In this document: piece by piece, positions 1-64,000 of the stretch | Layout of the letters: every line of letters begins with the position of its first letter | Numbering within the stretch: position 1 is the stretch's first letter | Notes under the pieces: model-generated | Databases searched by the model: none | What the model saw: the letters and a program-made list of their open reading frames with translations, nothing else | What the model was told of the DNA's origin: nothing | Source: Desulfurococcaceae archaeon | GTDB lineage: Archaea > Thermoproteota > Thermoprotei_A > Sulfolobales > Desulfurococcaceae | Assembly: GCA_038888155.1 (NCBI GenBank) | Contig: JAWAJB010000002.1 | Location: 96,001-160,000, forward strand | Reading direction: 5' to 3' | Length of the DNA stretch: 64,000 bases | Translations under genes and position numbers: made by a program

Positions 1-221
1 CTTAAATTAATTACTCGTACTTGATTTTATCGTTGTTCTTAATAGTTAGAGCGAGAAATGTAAGGAATTTAGATCTAAAGGCTACAGTGGCTTCTTTCAC
101 CGATTTAAACTATCGTCCTCCAATTTAGCTTCCAACGCTCGAACAAATTTGTTCGCTGCATTTTTGATCATCAGACCAAACATTTAACGTATAGTTATCT
201 AACTTTATGATTACTACAACT

Positions 222-275
222 CATCTTTTGTAGCTTTCCTAGGCTTTACAGCTCTTAGGTAATCTACAAAAGATG
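222..275. repeat. Intergenic inverted repeat / hairpin
   Basis: catcttttgtag (222-233) pairs perfectly with ctacaaaagatg (264-275), with imperfect inward extension. Confidence 0.7.
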
Positions 276-793
276 TAATAGAGCCATGTGCGCATCACTA
301 GCATGCTAAATCCCATAATTTCATTATAGCGGGTCTGACGAGTAAATCCACGGGACTACTATTAACGCAAGAGAATCTAAACTGTTCAATGAGGTATTTG
401 AGGTAAGTACTATGTTAATAAAGAAATGCATATACATTTGTGAGTATTAATTAGCTTTAAACTTTGTTACACAAAAAGCTCATAGCTAGTAAAATCAATT
501 CAGTGAATATGAGCATTTTTCAGCAGAGTAACAAAAACCTTAAATCTTGTGAAAAACAACAAGCTCGAACCTCACACTAACTTGCTCAACTCTACTAAGG
601 TAGTTAGATCAATGTATAAATCTTGGAAGCCAGTTCATAAATTGAGTTGAAAATAAAAATGTCGGTATAAGTTGAAAACGGGATTTTCGTTATTATAGTA
701 CCACAGAAATTTCCCGAGGTATCTAGCTTTTTATTTTCGTTTTTAACTTAATGCTATCATGGACACTTAATTAAGAACGGTGTATTTTAGGCT

Positions 794-3274
794 ATGAACA
801 TAGCTAGGGCACTGAAGAAACTAGAAAGTCATGTTGGGTGGATTATCTATAATTTCGCGTCTAAACCTAAGATATTGAAGGTATTTACAGCGCTAGTCGT
901 GATCGTTTCATTGATTTTCGGAGTAGCTATTAGGTCATCCTCCTATAGATTAAACGAGTTTGAGTTTTATGAGCTAGACAGCTATGTAGAGTACTGGCAG
1001 GCTAAGTACGTATATGAGCACGGTCCGCTGTCGTGGTATACATTAACACCAGAAAATCCATCTACGCATGTATTTTGGTATCCCTGGGGAAGGGACTTTT
1101 TACGCACTAGTTACCCGCTCCTACCCATGTGGACTGGCCTCTCTTTCCATATTGCAAGCTCTTTAGGTTTTAGCTTAAAAGAGTGGGCCTCTATCCAGCC
1201 CATTTTGTTCTCAGTTATAGCTACAATACTTGCGTGCTTAGCAGCGATTGAGATCTCTGAGAGCTATGTAGCCGGGGCGCTGGCCTCAATTTTCTATGCA
1301 ATACTGCCCGCAGCAGTTGAGAGATCGGTGCTAGGTTACGTGGAAAAAGAGGGCGTTGCAGCAGTTTTCTTGTTTTTATTTCTATTTTTTTACGCTAAAA
1401 ACTTGAAAAGCATAAGCAAACATCTCAAGGCGAGTCACTGGGTAAGGTATACAATACTCAGTGCTTGGTCGCTATCCATGATAGGGTGGCTGTGGGGGGG
1501 CTATGTGTTCATTCTCGGCACTGTTGTAGCATTTTCTGTGATGTCTCCTATACTTGTTAGAAGATATCTATCTAAGGATTTTGCTCTAAGCAACGTACTC
1601 TTGGTTATATTTTCATTTATCTTCGTTCTGCCGTCGCCATCTACTGCAAGCTCTCTAGGTCTCTATCCAATCTCTTTACGCGGCTTGGGTTGGATACTCC
1701 TAGCAGGTACTTTGCTCCCCCTGTTATTTTACTATCTTAATGTTGAGTACAGAAAACTAGGCTTCAAGAAACCGGTTCTCACAATGGGAGTATACGCTGT
1801 AGCTCTAATTGCGTTGGCTACCATTGGGGCCCTCTTGTCAGTTTACGGCATTCTGCCTATAGGTGGTAGGCTTGCGTGGGCGCTTGGACTGAGGTTTGTT
1901 GAAGTTCAACCTCTAGTGGAGAGCATTGCTGAGCATCAATCCCCCTTAACGAACATCTACACTGTCCTGGGAATGTTGCGTTCATGGGGTGTCTACTGGG
2001 AGCCTCTATTGTTTGCTTCTCCTCTATTTATGAGCATAATTGGAACTTTATACCTTCTGTATAAAGGCACTCCCGAGAAGGTCTACTTGTCGGTCGCTTT
2101 CGCTGTAGCTTTCTACTCATATTTGAACGCGGTTTACATGATTGGAGCAGCATCTTATCTAGGAGTTATTGTAGCAGCATCCATGGTAGCCATAATGATA
2201 AGCTACGTAGTTCCTAGGATCTCTCCCGTGAAATTGGGCAAGAAAAAAGAGCGCATCAAATCTCCCCATACTACGATCAATCCGTATATAAGAGTTGCGT
2301 TATTATTACTACTAGTAGCCATCCTCGCAAATACTGTATATGCAGGATACAGCGAACTTCAGAGCAACTCTAGGGTTATATACACTCTTAGAGCTGGACT
2401 ATCGGATTTGTCTCTCTACTATACAAGTAGCTGGTACAAAGCCATTGATGCGATGAAGTCTACTCCCAACGGGTCAGTTATTATCGCGTGGTGGGACTAT
2501 GGATATGGAATTAGCGTGGCAGGGAATAGAGTGTCAGTTGCAGACGGATCAACTTTGAATAATACCCAGATAGGGATCATAGGATTAATAATGCTCTCTA
2601 ACTCTACAAGACAGGCCGCTGAGTTAGCAGGTTTATTTAAAGCTAGGGCTAATGAGACATTCCTAATGGTCATAGAGGGCGTGTTTATATCCGAGCAAAA
2701 CGACAGTTTAGTGATCTGGCCCGTCCTAACCGGGCGAGTTCTCCCAGGGCTAGTTGATTGGCCCAAGAGTCTTTGGATGATAAGGATAGGCAACTCTGTT
2801 GTTGACGAATTGCGCGGCAAAGGAGTCAATATAGACTACATTAGTACAGAGAAATTTCTTTACTTGTATAATATTGGGCAGGGCGTTATAAGTCCTAGAT
2901 ATGATCAACCAGAGAGAATGCCATTAATATACAGGCTTATAGTAGACGCTGTTTTATATTGGGCCGAGGAAAATAATAAAAACGGCATATTTGAGTGGTT
3001 TACTGGAGAGGAGCAAATTCTATCAGAGTCAGATGTAAGAAACGTCTACAGCTACCTTAGAATAAATATTTCCAGGAGAGTTCAGGTGACAGATGTTGTT
3101 GGTATCTCAGAAAGACCCTTGGTTAACGATACCTACCTTGAGCCGTTTGCAGTCGTAGTTGAGCCATTCATTGACCCTGAAACTAAAGAGCCATTTACAA
3201 CAACTTATATGGGTTATCGCGGCCGCGTTTACAGCGTAATCATCCTGTATAAATTCAGGGAAATACCTACCTAG
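794..3274 (+). CDS. aglB: Oligosaccharyltransferase AglB (STT3 family)
   Basis: 826 aa; multi-TM N-terminal half, E-x-D-S-Y motif (YELDSY), SIAEH motif and the diagnostic WWDYG motif in a soluble C-terminal domain. Confidence 0.95.
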   Translation: MNIARALKKLESHVGWIIYNFASKPKILKVFTALVVIVSLIFGVAIRSSSYRLNEFEFYELDSYVEYWQAKYVYEHGPLSWYTLTPENPSTHVFWYPWGRDFLRTSYPLLPMWTGLSFHIASSLGFSLKEWASIQPILFSVIATILACLAAIEISESYVAGALASIFYAILPAAVERSVLGYVEKEGVAAVFLFLFLFFYAKNLKSISKHLKASHWVRYTILSAWSLSMIGWLWGGYVFILGTVVAFSVMSPILVRRYLSKDFALSNVLLVIFSFIFVLPSPSTASSLGLYPISLRGLGWILLAGTLLPLLFYYLNVEYRKLGFKKPVLTMGVYAVALIALATIGALLSVYGILPIGGRLAWALGLRFVEVQPLVESIAEHQSPLTNIYTVLGMLRSWGVYWEPLLFASPLFMSIIGTLYLLYKGTPEKVYLSVAFAVAFYSYLNAVYMIGAASYLGVIVAASMVAIMISYVVPRISPVKLGKKKERIKSPHTTINPYIRVALLLLLVAILANTVYAGYSELQSNSRVIYTLRAGLSDLSLYYTSSWYKAIDAMKSTPNGSVIIAWWDYGYGISVAGNRVSVADGSTLNNTQIGIIGLIMLSNSTRQAAELAGLFKARANETFLMVIEGVFISEQNDSLVIWPVLTGRVLPGLVDWPKSLWMIRIGNSVVDELRGKGVNIDYISTEKFLYLYNIGQGVISPRYDQPERMPLIYRLIVDAVLYWAEENNKNGIFEWFTGEEQILSESDVRNVYSYLRINISRRVQVTDVVGISERPLVNDTYLEPFAVVVEPFIDPETKEPFTTTYMGYRGRVYSVIILYKFREIPT

Positions 3275-3331
3275 TTAAAGGGTGTCGTATTTTTTAAGTC
3301 CACGGATACGATATTACCACGGTGAAAGGTA

Positions 3332-3859
3332 GTGCTCAGAAAAAAGGACCCCTTGAGGAAGGGGTTTGAGTTATTATATACTACTAGGCTTTTGAAGACC
3401 AGAGTAAGCAGGGTACAGAGTAGACTTAATGATAGAATTGGCGAGCTGTCAAAGCGAATGTTGGATCTCGAGGCAAGAGGTGAAGGCTACCTCGCAAAGA
3501 GATACGCAGAAGAAATAGCTAAATTAAAGGAGCTGTCAAGAAGAATGGATACACTTCTTTTAGTCGTGGATAAGGTAGACCTTGCAATTCAGCACGCTCT
3601 AGTACTTAAGGAATTCAACTCTCTGTCGAGAGAACTAGCGGTATTGCTAAAAGATGTAACTAAGCTACCCGAGTCCCACATGCCTGACGTAGGCATATTA
3701 TTTGCTGATCTCGAGGAATCGGTCAGGGAGCTATCGAGCCTTACAGGAACTTGGAGTACAGGTACATTAAATCACGCCCATCCTAGCGACACTGAAGTGA
3801 AAGCTATACTTGCAGAGGCACGTGAAATACTCAGGAAGAACCTTGAGCCAGGTTCTTAG
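3332..3859 (+). CDS. ESCRT-III/Snf7-like protein (CdvB paralog)
   Basis: All-helical 175 aa with AKRYAEEIAKL and C-terminal EVKAILAEA, resembling archaeal CdvB family patterns; GGTGA RBS before GTG start. Confidence 0.6.
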   Translation: MLRKKDPLRKGFELLYTTRLLKTRVSRVQSRLNDRIGELSKRMLDLEARGEGYLAKRYAEEIAKLKELSRRMDTLLLVVDKVDLAIQHALVLKEFNSLSRELAVLLKDVTKLPESHMPDVGILFADLEESVRELSSLTGTWSTGTLNHAHPSDTEVKAILAEAREILRKNLEPGS

Positions 3860-4530
3860 AGCTGTATTGTGTACCTCCTTTCCTCTCTTATTGTTGCTAG
3901 TTTTGTGTTAAGCTTTCCCAGGAGATCTATTATTTCTTGGGGAACTCTCTTGTATAAATCTCCTGGTATTAGAACTAAGTACTCTACGTATTCTCGGTTT
4001 AGCAAACACGAACCGATTATATAGGCTAAGTACCTATACTGCGTTGATAGAGGCGCAGACGGATCTATTACCCAAACCCCTGTTAGCTCATTTTCCTCTC
4101 CTTTCTCGGCTATGATATCTGGTTCGAGTGGCTTGTTAGTTCTATTCAAGCTGACATCATAACCCATACCTTCAAGTTTTTTTACAACTTCTTCTACTAG
4201 CATTTTCCTGGCTGCAATCATCCTCTGAGTGCCAATGTATTTTTCAAGTTCGCCGTGCTCCTCTGGGTTATAAAGTGTGTATTTTCCCCGCTCAATCCTA
4301 TAGAGGAATAATTTCTCAGGATCCCTGTACTTCTCTTTACTGCTACTGTTCACTGTCACTAGGTCTATTTCAAAGTCGAGGCTCTCTCCAGATCTAGAAG
4401 GATCTCTCCTCCTAACTTCTTCTACGAGCTCTTTCCTTGTGAAGTAGACTTTACCGTTCCTGTATAGTGCCTCTGCAGCCTCCTTCAAGAGTGTCCAGTT
4501 AGGTTTTTTACCTATTTCCTCACTACTCAA
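3856..4530 (-). CDS. Hypothetical protein: N-terminal winged-helix-like domain plus degenerate restriction-endonuclease-like C-terminal domain
   Basis: FTRKELVEEV...VTVN...RGKYTLY N-domain; GYDV...EPDIIAEK C-domain without an obvious ExK. Confidence 0.5.
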   Translation of the reverse strand: MSSEEIGKKPNWTLLKEAAEALYRNGKVYFTRKELVEEVRRRDPSRSGESLDFEIDLVTVNSSSKEKYRDPEKLFLYRIERGKYTLYNPEEHGELEKYIGTQRMIAARKMLVEEVVKKLEGMGYDVSLNRTNKPLEPDIIAEKGEENELTGVWVIDPSAPLSTQYRYLAYIIGSCLLNREYVEYLVLIPGDLYKRVPQEIIDLLGKLNTKLATIREERRYTIQL

Positions 4531-4544
4531 AAATGCTACACCTT

Positions 4545-5447
4545 TTAGACTTTGGGCCCTGATTCATTACTCCAGTTGTATTTATTCTCAACAAGGTTTA
4601 TTACTTTATCAACTATACTTGAGATAGCTCTCGCCGCTTCTCCATCTCTCTTGTTCAACATATATGGTTTTCCTTGTTCTATTGCCTCATTGACTTCAGG
4701 GTCTATTGGTATTTTGCCTAATAGCTGGGTGTTGTATTTAGCTACCAGCCTCTCGCCCGAGTAACCGCCCATGATGTTTGTTATTTTGCCACAATAAGAG
4801 CATTTGAAGTAACTCATATTTTCAATAACACCAAGTAGCTTTATACCCGCGGATGTTGCAAAATTGGCCGCCTTAGCCACTATGGTTTCGCTGAGCGTAT
4901 TGGGCGCTGTTACTAATATCCCGCCAGTAATTAATGGGATAGTTTGGGCCACTGTAAGAGGCACATCTCCTGTCCCTGGCGGCATATCTATGATTAAGTA
5001 CTCACCTTCTCCCCACGCAACTTTTGCAGCTAGCTCTACAATAGCCCTGGCTACTAGAGGGCCCCTCCACATAACAGGGGTGTCGGGAGACTCCAGCATT
5101 AAGTTGATAGCAACTATTTTTAATCCGAGTGGCCCATCAACAGGTAGAATCTCGCCGCTTTCGTTTGCGTAATGTTTCTTTCCCTGCACGCCTAAGAGCA
5201 ATGGAACAGAAGATCCATGTAGATCGGCATCAAATACAGTAACTTTGCGTCCACGCATCGCTATGCCAAGAGCCAACATTGACGATATAAACGACTTGCC
5301 GACGCCGCCTTTGCCGCTTATGACAACTATTTTGTACTTGTAGTTGCTCATTTTGTTTTTAGCTACTTCTTGCAGGCTGAAGATGGGAGTAAACTTAACC
5401 TTCTTTTCGCTCGTCATATAATACAACCCAGCTAGTTTATATCTCAA
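4545..5447 (-). CDS. Mrp/NBP35 family Fe-S carrier ATPase
   Basis: SGKGGVGKS Walker A, DADLHG, WRGP, DMPPGTGD, ENMSYFKCSYC; true start probably MTSEKK. Confidence 0.95.
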   Translation of the reverse strand: MRYKLAGLYYMTSEKKVKFTPIFSLQEVAKNKMSNYKYKIVVISGKGGVGKSFISSMLALGIAMRGRKVTVFDADLHGSSVPLLLGVQGKKHYANESGEILPVDGPLGLKIVAINLMLESPDTPVMWRGPLVARAIVELAAKVAWGEGEYLIIDMPPGTGDVPLTVAQTIPLITGGILVTAPNTLSETIVAKAANFATSAGIKLLGVIENMSYFKCSYCGKITNIMGGYSGERLVAKYNTQLLGKIPIDPEVNEAIEQGKPYMLNKRDGEAARAISSIVDKVINLVENKYNWSNESGPKV

Positions 5448-5485
5448 AGATAGCTAAATAAACCCAGAAGACAGAGGTAAAGAAC

Positions 5486-6421
5486 ATGATATGTAGTATT
5501 GCACCCGCTAAGGTACTTCTATTTGGAGAGCACTTTGTTGTTAGGGGCAAGCCTGCCCTTGGACTTGCCGTTGCTGTTTACGCCAAGGCGTGCGTACACA
5601 GTGGGTCTGGGAAGATATTTTCAAGGCAGTTGGGCATAGTTGAAAAGGATTCAAAAAAGCACGCCCTATTTTCAGCCCTGATTAACGCAGTCTATGAGAG
5701 GTATGGCCCACTGCCTAGCTTTGATATATATATTGACTCCGATATTCCAATGGCTTCTGGCATGGGCTCTTCTGCTTCAATTTCGGTTGCATTAACGCAG
5801 GCGCTCCTAACAGCATTAGGAGCGGATTTCAATCGAGAAGATATCCGAATAATAGCACATGAGGCAGAAAAATCAGTGCACTACAAGCCTAGCGGAGTTG
5901 ACACCTCTCTTGCCACTTACGGCGGACTTCTATACTATAAGCAGGGTTTATTTAGGAGACTTAATTTAAAGTTGCCGGAAAACATTGCGCTAATTATTGT
6001 GAACACAGGTATAGAGAGGTCTACGGGTGAAGTGGTGAGGGATGTCCTTAATAGAAGCGAACGCTTAGGTATAATAGCCGAGCACATATATAGTGCGGGC
6101 GAAAACATAGTTGAAAAAGCGGTTAAGTCGATTGAGTCCGAGGATATCGTTCTCTTGGGTGAATTAATGACCGTTAACCACGGCTTACTATGGTCACTGG
6201 GTGCCTCAAATAAAAGTTGTGATGAAATTGTTTACGCGCTAATTAACTTGGGGGCTTACGGCAGTAAACTCAGCGGTGCAGGAAGAGGGGGGATAGTTAT
6301 AGGCCTTATTAGTATGGAGTCAGCTAAAGTCGCTCAGAGGACCCTAAATGAAATGGGTTATAAAAGCATCATAGCAACGCCAGATTACATAGGCGTCAGA
6401 AATGTACAAAGTGAAGAGTAG
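5486..6421 (+). CDS. mvk: Mevalonate kinase (GHMP family)
   Basis: PAKVLLFGEHFVV, PMASGMGSSA, PSGVD, KLSGAGRGG motifs. Confidence 0.9.
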   Translation: MICSIAPAKVLLFGEHFVVRGKPALGLAVAVYAKACVHSGSGKIFSRQLGIVEKDSKKHALFSALINAVYERYGPLPSFDIYIDSDIPMASGMGSSASISVALTQALLTALGADFNREDIRIIAHEAEKSVHYKPSGVDTSLATYGGLLYYKQGLFRRLNLKLPENIALIIVNTGIERSTGEVVRDVLNRSERLGIIAEHIYSAGENIVEKAVKSIESEDIVLLGELMTVNHGLLWSLGASNKSCDEIVYALINLGAYGSKLSGAGRGGIVIGLISMESAKVAQRTLNEMGYKSIIATPDYIGVRNVQSEE

Positions 6422-6497
6422 TTACTTATAAATATCTAGGGGATGAAGTAATAGTAAGTTCTGAATGCGTGATTGATACTCCCATGGTCGGACCCCC

Positions 6498-6935
6498 ATG
6501 ATATCTAACAGTAGCGGAAGAAAAGGCAGAGTTTCCATTAAGGAATCAACAGATATATTAGTGAAGCTTAGTTTAATTATAGGCGAGATTATTCCAGTAT
6601 TCTACGAGTATAATAATAGGATCAGGCGAACTGGCTTCTACCTAAAGCCAGTCCATATAGCAACTAGAAGGCTAAGCAACGGGACTACAGTTAAATACTA
6701 CTATTATGGAAGGTACTGGTATAGAATCGAGCGCGATCCTATTGGCAGACTCAAATGGGTATACATGGGGAAAGAGAAACCATCTCTGAACATCCCAGAC
6801 CCCCCTCGCAACCCTCTCGAAGGAGTTGTCATAAAAAAATATAGTACCAATAGCAACATAGAGATAGAGTTTGCCAGCGAAGAGCTCTTTAGGGAAATAT
6901 ATAATAGACTCTTAAAGCTGAGCGGCAAGGTCTAA
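6498..6935 (+). CDS. Conserved-looking hypothetical protein (basic, Tyr/Trp-rich)
   Basis: 145-aa ORF filling the intergenic space; GFYLKPVH, YYYYGRYWY, WVYMGKEKP, PDPPRNPLEG. Confidence 0.6.
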   Translation: MISNSSGRKGRVSIKESTDILVKLSLIIGEIIPVFYEYNNRIRRTGFYLKPVHIATRRLSNGTTVKYYYYGRYWYRIERDPIGRLKWVYMGKEKPSLNIPDPPRNPLEGVVIKKYSTNSNIEIEFASEELFREIYNRLLKLSGKV

Positions 6936-7013
6936 TTTTCACATAAGTAAATAATCTTTAATTTTTATTAAAGAAAATCATAATAGTGATTGAAATAAAG
7001 CGGTGTCATAGCG

Positions 7014-8126
7014 TTGACTCGCAACATTATTGTAGATGGATTAATGTCCGCAATTCTACTGGGCTTGTTGGCATACTCTACACTAATATCTTTAGGTATA
7101 GCAAGCTACTTCTTCTACAAGCCCAAAAGAGGATCTAAAAGAGCAGAGAACATCGAGATAGTTGTAGTGTCTAAGGCTGACCACAAAGTCAAAAACAGCC
7201 TCCTCGAGGTTGTTAAATACCACATCAACAAGTACGGAAAAATTACAGTTGTAGTCGATGAAGATGCTCCGCTTACAGGCCTTTTAAGGAAAACCAGAGG
7301 GGCGAGATTGGTAGAGGTACCTGCAGGCTACAGAAAAGACCTCATTGGAAAAGGTAGGGCTCTTCAATACTTCGTAGATTATTTCGTGGAAAGAGGTAAA
7401 TGGTATGCTTTTATAGATGATGATAACCTGATTATCGATGACTCCTTTCTATATGAAATACCGAAATATGAGGAGAATGGCTATGTCGCCTCAAACGGTA
7501 TACTCGTTCCTCGACCTGGCCGAAGTACAATTGCATATGTAATGGACTGGATCAGGTACATGGACGACCTCTTATTATATAGGTTTTTCACAGGATCTCT
7601 TAAAAGACCTTTGCTCGGTCTTCATGGCGACTTAATTATAGTTAAAGGTGATGTGCTGAAGGAGATAGGATTTCATAGGAGAACGCTTACTGAAGATTTT
7701 GAATTCGCTGCAGAGTTAGTGAGAAGAGGGTACAAGACGTGGCAATCTGCTACAAGGGTATCCATAAAGAGCCCAAGTAGCATTAAGGATCTTGTCTTAC
7801 AGCGCGGGAGGTGGTTTAAGGGTATAGTTGAGGGCATTAGGAGATGTCCCCTTAAAATGAAACTAACTGTAATATTGCGAAGCTTCACCTTCGGTATAGG
7901 CTTCCTCCTCCTAATGATATTAGCTCCTATTGTATCGTATATTGGTCTTGTTTGGTTTGTGATACCTGGGGGCATTTATTACATGAGTACTTATACTTAT
8001 GGGATATACAAGGCTAGGAAGCTTTACTTGATACTGTTACTACCACTATTTGGGTTAATAGAAGCCACCTCTAGGGTATATGGACTTTTAAACGTAAATG
8101 AATACGTAGTTATTGACAAAAATTAG
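7014..8126 (+). CDS. GT2 family membrane glycosyltransferase
   Basis: GKGRAL, DDD (DxD), TED and QRGRW (QxxRW) motifs; N- and C-terminal TM helices. Confidence 0.9.
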   Translation: MTRNIIVDGLMSAILLGLLAYSTLISLGIASYFFYKPKRGSKRAENIEIVVVSKADHKVKNSLLEVVKYHINKYGKITVVVDEDAPLTGLLRKTRGARLVEVPAGYRKDLIGKGRALQYFVDYFVERGKWYAFIDDDNLIIDDSFLYEIPKYEENGYVASNGILVPRPGRSTIAYVMDWIRYMDDLLLYRFFTGSLKRPLLGLHGDLIIVKGDVLKEIGFHRRTLTEDFEFAAELVRRGYKTWQSATRVSIKSPSSIKDLVLQRGRWFKGIVEGIRRCPLKMKLTVILRSFTFGIGFLLLMILAPIVSYIGLVWFVIPGGIYYMSTYTYGIYKARKLYLILLLPLFGLIEATSRVYGLLNVNEYVVIDKN

Positions 8127-8152
8127 TGTTCCAGTTATCGTAATTGGCGACC

Positions 8153-9442
8153 TTAGCGCACGGGATAATATGCGCTTTTAACTCTCCTTGCGAACTTAGC
8201 TAAGTTCTTCAGTAGGAACTCCTTTTCGTGTCTGGCGACTTTAAGCTCACTTAGAAATGTTGAAAAGAAATTAATTGTTCTGTCCACCTCCTTGGCCCTA
8301 ATTTTGTAGGGGATACCGTCCTTGCCTCCATGAGCGTACGAATAAAGAAATGGATCAAATATATGGGTGGTAGGATCTCTCAACGATGGTTCGTATCCGT
8401 AGATCAAGTCAGCCACTAAAACAAATGCTCTCAAGGATTCGGGACCAATTCCTTCCATCATCATTAGTTCCTTGAAACTAGCAGGGCACTGCTTTTTTAT
8501 TTCCTCAGCTATTGTGGCTACTCTCTTCACATCTATAATTGGTCTATAGTATATGGGACACCTGTGGATCTTCTCTTTAACTGGGAGTCCGTGGCTTTGT
8601 ATTTCAATCATATCGGTGGTTGTCCTTAAAAATGATGTTATCTTGGGCAATCCCTTAATTAATCTGTTGACTTCGTGAATATCGCTAATTAGCGAACTAA
8701 CGGGCGTCGACTCGACTATTTCCATTAAAGCAGCTCTAACAGGCCTAGAAGAATCATCAACCATATTTAGTGAAGATCTAATTTTTGATGACAATACTCC
8801 CGAGTGGGGATCTTTCTCGCAGTCAACCATTTCCAGATTTCTGAGGTGGATGTGATACCTTCTTGCAACTCTTTCACTGATGTTCATGCCTTGCTGGATA
8901 ACCAAAAATTCTTCACTAGTCGTTGTTATCAATCCTTGTATATACAAAGCGTATCCATCTTGAATTCCTATAGAATCTATTCTAGCAGCAAGCCTACTTG
9001 TTTCAACTATACCCTCTAGATTAAATCTTCCTCCGAGGGATTTGACCTCTTGTAGGATCATAAGAGCATCTCTTCCCTTGCCCCCAAGAACTGCAATGCC
9101 GCGATCTTTTGCCTCTGAAGGTTTAAATGCATTCTTTAGCACGTAAAGGACTACCGTGGTAGATCCGCTGCTGTCCCAATCCATTCCTATGATATTGTTA
9201 AAGGCTTGAAACCATAAAGGATCAGCCAATCTTTCTAGGAGAGCACTCTCTCCATATATATCGACAATTAATCTAGCAATGATCGATCCCAATGTTTTCA
9301 TCCTTTTCAACAAGTATTCTGGTACTCGACCTTCATGAAGGGGAAGATCAGCTACTCCGCTTATTGACATTAAATCCATCCTGCAATTTTGGTACCAGCT
9401 TTCTACAGAGAATTCCGTCATTTTATAGTTTGTCACATTCAC
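8153..9442 (-). CDS. DUF763 domain protein
   Basis: ADLPLHEGRVP, GMDWDSSGSTT, IQQGMN, ARRYH, YAHGGKDG motifs; real start probably MSISGVAD. Confidence 0.85.
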   Translation of the reverse strand: MNVTNYKMTEFSVESWYQNCRMDLMSISGVADLPLHEGRVPEYLLKRMKTLGSIIARLIVDIYGESALLERLADPLWFQAFNNIIGMDWDSSGSTTVVLYVLKNAFKPSEAKDRGIAVLGGKGRDALMILQEVKSLGGRFNLEGIVETSRLAARIDSIGIQDGYALYIQGLITTTSEEFLVIQQGMNISERVARRYHIHLRNLEMVDCEKDPHSGVLSSKIRSSLNMVDDSSRPVRAALMEIVESTPVSSLISDIHEVNRLIKGLPKITSFLRTTTDMIEIQSHGLPVKEKIHRCPIYYRPIIDVKRVATIAEEIKKQCPASFKELMMMEGIGPESLRAFVLVADLIYGYEPSLRDPTTHIFDPFLYSYAHGGKDGIPYKIRAKEVDRTINFFSTFLSELKVARHEKEFLLKNLAKFARRVKSAYYPVR

Positions 9443-9574
9443 TTTATATATTTCAGCAGTGTAAGCACTAAGGTGAGAAAAGCTTAGATTGTATTATGAT
9501 AGAGTCTTCAACAAGGTATATCATCGAATGTTGAACTTTTAACTTACATCCACGCTTAGATGATATGAGCTTTC

Positions 9575-10639
9575 TTAGCATATTCTAGGGACAAGCTCTC
9601 CTCGCGGCGGCTCTATTAGCCTTAGCCCGCCAATGCTCGTCTCTGCAACTACGTAACCTTTGAAGAGATCGCTTTTTCTTACTTCACCTATAATCCTTGC
9701 ATTATCAAAGCCTTGGCTGTGGATAAACTCTAAGACTTCAGCGGCTAAATCGGCTCTTATGGAGATCACCGCCACTCCCTCGCTAGCTAAATAGAGAGGA
9801 TCAACACCGAGGGCTTCCGCGTAGCGTCTAACTGGTTCTCTTATCGGCACATCTTCCTCCTTTATGTGTATTAATACGCTGTTGTTATAGGCCCACTCGT
9901 TTAAAACTCCTGCTAACCCACCTCGCGTGGGATCTCTTGCTGCACTGATATATTTCCCATACTTTGCTAATAGTGGCAACATAAAATTGCTCAAAGGCTT
10001 TACATCGCTCTTTAAAAGCCCACTCGAAAACTCATTAAGAGTGCTATCAAGACCCATTTGGGCGAGCATTATTACAGCTCCATGATCTCCAACATAATCA
10101 CTTACAATAATCTTATCCCCACTTTGAGGCCTATCTAGGATAGGCCTCTCTGCTATGCCAACTCCTGTGGTTGTTATAACGATCTTGTCTATTTGTCCTC
10201 GTGGCATTACTTTGAAATCTCCTCCAATAAGCGCAACGTTCTCTGAGCTAATTAGGCGTAGCATAGAGTCGAGAATGCGCTCTAGATCATTTAAGGGGAA
10301 TCCCTCTTCAACAACTATAGAGTCCAACAATGCGATTGGCTTTCCTCCAAACATTAAAACGTCGTTTATAGAACCAGCCACAGCTAATACCCCAATATCC
10401 CCTCCTGGGAAAAATATAGGATTAACTGTATACGCATCTGTAGAAAGGATAAGGTATTTGTCTCCAGGCATTGGAATGGCAGCAGCATCATCGGGAAAAT
10501 CGATCCCAACCCCACCTATTACTTTTTTAAGCTTTTCATCAACTCGTTTAAACAGTATACTCTCAAGCAGCTCCCTAGTTTCAAGTCCTCCCGCTCCGTG
10601 AGCTAGCGTTATCCTACTCAAGCTAAAATCACCAAGCAA
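9575..10639 (-). CDS. hypE: Hydrogenase maturation protein HypE
   Basis: LAHGAGG, FFPGGDIG, RDPTRGG and C-terminal PRIC. Confidence 0.97.
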   Translation of the reverse strand: MLGDFSLSRITLAHGAGGLETRELLESILFKRVDEKLKKVIGGVGIDFPDDAAAIPMPGDKYLILSTDAYTVNPIFFPGGDIGVLAVAGSINDVLMFGGKPIALLDSIVVEEGFPLNDLERILDSMLRLISSENVALIGGDFKVMPRGQIDKIVITTTGVGIAERPILDRPQSGDKIIVSDYVGDHGAVIMLAQMGLDSTLNEFSSGLLKSDVKPLSNFMLPLLAKYGKYISAARDPTRGGLAGVLNEWAYNNSVLIHIKEEDVPIREPVRRYAEALGVDPLYLASEGVAVISIRADLAAEVLEFIHSQGFDNARIIGEVRKSDLFKGYVVAETSIGGLRLIEPPRGELVPRIC

Positions 10640-10642
10640 TAA

Positions 10643-10951
10643 CTATTCGCGGAGGCTTTTAGCTATCTCCAGTAATAAGCGATACGATGAGACTAGGGAC
10701 TCTGGCTCGCCACCGAGAATCTCCTCGAAGAATTTTACCTGTTCGAGCAGTTCTTCGATACTAATTTTAGAGACAATAGTCCCGGCGTGAACAATAACAA
10801 TATCGCCCCTGCTTACTCTATTTTCCGATATTCCAACTAGAACTGTCCTATTAACTCCGTCCCCATAATCAACAGTAGCGGTCATATTAGAGTAGTTAAC
10901 ATCTATAACTACTGCAGGTATACCGAGGCACAATTTAAACACCCCCTCCAT
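10643..10951 (-). CDS. hypC: Hydrogenase maturation chaperone HypC
   Basis: CLGIPA...VDYG...GDIVIVHAG; true start probably the TTG immediately before CLGIP. Confidence 0.93.
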   Translation of the reverse strand: MEGVFKLCLGIPAVVIDVNYSNMTATVDYGDGVNRTVLVGISENRVSRGDIVIVHAGTIVSKISIEELLEQVKFFEEILGGEPESLVSSYRLLLEIAKSLRE

Positions 10952-12158
10952 TTACAAAATTTTCATTTAATTCGTCAGCTAATTTTGTTAATAGTTCTCT
11001 AGACCCGTATTTAGCCCAAATTGCGCAAGTTCCCTCGCTGGAAACCATGCATGGCCCTACTGGTCTTTGAGGGTTACACAGTCTTAGAAATAGCGGACAT
11101 TGTGATGGGTAAATTTTCCCAAGTATAACGTCACCACATCTGCAGCCTGGAGATAAGTCATTTTTTGCATCATAAGCTACTAAGTCTCTTATGCTGTACT
11201 CGATAAAGGCATCATGTTCAGAGAACTCCTTTCTAATTCTCAACCCGCTATCAGGTATTAAACCAATACCTCTCCAGGCATCGTCGACCACTTCGAATAC
11301 TTTTGCAATGTTTGCTTGCGCCCTAGCGTCGCCTTGCCATGATACCGACCTTACGTATTCCACCACTGTTTTAGCCTCTCCTTTAACTAATTGCCTTAAG
11401 ATCTCAAGGATTGACACCAAGACATCAAGTGGCTCAAATCCAGAAACGACTACCGGTATACCACACTTTTTAGAGACAGACTCCCATGCCTTTGCTCCAG
11501 TTATTGTTGATACGTGACCTGGAGCTATTATCCCCATTATTGGAAAGCCCTTGGAATCATTTTTTAACGCGCTCAGAGTGTAAAGCATTGCGGGAGGTGT
11601 AAGCTTAACAAGGCTTATTAACTTTAAATGCGAAGGCAAATGACTTTTCAATAGTGCCTGAGCGTAACCCGGAGCCGCAGTCTCAAACCCTACACCAACG
11701 AAAATTGATGGTTTATTATGCTTATTGGCATCCTTAATTGCTGATATTATATCTGAGACCACTCTTATATCGCCTCCAAGAGAACGGGCTTCGCTCAATG
11801 AAAAGACATTGCTAACGCTTTTAGTAGTTCTCAACCTATAAGTGTCTCCATAGGTATAAATAACAATGCCATTCAGCGCTAACTTAATAAGTTCTTCTAT
11901 GTAGTGTGATGGAGTCACACAAACGGGGCACCCAGGTCCAGCTACAAGCTCTATCTCTCTAGGCAGTAAAGTCCTTATCCCATAATGTGTAATAACCCAC
12001 TCATGTGTTCCACAAAAATCCATTATTTTTAATTTAGTGAAACCTAAGTTCGCTCTGATCTTGGACCAATACTCGTTAATTTTCTTATTAGCCGCGATGA
12101 CTAGCGACCGGTCATAGCGTAAAATTCTCTCGACATCTTTGTGTAAATTTTTTGACAT
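10935..12158 (-). CDS. hypD: Hydrogenase maturation protein HypD
   Basis: CGTH, GPGCPVC, GFET, PGHVS, GPCMVSSEGTC motifs. Confidence 0.97.
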   Translation of the reverse strand: MSKNLHKDVERILRYDRSLVIAANKKINEYWSKIRANLGFTKLKIMDFCGTHEWVITHYGIRTLLPREIELVAGPGCPVCVTPSHYIEELIKLALNGIVIYTYGDTYRLRTTKSVSNVFSLSEARSLGGDIRVVSDIISAIKDANKHNKPSIFVGVGFETAAPGYAQALLKSHLPSHLKLISLVKLTPPAMLYTLSALKNDSKGFPIMGIIAPGHVSTITGAKAWESVSKKCGIPVVVSGFEPLDVLVSILEILRQLVKGEAKTVVEYVRSVSWQGDARAQANIAKVFEVVDDAWRGIGLIPDSGLRIRKEFSEHDAFIEYSIRDLVAYDAKNDLSPGCRCGDVILGKIYPSQCPLFLRLCNPQRPVGPCMVSSEGTCAIWAKYGSRELLTKLADELNENFVNGGGV

Positions 12159-12696
12159 TTACACACCTGTATACCTCTACTTATATAGTACAGATAAAAT
12201 TTAAGGCCAAATTCATGTTACTTCTTGTAGTATATTATGCATACTGCAAAATATTGATAGCATCAATAACACGTTCATTAAACGTAAGTTTAAACGTACT
12301 CTCTATTTTCTTGCTTTTAATATGATGATTTAATTAAGAATAACAAAGTGTATTGAGGATGCGGAAGTTCGGCATGCAGTCTATTGGACTACCTGTAGAG
12401 TTGATCAGACCTGATGATGTAGCCAGAACCCTAGAGGTAAAGAAATCATTTGAACGATTCTGGATCGGTACTTACTCTTCACTGGCATCGAGTTACTTTT
12501 GATGTGAATAGTATAAATAATTTGAAACTTCTTGAGGTCGCAATAAGCTTGCTGTAGTTTAAAGCGATGTTTACTACTATTCAAGTGCTTGGAACGCATT
12601 ATACTTCATTAAGGTGCATAACGTCTGTTGCTATAGCTATAGCGGTGGTGTATAGTTTAAAAGCATTATCAATCTTATTTTACCTCGGTGTAAGAT

Positions 12697-12765
12697 ATGT
12701 CAAGCAAAGAGGAAAAGGGAAAGGAAGCAAAGAAGGAATCACACAAATGTGGAAAGAAAAAGTGA
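12697..12765 (+). CDS. Lys/Glu-rich micropeptide MSSKEEKGKEAKKESHKCGKKK (22 aa), not in ORF track
   Basis: TATA-like tttaaaag at 12656-12663, GGTG RBS at 12687-12690, ATG 12697, TGA 12763-12765, short T-tract downstream. Confidence 0.55.
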   Translation: MSSKEEKGKEAKKESHKCGKKK

Positions 12766-12969
12766 ATTAACTCCCAAAGTCAATATAGGTTTTTCTAAAA
12801 AGTCCTCTGAATTTTATGATGTTTTAATAAACCCTTTACCCAATTAATCATCTGTAAATCTATGTCTAGTTCATTGTTATACGAAGCCTCTCTTGATCCG
12901 CACAAATGAACTATTTACGAACATTATTATTAGAGAACGCATAGTGCAGACAGGCTTTATGTTTATGAC

Positions 12970-13275
12970 CTATATTTCATGGCTTTGGGGATCTCCCCTA
13001 CGAGCTCCCTTAAATATGTGTCGTGAAAACAATACGCTTAATAAGACGAGCAATAAACTCATTGAAACCACTATAAGCAACAAGTGTACGGGGAAATCGC
13101 CGGCCCCGAAGCATATTGGTATAAACCCAATCAGTATACAAGCCCCAGTAGTTATAGAAACGCCAGATCCATCCTGTTTAAATTTAAGTAATGGAATTAT
13201 GGTACCAATAAACGCTAGAACAAGGCCAGCGAGAATCATAACCAAACCTAGTTTAAACAGCTTGGAAGAATTCAT
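12970..13275 (-). CDS. DUF131-type small membrane protein
   Basis: Two TM helices around GACILIGFIPICFG. Confidence 0.8.
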   Translation of the reverse strand: MNSSKLFKLGLVMILAGLVLAFIGTIIPLLKFKQDGSGVSITTGACILIGFIPICFGAGDFPVHLLLIVVSMSLLLVLLSVLFSRHIFKGARRGDPQSHEI

Positions 13276-13535
13276 TTCAAGATCCCGCCTAAGAGCATAA
13301 ACGAGGTAACAGAAACAACTAGTAGCACAATAGCGAGAATGACTAAGACCCTCGTTACCCGTTCGCTTGTACCGAAAACTATTGGTAGCGGCCCAATAAT
13401 TAACACGCCACCTCCTTCTATCTGTTTGTCCTCATTTCTAGTGCGGCTACCTTGAATTATAGAGATAAAAACCAGTAACGAACCAATGACGAACAAGATA
13501 AATGCAACTGCAAATATTGTCAAGGGAGCCACCAC
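13272..13535 (-). CDS. DUF131 (TIGR00304-like) small membrane protein
   Basis: GGGVLIIGPLPIVFG signature; 4-nt overlap with downstream paralog. Confidence 0.85.
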   Translation of the reverse strand: MVAPLTIFAVAFILFVIGSLLVFISIIQGSRTRNEDKQIEGGGVLIIGPLPIVFGTSERVTRVLVILAIVLLVVSVTSFMLLGGILK

Positions 13536-13675
13536 GGCTATCCCCTAAGTCTCATTTTTGTGAACTACATTATTAAATTTTAAGGAGTAATTCTTAATTC
13601 AGCGGGCTTTCAAAGGTAAAGATAGCAACTCACGTAGTGACAAATTAATTGTAAATATTTAATGAAGAAAGGAGT

Positions 13676-13857
13676 GGGCAACATGACCCCCATACTCCCA
13701 ACCAATGGGAAATACTAGTAATGAGCTGGTAACTGCTAGGCATTCGGAGACTACTCCCACCCGGGTCACCGGGTGGGAGTAACCCCGTAATGCCCGGCTA
13801 ATTACCAGCTCATTACCAGCTAAATCCCACTAATTGAGTTTGAGTGGGGCCATGCCC
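13676..13857 (-). ncRNA. Candidate rod-shaped structured ncRNA with terminal bulge-helix-bulge-like motif
   Basis: GC-rich island folding back over ~180 nt; perfect 13-bp apical stem (13752-13764/13769-13781); about 10 plus-strand A.C oppositions (G-U on minus) versus one G.T; upstream TATA and downstream pyrimidine tract on the minus strand. Confidence 0.75.
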
Positions 13858-13879
13858 TAAATATATATACTCTATCTTG

Positions 13880-13898
13880 TACTTAAGTTAATTTTTTT
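13880..13898 (-). promoter_or_regulatory. BRE/TATA-like promoter for the ncRNA candidate
   Basis: Minus strand reads AAAAAAATTAACTTAAGTA; the CTTAAGTA box lies 23-30 nt upstream of the first G of the hairpin (13857). Confidence 0.5.
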
Positions 13899-14010
13899 GT
13901 ATAACAGGTTCTTATCAACGATAAAATGAGTATTGTTGTATATATTTTTGTATAATTTTGTTCAAGTAATACATTTACCATGATATACGTTGTATTACAT
14001 CCACTCATAG

Positions 14011-14583
14011 TTAATAAGTTGAGATCATATATGGTGAAACCAACACAATCCCTCTTTGGTGAGATTCCTGAATCGCAGAAGGATGTATATATAACCCGTA
14101 CATTAAGAGAATCGCCCTTGTTGATAAAAGCTTTTTTGTTTGAATTATTTGATTTACTTTTTCGTGGAAGCTTTTAATGTCTTCCCCGTGGATTCGGGAC
14201 TTTGATTCTCCGAAGATGAGAACAGATTCATTGCCATTATTAACTCCCTCCCCATAGAAATCTAGCTCAACAAACCTGTCTCCTAGGTCAAAGAAAGCCC
14301 TATCTAACTTATTTGTGGTTATTCCCATTTTCACGTATAGCCATGCTGGGAGAAAGCTTCTTGCAACGTCTTCTAATATCAGCCCAAAAGAATCGCTCAA
14401 CCGACTCATTTCCTTTGACAGCTCTCCTACATACTTTGCAATCTTCTCCATTCTCTCTACTAGTATCGCATTAGTCTTCTTAACTTCATCTATTTCTTTA
14501 GTAATCTCCTCAATTGATTTCTTAACTTCGCTGTATTCCTGTTGATCTTTATTGCTTTTTGCTTTCAGTAAAAGCATTGACAA
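14011..14583 (-). CDS. Coiled-coil plus PD-(D/E)XK nuclease-fold protein
   Basis: N-terminal heptad coiled coil, FGLILED linker, ELDFYG...FGESKSRI (D...ExK) motif; 5' end interrupted by an in-frame TGA at 14608-14610. Confidence 0.75.
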   Translation of the reverse strand: MSMLLLKAKSNKDQQEYSEVKKSIEEITKEIDEVKKTNAILVERMEKIAKYVGELSKEMSRLSDSFGLILEDVARSFLPAWLYVKMGITTNKLDRAFFDLGDRFVELDFYGEGVNNGNESVLIFGESKSRIHGEDIKSFHEKVNQIIQTKKLLSTRAILLMYGLYIHPSAIQESHQRGIVLVSPYMISTY

Positions 14584-14730
14584 AAACCCAACGCTGTCCC
14601 ATAAGCTTCATCCAGGGTCAACCATTAATAAGGGATTACCTGCAGTATTACCTTAAATGGGAACCTAGATCCGAGTTAATAGTGAATTGCTTAACAGGGT
14701 TTATTTTATAAATATCGCTATTAAATTCAG

Positions 14731-15552
14731 GTGTTCGCGTTGATTAGTGGATGGATTAGCAGCGAACAAATTTTTGAAGTCGTTAAAATGTTTCTCTCAA
14801 TCGCGATACTGTTTGTACTTGGGATTCAAGACTTGAAGAGCAGGGAACTTAGCGAAACGATCGTTTATCTGTTCTTGTGTTGCTCTTTAATAGGATTCAT
14901 TGTTTCTACCTTTATTCTCGGAAGCATGCAACCGATATTAAGACTCGCCTATGCAACAATATCACTTTTAGTTACTATAGGAGTTTTTTTAACGTTATAT
15001 AAGCTCAACTTAATAGGGGATGGAGATCTGTACATCTCTACATCTTTAGGACTAATGTTTCCTTATCCGATTACTTATAGGGCCACATTGGTGAGAACAG
15101 GAATTTTGCCACCCTCTCTTATAATTGTGCTTTACGCTTCTATGCTGGGAATCATCTTTTCTGCAATTAACGCGGTTATAGTAATCTCTAGACACAAGGA
15201 ATCCCTCGATGCGATGCCAACTAAAATTAAGATGATCATACCGTTTATTGCTAAACCCGTTAAATTAATTGATTACTTAGAAGGAAAGGTTAAGCACTGT
15301 CATCCAATTCAAGTCTTTAAAGTTGTCAACGGAAAAGTAATTTCCGAGTATAAGTTCCTTATAGATATAAACCAAGACATAAATGAAGAGGTTAAAGACC
15401 TGATAAATAAAGGCTCTTTAAGCCCCAATATCTACTTGTGGGTAACGCCTGGTCTACCCTACGTTTTCCACTTGTTACTGGGCTTGATTATGCTTTTTAT
15501 ATTAGGCGACAGTCCAGTTCTTTTACTTATATTCAAGCTTTTTGGTGTTTAA
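14731..15552 (+). CDS. A24 family prepilin/prearchaellin peptidase (PibD/FlaK-like)
   Basis: QDLKSRE (first Asp), IGDGD (GxGD), C-terminal WVTPGLPY; multiple TM helices. Confidence 0.9.
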   Translation: MFALISGWISSEQIFEVVKMFLSIAILFVLGIQDLKSRELSETIVYLFLCCSLIGFIVSTFILGSMQPILRLAYATISLLVTIGVFLTLYKLNLIGDGDLYISTSLGLMFPYPITYRATLVRTGILPPSLIIVLYASMLGIIFSAINAVIVISRHKESLDAMPTKIKMIIPFIAKPVKLIDYLEGKVKHCHPIQVFKVVNGKVISEYKFLIDINQDINEEVKDLINKGSLSPNIYLWVTPGLPYVFHLLLGLIMLFILGDSPVLLLIFKLFGV

Positions 15553-15654
15553 ATCTCAATTACAGGACCCAATTTGTAGGACAGGCAGGCTTGCTTCTAA
15601 AGTAGTAAAGCTTATAAGTAAGAAAAATAAAACATAGCTCTATTGGTGGTACAA

Positions 15655-15714
15655 ATGGCTGCAAAGAAGGAGGAGAAGAAGGCAGAGAAGAAAGAAGAGA
15701 AGAAGAAGAAATAG
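15655..15714 (+). CDS. Lys/Glu-rich micropeptide MAAKKEEKKAEKKEEKKKK (19 aa), not in ORF track
   Basis: gtaaag-CTTATAA BRE/TATA at ~15605-15617, GGTGGT RBS at 15645-15650, ATG 15655, TAG 15712-15714, long T-rich tract 15756-15782. Confidence 0.7.
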   Translation: MAAKKEEKKAEKKEEKKKK

Positions 15715-15755
15715 CTCCTTTAATTACCAATTGCTGTGAACATTTACTATATTGC

Positions 15756-15782
15756 TTTTTCTTTTCACTTTTTTATGTTTTT
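15756..15782 (+). terminator. Oligo-T archaeal terminator-like tract
   Basis: tttttcttttcacttttttatgttttt about 40 nt after the micropeptide stop. Confidence 0.55.
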
Positions 15783-15915
15783 GTATTACATCAGGAAAGT
15801 AAAGCTACATTACATTACTCTCTCGTCTTTATGCATCCCAATCTAAGTATTCAAATTCAGCGAAAATAAGCGCACAAGTCAAGCATCCATTATTAACAGA
15901 AGAATGTAGGGTTCT

Positions 15916-16284
15916 TCATTCGATGAGAAAGTCAACTATTTTTCTTATCGAATGGAGTGCTTTAACTCTTTCCTCTAGGTACTCCTTTCCCTCACTAGTT
16001 ATAGTGTAGACTTTGATAGGGTTGCCTTCTGAGATTTTATCCCAAGTCGAGTACACAAATCCCCTTTCTTCCAATCCCTTCAATACCATGTATATAACAG
16101 CACTAGGAATTTCAAAGCCAAATCTATCCTTAATGGTATTTTTAATGTCTATACCCCTCATTGGTTTTTGACTTAATGATTTAATAATTAACAACTGAAG
16201 TAAACCTCTAACGGGGAGACCTATGCCGCACTTGTGAAGCCCGCGATGTTTTTTGTGAAAATCGGGAGGGCTTTCGTGAGCCAC
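15916..16284 (-). CDS. PadR family transcriptional regulator
   Basis: RGLLQLLIIKSLSQKPMRG...IYMVLKGLEERGFV...KVYTITSEGKEYL; His-rich N-terminal extension. Confidence 0.9.
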   Translation of the reverse strand: MAHESPPDFHKKHRGLHKCGIGLPVRGLLQLLIIKSLSQKPMRGIDIKNTIKDRFGFEIPSAVIYMVLKGLEERGFVYSTWDKISEGNPIKVYTITSEGKEYLEERVKALHSIRKIVDFLIE

Positions 16285-16293
16285 TATACCACC

Positions 16294-16323
16294 ATATAAG
16301 TTATTTAGTTAAGTAACTTATAT
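16294..16323. promoter_or_regulatory. Palindromic operator overlapping the PadR promoter (copy 1)
   Basis: atataagttatttagttaagtaacttatat; its reverse complement matches 55664-55691 at 27 of 28 nt. Confidence 0.8.
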
Positions 16324-16398
16324 AATTTTATTACAGCAACACAATTTAAAGTTCGCGGAAGCTTTATAAAATCATGAAATCATGGATGGTGATTCAAG

Positions 16399-17130
16399 TT
16401 GTCATTTGTTGATCACAACGAGTGGTCTAAAATCTACGGAGAAATTTCCACTAAATTGCTGTACCTAAATTTTTCTCGCGATCAAGAGGCCGCGGAAAAA
16501 TTGAGCAAGATCCTATTAAATATGAGCAATGTTATAACAGCCGATCTTTTGTTCGAGAGGATAAGGGGTAGAAGTTACGCCATTGTTGTTGGATGCGGGC
16601 CAAATGCTCAAAAAGAAGCTCAGTTAATTAGGAGAATAAAAGAGAGGAATTTTCTTCTCGTAGCCGCTGATGGCGCCACTAAAATTTTATTGGATTGTGA
16701 TATAACCCCAGACCTAATCGTAACCGATCTCGACGGCAATCTAGAGGCGCTCTTAGATGCATCAAAAAATGGAGCCATAGTTGTATTCCATGCTCATGGA
16801 GACAATATTGAGAGAATTGATCTGATCAAAAAATTCAAGGGACCAGTTGTAGGTTCTACTCAGGTTGAGCCGAGACCTTTTGTATATAACTTTGGTGGTT
16901 TCACCGATGGCGATAGAGCGATATTTATTCTACAAATTGCAGGATATAGAAGAGTCTATGTATCTGGTTTTGATTTCGAGATCCCCTACTCTTGTCCAGG
17001 TAAAGAGGCTGTTAACTATAATATAAAAAAAGTAAAACTTTATTTTGCAAAAAGGCTCATCTCTATGCTTCAACAAAAAGGCATAGATATACAAGAGGTG
17101 AGATATCTCTTTGGAGGATCCAGCGTCTAA
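16399..17130 (+). CDS. mptE: 6-hydroxymethyl-7,8-dihydropterin pyrophosphokinase (MptE/DUF115)
   Basis: AADGA, VTDLDG, HAHGDN, NFGGFTDGDRA, GFDF motifs. Confidence 0.88.
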   Translation: MSFVDHNEWSKIYGEISTKLLYLNFSRDQEAAEKLSKILLNMSNVITADLLFERIRGRSYAIVVGCGPNAQKEAQLIRRIKERNFLLVAADGATKILLDCDITPDLIVTDLDGNLEALLDASKNGAIVVFHAHGDNIERIDLIKKFKGPVVGSTQVEPRPFVYNFGGFTDGDRAIFILQIAGYRRVYVSGFDFEIPYSCPGKEAVNYNIKKVKLYFAKRLISMLQQKGIDIQEVRYLFGGSSV

Positions 17131-17491
17131 GTATTTTTCTAGTAAAGTCTCGAAAAGGGATAGGGCTTTATTTGAAGCTGGAATAGCTATTGGCACGCTT
17201 GTACATCAATTTACAGGCATCCCAATTAAGAATGTCAACGATTTGGCTGTCCTTGAGGATGCTATGAGAAGGGCCTTGTTGTCGCAGCCATTTAGAGAAG
17301 ATGTTATCATAAAGATCAACGTTGACCTTCCAAGGGCCGAGTCACCTTATAGCTACACAACCGTTAAAGCGAGAAACTTAGACGCAAAAATAGTAGTTAA
17401 TTATCATGGATGCAGAGTTATTGCAAGGTTGAGGTATATTCCAGAGTTAGACTATACTCTCGGGTACGTAGAGGACATTGAGGAGGATTAA
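17111..17491 (+). CDS. mptD: Archaeal dihydroneopterin aldolase (MptD/DUF381)
   Basis: RALFEAGIAIG...HQFTG.P, SQPF, YIPELDY motifs. Confidence 0.88.
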   Translation: MEDPASKYFSSKVSKRDRALFEAGIAIGTLVHQFTGIPIKNVNDLAVLEDAMRRALLSQPFREDVIIKINVDLPRAESPYSYTTVKARNLDAKIVVNYHGCRVIARLRYIPELDYTLGYVEDIEED

Positions 17492-17496
17492 CAGCA

Positions 17497-18219
17497 ATGC
17501 GTAAAAATGTGGCCTGGGGGATCACAGGAGCGGGTGCCTTATTGCAAGAGTCTATTAGTGCACTTAGGTCGTTGATCAAAGGAGGAGTGGGCGTAACAGT
17601 GTTTGTATCCAAGGCTGGCGAGACTGTTCTTAAGATGTATGGATTCAAAGAAGTTATCGAAAATATTGTAGTGGGCAAATATCCAACTGGTATTGTTTAC
17701 GAAAGCTCAGAACATCCAGGATATCCTACAACAGGTAGGTTGTATTTAGGATTGTATTCTGCGGTTATTATTTCACCAGCTACTTTAAACACTGTTGGCA
17801 AGATAGTTAACGGAATAGCAGATAGCCTGGTGTCCGCACTTGCAATGCACGCTTTAAAGACTGGTATACCTATTTATGTCATACCAGTTGATGCCTTTGA
17901 AACTAAAAGCACCATACCGATATTAATTGACAGGGAGAGATGCGAGCGGTGTAATGCTTGTAGTGTTGTGGGGAAGTGCCCCGTCTCCGCTATAGATGAA
18001 CATCCATATTATAAACTTACCATAGATCCCACTAAATGTATAAAATGCCGCCTGTGCTTAAAGTTATGTCCTCTTGGAGCAATAAGATTCGATGTAGATA
18101 TAGTAGTGAAACCCTTTCCGTACTACCTTGAGATTATTGAAAGGGCTAGGAGGATTGATAACTTAAATGTGATATCATCTCCAACTCAGGTCCTGGAATT
18201 GCTCGGTGTCGAGCATTGA
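17497..18219 (+). CDS. Archaeal flavoprotein with 2x[4Fe-4S] (dihydromethanopterin reductase DmrX-like)
   Basis: AWGITGAG, PATLNTVGKIVNGIADSL flavoprotein motifs plus two CxxCxxC(x)xxCP ferredoxin-type motifs; pterin operon context. Confidence 0.8.
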   Translation: MRKNVAWGITGAGALLQESISALRSLIKGGVGVTVFVSKAGETVLKMYGFKEVIENIVVGKYPTGIVYESSEHPGYPTTGRLYLGLYSAVIISPATLNTVGKIVNGIADSLVSALAMHALKTGIPIYVIPVDAFETKSTIPILIDRERCERCNACSVVGKCPVSAIDEHPYYKLTIDPTKCIKCRLCLKLCPLGAIRFDVDIVVKPFPYYLEIIERARRIDNLNVISSPTQVLELLGVEH

Positions 18220-19736
18220 AGTTAGTTTTTATAACGGGGCAAGTTGCTGCAGGAATAATTAGGGAAATTGCAGAAAAAGTACGAGCTGATTTTAACATAG
18301 ACGTAGATGTTGTTGTATTGCCAATTCCCGTAGCGGCTATGATGAACCTAGAGTACCTTAAGAAGGAGATCCCCAAGCGCTTAGAGAGCCTGAGAAATGC
18401 TGATTTAATCATAGTTCCTGGATATACAACAGGCGATATGAGAGAATTGTTGGAGATTACTGGACTAAATGTTGTTAAAGGCCCTCGCTATGCTTATGAC
18501 CTCCCATTAATGATTAAAGCCATTCAAGAAGGAGTTAAGTTTTCGACTTCGATTCCGGCAGATGAAGTTATTAAGGACCAAGTAATGGCCATTGAGGCAA
18601 ATACGCTAAAGGAGGCGAGGTTTAGGGCCCTAAAGGGTGCTCTATTTAACATTGGAAACCTTCCAGTCAGCTCGCACTACCCCCTTGTAGTACTTGAGGT
18701 TTACGTAAGCGGGGAAGACGAACTGGAGAAGTATATAGCTGCGGCAAACACTGCCGATCTAATATCAATAGGTATCCCTTACGGATTTGGAGAGAGAAAG
18801 GCTGAAAGTGTTTTAGGAACTCTAAGAGAAAGGCTAAAGGATAAACCAATCGGCATAGATTCAGCAGAAAAGTCATTAATCATAAACACTGCCGATCTCG
18901 TTGATTTCATTAACGGAGTATCCGTTGATAGCTTAGATTGGTTAATTAAAAATTCGGATCAATTAAAGGACAAACCAATCATCCTTGTAAACACACAATG
19001 TTCTTCAACTTGTTGCCTTGAAAAATTATTGAAATGCGCAGAGCTACTTAGAGGGGAGGGATACGAGAAAATAATCCTAGACCCCGTATTACAACCTCCT
19101 CTATTGGGGTTGGTAAAGTCTCTCGAAATATACTTTGAGCTTAAGAGAATTGCCCCACACATTCCTTTAATTATGGGGGTAGGAAATGCGACCGAGCTTG
19201 TAGACGTAGATAGCATTGGCGTCAATGCGCTGTTGGCATTCATTGGAGTTGAGATTGGCGTAGAGATGTTCCTAACCACGGAGAGTAGTATTAAAACTCG
19301 CGGCTCTACTAAAGAGCTTCGAAAAGCGCTCGATATGGCAATCTTGGCAAGGGACCTAAAGAGAGTTCCAAAGGATCTATCTATAAGCCTGCTCTTGGCT
19401 AAGAGCAAGAAAAAAGTAGATTTTCAACTGCCAAAGACAGAAAACACTATTAGAGCTAGCAAGAAGTCATTAATAAGATCTGATCCAAAGGGATACTTCA
19501 AGATAAAGGTTGATCATGAGAAAGGAGAGATAATAGTACAGCACTACCAATATAGTTCAAGTCAACCCACTATAGAAATAAGAGGCGCAGATCCTTATGA
19601 AATTTTAGCAGAACTAGTAAATAGAGACCTATTATCCCTAGTAGAACACTACTTCTATATGGGGGTAGAGCTATCAAAAGCACGGATGGCTTTGACGATT
19701 GGAAAAGAGTATGAACAAGATAAAGACTTATTTTGA
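18216..19736 (+). CDS. Dihydropteroate synthase-like protein with C-terminal DUF4346-type domain
   Basis: IILDP, GVGNATELVDVDSIGVN, DPKGYF, HYFYMGVELSKA, YEQD motifs; operon context. Confidence 0.85.
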   Translation: MKLVFITGQVAAGIIREIAEKVRADFNIDVDVVVLPIPVAAMMNLEYLKKEIPKRLESLRNADLIIVPGYTTGDMRELLEITGLNVVKGPRYAYDLPLMIKAIQEGVKFSTSIPADEVIKDQVMAIEANTLKEARFRALKGALFNIGNLPVSSHYPLVVLEVYVSGEDELEKYIAAANTADLISIGIPYGFGERKAESVLGTLRERLKDKPIGIDSAEKSLIINTADLVDFINGVSVDSLDWLIKNSDQLKDKPIILVNTQCSSTCCLEKLLKCAELLRGEGYEKIILDPVLQPPLLGLVKSLEIYFELKRIAPHIPLIMGVGNATELVDVDSIGVNALLAFIGVEIGVEMFLTTESSIKTRGSTKELRKALDMAILARDLKRVPKDLSISLLLAKSKKKVDFQLPKTENTIRASKKSLIRSDPKGYFKIKVDHEKGEIIVQHYQYSSSQPTIEIRGADPYEILAELVNRDLLSLVEHYFYMGVELSKARMALTIGKEYEQDKDLF

Positions 19737-19875
19737 AGGCCAATTTATGTATAGCCTCAGCTTGTACACAAAGTACGCGGATCAATAAAAATTATACTTA
19801 ATGCTTTTTAAAAAATAAATAGCGCGAGGTAGTGTATCGGGTTTTTATAATGATTGGACTAGTAAAAATATCTCT

Positions 19876-20601
19876 CTATTTGTTGCACGAAATCTTTGCA
19901 GCTCTCTCTAGCCACTTTCTAACCTCAGCTACATCTTCGGATGGCAGTCGACTCTCTTCATAGCAGAACCACCAGTCAAAGCACTTAAACTGTTTAAATC
20001 TCTCCTTTGCATCCTTTACTGTTCTTGCTGGAGGAACTATAAGGGAATCGTTGATTAGCTCATTATTAGGCCAGTTAGCAGGCAGTGCCCTTTTAAGTTC
20101 CGTGTTAACTTGAAGAGCTTTGACAAGCCTTAATATTTCGTCCATATTTCTCCCTGCTTCCTGAGGGTAGTATAATATTGCCCTCACTGTTCCTTCAGGG
20201 TCTATTATTATCACAGACCTAACAGTGTGGGTTGCGCTTTGTGCATGTAAGAAACCCAATCGCTTTGACACTTCTCCATTGGAGTCAGCTATAACTGGGA
20301 ACGGAATTTCCACATTGAATTTATCCTCGATCCACTCAATCCACTTAATGTGCGAGTAGACGCTGTCAATGCTCAGACCTATCAGCTCTGTATTTAATCT
20401 CTTGAAATCGTTGTATCTTTTAGCGAACGCTATGAACTCAGTTGTGCAGACAGGTGTAAAGTCAGCAGGATGGCTAAAGAGCACTAACCATTTTCCTGCG
20501 TAGTCGCTCGGCAACTTTTTAAGTCCATGGGTAGTTTCGACTTCCATCTGGGGCAGTTTTTCGCCAATAAGGTAAATGCTTCCCGGCAAATCTAACACCA
20601 T
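19876..20601 (-). CDS. Peroxiredoxin (archaeal Prx6-type)
   Basis: [34 protein letters not shown]. Confidence 0.95.
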
Positions 20602-21019
20602 TTATATAATATTAATTTTAGGGTTTTTAAAATTTTCTTATTTTTAGAGTTTTTGTTAAAATTAGTTGAAAAATTTATACAAATAAATCATGAATTGATA
20701 TATCTATTAGAGAAGGTTAAAGGGGATGATAGTAATTTTCAATGAGGAAGTTGTGAGATCGTAGAATGAGAGATTCATTGGAAATAGCCAATTAACACAT
20801 TAACAATTAATTTCAGTGCCCTTACACGGATTGCTCTGGGTTAATCTTAATTTGTTTATTACTAAGGCGCTTAATATGAAGGAAGCGGGGTTAGCAACAA
20901 TTTTACTCATCGCTTGATAGCAAGCAAAGCATATATTAATGCGCTTTTATAAAGCCTCAACACAATTTTTTAAACGATCTTAGAAGGGCTAGTAATTCTC
21001 GTTAATTTTAGGTGTCTAG

Positions 21020-22630
21020 ATGACTTGGTTTAATTCGGAGGAGATTAGTTCCGCGTCCATTATTTCCTTTAGCGGACAAGTTAGGGATCCAATATATGGT
21101 TATATAGACTACTTAAAGGGTCTGGAAGATCTAGTAATGGACTCGTGGCCTCTTCAAAGGCTGAGATATATTTACCAATTGCAGGCAGGACATTTTGTAT
21201 ATCCGGGTGCTACACACACTCGTTTTTCGCATTCTTTGGGCGTTATGTATTCATCGTACAAGTACATTTCATTCCTCCTCAGATCGCTACAGGCATCTAA
21301 TTTGCCGGAAGAAGTAATCGGCCAAGCACGTAGAAATTATAGAGAAATTACGCTAGCAACGAGATTACTTGGACTACTACACGATATAGGTCATGGTCCG
21401 CTTAGCCACGCATTTGATAAGCACGTATATAGAACTAGGTGGTTCCTAGGGTACAGAATTGGCAACCACGAAGTAATGGGTTATTTGATATATAGAGATT
21501 ATATAAGGAACTTGATTAGGGGGATAACTACAGCCAATAAAAAATATCTCAACATAGATGTAGATTGCTTGCTAGAACTGCTCGATGCCGGAATGAAACC
21601 ACCTCTAGGCATGAAGGGATACAGCGATCTAACCGAAAGAGGTGTAATCAAAGAGGGCGAATTCTACTGGTCCGGCGGATCAGGGTTAGAGCACATTATA
21701 AGAATGGTAGTAAGAGACTACATCTATACCAGCGATATAATGGACTACTTGAAGAGGGACAGCTACTTTACAGGCGTGCCTATAGGGCAAATAAACGATG
21801 ACTGGATCATTAGGAATTCTTTTATTTTCGAAAAGGACGGAAGGCTAACCATAGCGGTTGCATCTAAAGCGCTTGACGAAGTTTCTAGACTATTTGACGC
21901 TAGAAGATTAATGTATAAGTTCATTTACCTTCATCCAGTTAATGTTGCGTTCATAGAGACATTGGGGTATCTTCTACGATGTATAAAGAGCTATGTGGTC
22001 AACGCACTAGATGGAGTGTTCGGACAGGCAGGGGATTACGAGAAGTATATAAATCTCACAGATTATTCCTTTTACACTAAACTCCAAGAGCTACTCTTTG
22101 CAAGCGCTCAAAGCTATGAATGCGAAGATTATTTATTTGCAAATACAGCGCTAAAGAGCATATTTTATCGTAGAAAACCCGTGTGGAAGCTCCTAAAGAG
22201 ATTTACTTATGATCTAGATGATGTAAAAGTTCTATTCGGCGAGATAGGAGAACATGTTCAGGAATTAATTAAGAGGCGCGTAAAGAGCGAAGTCTCAGCC
22301 ATTTTCTCAAATAAGGGAATTTCCGACGTCGATATAAACGTAACAATTGATAGAGTAGAGGCGTATCCCACAGCAGGGGCTGAAATAGTTAATAAAATCG
22401 AAATTGTTGACATCAAAGAAGGACGTGTTGTATATGAAAACACAATGACGTTCGAAGAGTTCGCAAAAGAACACGGAATACTCTCTGAGGCTCTTATAAC
22501 TGTTTACCTAAACAGAGAGAAGTACAAGTCCCTCAACAACAAAGACATTGAAGACATTATTGGAATAGTCAAAGAGATAGCAGACAGCTCCATCAAGGGG
22601 CGCCGAAGAGATGCCCCAGAGACTAGCTGA
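21020..22630 (+). CDS. HD-domain phosphohydrolase (dNTP triphosphohydrolase-like)
   Basis: QRLRYIYQL, HTRFSHSLG, LLHDIGHGPLSH, DIMDYLKRD. Confidence 0.9.
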   Translation: MTWFNSEEISSASIISFSGQVRDPIYGYIDYLKGLEDLVMDSWPLQRLRYIYQLQAGHFVYPGATHTRFSHSLGVMYSSYKYISFLLRSLQASNLPEEVIGQARRNYREITLATRLLGLLHDIGHGPLSHAFDKHVYRTRWFLGYRIGNHEVMGYLIYRDYIRNLIRGITTANKKYLNIDVDCLLELLDAGMKPPLGMKGYSDLTERGVIKEGEFYWSGGSGLEHIIRMVVRDYIYTSDIMDYLKRDSYFTGVPIGQINDDWIIRNSFIFEKDGRLTIAVASKALDEVSRLFDARRLMYKFIYLHPVNVAFIETLGYLLRCIKSYVVNALDGVFGQAGDYEKYINLTDYSFYTKLQELLFASAQSYECEDYLFANTALKSIFYRRKPVWKLLKRFTYDLDDVKVLFGEIGEHVQELIKRRVKSEVSAIFSNKGISDVDINVTIDRVEAYPTAGAEIVNKIEIVDIKEGRVVYENTMTFEEFAKEHGILSEALITVYLNREKYKSLNNKDIEDIIGIVKEIADSSIKGRRRDAPETS

Positions 22631-22755
22631 TATCCTAAAGCTGGATGTTGTATAAAGCGTAAAATTGAAGTAAACTAATGAATTGCTGTTTAATACTGTG
22701 TAGTCATAAGTATATTTTCAACAAGAGAGTAAATCTCTCTCTGTGGTGCTTATTA

Positions 22756-23250
22756 ATGGAACTGTGGCAATATGCTTTAGCCATCTTAATGTCAATAATG
22801 CCGATAAGCGAAGTGAGAGGGGCCATACCATATGTAGTGCTGGTAGCCAAGGACACAAGCTCTGTCGTAGTTGGGTGTATTATTTCCACAATATCCAATA
22901 TGGTTGTTCCAGTAATTGTTTTTAATGCATTAGATCTTCTTAATAAGTTCGCTAAATCTTCAGACAGGCTTAGTTTCTTCAAGAAGACCTATTCATGGAT
23001 AGTTGAACACGGTAAAAAGAAGGCACATAAGGTTGAAGCTGGGGGGTATGTAGCATTGTCGGTTTTCGTTGCTCTACCATTTCCTGCAACTGGCGCTTGG
23101 ACAGGCAGCCTTATAGCTTACCTGCTAGGTTTAGATAGATGCAAATCTATCCTCTTCATAAATTTAGGCGTTTTGATTGCATCAATTATAGTCTTTTCCG
23201 CAGTATACTTGAGCGTAGAATTTTTAAAGAAAATTTTCTTTATATTCTAA
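22756..23250 (+). CDS. Small multidrug export family (COG2426) membrane protein
   Basis: PISEVRGAIP, FVALPFPATGAWTG; start adjusted to ATG 22756. Confidence 0.85.
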   Translation: MELWQYALAILMSIMPISEVRGAIPYVVLVAKDTSSVVVGCIISTISNMVVPVIVFNALDLLNKFAKSSDRLSFFKKTYSWIVEHGKKKAHKVEAGGYVALSVFVALPFPATGAWTGSLIAYLLGLDRCKSILFINLGVLIASIIVFSAVYLSVEFLKKIFFIF

Positions 23251-23262
23251 GACTTATTTGTT

Positions 23263-24711
23263 ATGGACAGCTTAGCAAGCTTTGCAAAACTGAGAATTGC
23301 GGTGACATCAGTGGAGGTTATCGGAAAATACAGGGATATGGTTATTAACGAACCCGTAGGCAAAACCCTTTTACGCCTAGGTCTGCCGTTGATGGTCTTT
23401 CAACTAGTAAACATATCATATAATTTAGTTGATACATATTGGCTCAGTCAATACAGCGATATTGCTTATGCTGCTCCGCGCCAGGTTTGGCCGTTCTTCA
23501 TGTTCATTAACTCAATTGCGCAGGGTCTTGCTGCTGCGAACACTGCTCTAATAAGTCAGGCAGTTGGAGCCCAGGACTATAGCTATACAAAGCGCGTGGT
23601 GTCTCAATTCGTATCTGCAACTTTAATTTTCAATGGATTAATAACATTTATTTTCCTGCTTTCAGGCCCATTTATCTATAAATACTTAGTTGCAACACCT
23701 ATGGAGATTTATGACTCGGTAGTAACCTACTCGACAATTATATCTATCGACCTTTTGCTCTCAGGCCTCACCATAGGCTACGGGACCATATTTCAAGCAT
23801 TAGGTGACACCAAGACGCCCTCCAGGTTTGGAATCATATCTTCAATTTTAAATGTACTGCTAGATCCCATCATGATTTTCGGCGTAAAAATCGGAAACAC
23901 AGTCATATTTCCTGATCTAGGCATTGCAGGCGCTGCTTGGGCAACAGTTTTATCTAGGTTCATTGGGCTGGTACTCGTATTCAAAGTGTTATCCCAAAAG
24001 TATATGTTTTTGAGAACAAAACTCACGTTACAAATCGACATAGAATGGCTAATGAAGAGCCTTAAAATAGGCCTGCCGGTAACTTTAATGCACATGAGCA
24101 ACAGCCTAGCCTTTATGCTACAGAATAGACTGATAAACTTATTTGGAGTGTATGTGGTTGCGGCAGCCGTTATTGGCTTTATACTGATGGACTTGGCTGA
24201 CGCGGCCCTGTGGGGCTTCACGTTCTCAGTTTCAACAATGATTGGACAAGCTATTGGTGCTAATCTCGAGAAAAGGGCCAGAGAAGTTGCAATTAAATCA
24301 ATGGTATATATAGGAATAATGACTTCTCTCGGCTCCCTATTCGTCTTAATATTTAGGCAGACCTTCATTAACGTGTTTACAAGTATACCAACAATAGTCA
24401 ATGAAGCCGACTTGTTCGTTAAGTTATTTTCACCAACTCTTTCATTCTTCGCCATTTTCTTCATTGGAATGTCGATCGGAAGAGGGTCTGGACACACGCT
24501 TTATCCCACGGTCGTTGGAATTATAAGGCTATGGATCTTTAGGCTTGGATTCGGTTACTTGTTATCGGTACTTCTCGGTACAGGAACAATAGGACTTTGG
24601 ATTTCTATGAGTTTAAGCAACTTGTTCTCAGGACTAGCAGTGATTCCTTGGGCTCTATGGGGAAAATGGACTATTCCAGTGATAAATAAAAGCGAAGATA
24701 GGCAAGGATAA
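23263..24711 (+). CDS. MATE family efflux transporter
   Basis: YNLVDT, GDTKTP, NVLLDP, LGIAGAAWAT; about 12 TM helices. Confidence 0.93.
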   Translation: MDSLASFAKLRIAVTSVEVIGKYRDMVINEPVGKTLLRLGLPLMVFQLVNISYNLVDTYWLSQYSDIAYAAPRQVWPFFMFINSIAQGLAAANTALISQAVGAQDYSYTKRVVSQFVSATLIFNGLITFIFLLSGPFIYKYLVATPMEIYDSVVTYSTIISIDLLLSGLTIGYGTIFQALGDTKTPSRFGIISSILNVLLDPIMIFGVKIGNTVIFPDLGIAGAAWATVLSRFIGLVLVFKVLSQKYMFLRTKLTLQIDIEWLMKSLKIGLPVTLMHMSNSLAFMLQNRLINLFGVYVVAAAVIGFILMDLADAALWGFTFSVSTMIGQAIGANLEKRAREVAIKSMVYIGIMTSLGSLFVLIFRQTFINVFTSIPTIVNEADLFVKLFSPTLSFFAIFFIGMSIGRGSGHTLYPTVVGIIRLWIFRLGFGYLLSVLLGTGTIGLWISMSLSNLFSGLAVIPWALWGKWTIPVINKSEDRQG

Positions 24712-24972
24712 ATAACCATAGTGCATTTGTACACTCCGCCGATCTTCGATACGTGGGCAAGAGCAAAGTAATAGTGAATTACATAACGTCGGTAACTGTC
24801 ATCAGCGATAGCATTTCTTCTACAATGAAAACATTTGAATCCTGTACATTTTTAATAAAAATGTTACAGTGAACTGTCATTGGGCTTTTACTACCATTGG
24901 CACAATATTTAATCAAGTTTGGGCAATAATTTATGTATTGTTAACGCGACTTCACTTGGCGAGGGGGTAATT

Positions 24973-25896
24973 ATGTATAAACACATGGATGTAATATCCG
25001 CACTTCAGTTCGGCAGAAGTGATATCGAGGGATTAATACGTTTGGCAGAGGAGTTAAGATACTCCGTCGAAAGGGGGGAAAAGCTACACATAGCCGAAAA
25101 GAGCGTAATGTTTACGGCCTTCTTTGAACCTAGCACAAGGACAAGGCTGAGCTTTCATTTTGCAATGACCAAGCTAGGAGGCAAGGTTGTTGATCTAGGG
25201 CCCGAAGAAGTGACAAGCATGGCCAAAGGTGAAAGCCCAGAGGATACATTACGTACTGTAGATAGCTATGGACCTGATTTAATAGTACTTAGACACCCTA
25301 AACCGGGCTTTGCTAGTCGGGCAGCAGAGATTTGCAGAGCACCAGTGATCAATGCCGGCGACGGTCACAACGAGCATCCTACACAGGCACTTCTAGACGT
25401 ATACACTATATGGAGGGTAATGGGACGAATCGATGGAGTCAAAGTCGGGATGATGGGCGACTTGAGGTACAGCAGAACGATTTCTAGCCTCTCATTTGCC
25501 TTGTCCAACTTTCGCTCGGTGGAATTATACTTCATATCCCCGGGAGATCTACGACCACGCGAGGATATACTAAAAGTGTTAGATCAACGGAGGACTCGTT
25601 ACAATTTAGTGGAAAGACCAGAGAACATAATAGAAAATTTGGATGTTTTATATATAACTAGGTTGCAAAAAGAGCGAATGAAGCCCGAAGAATACGAGAG
25701 ACTTAAAAATAGCTATACAATAACATATGACTATTTGAGACAATTCAGCAAGATCCCCGTTATTTTGCACCCGTTACCCAGGGTTTGGGAGCTTAAAGAG
25801 GACGTAGATATATTGCCGCACGCGATGTACTTTGAACAGGCCAAAAATGGTCTCTATATAAGGATGGCCTTAATCAAGGCCATTCTGGGATTGTAA
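24973..25896 (+). CDS. pyrB: Aspartate carbamoyltransferase catalytic subunit
   Basis: FFEPSTRT, KGES, INAGDG, HPTQ, RLQKER, HPLPR; ATG 24973 follows a GAGGGGGT RBS. Confidence 0.92.
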   Translation: MYKHMDVISALQFGRSDIEGLIRLAEELRYSVERGEKLHIAEKSVMFTAFFEPSTRTRLSFHFAMTKLGGKVVDLGPEEVTSMAKGESPEDTLRTVDSYGPDLIVLRHPKPGFASRAAEICRAPVINAGDGHNEHPTQALLDVYTIWRVMGRIDGVKVGMMGDLRYSRTISSLSFALSNFRSVELYFISPGDLRPREDILKVLDQRRTRYNLVERPENIIENLDVLYITRLQKERMKPEEYERLKNSYTITYDYLRQFSKIPVILHPLPRVWELKEDVDILPHAMYFEQAKNGLYIRMALIKAILGL

Positions 25897-26235
25897 GTAT
25901 ACACAATTTTTGTCGAAATTTTCGCTTTACCATTAAGCTAAAATATTTTACAGTTCAACTAATAATTTTAAAACTTTCCTACAATAAAAACTAATCAACC
26001 TTCCGTCCTGTGCGTATTTACCTTGTAGTTCATGTTCAACTTGAGCGTTGATAGTTTTACCTCGGTCAGTTGGTTGCTGCAACTATGTTGACCGCGACTT
26101 TAATCCGCCATCTTGCATTTAACGCTTTGTCTAATTGAAGAACAGTCAAGGCAGGATTGTAGTAATCATAATTAATTCGCTGTTAGCTACCCTATTTCAC
26201 TATCCCGAACTCAATTCGACGAACTTGGGGCTCTG

Positions 26236-26263
26236 TTATGTAGCGTTTTAAAACGATACATAA
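26236..26263. repeat. 28-bp near-perfect palindrome in a long intergenic region
   Basis: ttatgtagcgttttaaaacgatacataa; one mismatched pair. Confidence 0.7.
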
Positions 26264-26472
26264 TATTCTTCAAGAACCACAAAAAATTAAAGTTAATGGA
26301 GTAAGATCAAGCGATCGCGGAGCGACGATTACATCTTTTGAAGAACTTTAATAAATCTGATCCCCCAATTTAAAATATTATCCCTCGCTTCGATTTAACG
26401 TTTTGTGAGAATTTTTTAGTTCATTTCGAGATTTTGGAAAAACCGACTTCCACATTTAGACATTCCGGCAAT

Positions 26473-26900
26473 TTAAAGAAAGATGATCGCAGAATTAATA
26501 GCGCCTACAACCAATAACAGTAAGACAGCATTTAAGGATCATCCCTTAAGTGTCAAACAAATCGGGAACAGCATTGCTATAATCGCAATGACACATTTAT
26601 TCTCATTGCACAGGACCCATGATCTTTTAGATAATTACTTAGACTTATCAGAGCAGTCCATAGCTCGATTCGAGGTTACATTAATTGCACTTTGTCAGAT
26701 ATAGGGATAGCCCTTTAAAAGAAAAAGTCCCACATAAACATCGTGTAGTTGTTAAACCAATCTTTATAAACTACAGAAAGTCAATTCATTAAGGCCATTT
26801 AATAATCTTGTCTGGCCCATATAGTGGCGAAGGATCGTCGAAAATATTGTTACCCAGAACAATAGCGCAACTCTGTTAGTTTGAGGTAGCTGTGAAGGTC
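26473..26900 (-). pseudogene. Possible decayed membrane-protein (transporter) gene
   Basis: Minus-strand hydrophobic fragments VALLFWVTIFSTIL and VIAIIAMLFPICLTLKG*SLNAVLLLLVVGAINSAIIFL*, broken by stops; boundaries approximate. Confidence 0.3.
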
Positions 26901-27226
26901 AACAGTATTATTGTACACAATTTGCCCTTTTCCTACTTAATTACATTTATAGTCGATAGTTCCATAATTGTAGAGTTTTTCGCCTATGCTTGAAAATCTA
27001 CTACTTGTTCACCGGTCTCAGTAAAATATGGAGGCTAGCATAAACTATTTGAGCAACCTATAAAGTCAAGGTTAGAGATGCCTTTAAGATGCTCATACAA
27101 TACGCGGGGATGCAATGGACTAATATAAGAATACTCATCAGACATTTTAATGCCGGGCAAACATACTGCTTTGTATATAAACGTTTCGAAAGGTAAAAAC
27201 CCCTTAGGAGTCAAGAGGTCTATGGC

Positions 27227-28408
27227 ATGATTAGCTTGACGCTATTGTTCACGATTTCGGTATGTATAGCCATTACTCTTATATTCTTAGGAGTGAATAT
27301 ACCAATAGCTTTGCTTTTAGCTATGCTTCTCTACTCTGTCCCAACTCTCGGAAAAGACCTTATACCTACAGTTTTTAGCTCCTTTAACATGAACATGCTA
27401 AACACCGTCCTTTCATTGATGTTTGCCCTTCTATTAGCCAACTTGTTTAAGTCTAAAGCTATCTCAGATCAACTTGTCAGCTCGTTTCAATCTATAGGAA
27501 TTCGCATAGCCACTGTAGCAATTCCTGCCATTATTGGATTGTTACCTATGCCAGCAGGGGCCTATATTTCAGCAACAATGGTAGAACCTATTTACAGAAA
27601 ACTTGGGTTAGATAGGGAAAAAAGTACTTACATCAACTTCTGGCTTAGACATATATGGCTAGCAGTTTGGCCCCTGTACCAGGGGATCATTCTCGCATCT
27701 GGTATTCTAAAGAAGACATCAATAGAGATCATTTCGTGGACTTGGCCGATAGCTTTAGCCTCGCTGATTGCCGGAATCATTGTTGTCAGCCTCATTGTTC
27801 CTAAGGAAACGGGTGAAGAAGGCTGCAGGAAAAATTTCAGGGGCCTTATCCACATATGGCCCTTCTTGCTTGTGGCTTTGCTGACATTTTCAGGGTTGCA
27901 GTTAGTTTTTCTCTCCGTATTGATCACAATAGTTATTTTTGTAATAATCTATAGGGTATCATTTCGCGAACTGATGACAAGTCTTAGAAAGTCAATTGAC
28001 TACAGCTTGATTGGGCTGGTGGTTGTATCGTTGGTTTTCGGCGATGTTTTAGCTATAACGGGGCTATCCAATCAGCTCGTCGGCTACCTGATGGGAGATT
28101 ACAAGTATGTCTTAATGCCCCTTGTTCCACTCTTCATTGTATTGGCTACGGGGTTTGAGTTCACATTCGTGGTTTTAACCTTTCCGGCCCTGCAACCGCT
28201 CCTTTCAGGGCCCGGATTAACGCTAGCTTATTTAGGAGGTTACTTAGGGGCAATGCTGTCTCCTTCACATGCTTGTCTAGTTATGTCTGCTAAATATTTC
28301 AATGCAAGTCTCCCAAGAGTTTATAAGTACTTAATTCCATCCGCAGCTCTAACAGCTATTATAACTGTGTTATTTATATTTGCAGCTAATCATGTATTTA
28401 TGGTCTGA
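27227..28408 (+). CDS. DUF401 family membrane protein (putative transporter)
   Basis: GLLPMPAGA, INFWLRH, WPLY, LSPSHACL motifs; about 11 TM helices. Confidence 0.85.
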   Translation: MISLTLLFTISVCIAITLIFLGVNIPIALLLAMLLYSVPTLGKDLIPTVFSSFNMNMLNTVLSLMFALLLANLFKSKAISDQLVSSFQSIGIRIATVAIPAIIGLLPMPAGAYISATMVEPIYRKLGLDREKSTYINFWLRHIWLAVWPLYQGIILASGILKKTSIEIISWTWPIALASLIAGIIVVSLIVPKETGEEGCRKNFRGLIHIWPFLLVALLTFSGLQLVFLSVLITIVIFVIIYRVSFRELMTSLRKSIDYSLIGLVVVSLVFGDVLAITGLSNQLVGYLMGDYKYVLMPLVPLFIVLATGFEFTFVVLTFPALQPLLSGPGLTLAYLGGYLGAMLSPSHACLVMSAKYFNASLPRVYKYLIPSAALTAIITVLFIFAANHVFMV

Positions 28409-28487
28409 TTAACCACAGTAGATTTTATCAAAAATAAATAGTGATCAAAAGAAAGCGAGCTCATGCCGTTTATTTTGTTAAATATCC

Positions 28488-29828
28488 TTAGCTTACTGGT
28501 TTAACCCATTTGCCAATTTTTCTACCCGTTAGCTCACCATTTAACACCACTAACTCACCTCTCAAAACAACATGCTTAACTTTGCCTCTGAGTCGCCAGC
28601 CAATGAATGGAGATATTTTGTATTTATATTCAAGCCACTCGGGCGTTATTTCAAAGTCCTCGTTTGGATCTACTATCACAAGGTCTCCGCTTGAGCCGGG
28701 CATAATTGATCCCTTCCATGGCCACAACTTAAATAGCTTTGCGGGAGCCTCGGATAGCAACTCTGGAATTTTAGTCAGCGGAATTAGTCCCTTCATGGCT
28801 GTGTCAAATATTAGTGGGAACAACGTTTGCACTCCAGCAAATCCAGAGGATGCCTCCCATACAGATTTGTCCTTCTCTTCTGGTGTGTGGGGGGCATGAT
28901 CAGATCCTATTGTCTCAATAGATCCATTAATTACGGCATCCATCAAGGCCTTTCTGTGAATACCTCCCCTTATTGGGGGATTCGCCTTTATTAAAGTACC
29001 ATACTTGGAGTATGCATCTTTATCCAATAAAAGGTAGTGTGGGCATGTTTCTGATGTGATGTCCACTCCCAAATTCTTAAACTGCTTGATATATTCTAGT
29101 GCATCTAAGGACGAGACATGAACTATATGAGCTCTGCCACCTGTGTACTTGGCCAACAGGGATATCTTTACAATGCTGTAGACTTCGGCTATTGGGGGTC
29201 TAGCATAATCGTGAATAGAGGGATCCAAGCTATTAGCTTTTCTTGCTTTGTCTGAAAAATATGTAATTAGTCCAAAATCTTCTGCGTGAAACATCACGCG
29301 GGTATTAGTTTTTGCTGACTTCCACATAATTTCGTATAGTGTTGGGTCGCTTGGGGGAGGTATGTTACCGGTTGTTGGGCCCATGAACACTTTGAATCCC
29401 ACAGCACCTGCAGATAGCATATTTTCAAATTCATGGATATTGCTGTCGTGGAGAACCCCTATAAGGGCGAAATCTGCATACGCTTTAGATTCTAGGACTT
29501 TTCCCTTGTAAACTAAGTTTTTCTCGCTTTCAACGGGTGGAAGGGTGTTAGGATGATCTATAACTGTTGTGACCCCACCTTTAATAGCGGCTTTTGAGCC
29601 ATGTTCAAAGTCGTCTTTATACTCAAGGCCCGGCTCTCTCATATGAACATGCTCGTCTATTATTCCTGGGAAAACATAGTTACCTTGTGCATTGATTACT
29701 TCCTGCATGCCTTCAGAAGGGAGATCTCTACCGATCTCGGAAATAACCCCGTCCACTATCCTTATGTCAAGCTTGTGTACACCAGCAGTCGAGACAACTA
29801 GACCGCCCTTTACGAGCAAACTTGCCAA
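28488..29828 (-). CDS. pyrC: Dihydroorotase-family cyclic amidohydrolase
   Basis: DEHVHMREPG (HxHxR), HPNT, carbamylatable Lys in GFKVFMG, HAED, SDHAPH; Arg and Asn favour dihydroorotase over allantoinase. Confidence 0.7.
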   Translation of the reverse strand: MASLLVKGGLVVSTAGVHKLDIRIVDGVISEIGRDLPSEGMQEVINAQGNYVFPGIIDEHVHMREPGLEYKDDFEHGSKAAIKGGVTTVIDHPNTLPPVESEKNLVYKGKVLESKAYADFALIGVLHDSNIHEFENMLSAGAVGFKVFMGPTTGNIPPPSDPTLYEIMWKSAKTNTRVMFHAEDFGLITYFSDKARKANSLDPSIHDYARPPIAEVYSIVKISLLAKYTGGRAHIVHVSSLDALEYIKQFKNLGVDITSETCPHYLLLDKDAYSKYGTLIKANPPIRGGIHRKALMDAVINGSIETIGSDHAPHTPEEKDKSVWEASSGFAGVQTLFPLIFDTAMKGLIPLTKIPELLSEAPAKLFKLWPWKGSIMPGSSGDLVIVDPNEDFEITPEWLEYKYKISPFIGWRLRGKVKHVVLRGELVVLNGELTGRKIGKWVKPVS

Positions 29829-29938
29829 GCTTTCTACACCTATATTCCTAAATAGACTGAAATGTTAATATTTCTCTCGCTACGAACTAATTGCATTTAA
29901 ATTTTTAGCGGCTATAAAGTAATTTAAGGGATATCGTT

Positions 29939-32296
29939 TTGGAAGACCCCTATAAATTGTTAGAGAAGTGGATCTCTGCTGAGTCCTATTTCGTTGTTAG
30001 TAAAGATGTTAAGAGGGTAGACGCTTTAGAGAAAGCCCTCGGCGTTGCTAAATTTACCGAGGATTACCTTATTGATTACTTACAAGGAAACACTTTGTTC
30101 ATTAAGCAAGTCTTAAGTCAAACTCCTCATGCGAGAATAATTAGCATTGATCCAAGCAAAGCGCTATCTATTCCAGGCGTTGTGGGAGTTTTCACGTCCC
30201 ACGACATACCTGGAAGCAACCAAGTTGGATACGCAATTCAAGATCAGCCCCTTATTGCAGAAAGAAAAGTTAGATACGCAGGTGAAGTAGTGGCCTTAGT
30301 GGCAGCCGTCGATTACGATAAATCTATTATGGCTTCCGAGGAAGTTAATCTGCAATACGAACCCTTACCGTACATATTAGACCCCGTAGAGGCTATGCAG
30401 AGGCGGGATTTACTAGTACACGAAGAAAAAGGAACTAATGTAGCTTTCACAACAAGAGTACAAAAAGGCGACGTGGAAGAGGGCTTCTCAAGGGCCTATG
30501 TAGTTGTTGAAAATGAGTACCACCTCCATCATCAGGAACACGCTTATTTAGAGACCGAGGCAGCATTAGCTCTGCCTGATGCTGAAGGAAGAATAACGGT
30601 TATAGGAGGACTACAGTATCCCCACTTAGGTCAGAAGATAATAGCGAGAGTTCTAGGAATTCCAATGAGCAATGTCAAGGTAATTGCCCCCTACATTGGG
30701 GGTGGGTTTGGAGGCAAAGATGATGAGGGGCCCTTAACCTGTGCAAAAGCCGCTTTAGTGAGCTACTTAACCAAACGACCATCGTTCATCATTTACAGCC
30801 GTGAGGACTCAATGAAGGTCCATCCGAAGCGCGAAGCCGCTGTAATAAAGTACAAAAGCGGTGTTGGGACAGACTGTAAACTAACTGCTATAGATGTCAC
30901 TATAATTCACGATACAGGCGCTTATGCTAATAGAGCGCCGTTCATTCTGTGGAGGGCCACAATGCATGCATCAGGCCCATACGAAGTCCCAGCTGGTAGA
31001 GTTAATGGTTATGCTGTTTATACCAATAAGGTTTATCAGGGGTCATTTAGAGGCTTTGGAAACCTATCAGTTCAATTTGCGGTCGAGAGACAAATGGATC
31101 TTTTATCTGAGAAGCTAGGCATGGACCCAGTCGAATTTAGGCTGAAAAACATTCTAAAGCCTGGATCTCTGACGTTAACCAGTCAATTGCTGGATCACTC
31201 GGTCGGCATTAGCGATGCATTAAAGAGCGTCGCTGAAAGGGCAGAGTGGTGGAGAAAGAGAAAAGAGTACAACGAGTTCAACGAAAAGAGTTCTAGATAT
31301 AAGCGCGGTATTGGGGTTAGTGTGGCATGGCACGGTATAAGTACCTCTAGAGCAGTGCCCGATTGGTCAAATGCTTACATTAAAATAGAGATTGATGGCT
31401 CTGTAATAGTGTACACTGGAATAGTGGAGATGGGACAGGGCTCGCCAACTTCATCTCATGTTCAAATAGTCTCAGAGATTCTTGGGATCCCCTTGAGTAC
31501 TATAAAAGTCGTTTTTGCGAGTACAGACGCCCCTGATACAGGAGCAACGCATGCATCAAGGGGGACTGGAATCGGGGGGCTAGGTGTACTCGTAGCTGCA
31601 GCCAAGCTAAGGGAGCGACTGTCGCGTTTAGCCTCACGTATAGTTGGCGTTGATCCAGAGGAACTCGTTTTTAACGATGGCAGAGTATATTGGAACAAGG
31701 ATAACAGCGTGGGGATATCCTGGAGCGACCTCATACGTGAAGCCTATTCGAGGGGAATTAATGTATCTGCTACAGGATACTACTATATACCCAAGGGAAG
31801 ATTTGATGAGGTGCATGGACAGGGATTTGCCTATCCGGCGTACAGTTTCATAGTACTTATAACAGAAGTCGAAGTCGACACTTGCACTGGATCAATTAGA
31901 GTGCTTAAGGTCTACCCGAGTCTTTCGTCAGGCAAAATAATCAATCCACAGCAAGTAGAGGGGCAAATAGAGGGAGCCGTCGCCCAAGCCATAGGTTATA
32001 CATTAATGGAGAGACTGCACTTTGATGAGCACGGTAGGATATTAAACACCAATTTTACGGACTATGTTATACCTACAGCAAGGGATGTTCCCGAAATAAT
32101 GAGACCGATTTTCATAGAGGATAAGTATAGGCACGGTGCTTTCGGCGCAAAAGGCGTTGGTGAAATGGCTTTAATTCCTGGCCCGGCCTCTATAGTTAAT
32201 GCTGTATCATTTGCCCTTGGAGCCAACATAAACTCAACCCCCGTTACTCCATGGAAAGTTCTCAACGTGTTACGCTCTTTTAATACTGGGGGATAG
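29939..32296 (+). CDS. Xanthine dehydrogenase-family molybdopterin-binding subunit (copy 1)
   Basis: HAYLE, GGGFGGK, SFRGFG, EMGQG, GQIEG, AKGVGE; lacks the CoxL AYxCSFR motif. Confidence 0.93.
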   Translation: MEDPYKLLEKWISAESYFVVSKDVKRVDALEKALGVAKFTEDYLIDYLQGNTLFIKQVLSQTPHARIISIDPSKALSIPGVVGVFTSHDIPGSNQVGYAIQDQPLIAERKVRYAGEVVALVAAVDYDKSIMASEEVNLQYEPLPYILDPVEAMQRRDLLVHEEKGTNVAFTTRVQKGDVEEGFSRAYVVVENEYHLHHQEHAYLETEAALALPDAEGRITVIGGLQYPHLGQKIIARVLGIPMSNVKVIAPYIGGGFGGKDDEGPLTCAKAALVSYLTKRPSFIIYSREDSMKVHPKREAAVIKYKSGVGTDCKLTAIDVTIIHDTGAYANRAPFILWRATMHASGPYEVPAGRVNGYAVYTNKVYQGSFRGFGNLSVQFAVERQMDLLSEKLGMDPVEFRLKNILKPGSLTLTSQLLDHSVGISDALKSVAERAEWWRKRKEYNEFNEKSSRYKRGIGVSVAWHGISTSRAVPDWSNAYIKIEIDGSVIVYTGIVEMGQGSPTSSHVQIVSEILGIPLSTIKVVFASTDAPDTGATHASRGTGIGGLGVLVAAAKLRERLSRLASRIVGVDPEELVFNDGRVYWNKDNSVGISWSDLIREAYSRGINVSATGYYYIPKGRFDEVHGQGFAYPAYSFIVLITEVEVDTCTGSIRVLKVYPSLSSGKIINPQQVEGQIEGAVAQAIGYTLMERLHFDEHGRILNTNFTDYVIPTARDVPEIMRPIFIEDKYRHGAFGAKGVGEMALIPGPASIVNAVSFALGANINSTPVTPWKVLNVLRSFNTGG

Positions 32297-32298
32297 GT

Positions 32299-33189
32299 AT
32301 GTATAGAATTCCCGAATTCAAATATTTTAAAGTTACCAGCTTAGGTGAGGCACTGGAATTACTGAGCAACCTAGACGATGCACGAATCCTAGCTGGTGGA
32401 ACAGACTTGGTATTGGACATGAAGACCAATAGGTGCAGACCTAAGTTCGTGATCGATATAGGCGGGTTAAGTGAGTTAAGGTATATAAAAGACATTGATG
32501 GCGCTTTACATATAGGATCTTTGACAACTATACAGGAAATATACGACTCGCCTCTAGTTTCAGCCAAGTTACCATTGTTGAAGAGGGCCTCTGAGGAGTT
32601 TGCATACTGGCAAGTGAGGAACATGGCTACCATAGGCGGCAACCTCTGCAACGCTTCCCCAGCTGCAGACACCGCACCTCCACTTCTCGTACATGAAGCA
32701 GTAGTAAAAGTCAGAAGCGTTAATGGGGAGAGATTAATCCCGCTCGAGGATTTCTTTAGGGGACCTAGGGTGACCGCACTCAACAGAGATGAGATCCTCG
32801 TAGAGGTTATTGTGCCTTACAAGAGCTTAGAAGGGGGAGGATTTTCATACATAAAGGTCGGCAGGAGAAGAGGTCATGACATATCCATAGTTGCCGTAGC
32901 TACAGCTGTTAGGTTAAGCTACGACATAATTAGTGACATTAGGTTGGCATTGAACTCTGTGGCCCCCAAGCCTATTAGGTCTCGTAGCGTGGAAGGTAAG
33001 CTCATCGGCCAAAAAGCCATTTTAGAGAAGTTCGAGGAAGCATCGTGGAGCGTTGAAAATGACATATCCCCAATAACGGATGTAAGAGCTCCGGCGGAGT
33101 ACAGGCGATATATGGCAAGGCTACTTGTGAAGGAAACCCTACTCGAGGCAACTAAATCCCTTTCAAGAGGGGAAAGCATATGCATGTGA
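32299..33189 (+). CDS. Xanthine dehydrogenase-family FAD-binding subunit (copy 1)
   Basis: LAGGTDL, QVRNMATIGGNLCNASPAAD, PITDVRA. Confidence 0.93.
   Translation: MYRIPEFKYFKVTSLGEALELLSNLDDARILAGGTDLVLDMKTNRCRPKFVIDIGGLSELRYIKDIDGALHIGSLTTIQEIYDSPLVSAKLPLLKRASEEFAYWQVRNMATIGGNLCNASPAADTAPPLLVHEAVVKVRSVNGERLIPLEDFFRGPRVTALNRDEILVEVIVPYKSLEGGGFSYIKVGRRRGHDISIVAVATAVRLSYDIISDIRLALNSVAPKPIRSRSVEGKLIGQKAILEKFEEASWSVENDISPITDVRAPAEYRRYMARLLVKETLLEATKSLSRGESICM
32611..32765 (+). repeat. 155-bp exact direct repeat, copy 1
   Basis: caagtgaggaacatgg...tttaggggacc identical to 36357-36511. Confidence 0.95.
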
Positions 33190-33650
33190 AGTTTAAATTA
33201 AATGGTAAACCTGTTGAGCTTGAAGTAGAGCCTTGGGAGGTATTAATCAACACTCTCAGATTCAAATTGAAGATAAAGAGCGTAAAGCGTGGATGTGAAA
33301 GAGGCGAATGTGGAAGTTGCACTATCCTCCTCGATGGAATGCCAGTTACTTCGTGTATGATTTTAACGGCGCAAATTGATAGAAGGGAAGTAACTACCGT
33401 CGAGGGCCTCATGGGGGATAAGTTATATGAAATCCTTATCAAAAAATTTATTGACAACGGCGCGATACAGTGCGGCTTCTGTACACCGGGAATACTATTG
33501 ACAGCTTGGGCTGGTATCGCACATAAAAGAATGAAGACGCTCGATGACATAAAAAAATATCTGGGAAACCTCTGTAGGTGTACTGGCTATGTTAAGATTT
33601 TAGAAGCCATAAACAAAGCAATAGCCGAGGTGTACAGTGGTGGAGACTAA
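33180..33650 (+). CDS. Xanthine dehydrogenase-family 2x[2Fe-2S] subunit (copy 1)
   Basis: GCERGECGSC...SC, QCGFC, NLCRCTGY. Confidence 0.95.
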   Translation: MHVKFKLNGKPVELEVEPWEVLINTLRFKLKIKSVKRGCERGECGSCTILLDGMPVTSCMILTAQIDRREVTTVEGLMGDKLYEILIKKFIDNGAIQCGFCTPGILLTAWAGIAHKRMKTLDDIKKYLGNLCRCTGYVKILEAINKAIAEVYSGGD

Positions 33651-35997
33651 CTACAGGTATCTAGGTAGGAGGTCTCCAAGGAGTGATGCAACAGCTAAAG
33701 TTACTGGCTCGATAAAGTTCGTCAACGACTTAGAGATCCCCGGAATGCTATACGGCAAAATAGTAAGGAGCCCATACGCATTTGCGGATATTAGGAGGAT
33801 TGATGTTAGCAAGGCGCTGGAAATGGGGGCAATAGTTATAACACCAAACGACGTTCCCCATAGACCTTACAACCCCAGACTGGTAAGTATTGATGATGTA
33901 ACATTTAGAGACACCCAAATTCTAACTTATAGTCCAAGGTATATCGGCGAACCAGTGGCAGCTGTAGCAGCGTCCTCAGAAGAGCTTGCTCAGAGGGCAG
34001 CAGAAGCCGTTGAGATAGAAGTAGAGAGAGCGTATCAACCTATTTTGGACCCCATCGAAGCACTGAAGCCCCATTCTCCCAAAATACACGAAAAAATAAT
34101 GAAGGGGAACAAATGGATTGTTGTGGAGAACAATATTGCGTGTAAACTTGACTACAGTGAAGGAGACGTAGAAAAAGGACTAAAAGAAGCCGACATTGTA
34201 ATCGAAAGAGACTTTAAAACAGGTAGGAGATACCATATGCAACTTGAACCCAAAGCGGTGCTATGTGTACCCGAGGTCTCAGGAAAGTTAACCATTTACA
34301 CTACTACACAGACTATACATAATACGAGGATACTAATAAGCCAGATCTTCGGTATTCCAGAGAGCAAATTGAACGTTGTCAAGTTACCCATTGGAGGCTC
34401 ATTTGGCTCAAGCATACAGACGAACTACCTAGTACCGATAGCAGTGGCTCTTAGCTTAAAGGCAAAGAAACCAGTTAAAATAGCGTATACCAGAGAAGAA
34501 GATATCCTGGATCATTCCAACTTTACATTCAACTTTAAAATAAAGATCGGAGCTAAAAGAAGCGGAATTTTCACGGCAGCTGAGTTTGTGAACATACTGG
34601 ACATAGGTGCTCACCAGGTCCAGCCATATCCACTCCTAGGAACTAGCTTGGGGTGGTTTGTATCGATGTATAAGTGGAAGAATATAAGGTACAGTGGTAT
34701 AGCTGTTTACACTAATAAAGTCCCCGGATGCGCACTCAGAGGCTACGGTGCTCCCGAGGTTCAATGGGCTGTCGAAGAAATGGTCGACGAAATATCAGAG
34801 AGATTAGGCATGGATCCCGTCGAGCTTAGGCTTTTAAACTATGTAGGTAAGGGCGATATATTCTGGGGTCAGGGTCCTACAGTTAGATCAGTCATAAAAT
34901 CGGATGGTGTTCCGGAGCTTTTGCTTAAATGCAGGGAGATTATTGGATGGGATAAAAGGGGCAACCCGAGTGAGAAGAAAGGTAGGTTTAGGCGCGGTAT
35001 AGGATTGGGTAGGGGGTTCCACACTTCGGGCGCTGGAGGGCCAATTAGTGGTGAAGTCATAGACTATACTGGTTGCATTTTAAAGCTGAACGAAGACGGC
35101 ACGCTGGATTATCTTACTGCATTGCAAGATCATGGGGGAGGCACATTAGATGCCCATATAAAGATCATAGCCGAAGAACTTAAAATATCCCCAGATTTAA
35201 TCAACCTCTCTCTGGCTTCAACCGAAAACACTTTGTACGATGTATGTACTCATGCCTCAAGAGGGGTATACGCTGGCGGTGAATGCGCTAGAAGAGCGGC
35301 AAAATTACTGAAAGAAAAGATCCTCGATGCAGCTATAAGAATCATTGACCGAGCAGTGAATCGGGAGGCTTTAAAAATAGGTTACGATGAAAACAGCAAA
35401 GAAGCTTTCGTGTACGTTGAGGGAACAGATATTAAAATCCCACTCAAGTATATAGCGTGGACATCATGGCAAAGGAATTGGGGAACAATTTCTGCTGCGA
35501 TATCATATAGAGCTACTTCGGCTCCACCAAGCTTTACAGTATATTACGTAGAAGTCGAAGTAGATACGTGGACTGGTAAGGTAAAGCCCATACGTGTTGT
35601 AGCTGGTGCAGACATAGGCACGCCAATAAACCCCGATATGGCTGAAGGTCAACTTCATGGAGGTTTTGCAATGGCGTGGGGAATGGCATTTACCGAGAAC
35701 GTTATGTACGATCCCCAAACGGGGGATATAATGGGCAGAGGGCTAATAACAGACTACAAAGTAGTTACAGCAAAAGATGCTATAACGCCCGATGACTTTA
35801 AAGTGGTCTTTGCAACTACATACGAACCAGATGGTCCGTTTGGATCTAAGGGACTTGGGGAGGCTGCAATGAATCCTGCTGTAGCTGCAATACTAAACGC
35901 TGTTTACAATGCTATTGGAGTGAGATTCTACGAACTTCCAGTAACTCCAGATAAAATCATAGCAGCACTAAAGGAGCGAGGTGAGATTAAGTGGTAG
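33637..35997 (+). CDS. Xanthine dehydrogenase-family molybdopterin-binding subunit (copy 2)
   Basis: HMQLEP, GGSFGS, ALRGYG, GQLHGG, SKGLGE. Confidence 0.93.
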   Translation: MVETNYRYLGRRSPRSDATAKVTGSIKFVNDLEIPGMLYGKIVRSPYAFADIRRIDVSKALEMGAIVITPNDVPHRPYNPRLVSIDDVTFRDTQILTYSPRYIGEPVAAVAASSEELAQRAAEAVEIEVERAYQPILDPIEALKPHSPKIHEKIMKGNKWIVVENNIACKLDYSEGDVEKGLKEADIVIERDFKTGRRYHMQLEPKAVLCVPEVSGKLTIYTTTQTIHNTRILISQIFGIPESKLNVVKLPIGGSFGSSIQTNYLVPIAVALSLKAKKPVKIAYTREEDILDHSNFTFNFKIKIGAKRSGIFTAAEFVNILDIGAHQVQPYPLLGTSLGWFVSMYKWKNIRYSGIAVYTNKVPGCALRGYGAPEVQWAVEEMVDEISERLGMDPVELRLLNYVGKGDIFWGQGPTVRSVIKSDGVPELLLKCREIIGWDKRGNPSEKKGRFRRGIGLGRGFHTSGAGGPISGEVIDYTGCILKLNEDGTLDYLTALQDHGGGTLDAHIKIIAEELKISPDLINLSLASTENTLYDVCTHASRGVYAGGECARRAAKLLKEKILDAAIRIIDRAVNREALKIGYDENSKEAFVYVEGTDIKIPLKYIAWTSWQRNWGTISAAISYRATSAPPSFTVYYVEVEVDTWTGKVKPIRVVAGADIGTPINPDMAEGQLHGGFAMAWGMAFTENVMYDPQTGDIMGRGLITDYKVVTAKDAITPDDFKVVFATTYEPDGPFGSKGLGEAAMNPAVAAILNAVYNAIGVRFYELPVTPDKIIAALKERGEIKW

Positions 35998-36923
35998 GTA
36001 TGCCGTTCATTCCTCCAGTGAACATAACTGAGAGAAACACTAGGATCATACCGGTAGATTTCGAGTACTTCGAACCAAAGACCATAGAAGAGGCCTTAGA
36101 ACTCTTAAACGTGTATAGCAATGAAGCGAAAATCCTAGCGGGGGGAACAGACCTATTAGTGAAGATTAAGGTTAAACTTCTTCGGCCAAAGGTAATTATA
36201 AATATAAAGAGAATATCGGAGCTAAGATACATTGTAGAGGACAACGGTTACGTCAAAATTGGAGCACTAACTACTCTTCGAGATGTGGAGAGATCTGAAA
36301 TAGTCAAGCAAAAGGTCCCTGCTCTTTTCACTGCTGTAAATAACATGGGCAGTATTCAAGTGAGGAACATGGCTACCATAGGCGGCAACCTCTGCAACGC
36401 TTCCCCAGCTGCAGACACCGCACCTCCACTTCTCGTACATGAAGCAGTAGTAAAAGTCAGAAGCGTTAATGGGGAGAGATTAATCCCGCTCGAGGATTTC
36501 TTTAGGGGACCGGGAATTACTTCTATGGGGCCGAATGAGATGTTAGTTGAAGTAATGATCAAAAAGAGCCACCTTGGAGCCTCTGCTTTCAGGAAAATAT
36601 CTCGGGTCGCAGTGGATTTAGCTGTTGCAAGCGCGGCAGTGTATTTAGAGGTGAGCGAAGATACAATTACGGAGACTAGGGTATCACTTGGTTCTGTGGC
36701 GCCAACGCCGCTTAGAGCTAGGAAAACCGAGCTTAAATTAAAGGGCCTTAAAGTAGGTTCTAATGATCTACGTGAAGCACTAACTATGCTCGAACAAGAG
36801 GTATCTCCTATAACAGATACGAGGTCTACCGCAGAGTACAGAAGGTATATAATTAAAACACTAGTGTGGGATGCCTTAAACGATGCATATACAAGATTAA
36901 AGGAAGGGAGTGTGGAAAAATGA
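35991..36923 (+). CDS. Xanthine dehydrogenase-family FAD-binding subunit (copy 2)
   Basis: LAGGTDL, QVRNMATIGGNLCNASPAAD, PITDTRS. Confidence 0.93.
   Translation: MVGMPFIPPVNITERNTRIIPVDFEYFEPKTIEEALELLNVYSNEAKILAGGTDLLVKIKVKLLRPKVIINIKRISELRYIVEDNGYVKIGALTTLRDVERSEIVKQKVPALFTAVNNMGSIQVRNMATIGGNLCNASPAADTAPPLLVHEAVVKVRSVNGERLIPLEDFFRGPGITSMGPNEMLVEVMIKKSHLGASAFRKISRVAVDLAVASAAVYLEVSEDTITETRVSLGSVAPTPLRARKTELKLKGLKVGSNDLREALTMLEQEVSPITDTRSTAEYRRYIIKTLVWDALNDAYTRLKEGSVEK
36357..36511 (+). repeat. 155-bp exact direct repeat, copy 2
   Basis: Identical to 32611-32765; flanks diverge immediately on both sides. Confidence 0.95.
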
Positions 36924-37390
36924 AGGTTTCCTTTAAAGTGAATGGGGAGCCATTTACAGTGGATGTTAAGCCCAATGAACTTTTGATCAATACATTACGA
37001 GAGAGATTGAGAATATTAAGCGTTAAGTACGGTTGTGGTATAGGTGAGTGCGGCAATTGTACAGTACTAGTAAATGGCGAACCAGTGCTTGCATGTCTAT
37101 TTCTTACAGTAGATGCAAATGGATGCGAGATAATTACTGTTGAAGGAATATCAAAGAATGGATTAACCGAAATTCAGAGAGCATTCATAGAGGAGGGGGC
37201 AATACAATGTGGTTATTGTACACCTGCGCTCATTTTAATGTCAGAGTATCTAATAAGAGAAAAGGCTAGGCCATCTATTGATGACGTAGGGGAGTACTTA
37301 AAAGGAGTTCTTTGTAGGTGCACTGGCTACATTAATGTATTTAAAGCAATCATCAAAGCATCTGAGCGTAAGGCCGGTGCAAATACTTGA
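36920..37390 (+). CDS. Xanthine dehydrogenase-family 2x[2Fe-2S] subunit (copy 2)
   Basis: GCGIGECGNC, QCGYC, LCRCTGY; start moved to the ATGA overlap at 36920. Confidence 0.93.
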   Translation: MKVSFKVNGEPFTVDVKPNELLINTLRERLRILSVKYGCGIGECGNCTVLVNGEPVLACLFLTVDANGCEIITVEGISKNGLTEIQRAFIEEGAIQCGYCTPALILMSEYLIREKARPSIDDVGEYLKGVLCRCTGYINVFKAIIKASERKAGANT

Positions 37391-37656
37391 TAAAGGTAAG
37401 GGTAAGATTTTCGGGTTTATTTGCAGACATCGCTGGCAAAGAGAGCGAAGAAATAAGCGTGCCCAATGGAACATGCCTGAACAACTTTATAAAGATAGTA
37501 TTAGCAAACAACAGATCTCTTGGAGAATGGTATGACAAAGTCCCCTATATACAGATTTTTCTAAATGGAGTCGAGGCTACAGGAAGGGAGGCTCAGAGCT
37601 GTTTAAATGAAGGGGATGAGGTTACGCTTTCACCTCCGCTACATGAGGGAGGATAA
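37387..37656 (+). CDS. MoaD/ThiS/SAMP ubiquitin-like sulfur carrier
   Basis: Beta-grasp pattern, LNEGDEVTLSPP and C-terminal GG; coupled to the Mo-hydroxylase operon. Confidence 0.88.
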   Translation: MIKVRVRFSGLFADIAGKESEEISVPNGTCLNNFIKIVLANNRSLGEWYDKVPYIQIFLNGVEATGREAQSCLNEGDEVTLSPPLHEGG

Positions 37657-37896
37657 TTAGGCCAACACTATTTGCTTCAATTTTTTTAAAATAATTACGA
37701 TTTAATTGTATCAAACAAGTTGTTCACGTAATCCTACCTGAATTAGCCGTGTAATAGAGCAACAATTGATAAAGCTGTAAACAATGTAGCTCGAAATTCA
37801 ACGAATACATATGGGTTCTTTTTTATGAACAATCTCTGATATGTTACGTTGGCATTGAGCGCAAGTAAAATGCGATGATCATGTCGGAATCTTAAA

Positions 37897-38919
37897 TTAA
37901 ATGAGAGGTATTGCCTTTTCAATGCCAAAATTCACAGGCATCCCCGGCTTTACCTCTTTGCGTGTAAATAAAACTAGCTCTTGATCTCTATAAGAAATTA
38001 GCGCTACGTAGTGACTTAATCCGAGCTTATGAACACTAACAACTTTTCCCCTTAGAGGCCCTTTTTCGGACACATTTACATATTTTGGTAGTATTAGAAC
38101 TTTCCTTGTTTTTGCCCCTTTGATTGGTCCAGCGTAAAATTCATACCCATCTATTAAAGCCTCGCAAGGTCCGTATTCGCTACACTTCAAGTCATCAACA
38201 AGAATGGTTGTCCCCAGCCAACTTTTAGCGCTTAGAGGCAGAGAACTTGTTTCTAGCTCAGAGGGAGGTCCCTCATATATTGACTTGCCACTGTGTAGAA
38301 TGCACAATCTATTAACAATAGCTATGAACTCTTCGAAGTTATGAGTGGCCAAAACTATGGTTTTACCATTCTTTAAGAGCTTAAGCAAGCTCTCTTTTAT
38401 AATTCCCCACGATTGGGCATCGACACTAAGCTCTGGTTCATCCATTAATACTATATCTGCATCAACAACTAATGCACGCGCGATTGCCACTCTCCTTGCT
38501 TCACCGCCACTGAGTGTGGCGGGGTAACGATTTAATAAGTGTTTTATTTCAAGAGCATCAGCTATATTTTCAACTTTTTCTCTTATTTGCGACTCGGTAT
38601 ATCCCCGATCAATAAGCCCTATAGCTATATTCTTCCAAACGGTTAAAGCAGGCGATAAAGCATTTTTCTGGGGCACGTAAGACAAACCCCTTGAATGGCT
38701 CGCGACATTTCTAGCATTACTTCCATTTATGAAAACTTCGCCAACGTAGTCAATTAACCCAGCCACAACTTTTAATACAGTGGTTTTTCCAGAACCATTG
38801 GGACCTATAACTATTGACAACCCAGCACTAGGAAAAGATGCATTTATATTCTCCACGATTTTCTTGCCATGGGCATACACGCTTATATTACGCAGTACAA
38901 TGCTACTCAACAGCATCAC
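37897..38919 (-). CDS. ABC transporter ATP-binding subunit
   Basis: GPNGSGKTT, LSGGE, LMDEP; C-terminal TOBE-like extension. Confidence 0.92.
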   Translation of the reverse strand: MMLLSSIVLRNISVYAHGKKIVENINASFPSAGLSIVIGPNGSGKTTVLKVVAGLIDYVGEVFINGSNARNVASHSRGLSYVPQKNALSPALTVWKNIAIGLIDRGYTESQIREKVENIADALEIKHLLNRYPATLSGGEARRVAIARALVVDADIVLMDEPELSVDAQSWGIIKESLLKLLKNGKTIVLATHNFEEFIAIVNRLCILHSGKSIYEGPPSELETSSLPLSAKSWLGTTILVDDLKCSEYGPCEALIDGYEFYAGPIKGAKTRKVLILPKYVNVSEKGPLRGKVVSVHKLGLSHYVALISYRDQELVLFTRKEVKPGMPVNFGIEKAIPLI

Positions 38920-39661
38920 CCCTGCTCACTAGCCCTGTTAACCTTTTTTCAATAGTATCTATCAAGGAGTTAATCGCGAGTAAAGTCATGGATAAAACGA
39001 AAATTACGGCAAGCAAATGGCTCATCTTTAGCGAAGTTGCATATAGCAAAGCAATATAACCTAGTCCATTTGATAAGGCCAACATTTCAACCACGAAGAC
39101 GGTCTTCCACACCATTATTGCCTCGGTTTTTATTGATGGCAAGAGTAGTGTTAGTATATAAGGCAACACAATGTACCTATACTTAGTGAGTTTCTTCGTA
39201 CAATATACGTTAGCTATATCGAGTAAGTCCTTATCAAATACTCTAAAGGAATTAATTACTCCATAAAGTATTGGGGGGTATGAACACATAAATGAGGCAA
39301 CTAGCGGCAATGTAAGCTCGTTAATCCCAATAAGCACTATCAAAACAGGTATCCAGGCGACAGAGGGGACCGAAAACATCAACGTTGCTAATGGGGATAC
39401 GTAATCGACCATGTTCTTTCTAATTACCATGAACAATCCAGTTATCAAGCCAAAGAGCAATCCTGCAATAAATCCAAGCGTTGATCTAAACAAGGTTTTA
39501 ATGTAATGGTTTACTAGCGCAAGTATGAAATAGTAGTCAGCGAAGTTTCCGACAATTTCCGTGAGAGGGGGGAAAAGGGCAGGTAATTGAATAAAGTACC
39601 TCGCGAGTAGCTCCCAGAGAAGGGCAAGAATAGCTATAGATACAACGCTTCTTGAGTTCAT
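38903..39661 (-). CDS. ABC transporter permease (NitT/TauT/SsuC type)
   Basis: LWELL...LFPP, VPSVAWIP, VVEML...GLG. Confidence 0.9.
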   Translation of the reverse strand: MNSRSVVSIAILALLWELLARYFIQLPALFPPLTEIVGNFADYYFILALVNHYIKTLFRSTLGFIAGLLFGLITGLFMVIRKNMVDYVSPLATLMFSVPSVAWIPVLIVLIGINELTLPLVASFMCSYPPILYGVINSFRVFDKDLLDIANVYCTKKLTKYRYIVLPYILTLLLPSIKTEAIMVWKTVFVVEMLALSNGLGYIALLYATSLKMSHLLAVIFVLSMTLLAINSLIDTIEKRLTGLVSRGDAVE

Positions 39662-39667
39662 ATGGGC

Positions 39668-40618
39668 TCACTCGATGTTAGTAACAACTATCTCGTTTGC
39701 ATCGAGCCTTTTCTCGAGAATTCTGTGTCTAAACATGAAGTCAATGTATTCCTGGATCTCATTTATATGTATGTCCGATGTCCATTCTATAGCCTCTACG
39801 GACCTCAACGCTGTGTCAGTGTCTATCTCCAATTCCCTAGAGCTAGACATTGCAGCGAGGGATTTGTTCGCCGATGCAAGCCTCAACGCCGTTCTCGTTA
39901 TTTCAACAAGCATTCTTACAGCCTCCCGCCTCTCTCTTAAAGCATCGCCACGGACAACTAAGTAGCTACCGGGCATGTTAGGCCATATATCCTGGGCTCT
40001 CAGCAAAATCTTCATTCCTAGAGACTCAGCCAAGCTTGCGTAGTGCTCAGGCAAGGATACGGCGTTAATTTGACCTGCAATTAACATTGATAAAGCCACT
40101 TGGGGGTCTCCGATCGGTCTGATATCGAAGACAAGTCCACGTAAGTCTTGTAATTTTAAAAGCAATAAGGTTGTAGGGGCCACAACGCCACCTATTGAGT
40201 ACACAACTGATCCATTCAGCTGGTCAACACTTTTAATTCTATCGGGCTTAACTACAATTGCATATCCATAATTGTGGGTTTTCAAGACAATTTTCACATC
40301 TACCCCAATATCTATTAAGTTTAATATTGGGCCCAGACAAGAATACCCAGCATCTACTTCTCCTCGAGCAATAGCAGATGCAAGCTCTACTCCGCTTCTG
40401 AACTTAAAGAGCCTTGAAATGTTTAACCCATATTTGGCCGGAAGATCCTCATATATTGCGATCCATATTGGCGTGGAATGGGCATTGAGCTCCACTCCCA
40501 ATTTGATGCTATGAACTTTGATCTCCCCCTTCTCACGATACGTTTCAGTTACAACGTTAATACAAACAATTCCAACTAACATTATAACAATGAGAATGCA
40601 TGTATACTTCGTGCTCAA
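39668..40618 (-). CDS. ABC substrate-binding protein (NitT/TauT/NMT1-like)
   Basis: N-terminal anchor; FRSGVELASAIARGEVDAG, GQINAVSLPEH. Confidence 0.85.
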   Translation of the reverse strand: MSTKYTCILIVIMLVGIVCINVVTETYREKGEIKVHSIKLGVELNAHSTPIWIAIYEDLPAKYGLNISRLFKFRSGVELASAIARGEVDAGYSCLGPILNLIDIGVDVKIVLKTHNYGYAIVVKPDRIKSVDQLNGSVVYSIGGVVAPTTLLLLKLQDLRGLVFDIRPIGDPQVALSMLIAGQINAVSLPEHYASLAESLGMKILLRAQDIWPNMPGSYLVVRGDALRERREAVRMLVEITRTALRLASANKSLAAMSSSRELEIDTDTALRSVEAIEWTSDIHINEIQEYIDFMFRHRILEKRLDANEIVVTNIE

Positions 40619-40619
40619 C

Positions 40620-41639
40620 TTATTTCGCCTTTTCTTGTCTTATTTCAAGGAATGACCGCAATAGGCCACCTTCTCCCAAGGACAGCACATAATCCTTTGG
40701 GATCTTGACTCCAGCTGAAATCCAAGGTAAGACTATGTCTAGTATATTTTCATTGGGATATTTAATTATACCTGAGGATACACCTATTACAGGTTTATTG
40801 TCTATATAGGCTATCATGCTCATAGTAGTCGGCTTAATAGGTATGCCATAAGCCACTATTTCGCTTGCTATAAGCTCAATTGATTTCGGGGTGTAATCGG
40901 TGGGATCAACGCTCATGCCCCCGGTCACAACAACTGCATCGTAAGTTTTAATGAATGAAACTATTTTGTCAGCTATCTCTTTTAGATCATCTCTAGCAAA
41001 GTCCACGTCGGCTAATTCGCAGTCATATTGTTTTAGCTTCATAGCAACTACCGGTGTACACATATCTTCGCGCACTCCTTCGACAATTTCTGTGCCAGTA
41101 ACTAATAACGCAACCTTTGGTTTCTTTGAAGGAACAACCCTTAATAAAGGCCCATTAACCACTCTTTTTTGGAGTTCGTCCAGAGATGATTTCTTAACTG
41201 TTAATGGAATTAAGTCTACGACTCCAATTAGGTCTCCCCTTTTGACATAGCTACCATTTCTCAGAGTTACTACTACAAACAAGCCAGACGAGTTCAACTT
41301 ATATAATCGGCTAGACTCTACTAACAATAACCCATTTGCTAGTGCATGAAGATTTGCTTTACCCTCCTCGAATAATTTCACTTCAACGTTTTCTCCAGAA
41401 ATTATTTCGCCAAGCCATTTTACGGCCTCCACTTCGTGGACGTAATCTCCACTAGCAGTATTATCTACCTCAATGTAAACATAGTAGTGCCCGCAATTCT
41501 TTAGAACCTCTACATCGCCATGATTTATGAGATCTCCTCGCCTTTTAACTGCTCCCTTATATCCGGGCTCAATACATGTATAATCATGTGCCAATCTTTT
41601 CCCAACGGCATCCGTGACTCTAACGGGTACTATCAACAA
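40620..41639 (-). CDS. MoeA-like molybdopterin-binding protein
   Basis: AVGKRLAHD, VTGTE, TGGMSVDPTD; family often found with Mo-hydroxylase clusters. Confidence 0.8.
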   Translation of the reverse strand: MLIVPVRVTDAVGKRLAHDYTCIEPGYKGAVKRRGDLINHGDVEVLKNCGHYYVYIEVDNTASGDYVHEVEAVKWLGEIISGENVEVKLFEEGKANLHALANGLLLVESSRLYKLNSSGLFVVVTLRNGSYVKRGDLIGVVDLIPLTVKKSSLDELQKRVVNGPLLRVVPSKKPKVALLVTGTEIVEGVREDMCTPVVAMKLKQYDCELADVDFARDDLKEIADKIVSFIKTYDAVVVTGGMSVDPTDYTPKSIELIASEIVAYGIPIKPTTMSMIAYIDNKPVIGVSSGIIKYPNENILDIVLPWISAGVKIPKDYVLSLGEGGLLRSFLEIRQEKAK

Positions 41640-41950
41640 TCGTCACCATGAATTGATTGACGTTTCCTTTTAATTATTAAATTGATGTCTATAAAATTAT
41701 GGACATATAGCAGAGACCTTACTAGAGATAGTACCCCTTAATCCTCTAGAACAGTATAGTCTACACTATCCAAAGTACGAGGAGCCCGATCGCTCATTAA
41801 AAGCTATAATACAGATATGAAGTAGTTTGTTTAAATAAATACTATTGTTCTAAAATTAGTCATTACAGATTTTATTGCTTAACAAAGTACAAAGAGGGCA
41901 TGCAATCGCTAGAAAATTCACAGAGTAGCTGTGAATTAATAATGTTGTTT

Positions 41951-42934
41951 TTATGGCGCAGAGCTAAGTTTAGGACATAGAGGATCTCCAGCGTTTAGCC
42001 CTCCCTTTAAGATGTAGGATCTAGCAAAGCACCCTCCTCTGCATCCTAATGATATATTGCACATTTTACATGCAAGGGGCAACTGAGGAGGATTTCTTAC
42101 TGTTTTAACCAGAACGCTATTTCTAAAGTCACTATATACATCTATGAGGCGTCTTCCTCTTATATTAGTGATCTTAAAATCAAGTATGTCACACAGTAGA
42201 ACGTTTCCAGCGGGGTCTATATCCATTCCACTCATATTCCTACAGAAGGAAGATCCAATTCCTAGGCCTAGCGAAGGTATCCAAGGGGTACACCAAGCAG
42301 ATACTTTTAGCCCATATTCGTGTGCTCGTTCAAGTGTTTTCTTAAGCGCCTCTAGGTATTCATTAGCAGAAATAAATATCTTCGTTTGGGTAGCCCTTCC
42401 AGACGGCATTACTGGTATTAATGCAAGCTCATCGGCGTCTATTTTAACAGCATAATCCACAACTTCGTATAGTGACCTATAGTTAATTTTATTAACTGTT
42501 GTAACAATGGAAATAGAGCCTAGGCGTCTTTTCAACAGCTCTACGCCGCTTGTAGTCGCCTCATATGTCCACTTACCTCTAATATCGTTGTGAATATGTT
42601 TTGGTCCCTCAACTGTTACAAAAACATACGTTTCGGTCTTATAGAGCAAGTTTGCAATGTCTTCGGACACTACCGTGCCATTTGTGATAATGCTTTTATC
42701 GACGTCGTAGTCGCTCAACGACTCCAGTATGAAGGACAAATGTGGATGTATTAGTGGTTCTCCTCCCGTTAGATTTACGTATTCAACACCAGATTCGCCT
42801 ATTTCTCTAGCCAGCCTCAGCTTTTCTGTGAGGTCAAGCTCTTCAAGGTTCCGAAATCTGTGGGTATAGCAGTGTAGACAGTCTAGGTTACACATTGCAG
42901 TGAAAATCCATATAATGTGCTCAGGTTTATTCAA
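41951..42934 (-). CDS. Radical SAM/SPASM domain protein
   Basis: CNLDCLHC, TGGEP, C-terminal CKMC...CRGGC...DPLCP. Confidence 0.92.
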   Translation of the reverse strand: MNKPEHIIWIFTAMCNLDCLHCYTHRFRNLEELDLTEKLRLAREIGESGVEYVNLTGGEPLIHPHLSFILESLSDYDVDKSIITNGTVVSEDIANLLYKTETYVFVTVEGPKHIHNDIRGKWTYEATTSGVELLKRRLGSISIVTTVNKINYRSLYEVVDYAVKIDADELALIPVMPSGRATQTKIFISANEYLEALKKTLERAHEYGLKVSAWCTPWIPSLGLGIGSSFCRNMSGMDIDPAGNVLLCDILDFKITNIRGRRLIDVYSDFRNSVLVKTVRNPPQLPLACKMCNISLGCRGGCFARSYILKGGLNAGDPLCPKLSSAP

Positions 42935-43068
42935 GCTTTCATCCTTATAACTACTTAAATTGACCAGAATGCCACTTTAAAATACATATCTTAGAGATTA
43001 AAATATACAGTTTATAAGGGAAGAGAACAATAATTCAGAAGTACGTGGAAAGTAAGCGCTTGATATAG

Positions 43069-43884
43069 GTGTCCTTGATAATTTGTTATGAATATAATTC
43101 AAAGATAAAACTCTTTAAGAAGGTCAGCAAGTTCGCTACCTTCTTAAAGGTTAGTTTCATTAAGTTTGCTGTATCATTTGCCAACAGGAGGCTTGTCTTC
43201 ATAATACCTGTTGCCATCGTGGAAAAAGCGCTAGACAATCTTTCACATGTCTTAGTAGATTGCGACTACTTCCACGTCAAAAAACTAACACCCAGCGATG
43301 GTCATTTAATTATTGATGGAGGAGCATTCCTAGGATACTACACAGTAGCTTCTTCCGCACTATCTAATAATAAGGCACTTGTGATCTCCTTTGAGCCGAA
43401 CACGGAGATTGTTCCAGTCCTCAGCATGAACGTTGAATTAAACAAGGCCCGTATAGCGAAAATATACCCATATGCTCTTTGTCCTCAAAGTGGTAGCACG
43501 AATCTTTATGTAGGCGCATACCCAGCAGTATCCTCGGTTATAAGGGAACACGTTGAAAATTACACAAGTGTTGAAAAAACTATAGAAGTTAGATGTGTTA
43601 AACTTAGCTCTCTCTTAAGTTTTCTATCTTATGTCGATTTGCTGAAGCTTGACATTGAGGGACTAGAGTTAGATGTAATTCGTGAAGCAGGAAGAGAGTT
43701 GACCCGAGTGGGGGGAATGGTGGTAGAAATTCATAAGGATATCGTCGAGCCCTATGAGGTAGAAAACATTGTGAGAGAACATGGTTTTGATGTAGCCGTT
43801 CTATATACTTCAAGCGAGATGGACGATCAAGCGATCCTCTATGCTTATCGAAGCCGAACTCCCGGCTATCTGCTTTGGAGGTAG
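43069..43884 (+). CDS. FkbM family methyltransferase
   Basis: IIDGGAFLGYY, SFEPN, LLKLDIEGLE, VEIH. Confidence 0.88.
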   Translation: MSLIICYEYNSKIKLFKKVSKFATFLKVSFIKFAVSFANRRLVFIIPVAIVEKALDNLSHVLVDCDYFHVKKLTPSDGHLIIDGGAFLGYYTVASSALSNNKALVISFEPNTEIVPVLSMNVELNKARIAKIYPYALCPQSGSTNLYVGAYPAVSSVIREHVENYTSVEKTIEVRCVKLSSLLSFLSYVDLLKLDIEGLELDVIREAGRELTRVGGMVVEIHKDIVEPYEVENIVREHGFDVAVLYTSSEMDDQAILYAYRSRTPGYLLWR

Positions 43885-43921
43885 TTAAGTGTTAAGCCAT
43901 TTTCTCATGTCTGTGTAGCTC

Positions 43922-44380
43922 TTATTTGAATATATTAAGTACATTGGGCTTTAGGTATTTCATTAAATCTGATGTTCTGACCTTGAACAATTTATTAAGA
44001 GCGCCACCACCGCATAAAATGTGCTCTTTCTCCAATACATAGGGGTCTAGTACAACTTTGACGCCTCTGACCTTAGATGATATGGGCGTAACAGCACCCA
44101 CTTCAACGCCAAGAACTTCGCTAACTTCTTTTGGGTTAGCTAGCACTAAATTTGTTCCTAATAGCTGTGTTGCTTTCTTAAAGTCTATTTTCCTGTCTCC
44201 TCGTGCAATAGCTATGAAGTAGTTATGATTGCCCCTCAATAATATGGTCTTGATAATGCTATCGGGGCCCTCATTACTGAGCCTACTTGCCTTCTCTACA
44301 GTCTCGACAGTATCGCTGAACTCCAACACTTCAACTTCAATACCTTCAACAATCGCTTTCTCCCTCTTTATCAAAGCCAT
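43922..44380 (-). CDS. YbaK/EbsC family aminoacyl-tRNA deacylase
   Basis: IIKTIL, GVEVGAVTP, CGGG. Confidence 0.9.
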   Translation of the reverse strand: MALIKREKAIVEGIEVEVLEFSDTVETVEKASRLSNEGPDSIIKTILLRGNHNYFIAIARGDRKIDFKKATQLLGTNLVLANPKEVSEVLGVEVGAVTPISSKVRGVKVVLDPYVLEKEHILCGGGALNKLFKVRTSDLMKYLKPNVLNIFK

Positions 44381-44609
44381 TTTAAAACCCCTTTCAATAT
44401 AACAAAAAGCGTTGAATCGATATAAATGTTGTAACTAGGATTTGCAATAGACAATGTTTAGATCACAACTATTAACAGCAAATCAAGAGCAGATCACGGG
44501 AATACACGGATTATAGTAGAGCAATAATCTAACGGCCTCATAAAATTAGAATTCATTCCAAACAATGTAGAACTTTGATAAAAATTGATCTAAGTTAGCA
44601 GTTGTCAAA

Positions 44610-45776
44610 TTATTTCTTGCCTTTAACCATATGTCCACGAGGAGTTTCTTGTATAATAATTTCCCTTATACCCCTTTCCTCGAGCATTATTCTCAGCTCC
44701 CTTAGCGCCCTAGTAGCTAAATCTGTGCCATAGGATCCTTTCTCAAAATCCTCGTCAATTGAACGCTTAATTGCTACAGATATTTGCTGTGCAATAACTG
44801 GACCATGCCTTTCCCTAATTCTGGCCATGATCATTTCAACCGCATTTTTTAAGTTCTCCTTTTCAATTAGCCTAATGCGGAATCTTATCTCTACTGTTGT
44901 ATTTTCGAGTTCGTGTATTATTTGTCCCAGTTCTTTGATCTCCCCGCTCTCAACTCTAGCCCTGAACATCTCCCTCACTCTTAGGGGCAATTTATCCAAA
45001 ATGTACCTGATCGGCGGTTCCCTACACTGGAGCGCGGCAGAAGTTATTGTCTCCCTTTTAGTGAATTGTTTGAATGTTAAGATCATCAGGCTGTGATAAG
45101 CCCTAACATACGTTCTAAAACCTACAACAGCATATTTAAAAGCTAGCGTTATATTTCCATCCTCTAGCAACTGCTTTGCACTACTTATCTTCTGATCTCC
45201 CGTTGCGAGTATTTCCCATGTTAGAGAGGTATTGTAGCCATTGGTTTCAGCGTACTTAATGGCATCCACCAATATTTCCCTTAGATCTTCACTTACATTA
45301 ATTCCCGCCTCCACAGTCTGGGGGATCACTGTGTTGTTCTCTCCAAGGTTGCTTGTTATAACTCTACCTAGGACAGCATTTGCTAGTGCGGGAGCATGGC
45401 TGTAATGAATTGAGGCCACAAATCCATACACAACAGCTTTCTTTGGTGCAACGCCACTGGTGTTTAAAGCTCTCTGAAGAAACGCGTCCCCTAACTCTAG
45501 CTGTACGATTGCTGATTTTACATCGTAGTTTGATTCCCATAAGAATAAGCTATAAGTTAAATTTCTAATAGTGTAAGCCAAATCAATCATCTGGTCAAAG
45601 CCTATATCAGACACTGTTTCTGTGTTGAGAACACCCCAGTTTCCTTCAAAAACAATCTCTGGTTTATCGATTGATGGACTTCCTTCAGCTGTAGAGGGGA
45701 TGGATATTAGCAAGCTAAACAATACCATCGATAACGCTAGAAGGCCTATATTTTCTTTACCAATCAATTTTCTCAC
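44610..45776 (-). CDS. Secreted or surface-associated helical hypothetical protein
   Basis: Signal-peptide-like N-terminus and several NxS/T sequons; no family recognised. Confidence 0.7.
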   Translation of the reverse strand: MRKLIGKENIGLLALSMVLFSLLISIPSTAEGSPSIDKPEIVFEGNWGVLNTETVSDIGFDQMIDLAYTIRNLTYSLFLWESNYDVKSAIVQLELGDAFLQRALNTSGVAPKKAVVYGFVASIHYSHAPALANAVLGRVITSNLGENNTVIPQTVEAGINVSEDLREILVDAIKYAETNGYNTSLTWEILATGDQKISSAKQLLEDGNITLAFKYAVVGFRTYVRAYHSLMILTFKQFTKRETITSAALQCREPPIRYILDKLPLRVREMFRARVESGEIKELGQIIHELENTTVEIRFRIRLIEKENLKNAVEMIMARIRERHGPVIAQQISVAIKRSIDEDFEKGSYGTDLATRALRELRIMLEERGIREIIIQETPRGHMVKGKK

Positions 45777-46059
45777 CCAAAACCCACTACGCGTTTGTTA
45801 AAAATAAGGGTCGACGCGGGAATTAGGTTGAAACTAAGACCTAGGAGGGTTGCAGATCGGATTAGTCTGTTTAAACGTCTTGGAACAATCGCTATAACTT
45901 TGATTTCAAGCTCGGCATTACAATGAAGGCATTTAAGAGTTATCTCTTAAACTCTTTAGCGCGAAATAACCTGGAGACGTCACTAATTTTGGAAGAGTAC
46001 CAACAATAAAAAAGTATTTCTCAAGACCTAGTCCAAGCAACTCTTACTTATTCCATTTG

Positions 46060-46488
46060 CTACTTGTTTTGCGTATCCGAAACTTTTTTTGCCCTTTCAG
46101 CGAACCTGCCTCTGTGAACTATAAAACGCTCATGTATGCCCTCTCCGATTAGTATATCTCCGAAATAAGCTTTCACTTCACAAGTAATTCGTCTACCGTC
46201 GCGTGCAGCTATCTTTGCCTCCACTTTAATTGTTGACCCAATAGGTGCTGGTTTTAAGTGCCTGACGTTAACGAGCGTGCCGACTGTAGTGTATTCCTGG
46301 GGCAGATGCTTATGAATGCAGCTAGCGGAAGTTTTCTCTATGAAAGCTATCATAGATGGGGTCGAAAGCACAGATGCCTCTCCGCTACCAATATGTCTTG
46401 CAGCATGCTCCTCTTTGACGAGGAACTCATCTACACAGACTGATCCAATTGGGATTTCAAAATCTATGCTGCTCATGCAATTCACCAA
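46060..46488 (-). CDS. Hotdog-fold thioesterase (FlK-like)
   Basis: VLSTPSMIAFIE, TTVGT, HLKPAPIG, GEGIHER. Confidence 0.88.
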   Translation of the reverse strand: MVNCMSSIDFEIPIGSVCVDEFLVKEEHAARHIGSGEASVLSTPSMIAFIEKTSASCIHKHLPQEYTTVGTLVNVRHLKPAPIGSTIKVEAKIAARDGRRITCEVKAYFGDILIGEGIHERFIVHRGRFAERAKKVSDTQNK

Positions 46489-46966
46489 GTTAGTACATAA
46501 TATAACATAATCCTATCAATTATATTTAAATCCTTAACAGTTTATTAGTTCGGCTGTTGCACATTATTCGCTGTTTCTATAAGAGAACGACCATAGTGGC
46601 TTAACAATATTTCACATATATTGTTTAGTCCCCAAGGTGATCTCATGACTCCCTAGGAAACGTCATCTAGAGCTAGAGCGACATTTTAATGGACTTAAAT
46701 ACCGTTGAGCCCGATCCAAAAATTTACATCTTCTCTATACGTATCTTAGCAGTTTTATGGTATTTGGCATAACACGCCTGAGCTCACAACCTAGAATTTT
46801 AAATAAGCCGCAAAGGTGCAAAAGATGCTAAAGCTATCTCCTGTTGTATTCAACGTTTTCTTAAATCCGAGAGGATCTTTCTCGGAAATTCGCGAATTTT
46901 TCAAAGATACCCAAAGAAGGTAGTGCTGAAGATTTATTAGGTTCTGCTGGTAGTCTTAATGATTCA

Positions 46967-47041
46967 GGGCCCGTCGTCTAGCCTGGTATGGACGCCGCCC
47001 TCACACGGCGGAGGTCCGGGGTTCAAATCCCCGCGGGCCCA
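46967..47041 (+). tRNA. tRNA-Val(CAC), intron-less, CCA not encoded
   Basis: GGGCCCG/CGGGCCC acceptor stem, anticodon arm CCGCC-CTCACAC-GGCGG, T-loop GTTCAAATC; TATA-like tttatta about 30 nt upstream. Confidence 0.97.
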
Positions 47042-47331
47042 TAGTTATAGTTGCATTTTATGTTTTGCCGGGCTCTTGAAACATTGGTGGATTTAAGTTA
47101 TGACTTTTTGACATCAAAAAAGGTTTTCCTGTCAAATTCCCCACTAAAAGTTGGAGCTGTTAATCTTGCCAGCTTAATCGAATTATATTCAGCTCAGCTA
47201 TATATAAATCTCACTAAAACTCCTGTGTGTAAATCTATTAAACATCGGAGCGTCTAAAGCACATAACTTAAACGCTGGTATATGCACGAGGATTTTATCT
47301 ATTTTAATGTGCCGCTGTCACTAAATTCTTG

Positions 47332-47865
47332 TTAATTTTGTACAGACTTGTGGAATTTTTTGCTTTTGAGCAACTTAATTAACAGCTCTTCGTGTTCCTT
47401 CTCTTCAATAATTATTTTATTCAGCAAGCTTTTTACGAAATCAGCGAGATCTTTGTTCAATCGACATTGTTCTATGTTAGCCTCAATAAGTGGCAATAGC
47501 AACCTCTGGTACGTCTCCTCTCCAATCGCACCCTCGATCCAACGCTGCCTATCTATGAAACTTTCTGGGCTCATATTTACCCCCTTTGATAGATTTAAGT
47601 GCATTTCTTCAAGGTCCTTCCATAGACTACCTAAGTGTTCCTCACAATTCGCTTTCTCGAATAACCCTAGCGACAAACCTATAAGCTCAAGGTATTGAGC
47701 ATGTTTCTCACTTTCAATCCCAATTTCTTTAAGTGATAGCCTTAGCAATACGTCATCCACTTTATTTCCGTAGAGGTTCAACAATTTTGAAATTGAAATT
47801 TCTAGTTGGTGTGCGCAATAGAAATTCATTTTGATCTCATGGCACAGATCCAAATCTATCTCCAT
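47332..47865 (-). CDS. Ferritin-like four-helix-bundle protein
   Basis: Paired E...ExxH motifs (ESEKH, EEKEH). Confidence 0.7.
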   Translation of the reverse strand: MEIDLDLCHEIKMNFYCAHQLEISISKLLNLYGNKVDDVLLRLSLKEIGIESEKHAQYLELIGLSLGLFEKANCEEHLGSLWKDLEEMHLNLSKGVNMSPESFIDRQRWIEGAIGEETYQRLLLPLIEANIEQCRLNKDLADFVKSLLNKIIIEEKEHEELLIKLLKSKKFHKSVQN

Positions 47866-48455
47866 CTCGATGTTAATATTAACCCTTTAATAATTTAGGT
47901 TCTTTTGCAAAATGTTCCACCGCTCATCAGCTGGTTGCTAAGATCTAACCTTGATGGCTGCCTATGTTCATTTATAGCTGTTTCTCACTTATAGCATGGT
48001 CACTGCTTAAAAGCTCCTTGCACCCATTTCTGCAATATTTAACTCGGGATGGATAGTGGGATAGATTGAATTGAAAACAAAGCCTTTTAATCTTAACATT
48101 AAGAGAAGTCTAGATCGAGCTAGAACTCGTCGATACATGTTATTGATTTGATCATCTAGTTCGCACACCATTTTCTTGTGTAAAGTATTCGGTTTAATAG
48201 GGAACATCAACGTCTTCCCATCATGTTCTATCAAACTGCCCCTTCGTCAGTCCTACTTATGTTGATCTCAGTTATCAACTTACCAAATCAGATACCAGCA
48301 TTAAAGAATTCCTTTTTCAGCTATCTTACTTCGAACGAATATTTCGACTCTTAGTTCAATATATATTTTGAGAAAAACCAGGACAGTTTAGGTGTTCTTT
48401 ATAAGTTTTTAAATTTTACTATATAATAAGAATAGCGAGGTGTGAGGATGAACTC

Positions 48456-49454
48456 TTGTTTCACAGCTTAGACGGCAGGCATGTTCTTGTGAGAGCGCCA
48501 GCATCTATAGCCAATATAGGTCCAGGGTTTGACATCCTCGCAATGGCTATAAAAGGCCTTTATGATGAAGTGCTAGTTTCGATCAAATCGGGTTCGGGGA
48601 TTATAACAGTTACATCACAGGGGTTTAATGTTCCATCGGGGAAAGATAATGTTGCCTATGCGGTAGCTAACGAGTTTATTTCGAGATATAACATAAAGGA
48701 TGTTGACACATACATTGAGGTTCGCAAGGGGATCCCGACGTCCTGCGGACTGGGTAGCTCGGGAGCAACTTCTGCAGCGGTTGCATATGCTCTCTCCAAG
48801 GTATTCTCGTTGAATTTAAGAGACGATGAACTCTTAGATCTTGCTAGTGTAGGAGAATTTCACGTTTCCGGCTCTAAACACTATGACAACGTCGCAGCAA
48901 GTTTGTACGGCGGGTTAACTATTGTAGAACCTACTACTAGGAATGTCTTTAAATATGTGCCAACAACTCCTATAAATATTGCTGTTATTATCCCCTCAGT
49001 AGTTGAGCTACAAGGCATTAAAAAGACTAAGTATTCGCGTTCACTTCTTCCACAGCAAATAGGGCTTGACACACATGTTAGGCAGACATCGGCCATTGCT
49101 TTGCTAATATATGCCCTTTTCACTAACAACGTAGAGCTACTTGGAAAGGCTGTGTCCGTGGACTACATTGCAGAGCCGCACAGGTCTAAAATTATCCCAT
49201 ACTACTCAGAATTAAAGGATCTGGCCCTACAGGGCGGGGCACTGGGCTTTAATATATCTGGTGCGGGGCCTGCAGTATTTACTATACACAGAAATATGGA
49301 TGATGCTAAGAGGGCAGCTAGCCGACTTGCAAAGTTCCTTGAATTGAAAGGAGTAAAAGCGTATGCGTATACGACAACAGTATCTTCATCTGGTGCAGAG
49401 CTACTTGCTCGAGAACTCAATAGAGCCGAGAACTTAGACACTCTTTTCCAATAA
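48456..49454 (+). CDS. thrB: Homoserine kinase
   Basis: APASIANIGPGFD, GLGSSGA, HYDNVA, ISGAGP. Confidence 0.95.
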   Translation: MFHSLDGRHVLVRAPASIANIGPGFDILAMAIKGLYDEVLVSIKSGSGIITVTSQGFNVPSGKDNVAYAVANEFISRYNIKDVDTYIEVRKGIPTSCGLGSSGATSAAVAYALSKVFSLNLRDDELLDLASVGEFHVSGSKHYDNVAASLYGGLTIVEPTTRNVFKYVPTTPINIAVIIPSVVELQGIKKTKYSRSLLPQQIGLDTHVRQTSAIALLIYALFTNNVELLGKAVSVDYIAEPHRSKIIPYYSELKDLALQGGALGFNISGAGPAVFTIHRNMDDAKRAASRLAKFLELKGVKAYAYTTTVSSSGAELLARELNRAENLDTLFQ

Positions 49455-49503
49455 TGTTCAATATATTAAAAGCCTGGAATTAGATGTTCATTGAGGGCAT
49501 TTA

Positions 49504-50727
49504 CTATGCACTGATTTTTTCAGGGCTAAGAATTTTAAACACAGCATCAGGATCTTTAAGCACGTGTCCAGTCCCAACCAGCACAACTGTTTCGCTTTTA
49601 GTTAATATTCGATCTTCAAGGGATTTAATATACCCGGCGAGAGTAGTCGCGCTTGCAGGTTCAACTCCAACACCTTCCGTAACTGCAAGTTTCTTCATGG
49701 CGTCTTTTATTTCACTATCGGAGACTGATATAAATGATCCGCCCGACTCGTTAACCGCATTCAATGCTTTAGGCCAATTAACCGGCTTGCCTATTCTAAT
49801 TGCTGAAGCAATTGTTCTTGGAACAGAGACAGGCAATAAACTACTCGATTTGCTTCTCCACGTTAGTACTAAAGGAGAAGCGCCCTCCGCCTGAACACCA
49901 ATCATTCTTGGAACAGATTCTATTATACCGTTCTCGTGGAGTTCTTTGAAACCTTTCCATACTGCATAAATGTTACCCGCGTTTCCAACGGGGACAAATA
50001 CTGCATCAGGTGATTTGCCGAGTTCTTCCACGATTTCGTACGCTATTGTTTTTTGACCTTCAAGTCTCCATGGATTGTATGAATTTAGGGGATATAGATC
50101 TCTCCGTCCCTTTGTTACAACTAATTCTAAAACATTATCTAGCGCCTCATCAAATAATCCGTCGACTTCAACAACCTCGGCACCGTAAAGCATTGCTTGG
50201 GCCAATTTACCGATCGCCACGGACCCCTTCGGTAAGACCACAACGCATCTCAACCCGGCCCTCGCAGCGTATGCTGCGGCCGAAGCCGCGGTGTTTCCCG
50301 TGCTAGCGACTATTACTCCTTTAACTTCAATATGCCTTGCTATTGTAATGGCAACTGTCATCCCCCTATCTTTGAAGCTCCCCGTCGGATTTGAGCCTTC
50401 AAACTTCAAGTAAACTTTGTTATTTCCTGCTTTAGTAATAGGGATTAGCGGAGTGCCGCCCTCGCACAGAGTAACCGGATCGATCGAGTCACTAAGTGGC
50501 AGAAGCTCTCTATATCTCCATACGCAAAATTTTCGTTTTCTGAGGTCTTCCCAGCGAATCAACAGTCTCTCTATGGTGAGAACTTCAAGTGGACGTTTAC
50601 ACTTGGGACAGAAGAATAGCCATGGATCTGGAGGATAGATCGAGTTACAATATATGCATTTTAGCTTCACACCTGGTTTAAATAGGATGACATTTGAATG
50701 CTTATTTATGTTTCCAAAATAATACAC
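49504..50727 (-). CDS. thrC: Threonine synthase
   Basis: NPTGSFKDRG with PLP lysine, ASTGNT, PVGNAGN, TGHVLKD; real start probably later. Confidence 0.93.
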   Translation of the reverse strand: MYYFGNINKHSNVILFKPGVKLKCIYCNSIYPPDPWLFFCPKCKRPLEVLTIERLLIRWEDLRKRKFCVWRYRELLPLSDSIDPVTLCEGGTPLIPITKAGNNKVYLKFEGSNPTGSFKDRGMTVAITIARHIEVKGVIVASTGNTAASAAAYAARAGLRCVVVLPKGSVAIGKLAQAMLYGAEVVEVDGLFDEALDNVLELVVTKGRRDLYPLNSYNPWRLEGQKTIAYEIVEELGKSPDAVFVPVGNAGNIYAVWKGFKELHENGIIESVPRMIGVQAEGASPLVLTWRSKSSSLLPVSVPRTIASAIRIGKPVNWPKALNAVNESGGSFISVSDSEIKDAMKKLAVTEGVGVEPASATTLAGYIKSLEDRILTKSETVVLVGTGHVLKDPDAVFKILSPEKISA

Positions 50728-50983
50728 CTCGTGCCAAATTACTAAACTGCAAAGGTTAATAAGTTTTTATTTGCTTTCCTGACCAAGCGAATCCTCTAAT
50801 CTTAGCTATTACATATAAAGCAAATCGAGCGACATTCAATACTGTTTGTTAGGATACCTATCAAAACCAGCTTTCCTTCCCAATAAGTCATTTTTTGATT
50901 TATTCCTCGCGGATTTCTAGTGAGGAACGATTTCTTTTACTTTTATCATATCCACGCATTTCCCTGCGACAGGAGCTAGGACA

Positions 50984-52261
50984 TCAATTTTTAATAATAT
51001 CTTTTATCAAGTTTACCTCTTGGTCCATTATTTCTTCCCATTTTTTTAGAATTTTTGGCTTCTCGACACGAACATTTTTCTTCTCAATTGTTTCAATGGT
51101 TTTTTGGGCTAGCGCATCTAGATCGGATTCTCTGACTAGGGTCACCCCTTCAAGGCCGCTGTAGTAGATTCTGAGCGCTGGAATATCGTACGCAATAACT
51201 GGTGTATTTAAGTAGATGGACTCCAATACGGCGTATGGGAAAGCATCAACATGGCTTGGATAGAGCATTGCAATAGACTTAGCAACTATGGACAGGCGAT
51301 CCTCCCGCGGAAGAAATCCGTAGAAAATAACATTATCTTTAATTCCTAACCTATCACAAAAGGCTACAATCTTCTTCAAGTTTTCTCCCGAAATTCTACC
51401 AGTAATTGCAAGCTTAAGATCTTGACCACAACTCTTTCTTACCTCTCTAAACGCCATTAAGGCCTCGATCAACCCTTTCTCTGGCGATGGTCTCCCCCCA
51501 AAAACCACAACTCTCTCTTTCCCTCTTCTTCTTTTTACTATGCTAGTGATTAACGACAAGTCCTCAAGTGATAAACCCACTCCAGGATCTAAAGCGATCA
51601 CCTTTTTAGCCCAATCCTCGCCCATCTCCATTGGTATTGATTTTGAAACTGCCAATATCAATTCGAAATTGCTTAGTAATCGCCTTAAGTGCTTTGAAAT
51701 GCCCCTATCGATCTCTCTGTTTATGCCCCAAAAAGCGCGTGTTCTAAAGTCCTCTAAGGTCTTTAACCAAAGGTAGCTCGACTCTTCGATGTTCTTAATG
51801 CGTTTAGAATCTCCGTAAAATGGAGGCAATTGTAAGAGCGCTATGCGTTTGAGGGAAAAAACTTCACCAATTCTATGGCATGTCGCAATCGCATCTATCG
51901 TCTCGTGCATGCTCATTACGCAATGAGATTTAGACAGAACATTTTTATCTATTTCAACTTCAATGAGAGAGAGGAAGGTTGATGTACAGACCGCCAAGCT
52001 CCTTCTCAGGGGAAAATTGTAAGAGAATACTCTTGGCAATACAGATTTCCCGTAGACGCGAAGACCCTCCTTTAGAAGGTCTCGTAACAAGGATAACTCT
52101 TCTTGGGGCGTAAATTGAAATTTTATGCTCCACGGCAAGACTAGAAAATTATTAATTCCGCGGGTCTTATACTCTTTAATTGATAACAGAGCCCGATACC
52201 CGCCACCGCCGGTATTAGGAAAGGGCATAGCAACCGTAATCATATTAATTTCGCTGGGCAT
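50984..52261 (-). CDS. GT4 family glycosyltransferase
   Basis: GGGYR, GRPSPEKG, YPSHVDAFPYAVLES. Confidence 0.88.
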   Translation of the reverse strand: MPSEINMITVAMPFPNTGGGGYRALLSIKEYKTRGINNFLVLPWSIKFQFTPQEELSLLRDLLKEGLRVYGKSVLPRVFSYNFPLRRSLAVCTSTFLSLIEVEIDKNVLSKSHCVMSMHETIDAIATCHRIGEVFSLKRIALLQLPPFYGDSKRIKNIEESSYLWLKTLEDFRTRAFWGINREIDRGISKHLRRLLSNFELILAVSKSIPMEMGEDWAKKVIALDPGVGLSLEDLSLITSIVKRRRGKERVVVFGGRPSPEKGLIEALMAFREVRKSCGQDLKLAITGRISGENLKKIVAFCDRLGIKDNVIFYGFLPREDRLSIVAKSIAMLYPSHVDAFPYAVLESIYLNTPVIAYDIPALRIYYSGLEGVTLVRESDLDALAQKTIETIEKKNVRVEKPKILKKWEEIMDQEVNLIKDIIKN

Positions 52262-53402
52262 ATATTCACCTCCAGATATTTATCTTCGTCGGGCCCTAAA
52301 CATGTTTCCACTTGGCTGTTCCTAAAAATTTACTGTCGGTCGTTTAATTGAATGAGATTAAATTAAAGAGAGATTTCAGAAAAGCTTGTAATGGTTTTCA
52401 ACGGGGCTCTCAATGAGTAGGATAATCTCTACAAGGAGATCATCTTTATGCTTAGAACTTCCCAGAGAACACAGTCCTGATGCATATTCCATCGGCCAAT
52501 CATTTGTGGTTTCGAGCCGTGCATGGTGTTGATAGGAAGGACTTCTAGAAGTAAAGCCAATGTAGATAAAGTAATAACGAAACAATATTATCTTTTTTCA
52601 CATAAATTCAAGATCACAGAAGAAAATTGAACCAAACACGCTCACATTATTTGAACAATTGACGATAATGTAAATTTAATTCGAGTTTGGCTTTAAGCGC
52701 GATGGGGATTAAGAATTTTCCGATATGTGAAAAGAGACCAATAAAGCGCCACCCCTCCGTCACATTAAAACTACGTGGGCTAGCAATGGACATGCAATCA
52801 TCTGGAGAAAAGCCACACAAATTCAAGAGGGACCGGCCGTTCTATATGCTGTTAAAGGTTAACACATTCTAACGGCACAATGAGTGTTTAATTTAGCTTG
52901 AATCCAGGAAGCTCGTATTATTAAGATTCATTCAAGTAATTAGCTAGATATTAAAATGCTAAAGGGCATTAAGAAGCATTATATTCAAAGGACATCTTAG
53001 TACGAGCGGTGAAAATATCATATCGGTTACACTTTATATAAAGTTAGGCGTCGTGCAACACGGGGGATCTCTTTAACGATCATTGCTACAGCTCTATCTA
53101 ATTCATCTCGCGTTTCGGCAAGCATGACATCAGCTACTTAAAAATTAGGCACAACCTGATAAGTACCGGGGTTACTACCAGGGTTTATCGTATTGAATAA
53201 AAACGATATTGATGACAAATCTTCGACTGTGTTCCATAGTTAGTGTTTGGGCAGATAAATAATCAGGGCATTTACCTATGAATGAGGTTGCAGCCGTTGG
53301 ACTGGGTTAACCTTGTCTGTGGAAAATATACATCCGGCCTTACGATCTTTAATAAAGCCGATCGCATGCAACTTAGATAAATTGTCGAGTAAAATTTTAA
53401 AA

Positions 53403-53744
53403 CTATTGCTGTTTAGAACAGAGTTTTCTGACCTCATTTATAGCATTTTCAAGCACCTCTTCTATGTCATTTGATGTTAAACCGCACAACTCTAAGCCAA
53501 TTTCTTGAATAAACACCATGACGTATTTTACCAATTCATCTATCGGCACTTTCGATCTTGCCAATGTCTTTAAGGCTTCTTCGAACTCCTCGATCGGTTC
53601 AACGAAAAAATCTCCAGTCAAAATGACCCCGTCCACATAGCAATTCTTTAACTTGAGACAAATTTTTATTAATTTACCTCCAGCGCGTTTTTTCTCTTTA
53701 CATATAACATCAACTCTCATACTTTTACACCACCAATGTTTCAA
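53403..53744 (-). CDS. Lipoate-protein ligase C-terminal accessory subunit (LplB-like)
   Basis: GGKLIK...ILTGDFF; directly downstream of lplA. Confidence 0.8.
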   Translation of the reverse strand: MKHWWCKSMRVDVICKEKKRAGGKLIKICLKLKNCYVDGVILTGDFFVEPIEEFEEALKTLARSKVPIDELVKYVMVFIQEIGLELCGLTSNDIEEVLENAINEVRKLCSKQQ

Positions 53745-54606
53745 GCACTTTTTCTTGCTCTGAGCTAGGTTTTCCTATTTCGTATAAAGCTCGGTACTCC
53801 TCATCGGTTATTAATGTTCTTAATTCCTCTGTATATGCCAGATTCCAATCAATCCTAGAATACCTAGTTTTATAGAGCTCTACGGCCAGAGCCGCTTCCC
53901 TCTGTCTGTAACTGCCCCACTCAATTTGTACACCGAGCTTTTTTGAGAGCGATTCTCCGATAACATTTAAAATCTCGGTTATATTTACGGCCCTACCTAA
54001 AGCCTCCTCCAAGTTTACTACTCTTTTTACGCGGCTACTCGTGAACTTTTTATCCGAAAGTTTTTCCTTAGATATTTTGAGAACTCTCCACATAATGTCT
54101 GTGTTACTAGAGACAAGCATTGATCCATGGACAAATAAACCGAGCGGACTCCTCGTTGCAGCCAAACCGGAGATCTTTAATCCCTCTACCTCTATGTCAT
54201 TGAGTGGCCTATAATAAGCGTCTTTCACTCCGAGTGCCTTAAGCGAGTCTGCGACAGCCTCACCGACTAATTTAAAACCCTCCTCAAGGCTTAACTTGAA
54301 GCCTGGTAGGCTAATAGCATAGTTAACATTACCTAGGTCCTGATATACAGCGCCACCACCCGTAAACCTTCGCACAAGTTTTATGCCGTGATTAAAGGCT
54401 TCAATAGCATTAATTTCTAGTATGGGCGATTGCAATCTGCCTATAACAATAGCTCTATCATTTCTCCAAAACCTTATAGTTGGCTCATTAGCTGACCTAA
54501 ACAGGGCCTCCTCAAAAGCGATATTAAAGAATTGGTTACTAGGCCACTCGCAAATAATAGCCCTTACAGCTTTATTTGTCATAGAATGCACCACACAAAA
54601 ATCCAT
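53725..54606 (-). CDS. lplA: Lipoate-protein ligase catalytic domain
   Basis: RRFTGGGAVYQD, NDIEVEGLKISG, HGSML. Confidence 0.88.
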   Translation of the reverse strand: MDFCVVHSMTNKAVRAIICEWPSNQFFNIAFEEALFRSANEPTIRFWRNDRAIVIGRLQSPILEINAIEAFNHGIKLVRRFTGGGAVYQDLGNVNYAISLPGFKLSLEEGFKLVGEAVADSLKALGVKDAYYRPLNDIEVEGLKISGLAATRSPLGLFVHGSMLVSSNTDIMWRVLKISKEKLSDKKFTSSRVKRVVNLEEALGRAVNITEILNVIGESLSKKLGVQIEWGSYRQREAALAVELYKTRYSRIDWNLAYTEELRTLITDEEYRALYEIGKPSSEQEKVLETLVV

Positions 54607-54827
54607 TGTACATTTTTCTGTTTTTAGCTTATATTATTGGAATTTTACAATTTTTCGTGATTTCATTGGGGCGCTTACTAAGTAACTTTAGTAATTTATC
54701 TAGATCCTTTTGATGTAAGATCACATTATTTACAAGGCCTTTAAAGGCAAAGCTACCTTATTAGATCCATTTAACTATACTGCCAATGCTCTAAAGCGCG
54801 ACTTCATGCTGTAAACTATAGCGCTAA

Positions 54828-55580
54828 CTATTTAATTATTAGCGTAATTTCCCTTTGATCGCTAGGAACACCCCTTAGCGATTGTAGCATTCCCTTAATA
54901 GTTGAACTAATTATGTTTTTAACAAAAGCGTTCAGGGGCACCTCTATGCCGTTAACTATCAACTTCACACCTGAAACAGCTGGGCACCAATCTGCCTCGC
55001 CACGCAGGAAAGCTAGCAGAAGTTCATAGCAACTAAAACGGCTACACATTTGGCAGTTAGTCCTCGGAAGCTGATCAAAAAAGAAATCAAGTGCTCTTTT
55101 CTCTATTAATTGCGTCAGTTCACTCTCGTCACCAAATTTAAAAAATCTCAATTCGCTAGGTATGTATGATAGATCTGCTTGAGATACTACGGCAATAGCG
55201 CTACTTACATGGCTGTGTAGCTCTTCTAGCTCAACTTGATTACGCACTATGAGAACAGCGTCGCCCAGTATTTCGCCTTTGTAGCCCTCGACTATTACTA
55301 TCGGTGTTTTGAGAAATTGAACAGAGCTCTTAAGCGCATCTAGGTGATCTGCCTTGTATATTATTGCTAAATTAGGTGACGATACAACGACAACGTCGGC
55401 ACCTCCTTCGAGATACTCACTGCTGTCTTTTTCCTCTAGAACTATGCCGTGGCTACAGTGTTTAATGACCCCAACTAAGTAGCCCCTTCGCTTTAAGAGC
55501 TCGAGAACTCTCCTTGCTACTCGCGTTTTTCCTGCCCCCGATCCCATTGACACAAACCTCACAACATACGGAAAGGGCAT
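54828..55580 (-). CDS. mobB: MobB with C-terminal Fe-S domain
   Basis: SGAGKT, GVIKH, IVEGYK, LPRTNCQMC...C...CP. Confidence 0.85.
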   Translation of the reverse strand: MPFPYVVRFVSMGSGAGKTRVARRVLELLKRRGYLVGVIKHCSHGIVLEEKDSSEYLEGGADVVVVSSPNLAIIYKADHLDALKSSVQFLKTPIVIVEGYKGEILGDAVLIVRNQVELEELHSHVSSAIAVVSQADLSYIPSELRFFKFGDESELTQLIEKRALDFFFDQLPRTNCQMCSRFSCYELLLAFLRGEADWCPAVSGVKLIVNGIEVPLNAFVKNIISSTIKGMLQSLRGVPSDQREITLIIK

Positions 55581-55663
55581 CCTATTGCCACCATGTTATT
55601 TAAACGTAATTATTGTCAAATTATTTAAGATACGGACTCTAGAACAAGGTCCCTAGGGAAAAT

Positions 55664-55691
55664 ATATAAGTTACTTAACTAAGTAACTTAT
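55664..55691. promoter_or_regulatory. Palindromic operator overlapping the ABC exporter promoter (copy 2)
   Basis: atataagttacttaactaagtaacttat, beginning in the TATA box; 27/28 identity to the PadR upstream site. Confidence 0.8.
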
Positions 55692-55715
55692 TAATTAACG
55701 ATTAAGGCGGTTCAA

Positions 55716-56696
55716 ATGGATGAGATCGTAGTCGTTGACAACTTGGTCAAGAAGTTTAAGGACGTGATCGCGGTAAATAAAGTATCCTTCAAGATCCGCA
55801 GAGGGGAAGTGTTCTCTCTCTTAGGTCCAAATGGAGCAGGAAAAACAACGACCATATACATCATATCAACCTTGCTTAAACCAACATCGGGTCACGTAAT
55901 GGTTAACGGTTTTAACGTGGCTAAGGAACCCGATAAGGTTAGAAAGGAAATAGGACTCGTATTTCAAGATCCTAGCCTTGACCTGAATCTTACAGTATAT
56001 GATAACATGTATATCCACGGTAGACTGTATGGGCTTAGAGGTTATGAACTAGATAGAAAAATTACCGAGCTTTTAGAATTCGTGGACCTCAAGGATTACA
56101 TGCACAAACAAGTTAGGTATCTGAGCGGAGGGATGAAGAGGAGACTTGAAGTAGCGCGCGGACTATTGCACGAACCAGAACTACTGATCCTCGATGAGCC
56201 CACAATAGGACTAGATCCACACTCGCGAGCGAAAATATGGGACTATATAAGATACTTGAGGAAAAAACGCGATTTGACATTATTGCTAACCACGCATTAC
56301 ATGGATGAAGCCGAAGAACTATCAACGAGAGTTGCAATTATGGACTATGGAAGGATTATAGCTCATGGCAACGTGGACGAGCTAAGAAGCCTAGTAGGCG
56401 AAGACGTTATTTTGGTAACTGGTAGAAGCAACTTAAGTAAACTTTGCGACAACCTTTTAGACGTAAAGTCTTGCAATTTGATCGGACCAAATCGAGTGGA
56501 GATTTTAGTGTCAGATGCCCCCAAATTATTACCAGAGATCATACGAAAAGCTGATGAGCATCGATTAGAGATATTGGAGATTAGTTATAGAAGACCTTCT
56601 CTGAATGAGGTTTTCTTGCATTTAACTGGTAGAGAACTAAGGGATGTTCTTGATAGTCAGCCCAACTTGCTAATGGGACATCGAATTTTCAGGTGA
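55716..56696 (+). CDS. ABC-2 exporter ATP-binding subunit (DrrA-like)
   Basis: GPNGAGKTT, LSGGMKRR, LDEPT, TTHYMDEA, PSLNEVFLHLTG. Confidence 0.93.
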   Translation: MDEIVVVDNLVKKFKDVIAVNKVSFKIRRGEVFSLLGPNGAGKTTTIYIISTLLKPTSGHVMVNGFNVAKEPDKVRKEIGLVFQDPSLDLNLTVYDNMYIHGRLYGLRGYELDRKITELLEFVDLKDYMHKQVRYLSGGMKRRLEVARGLLHEPELLILDEPTIGLDPHSRAKIWDYIRYLRKKRDLTLLLTTHYMDEAEELSTRVAIMDYGRIIAHGNVDELRSLVGEDVILVTGRSNLSKLCDNLLDVKSCNLIGPNRVEILVSDAPKLLPEIIRKADEHRLEILEISYRRPSLNEVFLHLTGRELRDVLDSQPNLLMGHRIFR

Positions 56697-56702
56697 TCCA
56701 GA

Positions 56703-57554
56703 GTGCAGGATGCCCTTGTTTCAATGGTTTACAGACAGTTGAAGAGGTGGATTAATTCTCGATCAAGGCTTTTATCAGTTATATTTCAACCTCTCCTTTG
56801 GCTAATTTTCCTTGGAGTGGGCTTTGGAAAAATATTTGACCCATCGAACCTTGACTCATCCAACCTAGGAGTAAATGCTACAGCTATACCGGCAGTAAAA
56901 GAAATTGTGTCTAATTACTTTAGTGCAATCTTCGGGGGTCTTGATTATGTAACTTTTCTGATAAGTGGGATGATCGCTATGACAGCTTTCATGGGGAGCT
57001 TCATATCTGGAATTAGCGTTATATGGGATAAACAATTCGGTTTCCTTAAAGAGACGCTAGTAGCACCAGCTCCTCGTAGCGCCATTATTATTGGAAGAAT
57101 AGTTGGAGACTCATTAATCACTACAATACAATCGTTAATAATCGTTTTACTCGCTTTTGTGTTCACGGGAAATATAAATATTTTAGGCATACCACTAGCA
57201 ATGATGTACATTTTCATGATGTCGATTGGCCTTACAAGCATAGGCACGGTTATATCTCTGAAGTTTCAGAGCGTCGAAGGATTTCAAATATTAGTTAACA
57301 TTATCATAATGCCATTTATGTTTGCGAGCGGTGTATTTTACCCAGTAAACTTTATGCCAGAGTGGATGAAACTGTTCTCCACAATTAACCCGCTCACATA
57401 TGCCGTCCACGGCACAAGGTACTGGCTAACTAAAGCAAATGTGGGACTGGATTACCTAAATCCAATGATAGATGCAACAGTTCTCCTAGTGACTGCTGTT
57501 GTATCCATGTGGGTAGCTAAAATTACGTTCGAGAGGACTACAATAGAGGATTAA
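56703..57554 (+). CDS. ABC-2 exporter permease (DrrB-like)
   Basis: QPLLWL, DKQFGFLKETLVAP, SGVFYP, NPLTY. Confidence 0.92.
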   Translation: MQDALVSMVYRQLKRWINSRSRLLSVIFQPLLWLIFLGVGFGKIFDPSNLDSSNLGVNATAIPAVKEIVSNYFSAIFGGLDYVTFLISGMIAMTAFMGSFISGISVIWDKQFGFLKETLVAPAPRSAIIIGRIVGDSLITTIQSLIIVLLAFVFTGNINILGIPLAMMYIFMMSIGLTSIGTVISLKFQSVEGFQILVNIIIMPFMFASGVFYPVNFMPEWMKLFSTINPLTYAVHGTRYWLTKANVGLDYLNPMIDATVLLVTAVVSMWVAKITFERTTIED

Positions 57555-57600
57555 TAGCTTATGTTTGGCGTTGGTTATCAAATTATATATACTTTATCGA

Positions 57601-58299
57601 TTACAACGTTGTAACTAATATGGTAGCAACCGAGCCTACAATGAGCAAAAACGTATATACAGAGTTTTTATTTAATTTTAATGGAGTTTTTACGCCTGTC
57701 TTGAGCCTCCAGTAACAGTACTCATCAATGAAACGACCTATTTCAATCATGCTAGCGACAGCGGGAGGAATCCTCTTAGTTACCTGCTCCCCCTTAAGGC
57801 TTCCTACACTAAGCGAATCCATGAAGTTTTTCAAGCCATATGGTACCAATCTCCAAAGTAAAAGAGGAAAAACGCAAGAACGCTTAGACCTTAGAAAGTA
57901 CAGCAAGTTATGAATTTCTATAGGCGAAATAGTTGCAAATATAAATATTAAGGAAAGCGAGAACCCAATTGCACGACCGGCAATTTCAAGTATCTGCAGC
58001 GTTTCCATGTAATAGAGTCCTGTAAATGAGAGGATATATGCTGAAATCGATAGATACAATCCAGCCAAAGAGGAAAGTATAGTTGACGCCAAAATCCACT
58101 CAGGGTGGGGGCTGAGAAGCCCGAGCGGTATAATTATAAACGACATTAAATAGGCCCGCTCCGGAATAGTCATCATCAACAGCAAAACAACTGAGACGAA
58201 TATTATCTTAGATAAGTAGTGAGCTTTTCTATAACCTTCGTCTCCAAACAGGAAAAAGGATTTATATACAATTGAAACAAGCCATCCTATGAAGCCCAT
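57601..58299 (-). CDS. ECF transporter transmembrane T component (divergent)
   Basis: Hydrophobic protein downstream of the ECF ATPase and S component. Confidence 0.6.
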   Translation of the reverse strand: MGFIGWLVSIVYKSFFLFGDEGYRKAHYLSKIIFVSVVLLLMMTIPERAYLMSFIIIPLGLLSPHPEWILASTILSSLAGLYLSISAYILSFTGLYYMETLQILEIAGRAIGFSLSLIFIFATISPIEIHNLLYFLRSKRSCVFPLLLWRLVPYGLKNFMDSLSVGSLKGEQVTKRIPPAVASMIEIGRFIDEYCYWRLKTGVKTPLKLNKNSVYTFLLIVGSVATILVTTL

Positions 58300-58311
58300 G
58301 CTAAACCACCT

Positions 58312-59631
58312 CTATGTGGACAATTTAATCAAATAATCTACATAGCTCATGATCCTATCATCGTGAGAGGCAACCACAACTGTTTTTTTCTCCGAAACGA
58401 GGTCAAATAGAGCGTGTAAGACCTCCTTACAATTATCATAGTCTAGACCTCCTGTCGGTTCATCTATGAAATACCCCTCAAACCCCGCAAGATAAGCTGA
58501 AGCTATTGCGAGCCTTCTTCTCTCGCCGCTACTAAGCTTCGCCAAAGGTTTATCTAAAACTTTATTTAGATTAAACCTATCAGTTATATCGCGAACAGAG
58601 TTTTCGTTCCCCCTAGCTGAAGCAAGTAGTTCCTCTCTTGGAGTTGGCATGGTGAAGTAAAGTAGTGGATTTTCAGGTATGTATATAGAGCTCCCCCTTC
58701 TCGTTATTCGTCCTCTGGAAGGCTTTAAGGCGCCAGCTGCAAGTTTTAAAATAGTTGATTTACCAGACCCATTAGGTCCCGTAATGCATGTGAAGGTGCC
58801 CTTATTGAAGGATCCGCTAAAATTTTTGAGTACGAAACTACCGCCGGGATACTTAAACCAGACATTTTCAAATTGAACGAATAAATCGCCGCTAACGCGA
58901 GAGGCTCTCTTTTCCGAAACACCCAAATTTTTTATAACTTCCTGAGTCCACTTACCATAGTAGACCAGCCTCCCGTCTTCTAGGTAAATTAAAGTTGGTT
59001 GAAGAGGCTCCCAGAAACTTGGGTTATGATCTACTGCGAGAATGCTAACTCCGAGATTCAGCGCTTTTTTAGCGAACAATATTACTTCATTTCTTGCCTC
59101 ACGATCTAAATATACCGTTGGCTCATCGAGGATCATTAGTTTTGTGTTAACTAATACAGACTCGGACCACAAAACTCTTTGGATCTCGCCCGCACTTAAA
59201 GTATAAGTCAACCTTCCCAGGAGTCTCTCTACGTCGAACGGAATTATGTTCATATTTGTGCAATTTACACCAGCCAGAGAGAGAAACTGGCATATTTCTG
59301 CATACACGGTGTGTCCTATGAATGCGTACCAGGGTTCTTGGGGAATATATGCCATTGTGCGAAAGACCTCTTCGGCATTCATGCTTTCTATATCCCTACC
59401 ACCCAGGAGGATTTTCCCGTCTATGAATCCGCCCGCAGCTTTAAGCGTCCCAGTTATGGCCCTAACTAATGTTGTCTTTCCGCTACCTGATCTACCAGAT
59501 ATCACTAATATTTCACCTTCGTCTATCTTGAAGCTTATATCACGTAGTTGAAAGCCGTCCTTGTAGCCACAGCAATTTATTTTGGATTCTAGTAGGCTCA
59601 AAGAATCAACACCATTAATATTAGTTGACAT
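58312..59631 (-). CDS. ECF transporter fused double ATPase
   Basis: Two Walker A motifs (GRSGSGKT, GPNGSGKS), LSAGE/LSSGE, two DEPT. Confidence 0.9.
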   Translation of the reverse strand: MSTNINGVDSLSLLESKINCCGYKDGFQLRDISFKIDEGEILVISGRSGSGKTTLVRAITGTLKAAGGFIDGKILLGGRDIESMNAEEVFRTMAYIPQEPWYAFIGHTVYAEICQFLSLAGVNCTNMNIIPFDVERLLGRLTYTLSAGEIQRVLWSESVLVNTKLMILDEPTVYLDREARNEVILFAKKALNLGVSILAVDHNPSFWEPLQPTLIYLEDGRLVYYGKWTQEVIKNLGVSEKRASRVSGDLFVQFENVWFKYPGGSFVLKNFSGSFNKGTFTCITGPNGSGKSTILKLAAGALKPSRGRITRRGSSIYIPENPLLYFTMPTPREELLASARGNENSVRDITDRFNLNKVLDKPLAKLSSGERRRLAIASAYLAGFEGYFIDEPTGGLDYDNCKEVLHALFDLVSEKKTVVVASHDDRIMSYVDYLIKLST

Positions 59632-59671
59632 GATTGGTGGATATTAAAAATACATGAAAGCGCGCTGGCTA

Positions 59672-60418
59672 CTACTTAAAGTAGCCGGCCTTTCTTAGCC
59701 AAGCAGCTAACGGCAGAGATATTGAAATCCCCGCTACTAGCTGTCCAATGTTTACGGGAACCTCGATTAGAGCTCCAATAGGATCTCTTCCCGTTAGCGG
59801 GTTGCTTACAAAGTATTCATACATGAAGTAGCCTAACACCATTATTATTCCCGCTGTAAATAATGAAATGACTTCGCCCGCTGTTATGTTTTTCTTTGTA
59901 AGCATTAACATGATAAGAGCACCTAGAAATATACCAACAGTAACCCAAATAGCTATAGAGATCTCTAAATATGGCTGATCAAAAGTGAAAGTTAACCACT
60001 GAGGCGGACCGATGTATATGCCGCCTGACCATAAAACTGTAGACACTGTTAAAAAGGCAGCAGTTGATGCTCCACCTGCAATAAGGGCCTGCCAAAAACC
60101 GTGAAGCCCCCTTAACTTCTTCACCAACAGCCCAGCAATATAGCCCTCAATGAATTTTATAATTAGTGTGCCAGGCGCAAATACTGCATAACCTGTTGAT
60201 AGGTCTGCAAGCGCGGCTCCTATGCCTCCGGCTATGCCTGCGACTAATGGTGAAGATACTAGGGCTGCAAGGTATATTATTGCCTCCCCAACGTTGAAAT
60301 ATCCACCCGTAACTGGTTGGTATATCTGTAGAACGATTGTGGCAACATAAACAAGTACTGTAAAAACTACTAATTCAATGGTGTTCGTTCTTACGAGCGG
60401 CATGGGGAGTCTCCACAC
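59672..60418 (-). CDS. ECF transporter S component (HmpT/PdxU2-like N-terminal motif)
   Basis: GGYFNVGE...AGGIGAALADL..GYAVFAPGTLIIK...EG; EVPVNIGQ. Confidence 0.8.
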   Translation of the reverse strand: MWRLPMPLVRTNTIELVVFTVLVYVATIVLQIYQPVTGGYFNVGEAIIYLAALVSSPLVAGIAGGIGAALADLSTGYAVFAPGTLIIKFIEGYIAGLLVKKLRGLHGFWQALIAGGASTAAFLTVSTVLWSGGIYIGPPQWLTFTFDQPYLEISIAIWVTVGIFLGALIMLMLTKKNITAGEVISLFTAGIIMVLGYFMYEYFVSNPLTGRDPIGALIEVPVNIGQLVAGISISLPLAAWLRKAGYFK

Positions 60419-60437
60419 CTTTATTTTGTATTTATAC

Positions 60438-60459
60438 TCTTAAAGTTTATCCTTTAAGA
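60438..60459. promoter_or_regulatory. Inverted repeat overlapping the ECF operon promoter
   Basis: tcttaaag-N6-ctttaaga, perfect 8-bp arms, 20-41 nt upstream of the S-component start. Confidence 0.5.
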
Positions 60460-60481
60460 AAATCTTTCAATATAATGTAAC

Positions 60482-61792
60482 TTATGGAAGATAATACCTT
60501 TTTACGTCCCCTTCTTGAACAGCCCTAATATAGCCCCTATCCGTTAGCTCTTTTAGGTGTTGATATACAGCCTGTGGCGTTATATTCAAGTCCAGATTTC
60601 TCCAAATCTCATAACCAGTTAATCCCTTGTGCGTTTCAAGGACCCCAAGTATAAGCCTCTTTGTAGCACCAATAAATGGCTGTGTAAATCTCCTGCGCAA
60701 GGGTCTAGTGTAACCAGAAGCAGATTTTAGGCCGTGGCTAAAAAGCACTATAACAGAGTCTTCGAGCTCCGTTTTTAAATAGCCTGCAACGACAACAGCA
60801 GATGAAATCTCAGTGAATAACCCTTCCTGTAGTGCAAGAATCTTGGCTGCTCGTATCGTCTCTCGTGATGATACAACAACTAGATCTCCGTGTTTTCTGA
60901 GTATATCGATGACAGAGTTGAATATTGGTGGAGCGTAATACCTGAGCCCTGGATAAGGTTCCTCCATACACTTCTTTGAAATTCCTAAAAAGGAAGCATA
61001 CTTGGGGTTTCCACAATGCTCCACGCCAATAATTTCAGGCACTTTGTTTATGAATCCTCCCTCTAATAGCTCTTTGAATCCGTAGTGAAGAGCTAGAAAC
61101 GTTAAGCCGCTTCCGATTGGAACATATATTCTCCGAGGTACGGAACCGAGTTGCATGTAAAGTTCATACGAAAGTGTTTTCAACCCTTCCATGGACAGAG
61201 CGTTGTGTGTACTCGAGGCGTTATACGCTTTTACTCTACTAGAATATCCGTCAACTTCTTTTAAGAGAGCATCAATGCCTTTATCCTCTATTACAAGCTT
61301 AGCGCCGTAAGTTTTTATTAGAAAGATCTTCTCCTTTTCAATCCACGATGGGGCATATATGCTTGCCTTTAGACCAGCCCTAGTAGCGTATGCAGCTACG
61401 CTAACACCCATATTTCCGTCACTAACTGCGATAACTCTCTTATAGCCTTCTGAGCTCGCGTGACTAACAACTAAGCTAGCAGCTCTATCCCTAATACTAC
61501 CAGTCGGGTTACATCCCTCATTCTTAAAATATACGTTTTTTCCTTTTGCTATCCTCATCGACCTTAACAGAGGAGTATTTCCTTCTCCAAGCGAGATCTT
61601 TACTTTCAAGGGTGGAAGCATGTTGCTGTATCTCCAAATTCCGGGCAACGAGGAGGATTCTTTGAATGTTTTAATATAATTAGCTTTTACAAGTCCCCCG
61701 CAATAAGGACAGATTAGTTTTGGGGCGTTCAACAATTCGTTGCAATTACTACATTTAAATAATGGCATTGAAGCATTCATAGTACCTTGCAT
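60482..61792 (-). CDS. Threonine-synthase-fold protein lacking the PLP lysine, with C-terminal winged HTH
   Basis: NPTGSIRDR (AGG at 61490-61492) versus NPTGSFKDR in thrC; C-terminal GLTGYEIW...ITPQAVYQHLKELTDRGYI. Confidence 0.85.
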   Translation of the reverse strand: MQGTMNASMPLFKCSNCNELLNAPKLICPYCGGLVKANYIKTFKESSSLPGIWRYSNMLPPLKVKISLGEGNTPLLRSMRIAKGKNVYFKNEGCNPTGSIRDRAASLVVSHASSEGYKRVIAVSDGNMGVSVAAYATRAGLKASIYAPSWIEKEKIFLIKTYGAKLVIEDKGIDALLKEVDGYSSRVKAYNASSTHNALSMEGLKTLSYELYMQLGSVPRRIYVPIGSGLTFLALHYGFKELLEGGFINKVPEIIGVEHCGNPKYASFLGISKKCMEEPYPGLRYYAPPIFNSVIDILRKHGDLVVVSSRETIRAAKILALQEGLFTEISSAVVVAGYLKTELEDSVIVLFSHGLKSASGYTRPLRRRFTQPFIGATKRLILGVLETHKGLTGYEIWRNLDLNITPQAVYQHLKELTDRGYIRAVQEGDVKRYYLP

Positions 61793-61892
61793 AAAGGTTT
61801 CCTTAAAAATCTCTAAGAATTACCAAGTATAAAATATTCCCCTACGAGCCTTATATGTAATTTAAACAGTTTTTGTTGTATTAATGCAAAAA

Positions 61893-62381
61893 TCACTGAG
61901 TGAACTCGTGGTTAATCCCCTCAAGTGGTAAAGTATTTAAACCATATTTCTTAATTCTCGAAACAAGAGACCTTACAGTCTTAGATATCTCTTTTATGCT
62001 GGCCAGTTCATCTATTTCAAACCAAGCTACATCAGCAGCATCTCCACCTGGCTTAAGCTCTCCGCGAACTGTGTCGGGGTTAAATAATATATCCACTATG
62101 AGGTAATGATACAACACTCGCTTAGATTGATCGTAAACAACGTTGTTCAACACCCATAGTATACCTAGCGGGTCTGCATCTAGTCCAGTTTCTTCTTTGA
62201 GCTCTCGCCTGGCAGCCTCCTCTAGTCTCTCCCCAGCTTCAATGACACCTCCGGGTAGAGACCATCTTCCCAGCCCGGGAGGGTGTCCGCGCTTAACTAA
62301 AAGGATCTTATTTTTATTGACTAATACTGCAGCGACAGAAGCTATTGCGTACCTTGGGTACACTCTCTCCAAAAAGATCAC
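61893..62381 (-). CDS. NUDIX hydrolase
   Basis: Nudix box GGVIEAGERLEEAARRELKEETG. Confidence 0.93.
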   Translation of the reverse strand: MIFLERVYPRYAIASVAAVLVNKNKILLVKRGHPPGLGRWSLPGGVIEAGERLEEAARRELKEETGLDADPLGILWVLNNVVYDQSKRVLYHYLIVDILFNPDTVRGELKPGGDAADVAWFEIDELASIKEISKTVRSLVSRIKKYGLNTLPLEGINHEFTQ

Positions 62382-62460
62382 CTTTATATCATGTTTGAAT
62401 AAGTTGAGGAACTATAAATAAGCATGCTTACATGCTTCTCTTGAGGGGTCATCATTTGGG

Positions 62461-63198
62461 GTGATTTTCATGGAGTACAAACCTAAAGTATTGATTATAC
62501 ACAGCTCGCCAAGAAGGTATGGTGCCTCTTCCCAGCTTGCAGAAATTGCCGGGATAGGCGTAAATGATGCAGGCGGTTTAGTAGAGAGAATTTTCCTCTA
62601 CGACTATAACATAAAGCCCTGCATAGGATGCGTCTCGGATGGGATAGCTTATTGTAGGTTTCCTTGTATAATTCGCGATGATGACTTTAACTACGTTGCA
62701 AATAAGATAATGGAAGCTGATGGCTTAATAATAGCTACACCAGTTTACTGGTATGCTCCTAGCGGTATTCTGAAGAACGTGCTCGATAGGTTAACAAGTA
62801 TGGAGAACATGATCTTTCACAAGAGTAAGAGCCTGTTAGAAGGGAAAGTGGCTGGATTCATTGCAACAGGTCTCGATAGCGGAGTAATGACATCGATAGC
62901 ATACTTGATGGCTGTATTGAATAGTATGGGTGTTATCATACCTCCATGGAGTATGGCATACTCGCACGTCGAGGAAATTGTCAAAGATGAGAATGCACTT
63001 AGAGATGCTTACAATGTGGGTTACTTAGTTACCGAGGCTTTGAAAGCGTTGAAAGCTTACGATAAACCCTTGGGTTATAAGCCGGACATCGAAGTTAAGA
63101 AGCTCACGGAAACTCTCAAGAACTATAGTGTAACGAAATCGTCTGAGAGGGAAATAAGGTTAAAGTTGCTTAACTCTCTGCTCGATCAGAACCGCTGA
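62461..63198 (+). CDS. Flavodoxin-fold iron-sulfur flavoprotein (Isf-like)
   Basis: SSPRR, PCIGC...C...C, ATPVYW. Confidence 0.88.
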   Translation: MIFMEYKPKVLIIHSSPRRYGASSQLAEIAGIGVNDAGGLVERIFLYDYNIKPCIGCVSDGIAYCRFPCIIRDDDFNYVANKIMEADGLIIATPVYWYAPSGILKNVLDRLTSMENMIFHKSKSLLEGKVAGFIATGLDSGVMTSIAYLMAVLNSMGVIIPPWSMAYSHVEEIVKDENALRDAYNVGYLVTEALKALKAYDKPLGYKPDIEVKKLTETLKNYSVTKSSEREIRLKLLNSLLDQNR

Positions 63199-63898
63199 GA
63201 CACACCATTTTCCTTAGGTCGTTGAATATGCTGGTGCTACTCCATGATCCCACGCGCTGAGCAATTTTTAAGACTTTTACATCGTCTAAACCGCGCTCCA
63301 TTAGGGCACTAGTTAGTTCACTTGGAGTGATCCACTGATCTGGTCCTAAAACAACTATATCTGGCTTTATGTTAACTACAGGCTTAAGGAAGTCCTCTTC
63401 GTCCCCAATAATTGCAGAAGAGACATACCTTACACTTTTCACCACTTCAAGCCTATCGCGTTCGCTTAGAGCTGGTTTTCTTCCCTTGAATTTCTCAAAG
63501 TTCTTATCCCTCGACACAACTACATAAACCTCTCCATGCTGCCAGGCCAGTTGTAATAAGTTTATATGACCGGGATGTAGAAACTCAAAGCTCCCTGCAA
63601 CCAACACTCTCGGTCTTTTAAGCAATTTACTTATAGGTTCCCAATGCACTCCTTTGATGTAGCCCATGATCCTCAGGGAGTCTAGTAGCCCTTCGGCATA
63701 AGCTATACAGGAAAGACTAGTCTCAAGATCCCCCTTCTCATAGTAATACTTGGCATCACTCAAGTATGATTTAGCCAGCTCTATAACCGCTTTTTGCTCC
63801 TTCGGAAGAAAATCCCACGCTGCTTTAGCGATGAAAGCTTCAACGCTATCTATGTAAAGCTTTACTCTCTTCTCTATAGGAATCCCCAAAGCAGACAC
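63170..63898 (-). CDS. ribL: DUF357 fused to FAD synthetase (RibL-type nucleotidyltransferase)
   Basis: YLSDAKYY...YAEGLLD (DUF357) plus GSFEFLHPGH, KPDIVVLGPDQ, SSTSI. Confidence 0.8.
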   Translation of the reverse strand: MSALGIPIEKRVKLYIDSVEAFIAKAAWDFLPKEQKAVIELAKSYLSDAKYYYEKGDLETSLSCIAYAEGLLDSLRIMGYIKGVHWEPISKLLKRPRVLVAGSFEFLHPGHINLLQLAWQHGEVYVVVSRDKNFEKFKGRKPALSERDRLEVVKSVRYVSSAIIGDEEDFLKPVVNIKPDIVVLGPDQWITPSELTSALMERGLDDVKVLKIAQRVGSWSSTSIFNDLRKMVCLSGSDRAES

Positions 63899-64000
63899 CT
63901 TTCATAAGCTTCAATACTGTCCATAAATAAAACATAGCGCGTATCTTAATAATATTTAATAGGCGTGAATACCATTGTGCACCGAATGGGGGAGCCCAAT

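Follow-up and report, generated by a model that had tools for sequence, protein, structure and literature searches.

The window analysed in this study is a stretch of 64,000 nt from the genome of a Desulfurococcaceae archaeon. On its minus strand it carries a rod-shaped hairpin RNA surrounded by archaeal chromosomal genes, namely hypE, hypC, hypD, two DUF131 genes, and genes for a prepilin peptidase, a PadR protein and pterin synthesis. The hairpin is preceded on the same strand by a TATA-like box and a conserved upstream motif, is followed by a pyrimidine-rich tail, and has near its base two short segments that together resemble a bulge-helix-bulge (BHB) motif. Upstream of these signals lies a gene for a predicted nuclease, a neighbour that is absent from the preliminary description of this DNA. 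The coordinates of these features are collected in Table 1.

Table 1. Features of the hairpin locus, numbered from the first nucleotide of the window
Feature	Position	Strand	Basis or remark
Rod-shaped hairpin RNA, 182 nt, 77 predicted pairs	13676..13857	-	Folds of both strands and covariance-model score
Apical tetraloop UGAC	13765..13768	-	Closed by 13 Watson-Crick pairs; minus-strand fold
Outer helix A, 5' strand, GGGCAUGGCCCC	13846..13857	-	Partner 13676-13690, with a 3-nt bulge UGU (13681-13683)
BHB-like motif, 5' strand: H ACUC (13845-13842), then bulge AAA (13841-13839)	13839..13845	-	Position common to relatives
BHB-like motif, 3' strand: H' GAGU (13697-13694), then bulge AUG (13693-13691)	13691..13697	-	
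Predicted excised and circularised segment, 148 nt	13692..13839	-	Inferred from the computed geometry
TATA-like box TTAACTTAAG	13882..13891	-	25-34 nt before the helix; read against the archaeal promoter consensus
Conserved upstream motif TTATACAAAAAAA	13892..13904	-	Family consensus ATACAAAAC; read from the sequences
Pyrimidine-rich tail ACUCCUUUCUUC	13664..13675	-	Directly after the helix; likely terminator
Partner gene, 190 aa: N-terminal coiled coil, C-terminal PD-(D/E)xK nuclease fold	14011..14583	-	Alignment and AlphaFold2 model; the coiled coil matches DUF3782 weakly

The preliminary description, made from the letters of the sequence, had pointed to a GC-rich island free of open reading frames whose halves pair end to end, with a 13-bp apical stem and a middle stem of about 20 bp. 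This picture was borne out. None of the ORFs of 40 aa or more reaches into 13676-13857, and the GC content of the island is 0.51 versus 0.24-0.36 in its flanks. The minus strand of 13660-13870 has a minimum free energy (MFE) of -126.5 kcal/mol (z = -13.8; 0 of 200 shuffled sequences were as good) and folds as a single unbranched hairpin built of 40 G-C, 27 A-U and 10 G.U pairs. Its apical stem joins 13769-13781 to 13752-13764, and its middle stem joins 13800-13819 to 13715-13734 in 20 uninterrupted pairs, two of which are G.U. The plus-strand fold reaches -100.2 kcal/mol (z = -9.6) and contains one G.U pair, and two A.C oppositions occur in symmetric loops; the bias of G.U toward the minus strand that had been read by eye is thus present in the computed folds. 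Folding of both strands at high temperature, which had been suggested as a check, left the minus strand the more stable at 70 and at 85 °C. Contigs assembled from DNA runs break at the apex of the hairpin (13761/13766), as palindromes often do.

The hairpin family matches no described RNA family. At the gathering cut-off, the sole Rfam match in the whole window was a tRNA-Val at 46967, with nothing at the hairpin; a relaxed scan of 13500-14050 returned microRNA matches at chance level (best 19.4 bits against a cut-off of 100), and a scan of 12 family loci returned none. Neither ARAGORN nor Rfam found a tRNA or rRNA at the site. The locus accordingly stayed outside Rfam and apart from tRNA and rRNA genes, as had been claimed. 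A title and abstract search of the literature, with subscription journals outside its coverage, yielded no described RNA of this kind. Passages of PMC12558985 and PMC3326292 contain no mention of such an RNA, and the literature naming DUF3782, a domain discussed below, is unrelated to one as far as its titles and abstracts go.

Several element classes were considered and rejected. An intron of a tRNA, rRNA or protein gene would require a host gene, and none spans the site, where the flanks are promoter-like and pyrimidine-rich spacers. Signal recognition particle (SRP) RNA was dismissed because the hairpin has no Rfam match and regular SRP RNA genes sit elsewhere in the same assembly. A MITE or the end of an insertion sequence was dismissed because the hairpin locus is its own sole match in the 2.42-Mb assembly, which also upholds the earlier view that this is no multicopy element. 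A K-turn at the basal loop, judged by eye, was discarded because the G.A pairs are not next to a 3-nt bulge and are missing entirely from one subgroup.

Searches with blastn in 40 relatives returned no match because the family is too diverged in sequence. Homologues were instead reached through synteny, and a covariance model (R1) was then built from them. Among 14 peptidase loci found in 16 relatives of the same genus, five hold an extraordinarily stable hairpin, in each case at an equal distance from the peptidase gene and on the strand opposite to it. In an alignment of six sequences, both sides are altered in 48 of the 67 consensus pairs, and 88.5% of all cells are paired versus 65.9% in shuffled alignments (0 of 500 reached the observed value) and 35-45% with slid partners. 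The relatives have diverged in sequence while the pairing has been kept, so that the covariation the preliminary description had called for is found. The model scores the window hairpin at 111.5 bits on the minus strand versus 55.3 bits on the plus strand; it detects the hairpin in the source genome and in 11 of the 16 genus relatives, and gave one weak match in a second genus. Each genome has one hairpin locus, save G013 with two. Apical loops of relatives are mostly GNRA-like (GAAA, GACA, GAUAA and GUGAA). These analyses confirmed the hairpin as a genuine gene for a structured RNA, conserved and hitherto undescribed.

A protein profile of the neighbouring nuclease (E <= 1.9e-56) identified orthologues at 19 loci in 18 of the 325 genomes of the order: the source genome and 12 of the 16 others of its genus, 4 of 5 of a second genus and the one genome of a third. 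The carriers are labelled Desulfurococcaceae, Thermosphaera and Thermogladius. At all 19 loci the nuclease gene lies directly upstream of a hairpin of 67-125 pairs, on the same strand and with a gap of about 93-221 nt, and the hairpin family was thereby shown to span three genera of Desulfurococcaceae. The covariance model found no match in the four genomes of the genus that do not have the nuclease gene, two of which are only 62% and 78% complete. Among metagenome contigs, the hairpin is present at 21 of 23 folded loci with at least 39% protein identity; the two exceptions are a contig ending 372 nt past the gene and a partial match at 40%. Metagenome hairpins were judged by full folds, as a screen for ungapped stems missed true ones (L091 and L106 scored 11). 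More distant homologues follow another pattern. A comparable rod was found at none of 50 loci with 28-38% identity (the best of them reaches 71 pairs and -77 kcal/mol, none of the others more than 45 pairs), and at none of six loci of distant family-level homologues or two homologues outside the order, all of which were folded.

The rod RNA and the nuclease gene form an accessory two-gene module with a patchy distribution among close relatives, and the constancy of their pairing is both new and the firmest result of this work. The proposal of a dedicated gene for a small RNA is supported in that the rod is a stand-alone minus-strand unit; this unit is nevertheless accompanied invariably by the nuclease gene upstream of it. 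Gene order and co-occurrence suggest that the two may also be linked in function. The pair occupies different genomic contexts in different species.

The partner protein is a predicted coiled-coil PD-(D/E)xK nuclease. Its ORFs are about 190-250 aa long, save for a truncated second copy of 138 aa in G013, and 13 of the proteins share about 45% identity, with E106, D108, E126, K128 and H132 invariant, as befits the restriction-endonuclease-like fold and D ... (D/E)xK signature of that superfamily. In an AlphaFold2 model (pLDDT 87.5), an alpha/beta domain comes after a helix of some 85 residues; the best structural match of this domain is the C-terminal nuclease domain of NucS (Z 11.9, rmsd 2.3, 104 aligned residues), with further matches to AF1548 (Z 11.3), to Card1 and Can2 (Z about 10) and to restriction enzymes. 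Foldseek likewise placed NucS and EndoMS on top, and look-alikes in the structure atlas belong to uncharacterised DUF8196, DUF3782 and PDDEXK_10 clusters. Pfam gave weak matches, to DUF3782 in 12 of the 13 proteins and to PDDEXK_10 in three, none of them at the curated cut-off. PADLOC and NCBIfam gave no meaningful match, a sequence-profile search of the PDB matched only coiled coils, and no defence or toxin-antitoxin model was matched.

The arrangement invites comparison with type III toxin-antitoxin systems such as ToxIN, in which an endoribonuclease gene lies beside a structured RNA gene. The two are alike in that a nuclease gene adjoins a small structured RNA gene, and the rod module is likewise patchy and accessory. 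They differ in that the nuclease of the rod module has a PD-(D/E)xK fold, in that the rod is a single long hairpin rather than a set of tandem repeats and lies downstream with its own promoter-like block, and in the lack of any match of the module to a defence or toxin-antitoxin model.

The gene-sense strand is the more stable at all 19 genome loci, by about 15-57 kcal/mol at 18 of them and by 3 kcal/mol at G013a. On that strand there are in total 208 G.U pairs versus 45 A.C oppositions, a bias that recurs in three genera, although the loci are related and are not 19 independent tests, so that a binomial figure overstates it. G.U exceeds A.C at 18 loci and ties with it at one. The strand was set by the neighbouring gene, independently of the pairing counts. 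Because transitions in a DNA palindrome should give G.U and A.C equally, selection acts on the gene-sense transcript, and the fold is selected in the transcript of one strand rather than as a DNA palindrome, as the window itself had earlier been taken to indicate. A palindrome could act as a cruciform, as a target of recombination or of a nuclease, or be what is left of a mobile element, and processes at the DNA level would keep its arms alike; such a role would suit a long, near-perfect inverted repeat that adjoins a DNA-type nuclease fold, that together with its gene sits in differing genomic contexts across species and at whose apex DNA assemblies break. Homogenisation at the DNA level would not, however, be expected to leave the observed excess of G.U. 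The hairpin is also single-copy in its own genome, no relatives of the partner protein were found in viral contigs and no transposase gene lies among the neighbours scanned, and we regard a DNA-level role as extremely improbable.

The signals around the rod fit a separate transcription unit that would start at the rod foot and end just past the rod. Both the TATA-like box and the pyrimidine tract named in the preliminary description are in place, and a second copy of the upstream motif occurs at 13945-13955. In the genus of the source genome, and in G021, ATACAAAAC is followed after 7-9 nt by a YTTAAAT or TTAACT box, which stands at a fixed distance of about 25-30 nt ahead of the base at which helix A begins. 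In the Thermogladius group, GTATTATATGC takes the place of the ATACAAAAC block. Most relatives have a pyrimidine-rich tail after helix A', many of them with UCCU in it.

Among RNA libraries, one shared words with the region, and it provided one 445-nt metatranscriptome contig that covers 13285-13728 and so takes in the downstream DUF131 gene together with the spacer and, of the 3' arm, the first 53 nt. The contig crosses the predicted 3' cut site, between 13692 and 13691, uncut and has no joints or loose ends, with the proviso that such contigs show neither strand, ends nor rare forms and that the library may contain DNA. At least some molecules in that library, whether RNA or contaminating DNA, are uncut at this site. 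The remainder of the 1.8-kb stretch is uncovered in this run, which carries no weight in either direction.

The same contig, by linking the 3' arm to the downstream DUF131 gene in the window, bears on a cis-acting role for the hairpin, as a 3' stabiliser or terminator of the nuclease mRNA or as a 5' leader of the downstream gene. The constant position of the hairpin, always 3' of the nuclease gene and on its strand, would also agree with such a role. Against it, the interval that separates the nuclease gene from the hairpin contains a conserved promoter-like block, whose distance to the helix is fixed. Downstream genes vary by locus and often lie on the opposite strand, so that a role as 5' leader cannot be general. 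Oligo-U tracts suffice for termination in archaea, and a rod of 77-125 pairs with a covarying BHB and a GNRA-type cap far exceeds the needs of a terminator. We hold a cis-acting role to be very improbable.

Near its base, the rod was shown to have a BHB-like layout: an outer helix A, a 4-bp helix H and, on each strand, a bulge 3' of H. The register previously put forward for the window was located in full, with CCCC/GGGG outside, H as ACUC/GAGU, the bulges AAA and AUG, and 148 nt between the cuts. It lies 0.5-0.8 kcal/mol above the MFE at 37, 70 and 85 °C. The window H forms four Watson-Crick pairs, and helices flank the motif on both sides, the outer one with 11 adjoining pairs. The 3' bulge is 3 nt long, and the 5' bulge is 3 or 4 nt long according to register. 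Taken as AAAC (4 nt), it leaves an inner helix of 13 pairs; held to 3 nt, it leaves an inner helix of 2 pairs, then a 1-nt bulge and 11 more pairs. The BHB proposed for the window thus retains its central helix and loses some of its regularity on the inner side.

The layout common to the family has a helix A of 4-14 pairs, an H of 4 pairs and each bulge 3' of H. The bulge on the 5' strand reads A(G/A)(A/C), and that on the 3' strand, between H' and A', reads (A/U)A(A/G); the latter is exactly 3 nt at every locus with a helix A of at least 4 bp. Over 15 distinct motifs, H is paired in 57 of 60 cells; with the partner slid, 6-46 of 60 are paired. Three positions of H show double changes (position 1 as G-C, U-A and A-U; positions 2 and 3 from C-G to U-A), and six forms of H are seen: GCCC/GGGU, GCCU/GGGC, UCCC/GGGA, GUCY/GGAU, the ACUC/GAGU of the window, and GCCY/GGGA, whose first pair is G.A. 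Judged by eye, the motif of G016 is canonical (A = GAUUCG/CGAAUC, H = GCCU/GGGU, first bulge GGC).

Across the 19 loci, the full hBHBh' arrangement is strict at 10, a count that includes the window, G013b and G006 with a 1-nt bulge after an inner helix of 2 or 3 pairs, relaxed at eight, and absent from one (G004), where the helix is perfect and without bulges. The strict loci are that of the window, G015, G002, G007, G006, G013b, G073, G071, G070 and G016. Causes of relaxation at the eight loci are an inner helix of only 0-1 pairs beside the 3-nt 5' bulge, a first H pair of G.A or C.A, a missing helix A (G074) and a 4-nt bulge (G021). These counts were made at a shared, motif-anchored site; a loose generic scanner mostly gave slipped registers within perfect helices. 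The predicted circles measure 148-164 nt at 17 of 18 genome loci and 214 nt at the other, and 154-164 nt in 14 further metagenome variants. The covarying 4-bp helix, the fixed 3-nt bulge and the narrow range of predicted circle sizes lend comparative support to the proposed BHB. The geometry first described for the window extends to the family in its H and its 3' bulge, and it fails to do so as a strict motif throughout.

The motif is also conserved in sequence, as GCCCAG ... GGGGUAA. A motif that is recognised by its shape would not usually be conserved in this way, and a binding site for a protein could lie here instead. The rod might then be a linear, unprocessed RNA whose basal loop GCCCAG/GGGGUAA serves as a sequence-specific binding site, for instance for the nuclease, its likeness to a BHB being incidental. 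Conservation of the loop in sequence, and not in shape alone, would be explained in this way, as would the relaxed motif at eight of 19 loci and its absence from G004, the preference of MFE folds for a plain internal loop, and the RNA-library contig that spans one predicted cut site. A plain internal loop does not, however, predict the covariation of H, which is paired in 57 of 60 cells and doubly changed at three positions. The spacing from H' to A' is constant at 3 nt, and the window H (ACUC/GAGU), though unlike GCCC/GGGU in sequence, still forms four Watson-Crick pairs. We consider the linear rod a real but somewhat unlikely possibility.

The reading that we prefer is that of a stand-alone RNA gene of about 185 nt whose rod is processed at its BHB and is paired with the adjacent nuclease gene, and we give it an even chance of being correct. 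Transcription would start near the first base of helix A, driven by the TATA-like box about 30 nt upstream, and would end inside the pyrimidine-rich tract just past the helix. BHB motifs are cut after the second base of each bulge. The tRNA-splicing endonuclease would cut both bulges and RtcB would join the ends. The rod would thereby be closed at a length of about 150-165 nt (148 nt in the window), and a ligated mini-hairpin some 40 nt long would also arise. The assembly encodes RtcB and two proteins with EndA domains, one strong (94 bits) and one weak (31 bits), a combination that fits the two-subunit crenarchaeal enzyme. The two-subunit crenarchaeal EndA tolerates relaxed motifs.

The stable rod might work together with the nuclease encoded next to it, whether bound to it as a regulator, inhibiting it in the manner of an antitoxin or serving as a scaffold; our best guess is that the nuclease is bound and controlled by a rod of great stability that is probably circular. 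In its most complete form, the proposal is of a chromosomal module in which a viroid-shaped circle of about 150-165 nt, made through the BHB, is the working partner of the nuclease as inhibitor, antitoxin or scaffold; this form we consider unlikely.

Viroids and the bacterial 4.5S and 6S RNAs are rod-shaped as well. The present RNA resembles all of these in being a long, mostly paired rod and differs from viroids in being encoded by a chromosome; it has no central bubble such as that of 6S RNA and no SRP helix-8 loops. Closer parallels are found among archaeal BHB introns. An intron in the 23S rRNA of Desulfurococcus, the subject of work by Kjems and Garrett in 1988, is reportedly excised at a BHB and circularised. 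The rod shares with these introns a long stem that has a BHB, or in the rod a BHB-like motif, at its foot, a host family, the Desulfurococcaceae, that includes the 23S example, the enzymes that would be used, EndA and RtcB, whose genes are present, and a circular product, which is here predicted. It is unlike them in lying outside any tRNA, rRNA or protein gene, in having as its 'exons' only some 15-30 nt on each side within a separate transcription unit, and in having no internal ORF, a body that is almost fully paired and an invariant nuclease gene outside it.

A second parallel is the SRP RNA of Thermoproteus, a functional non-tRNA RNA whose ends are processed by the splicing endonuclease at a BHB and joined into a stable circle (Plagens et al. 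2015, PMC4731332). Both it and the rod are RNAs other than tRNA or rRNA, with a BHB or, in the rod, a BHB-like motif at their ends, the circle being predicted for the rod; they differ in that the SRP RNA of Thermoproteus is a permuted variant of an RNA already known, as is its function, whereas the rod is not an SRP RNA.

The whole transcription unit described here seems to exist only for making a BHB-carrying rod. To our knowledge, the archaeal BHB circles known so far are introns that arise as by-products, intermediates of rRNA or, in the case of SRP RNA, a known RNA in permuted form. The rod is moreover inherited with an uncharacterised nuclease gene that belongs to a wide and unstudied superfamily (DUF3782, DUF8196, PDDEXK_10). 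Should the circle prove real, archaea would be using their tRNA-splicing machinery to make dedicated, heat-stable circular RNAs, and the rod would offer a first functional handle on this nuclease family; if its partnership with the nuclease also holds, archaea would have their first example of a dedicated 'circular RNA gene' that has a protein as its partner. Three carriers (G070, G073 and G074) are labelled Thermogladius, and one of the Thermogladius carriers is the complete chromosome of a named strain. Provided that the strains are in culture, the Thermogladius carriers allow these predictions to be tested directly.

The surroundings of the nuclease-hairpin module were compared between the window and G002, another Desulfurococcaceae genome that carries it. 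At the G002 peptidase locus (L004; compared with window positions 12970-15552), the DUF131 pair is separated from the prepilin peptidase gene by a gene of 162 aa, and in the window the same interval is filled by the module. The G002 module sits elsewhere, on the same contig as its peptidase locus. Because its positions in G002 and in the window differ, the module moves between contexts. No ORF of at least 70 aa was found across the 785 nt upstream of the G002 nuclease gene (L028, positions 1-785), an unusually long stretch given the compact genomes.

A natural variant of the hairpin that lacks the bulge-helix-bulge-like (BHB) motif occurs in G004 (L055), approximately 140 nt downstream of the nuclease gene. 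This hairpin of about 200 nt forms a near-perfect helix of 96 pairs (-174 kcal/mol), without bulges at the position where its relatives have the BHB, and is of use as a control. G013 carries the module in two copies (L020/L044 and L032/L064). In the second, the protein match begins only at profile position 57, and thus the coiled coil is absent from this nuclease copy, which also has an in-frame TAG and an ORF of 138-153 aa. Among the distant homologues, only a metagenomic one (L118; 33% identical) is followed by a longish unbranched fold, which extends from +35 to +235 after the gene and contains 71 pairs (-77 kcal/mol).

In the window, the spacer that separates the hairpin from the nuclease gene contains two copies of the motif TTATACAAAAA, and the one closer to the hairpin is conserved in the family. 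At the hairpin apex, the contigs of one DNA run stop at 13761 and begin at 13766; the assembly breaks here, at the palindrome.

Coordinates of the window, of features within it and of putative processing-enzyme genes in the same assembly (G000)
Feature	Location	Positions	Strand	Remarks
Window	G000, contig C2	96001-160000		
TTATACAAAAA, first copy	window	13945-13955	minus	
TTATACAAAAA, second copy	window	13892-13904	minus	
Hairpin apex	window	13761-13766		
Weaker of two EndA-domain genes	G000, contig C3	116569-116805		31 bits; L086, L087 (EndA/RtcB entries)
RtcB ligase gene	G000, contig C3	118380-119684		L086, L087 (EndA/RtcB entries)

The assembly that contains the window may hold more than one genome. 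It measures 2.42 Mb, with 6.43% contamination, and its genus relatives (n = 16) span 0.9-1.5 Mb; SRP RNA is found at two loci, on contigs C75 and C3. The RtcB gene, which encodes a ligase, lies approximately 1.6 kb downstream of the weaker EndA-domain gene on the same strand.

Follow-up and report, generated by a model that had tools for sequence, protein, structure and literature searches.

The window, the whole 64,000-nucleotide stretch analyzed here, carries on its minus strand a gene for a 436-amino-acid protein (60482..61792) in which a zinc ribbon, a pseudo-PLP domain with the fold of threonine synthase (ThrC), a linker and a winged helix follow one another. The zinc ribbon at the N-terminus contains four cysteines (C14, C17, C28 and C31; 61700..61753, minus strand). 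The enzyme-like domain, of fold-type II (residues 66-350; 60743..61597, minus strand), is recognized by the Pfam model PALP with 207.5 bits. In the AlphaFold2 model of the protein, for which a pLDDT of 92.1 is given, the best fold matches are the threonine synthases 6nmx, 2d1f and 1v7c (target-normalized TM of 0.82-0.83), and the protein is about 30% identical to the ThrCs with solved structures. Residues 364-372 (60677..60703, minus strand), with pLDDT below 50, correspond to a flexible, disordered linker. Beyond it, the preliminary description had proposed a winged helix-turn-helix that is additional to the ThrC fold, and the model contains one: residues 374-436 (60485..60673, minus strand) include three helices (374-387, 393-400 and 406-419) and a beta hairpin (423-434), which together span residues 374-434.

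Assigning this C-terminal domain to a named winged-helix family is less direct. Pfam matches on residues 379-435 of the window protein are weak and all under cut-off, the best being F-93_WHD (22 bits against a cut-off of 28). Across the family, the matches are to PadR, F-93, HTH_45 and MarR types, and 24 of 46 members, a set without the window protein, match PadR (PF03551) at E<=0.001. The recognition helix contains a conserved QAVYQHL motif, with A408, Y410, Q411, H412 and L413 near-invariant in the family alignment. Searching 1.84 billion representatives by phmmer for the C-terminal piece of 77 residues returned only 29 matches, too insensitive an approach to indicate family size.

Many members of the fused family are labeled "threonine synthase" in databases, which is probably a misannotation. 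The window protein scores under every threonine synthase cut-off in NCBIfam, including that of TIGR00260 (97.4 bits versus 167.1) and that of NF004170 (PRK05638; 394.7 bits versus 421, over model positions 2-428 of 442), a model whose 442 positions span the entire protein, winged helix included. A separate thrC in the same window (49504-50727, minus strand) reaches 296.6 bits against the equivalog cut-off of 167.1 of TIGR00260, and a homoserine kinase gene, thrB, lies at 48456-49454 on the plus strand (NF002288, 269.5 bits versus a cut-off of 194).

The comparison with this thrC confirms the substitution on which the preliminary description was built. The protein reads GSIRDR (61484-61501, minus strand), with the AGG codon of Arg101 at 61490..61492, where ThrC reads GSFKDR (50365-50382) and has its Schiff-base lysine. 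Among the best 120 homologue clusters, position 101 is lysine in 51 and another residue in 69 (Arg in 60, Leu in 5, Phe in 2, Met in 1 and Val in 1). Proteins of the cultured relatives Thermogladius and Thermosphaera are among the orthologues. In the alignment, this column is lysine in 51 of 51 rows of the Lys-bearing clade, and the 64 fused rows have Arg (57), Leu (4), Phe (2) or Met (1). FastTree separates 68 rows (67 non-Lys rows plus P0045) from the remaining 53 with a support of 100. The non-Lys homologues thus form one clade, of which the loss of lysine is a character. The outcome that would have spoken against the proposal, retention of the lysine by orthologues, did not come about; the loss is conserved throughout the fused clade, and the change to arginine is therefore neither a private mutation nor a sequencing error. 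Archaeal Lys-bearing ThrC and the fused clade alike conserve the four cysteine columns, so the zinc ribbon was inherited from ThrC and is not a novelty of the fused protein.

A closer examination of the 71 columns that are at least 85% conserved in Lys-bearing ThrC reveals that the fused clade keeps 50, relaxes 14 and changes 7. The columns kept include S124, G126, N127, G227, G229, E328 and S331, and the fused clade has fixed residues of its own (S228 in 64/64 rows, N197 in 64/64 and D125 in 54/64). Judging from this pattern, the PLP pocket of the fused clade is still under selection; which of its residues contact PLP we take from the active-site roles of ThrC. Two further changes relative to bacterial ThrC, T-to-D in the S-x-G-N loop and R-to-S, were considered as lost substrate contacts and set aside, as the archaeal Lys-bearing clade varies at the same columns.

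That so many ThrC columns are retained, together with the database labels, could mean that the protein is still an enzyme in which another residue compensates for the arginine, or a bifunctional enzyme-regulator like BirA. We consider this highly improbable. Fold-type II enzymes cannot do without the Schiff-base lysine; the clade tolerates Arg, Leu, Phe, Met and Val at its position, which is a poor fit for a catalytic residue; and threonine synthase scores over the equivalog cut-off belong to the separate thrC and not to this protein. Catalysis would thus have been lost, and we refer to the protein below as the regulator.

Downstream of the regulator gene, and likewise on the minus strand, lie three genes that the preliminary description had read as the S, AA and T components of an ECF importer. 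The first two assignments hold by Pfam, whereas the third is made from the place of the gene in the operon and a weak structural match. The S component (59672..60418, with an alternative start ATG at 60403) is of the PdxU/HmpT type (PF07155, 74.2 bits versus a cut-off of 26.7) and is the sole PF07155 gene found in this genome. Its best NCBIfam match stays under cut-off (53 versus 120), and among PDB sequences it matches a single chain, the S component of the HmpT transporter (4hzu_S, E of 2e-4). Two residues of the HmpT pocket could be mapped on it: Glu41 is kept and His84 is replaced by Lys. The second gene (58312..59631) encodes a single 439-aa protein in which the A and A' ATPases are fused, with ABC_tran matching in two stretches (148.4 bits) and with ECF_ATPase_1 (153 bits) and ECF_ATPase_2 (152 bits) both under cut-off; it is syntenic in 11 Desulfurococcales-type loci. 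The third gene (57601..58299) has no match in Pfam, NCBIfam or PDB sequences and is a probable, divergent T component. Its model has a pLDDT of 85.8, and six of the best seven Foldseek rows are ECF T/CbiQ chains, weak matches with a best E of 0.074, a TM of about 0.5 and no row at E<=0.001; its homologues occupy the matching position in 10 loci.

The Pfam name of PF07155 refers to riboflavin. The family (COG4720) is described as including PdxU and PdxU2/HmpT (PMC9997740), and HmpT, first named for HMP, is described as having pyridoxamine as its substrate (PMC4860826). The archaeal module shares this S family and is organized as a dedicated S-AA'-T operon. It differs from the HmpT transporter in its longer S component (about 243-248 aa versus 166, with low likeness at the E-value given above), in the fusion of A and A', and in a putative T component that is unrecognizable by sequence.

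A query with the single protein retrieved no related loci. An alignment-based scan did, and 64 of the 80 loci fetched are fused non-Lys loci from other archaea. A PF07155 S gene is immediately adjacent to the regulator in 47 of these 64, pdxS-pdxT takes its place in 3, and neither is a neighbor in 14 (scripted count). Adjacency to an S gene or to pdxS-pdxT occurs in 0 of 15 loci of Lys-bearing ThrC. Family membership of the S component and the linkage of the regulator to pdxST suggest that the adjacent ECF system carries a B6 vitamer.

The preliminary description had also pointed to an inverted repeat in the 63-nt gap between regulator and S gene (60419-60481), and it is present, as the only one in the gap: two 8-nt arms (60438-60445 and 60452-60459) are 100% complementary across a 6-nt spacer. 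Together with a further GAAAG half-site-like element upstream, the repeat (60438-60459) makes up a candidate operator block of 34 nt (60438..60471, minus strand). This block is kept in four same-genus genomes, where nearly every nucleotide at positions 30-63 of the gap alignment is invariant and the flanks have diverged. The palindrome TA[AT]AG-N6-CT[AT]TA occurs in 33 of the 47 S-gene upstream regions, and 40 of the 47 reach at least 9/10 half-site positions under a relaxed score. In density, 37 sites in 6,627 bp of S-gene upstream sequence compare with 11 in the remaining 681,242 bp of the loci, an enrichment of about 350-fold. The Bathyarchaeia-type motif is also found upstream of pdxS in one Bathyarchaeia locus (L055), and a variant that shares its AGTT-N2-AACT core lies between the divergent pdxS and regulator genes of two Heimdallarchaeota loci (L039 and L034).

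Within this genome (2.42 Mb), the exact core TTAAAG-N6-CTTTAA has three copies. The two outside the gap fall within ORFs and were rejected as regulon sites beyond the ECF operon. A TAAAG-N6-CTTTA match at C3:9373, before a fructose-1,6-bisphosphatase gene, is without the inner TT/AA and is probably due to chance. No operator-like site was found at the AIRS-family homologue of this genome (C3).

Our findings point to B6 genes as the targets, and other ligands have to be weighed against the same neighborhoods. Next after the S gene in Bathyarchaeia comes a gene of the AIR-synthase family, which has thiamine-phosphate kinase among its closest models, and across the set an AIRS/AIRS_C gene lies at most three genes away in 29 of the 64 fused loci. 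Since thiL is one of the NCBIfam models that score highest on it (97 bits), and since HmpT was first named for HMP (PMC4860826), the neighbor could be a ThiL-type kinase, the S component an importer of hydroxymethylpyrimidine and the regulator a sensor of HMP or thiamine. However, the AIRS gene stays under all equivalog cut-offs (thiL 97 versus 184, hypE 109 versus 252; in the ESM Atlas it is labeled no more specifically than "AIR synthase family protein"), and no thiamine biosynthesis gene was found among the 131 neighbors scanned. The regulator or its operator motif stands directly at pdxS-pdxT in the three loci named above, in one of which (L055) the AIRS gene comes after pdxT; a divergent paralogue stands at pdxST in same-genus genomes; and the substrate measured for HmpT is given as pyridoxamine (PMC4860826). 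An HMP or thiamine sensor is therefore quite unlikely.

Descent from ThrC could also suggest a sensor of threonine, O-phosphohomoserine or homoserine that regulates threonine metabolism, possibly acting, like GabR, through an external aldimine formed with bound PLP. With arginine in place of the lysine, the aldehyde of PLP would be available to react with an amino acid, and a PALP gene lies at most two genes upstream in 7 of the 64 loci, all of them from Bathyarchaeia, one (L013) beside homoserine dehydrogenase. In loci with an upstream thrC, however, the operator is on the S-gene side, with none found within 150 nt upstream of the regulator, and the conserved neighbors are B6 genes. The suggestion in the preliminary description that thrB and thrC might be targets found no support, as neither promoter in the window has a credible operator-like site. 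The window contains 7 operator-like matches with <=2 mismatches, where chance alone would give 9.2. The region upstream of thrC (50728-50983) has none of them, and the match closest to thrB (48180-48197, 2 mismatches) is covered by that chance level. Threonine and O-phosphohomoserine, which the same description had listed as ligands, find no backing in the gene neighborhoods. We regard a threonine-pathway sensor as very unlikely.

The B6 reading can also be compared with the synthesis genes of the genus. In this genome, which is scored 97% complete, PF01680 found no pdxS and tblastn found neither pdxS nor pdxT; it is a draft with 6.4% contamination, much larger than its congeners, and non-detection is no proof of absence. 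In the same genus, five genomes with a full-length regulator show no pdxS, and six pdxS-bearing genomes are without a full-length regulator and have the divergent paralogue near pdxS on the same contig.

Taken together, the conserved loss of lysine, the synteny and the palindrome back the core of the preliminary description, in which a dead ThrC domain serves as the sensor of a winged-helix protein that controls the local ECF genes, with B6 as the probable signal. We propose, as the probable reading, that the protein belongs to an undescribed archaeal family of one-component, B6 (PLP)-sensing repressors of B6 uptake and synthesis. The sensor would be the ThrC-fold domain without the Schiff-base lysine; since most of the pocket is kept, PLP or another B6 vitamer is probably bound non-covalently. 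The flexible linker would couple this sensor to the PadR-like winged helix. Because the operator is palindromic and ThrC is dimeric, the regulator is expected to form a dimer, which would probably bind TCTTAAAG-N6-CTTTAAGA, a site that, judged by sequence, overlaps the ecfS-ecfAA'-ecfT core promoter. With ample B6, the regulator would sit on the operator in its ligand-bound form, block TBP/TFB and keep the importer off; with little B6, it would let go of the DNA. Relatives may use the same regulator-operator pair to control pdxS-pdxT instead.

The identity of the ligand, the binding of DNA and the sign of regulation are all likewise inferred, and the sign deserves separate comment. The same target genes might be controlled in the opposite sense, through activation by the apo form, as PdxR does at pdxST, or through repression that the vitamin relieves. 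Bacterial PdxR turns on pdxST at low PLP, and in Desulfurococcales the palindrome coincides with the probable TATA element or sits immediately upstream of it, a location that some archaeal activators use. Against this, the palindrome overlaps the only conserved promoter-like block in the four same-genus genomes, and in Bathyarchaeia it falls between the start codon and a TATA-like element; a site that serves to occlude a promoter is typically found in either place. We therefore judge the opposite sense unlikely and retain the ligand-bound repressor.

The closest parallel in design is the MocR family of bacteria (PdxR, GabR), in which a winged helix is likewise joined to a sensor derived from a PLP enzyme. 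The gene types of the PdxR regulon, reported to include pdxST and pdxU (PMC5320631), are those found next to the archaeal regulator, and control of B6 genes through promoter repeats, as in PdxR, is predicted from this adjacency and from the conserved palindrome. The architectures differ: MocR proteins have an N-terminal GntR-type winged helix and a fold-type I aminotransferase-like domain, whereas the archaeal regulator has a C-terminal PadR-like winged helix and a fold-type II ThrC-like domain with the lysine replaced. The two are analogous, not homologous. With ThrC itself, the regulator shares the fold and the N-terminal zinc ribbon of the archaeal enzymes, and it differs in the missing lysine, the extra winged helix, its scores under all ThrC cut-offs and its separate clade. 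Proteins of the PadR family have an N-terminal winged helix followed by a C-terminal dimerization helix; in the regulator, the winged helix is C-terminal, behind an enzyme-like domain of 350 residues. In the archaeal regulators ThiR and RbkR, an enzyme domain of a vitamin pathway is reused as the sensor of a winged-helix regulator for the transport and synthesis genes of that vitamin. The design principle is shared and the enzyme folds and vitamins differ; the sensors of ThiR and RbkR come from enzymes of the very pathway that is under their control, whereas ThrC only uses the cofactor.

In the literature searched, we found no description of this regulator family and no transcriptional regulator of B6 metabolism in Archaea. 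For a broader proposition we hold the balance even: that an old B6-sensing family, shared from Thermoproteota to Asgard archaea, arose from a dead threonine synthase, that it is the first B6 regulator in Archaea and convergent with PdxR, and that its regulon marks an archaeal B6 importer and a conserved AIR-synthase-family gene, maybe an "alternative B6 kinase." If true, the regulator would fill a gap in Archaea, from which the MocR family, with PdxR, is reported to be absent (PMC5320631), and would be a second, independent case in which the fold of a PLP enzyme was taken over to sense a cofactor. It would also correct a widespread misannotation as threonine synthase, through which threonine biosynthesis is overpredicted for archaeal genomes, and would mark archaea that import rather than make B6, which is useful for cultivation and for models of vitamin cross-feeding. 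Thanks to the conserved operator and regulon, a single purified protein and 34 bp of DNA would be enough to test the hypothesis directly.

The ligand is possibly not uniform across the family, given the clades with Leu, Phe or Met at the lysine position and the divergent paralogue, which is without the Asn and Gly-loop motifs as well and which, in two loci (L085 and L087), heads the gene order regulator-pdxS-pdxT.

The open reading frame at 60482-61792 on the minus strand encodes a protein of 436 residues, hereafter the regulator, in which a PALP (fold-type II PLP enzyme) domain occupies residues 66-350 (Pfam, 207.5 bits) and residues 379-435 give several weak winged-helix matches, every one under its Pfam cut-off. 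The NCBIfam model NF004170 (PRK05638, 442 positions, named “threonine synthase”) aligned at model positions 2-428, C-terminal extension included, with 394.7 bits, below its cut-off of 421, and the thrC model TIGR00260 gave 97.4 bits, below 167.1. An AlphaFold2 model based on an alignment of 46 family members (mean pLDDT 92.1, pTM 0.81) has a low-confidence linker at residues 364-372, after the enzyme-like body, and predicts three helices and a beta hairpin at residues 374-434, a winged helix that agrees with the extra C-terminal wHTH recognized in the preliminary description. The top Foldseek matches of this model are the threonine synthases 6nmx, 2d1f, 1v7c, and 2zsj (E ~1e-27, target-normalised TM 0.81-0.84), which are also the nearest solved proteins by sequence; the extra C-terminal domain is absent from all four.

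That description had also pointed to an Arg in place of the Schiff-base Lys, and the reading holds: the motif is GSIRDR in the regulator (61484-61501, minus strand; AGG codon at 61490-61492) versus GSFKDR at 50365-50382 in the second ThrC-like ORF of the window (49504-50727, minus strand), which passes the thrC equivalog cut-off. The replacement is conserved among relatives. A homologue search in which 8000 candidates were scored returned 709 at E<=0.001, and among the best 120 clusters the Lys is missing in 69 (60 Arg, 5 Leu, 2 Phe, 1 Met, and 1 Val) and retained in 51. The Lys-bearing clusters of these 120 are 290-409 aa long, with the one exception of cluster P0045 (470 aa, with a wHTH). 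FastTree analysis of 121 rows, comprising 119 listed clusters (the window's own, P0001, being omitted) and the two window proteins, yielded two groups of 68 and 53 rows with SH-like support of 100; the larger contains 67 non-Lys rows plus P0045, nested within an Arg clade, and the smaller contains 51 Lys rows plus the long-branch non-Lys rows P0069 and P0084. As a quick midpoint-rooted tree, this represents a clustering of the non-Lys rows and not proof of a single origin. Lys loss is a family character. P0045 is the sole member of the fused, wHTH-bearing clade among the best 120 clusters with Lys at the Schiff-base position, and its placement inside an Arg-bearing Bathyarchaeia subclade implies reversion or error.

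The pocket itself is largely maintained. A column-by-column comparison set 64 fused rows against 51 Lys rows, with P0001, the single exception P0045, and the long branches P0069, P0070, P0071, P0084, and P0086 omitted. Of the 71 columns conserved at >=85% in the Lys clade, the fused clade keeps 50, relaxes 14, and changes 7, the last including the Schiff-base column (Lys in 51/51 versus Arg in 57/64, Leu in 4/64, Phe in 2/64, and Met in 1/64). Among the kept columns are those of the S-x-G-N loop, Gly-rich loop, and E-x-S-S-A segment, which we take to cradle the cofactor O3', phosphate, and ring nitrogen in fold-type II enzymes. Since these ThrC columns are kept and the fused clade has fixed residues of its own (S228 in 64/64, N197 in 64/64, and D125 in 54/64), the pocket is still under selection, as expected of a site that binds a ligand but has lost catalysis. 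Residual enzyme activity is unlikely because the catalytic position is occupied by Arg, Leu, Phe, Met, or Val. The four-Cys ribbon is common to the fused clade and the archaeal Lys clade and was therefore inherited.

Gene neighbourhoods associate the fused proteins with vitamin B6. In an alignment-based scan with one genome per species, relatives made up 583 of the 600 candidate stretches, and the 80 loci among the matches listed represent Desulfurococcales, other Thermoprotei, Bathyarchaeia, a number of Asgard lineages, Methanomethylicia, Nitrososphaeria, and a few bins with other labels. They comprise 64 fused non-Lys proteins of >=400 aa (59 Arg, 3 Leu, 1 Ser, and 1 Val at the Lys site), 1 truncated protein, and 15 Lys forms of 317-411 aa. 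Neighbouring ORFs were taken from a simple caller and labelled by phmmer against the window proteins and the PdxS, PdxT, and AIRS-family proteins of the loci. Among the loci listed, an ECF S-component homologue directly adjoins the regulator in 47 of the 64 fused loci versus 0 of the 15 Lys forms, so the arrangement seen in the window recurs in orthologs, and pdxS lies within three genes in 3/64 (L034, L039, and L055). The script found neither an adjoining S gene nor a nearby pdxS in the other 14 fused loci; within these, the S gene of L005 is one spurious small ORF further away, L044 has the operator and no S gene according to the ORF caller, and the regulators of L040, L045, L070, L071, and L074 lie at contig ends. 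A Pfam check of 131 neighbours in 29 loci confirmed the S genes as PF07155 and identified SOR_SNZ and SNO genes, encoding PdxS and PdxT, which in two Heimdallarchaeota loci are upstream and divergent and in L055 come directly downstream, as well as an AIRS plus AIRS_C gene of ~335 aa after the S gene in Bathyarchaeia and after pdxT in L055.

The gaps between regulator and S gene contain one class of palindrome in two types, TCTTAAAG-N6-CTTTAWAW in Desulfurococcales and TAGTATAGTT-N2-AACTATACTA in Bathyarchaeia, with the half-site spacing and an AGTT-N2-AACT core in common. The strict pattern TA[AT]AG-N6-CT[AT]TA, searched in 141 bp upstream of each S gene, occurs in 33 of 47 regions (37 sites in 6,627 bp) versus 11 sites in 681,242 bp elsewhere in the same loci, an enrichment of ~350-fold. 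When half-sites are scored more leniently, 33 regions have a best site of 10/10, 7 regions one of 9/10, 3 one of 8/10, and 4 one of 7/10; mis-called start codons account for several of the low scores. The S-gene promoter of the Asgard locus L018 carries ATATTCAAGTT-N2-AACTTGAATAT. TATACAAGTT-N2-AACTTGTATA lies between the regulator and the divergent pdxS in the Heimdallarchaeota loci L039 and L034, and L055 has a Bathyarchaeia-type operator directly 5' of pdxS, its arms identical to those of S-gene operators in related loci. These positions indicate one regulator-operator pair that is deployed, depending on the genome, at B6 uptake or B6 synthesis genes.

In the window, the 63-nt gap between the regulator and the next gene contains one perfect inverted repeat (arms 60438-60445 and 60452-60459, 6-nt spacer), the 8-bp-arm repeat of the preliminary description. 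When the gap was aligned among our genome and three same-genus genomes, a 34-nt block at 60438-60471 proved nearly invariant with diverging flanks on both sides; it consists of the repeat and an upstream GAAAG element resembling a third half-site. This element (60462-60471) lies 10-15 nt upstream of the left arm and is invariant in the four genomes. In Bathyarchaeia loci the main site is often followed by a further half-palindrome, and both features hint that more than one dimer may be bound. Since the gap has no other conserved promoter-like element in the four genomes, the TATA element most likely coincides with the right arm, CTTTAAGA, or overlaps this arm; in this window, an alternative is the TATAAATA immediately downstream, with the ATG at 60403 as start. 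With either choice the operator would overlap the core promoter. The Bathyarchaeia operator follows a TTTAAAA-like element and precedes the start codon, and these operator positions fit repression by occlusion.

Downstream of the regulator, the preliminary description had assigned ECF S, AA, and T genes in that order. The first is an S component (PF07155, 74.2 bits) and the second a fused double-ABC ATPase by Pfam, as proposed; the third, a 232-aa membrane protein, is the least secure assignment, with no family match in Pfam or NCBIfam, no PDB sequence match, and no Foldseek row at E<=0.001 for its model (pLDDT 85.8), to which ECF T/CbiQ chains rank nearest, weakly (best E 0.074, TM ~0.5). The sole PDB sequence match of the S component is 4hzu_S, the S chain of the HmpT transporter (E 2e-4); Glu41 of HmpT is kept and His84 is aligned with Lys. 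According to PMC9997740, only three prokaryotic B6 transporters have been characterised, PdxU and PdxU2/HmpT (both COG4720/PF07155) being two of them, and PMC4860826 gives pyridoxamine as the preferred substrate of HmpT. We infer that the window S component would carry a B6 vitamer. Thiamine or HMP as the ligand would accord with the old HmpT name and with the ThiL-like AIRS neighbour, but this neighbour falls under every equivalog cut-off (thiL, hypE, and selD) and follows pdxT in L055. The AIRS gene lies within three genes of the regulator in 29 of the 64 fused loci (for instance L020:9987-10994 and L055:11039-12046, with 27 more) and is a candidate B6 salvage kinase; alternative B6 kinases are described as still to be found (PMC9997740). 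The own-genome AIRS homologue (L084:2330-3313, 33% identity) belongs to a TatD/zinc-ribbon operon without the operator.

The preliminary description had left the target as either the ECF operon or thrB/thrC. The conserved palindrome at S-gene promoters supports the former. A role in the threonine pathway would suit the ThrC ancestry and the oppositely oriented PALP/ThrC-like gene just upstream of the regulator in 7 of the 64 loci listed, but no credible operator occurs at window thrC or thrB (ORF 48456-49454, which passes the homoserine kinase cut-off): at <=2 mismatches there are 7 matches, where 9.2 are expected; thrC has none upstream, and thrB has one, with two mismatches, at ~260 nt upstream, which is within chance. 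Nor is there an operator on the PALP/ThrC-like gene side of the seven loci, all from Bathyarchaeia (position -1 in L013, L025, L035, and L046; -2 in L009, L053, and L068). In L013 this gene adjoins a homoserine dehydrogenase gene, and it could be a remnant of the duplication from which the regulator family arose.

In this draft assembly (2.42 Mb, 134 contigs, 97.4% complete, 6.4% contamination), where absence means non-detection, PdxS (PF01680) had no match, the control matching 10/14 reference genomes, and tblastn with L039 PdxS and PdxT had none either. Its one PF07155 gene is that of the window, and its one PF08543 kinase domain, which lies in a frame of 462 aa, may belong to a ThiD-type enzyme. 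The importer and the lack of detected pdxS/pdxT fit a B6 auxotroph dependent on that importer. Among 31 related genomes, the regulator is full-length in five same-genus genomes (G000, our own, G001, G003, G005, and G006), none with detected pdxS, and a PF07155 gene lies directly 3' of it in G001, G003, and G006; six others of the genus (G007, G008, G010, G012, G013, and G014) have pdxS and no full-length regulator. This split is a descriptive pattern among kin genomes only, and beyond the genus regulator and pdxS coexist in G022 and G024. The 2.42 Mb of G000 compare with 0.9-1.5 Mb in 16 same-genus genomes, and the bin may be a mixture of strains or organisms.

Relatives that have pdxS carry a 371-375-aa protein adjoining pdxS-pdxT (L085-L088, from same-genus and same-order genomes; read as minus-strand ORFs at L085:3013-4140 and L087:3204-4319). 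Its end-to-end identity to the window protein is 27%, and it comprises a zinc ribbon, a PALP domain that has decayed (Ser for Lys, with the S-x-G-N Asn and the Gly loop altered), and a related C-terminal winged helix. A distinct palindrome, ATTGAACGTTCAAT, occurs near pdxS in four of five loci fetched (L085-L088), inside the regulator-pdxS gap in L085 and L087; the fifth locus is truncated by a contig edge. This divergent sister subfamily is a second tie of ThrC-derived wHTH proteins to B6 synthesis.

In the mechanism we propose, the PALP-type domain would bind PLP or a related vitamer without an internal aldimine, the wHTH pair of a dimeric regulator would bind the operator, and ligand binding would favour DNA binding, the vitamin being a co-repressor. 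The dimer is suggested by the palindrome and by ThrC, which is dimeric. That the regulator is a transcription factor of B6 genes is very likely; that a B6 vitamer is its effector is reasonably probable, and for co-repression we lean slightly in favour. Taken as one statement, these are likely right at the core. The window copy is a typical member and most likely acts as repressor of a B6 importer, its host organism being probably unable to make the vitamin. The family is real and conserved, apparently undescribed, and extends the known class of enzyme-derived cofactor-sensing transcription factors; archaeal ThiR and RbkR have a design principle in common with it. Its nearest functional analogue is PdxR, a bacterial MocR-family regulator with pdxST and pdxU in its regulon. 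MocR proteins join an N-terminal GntR wHTH to a fold-type I domain and are reported absent from Archaea (PMC5320631); the ThrC-like family lies outside MocR and would work alike by convergence. No account of a ThrC-like wHTH regulator or an archaeal B6 regulator was found in searches of open-access article texts, and CysH-ThrC is the only ThrC fusion mentioned in the accessible part of an archaeal fusion-protein paper (PMC11237513).

Upstream of the regulator, 61893-63898 encodes a NUDIX hydrolase, an FMN-reductase-family flavoprotein, and a DUF357 plus cytidylyltransferase-like protein, possibly of the archaeal FAD synthetase type; the close relative L006 also has the NUDIX gene upstream. Besides thrC and the regulator, the genome has at least four further PALP/ThrC-like paralogues (own-genome coordinates C2:243291-244445, C3:128395-129450, C2:221356-222243, and C2:304724-305653), two of which cover PRK05638 model positions 2-358.
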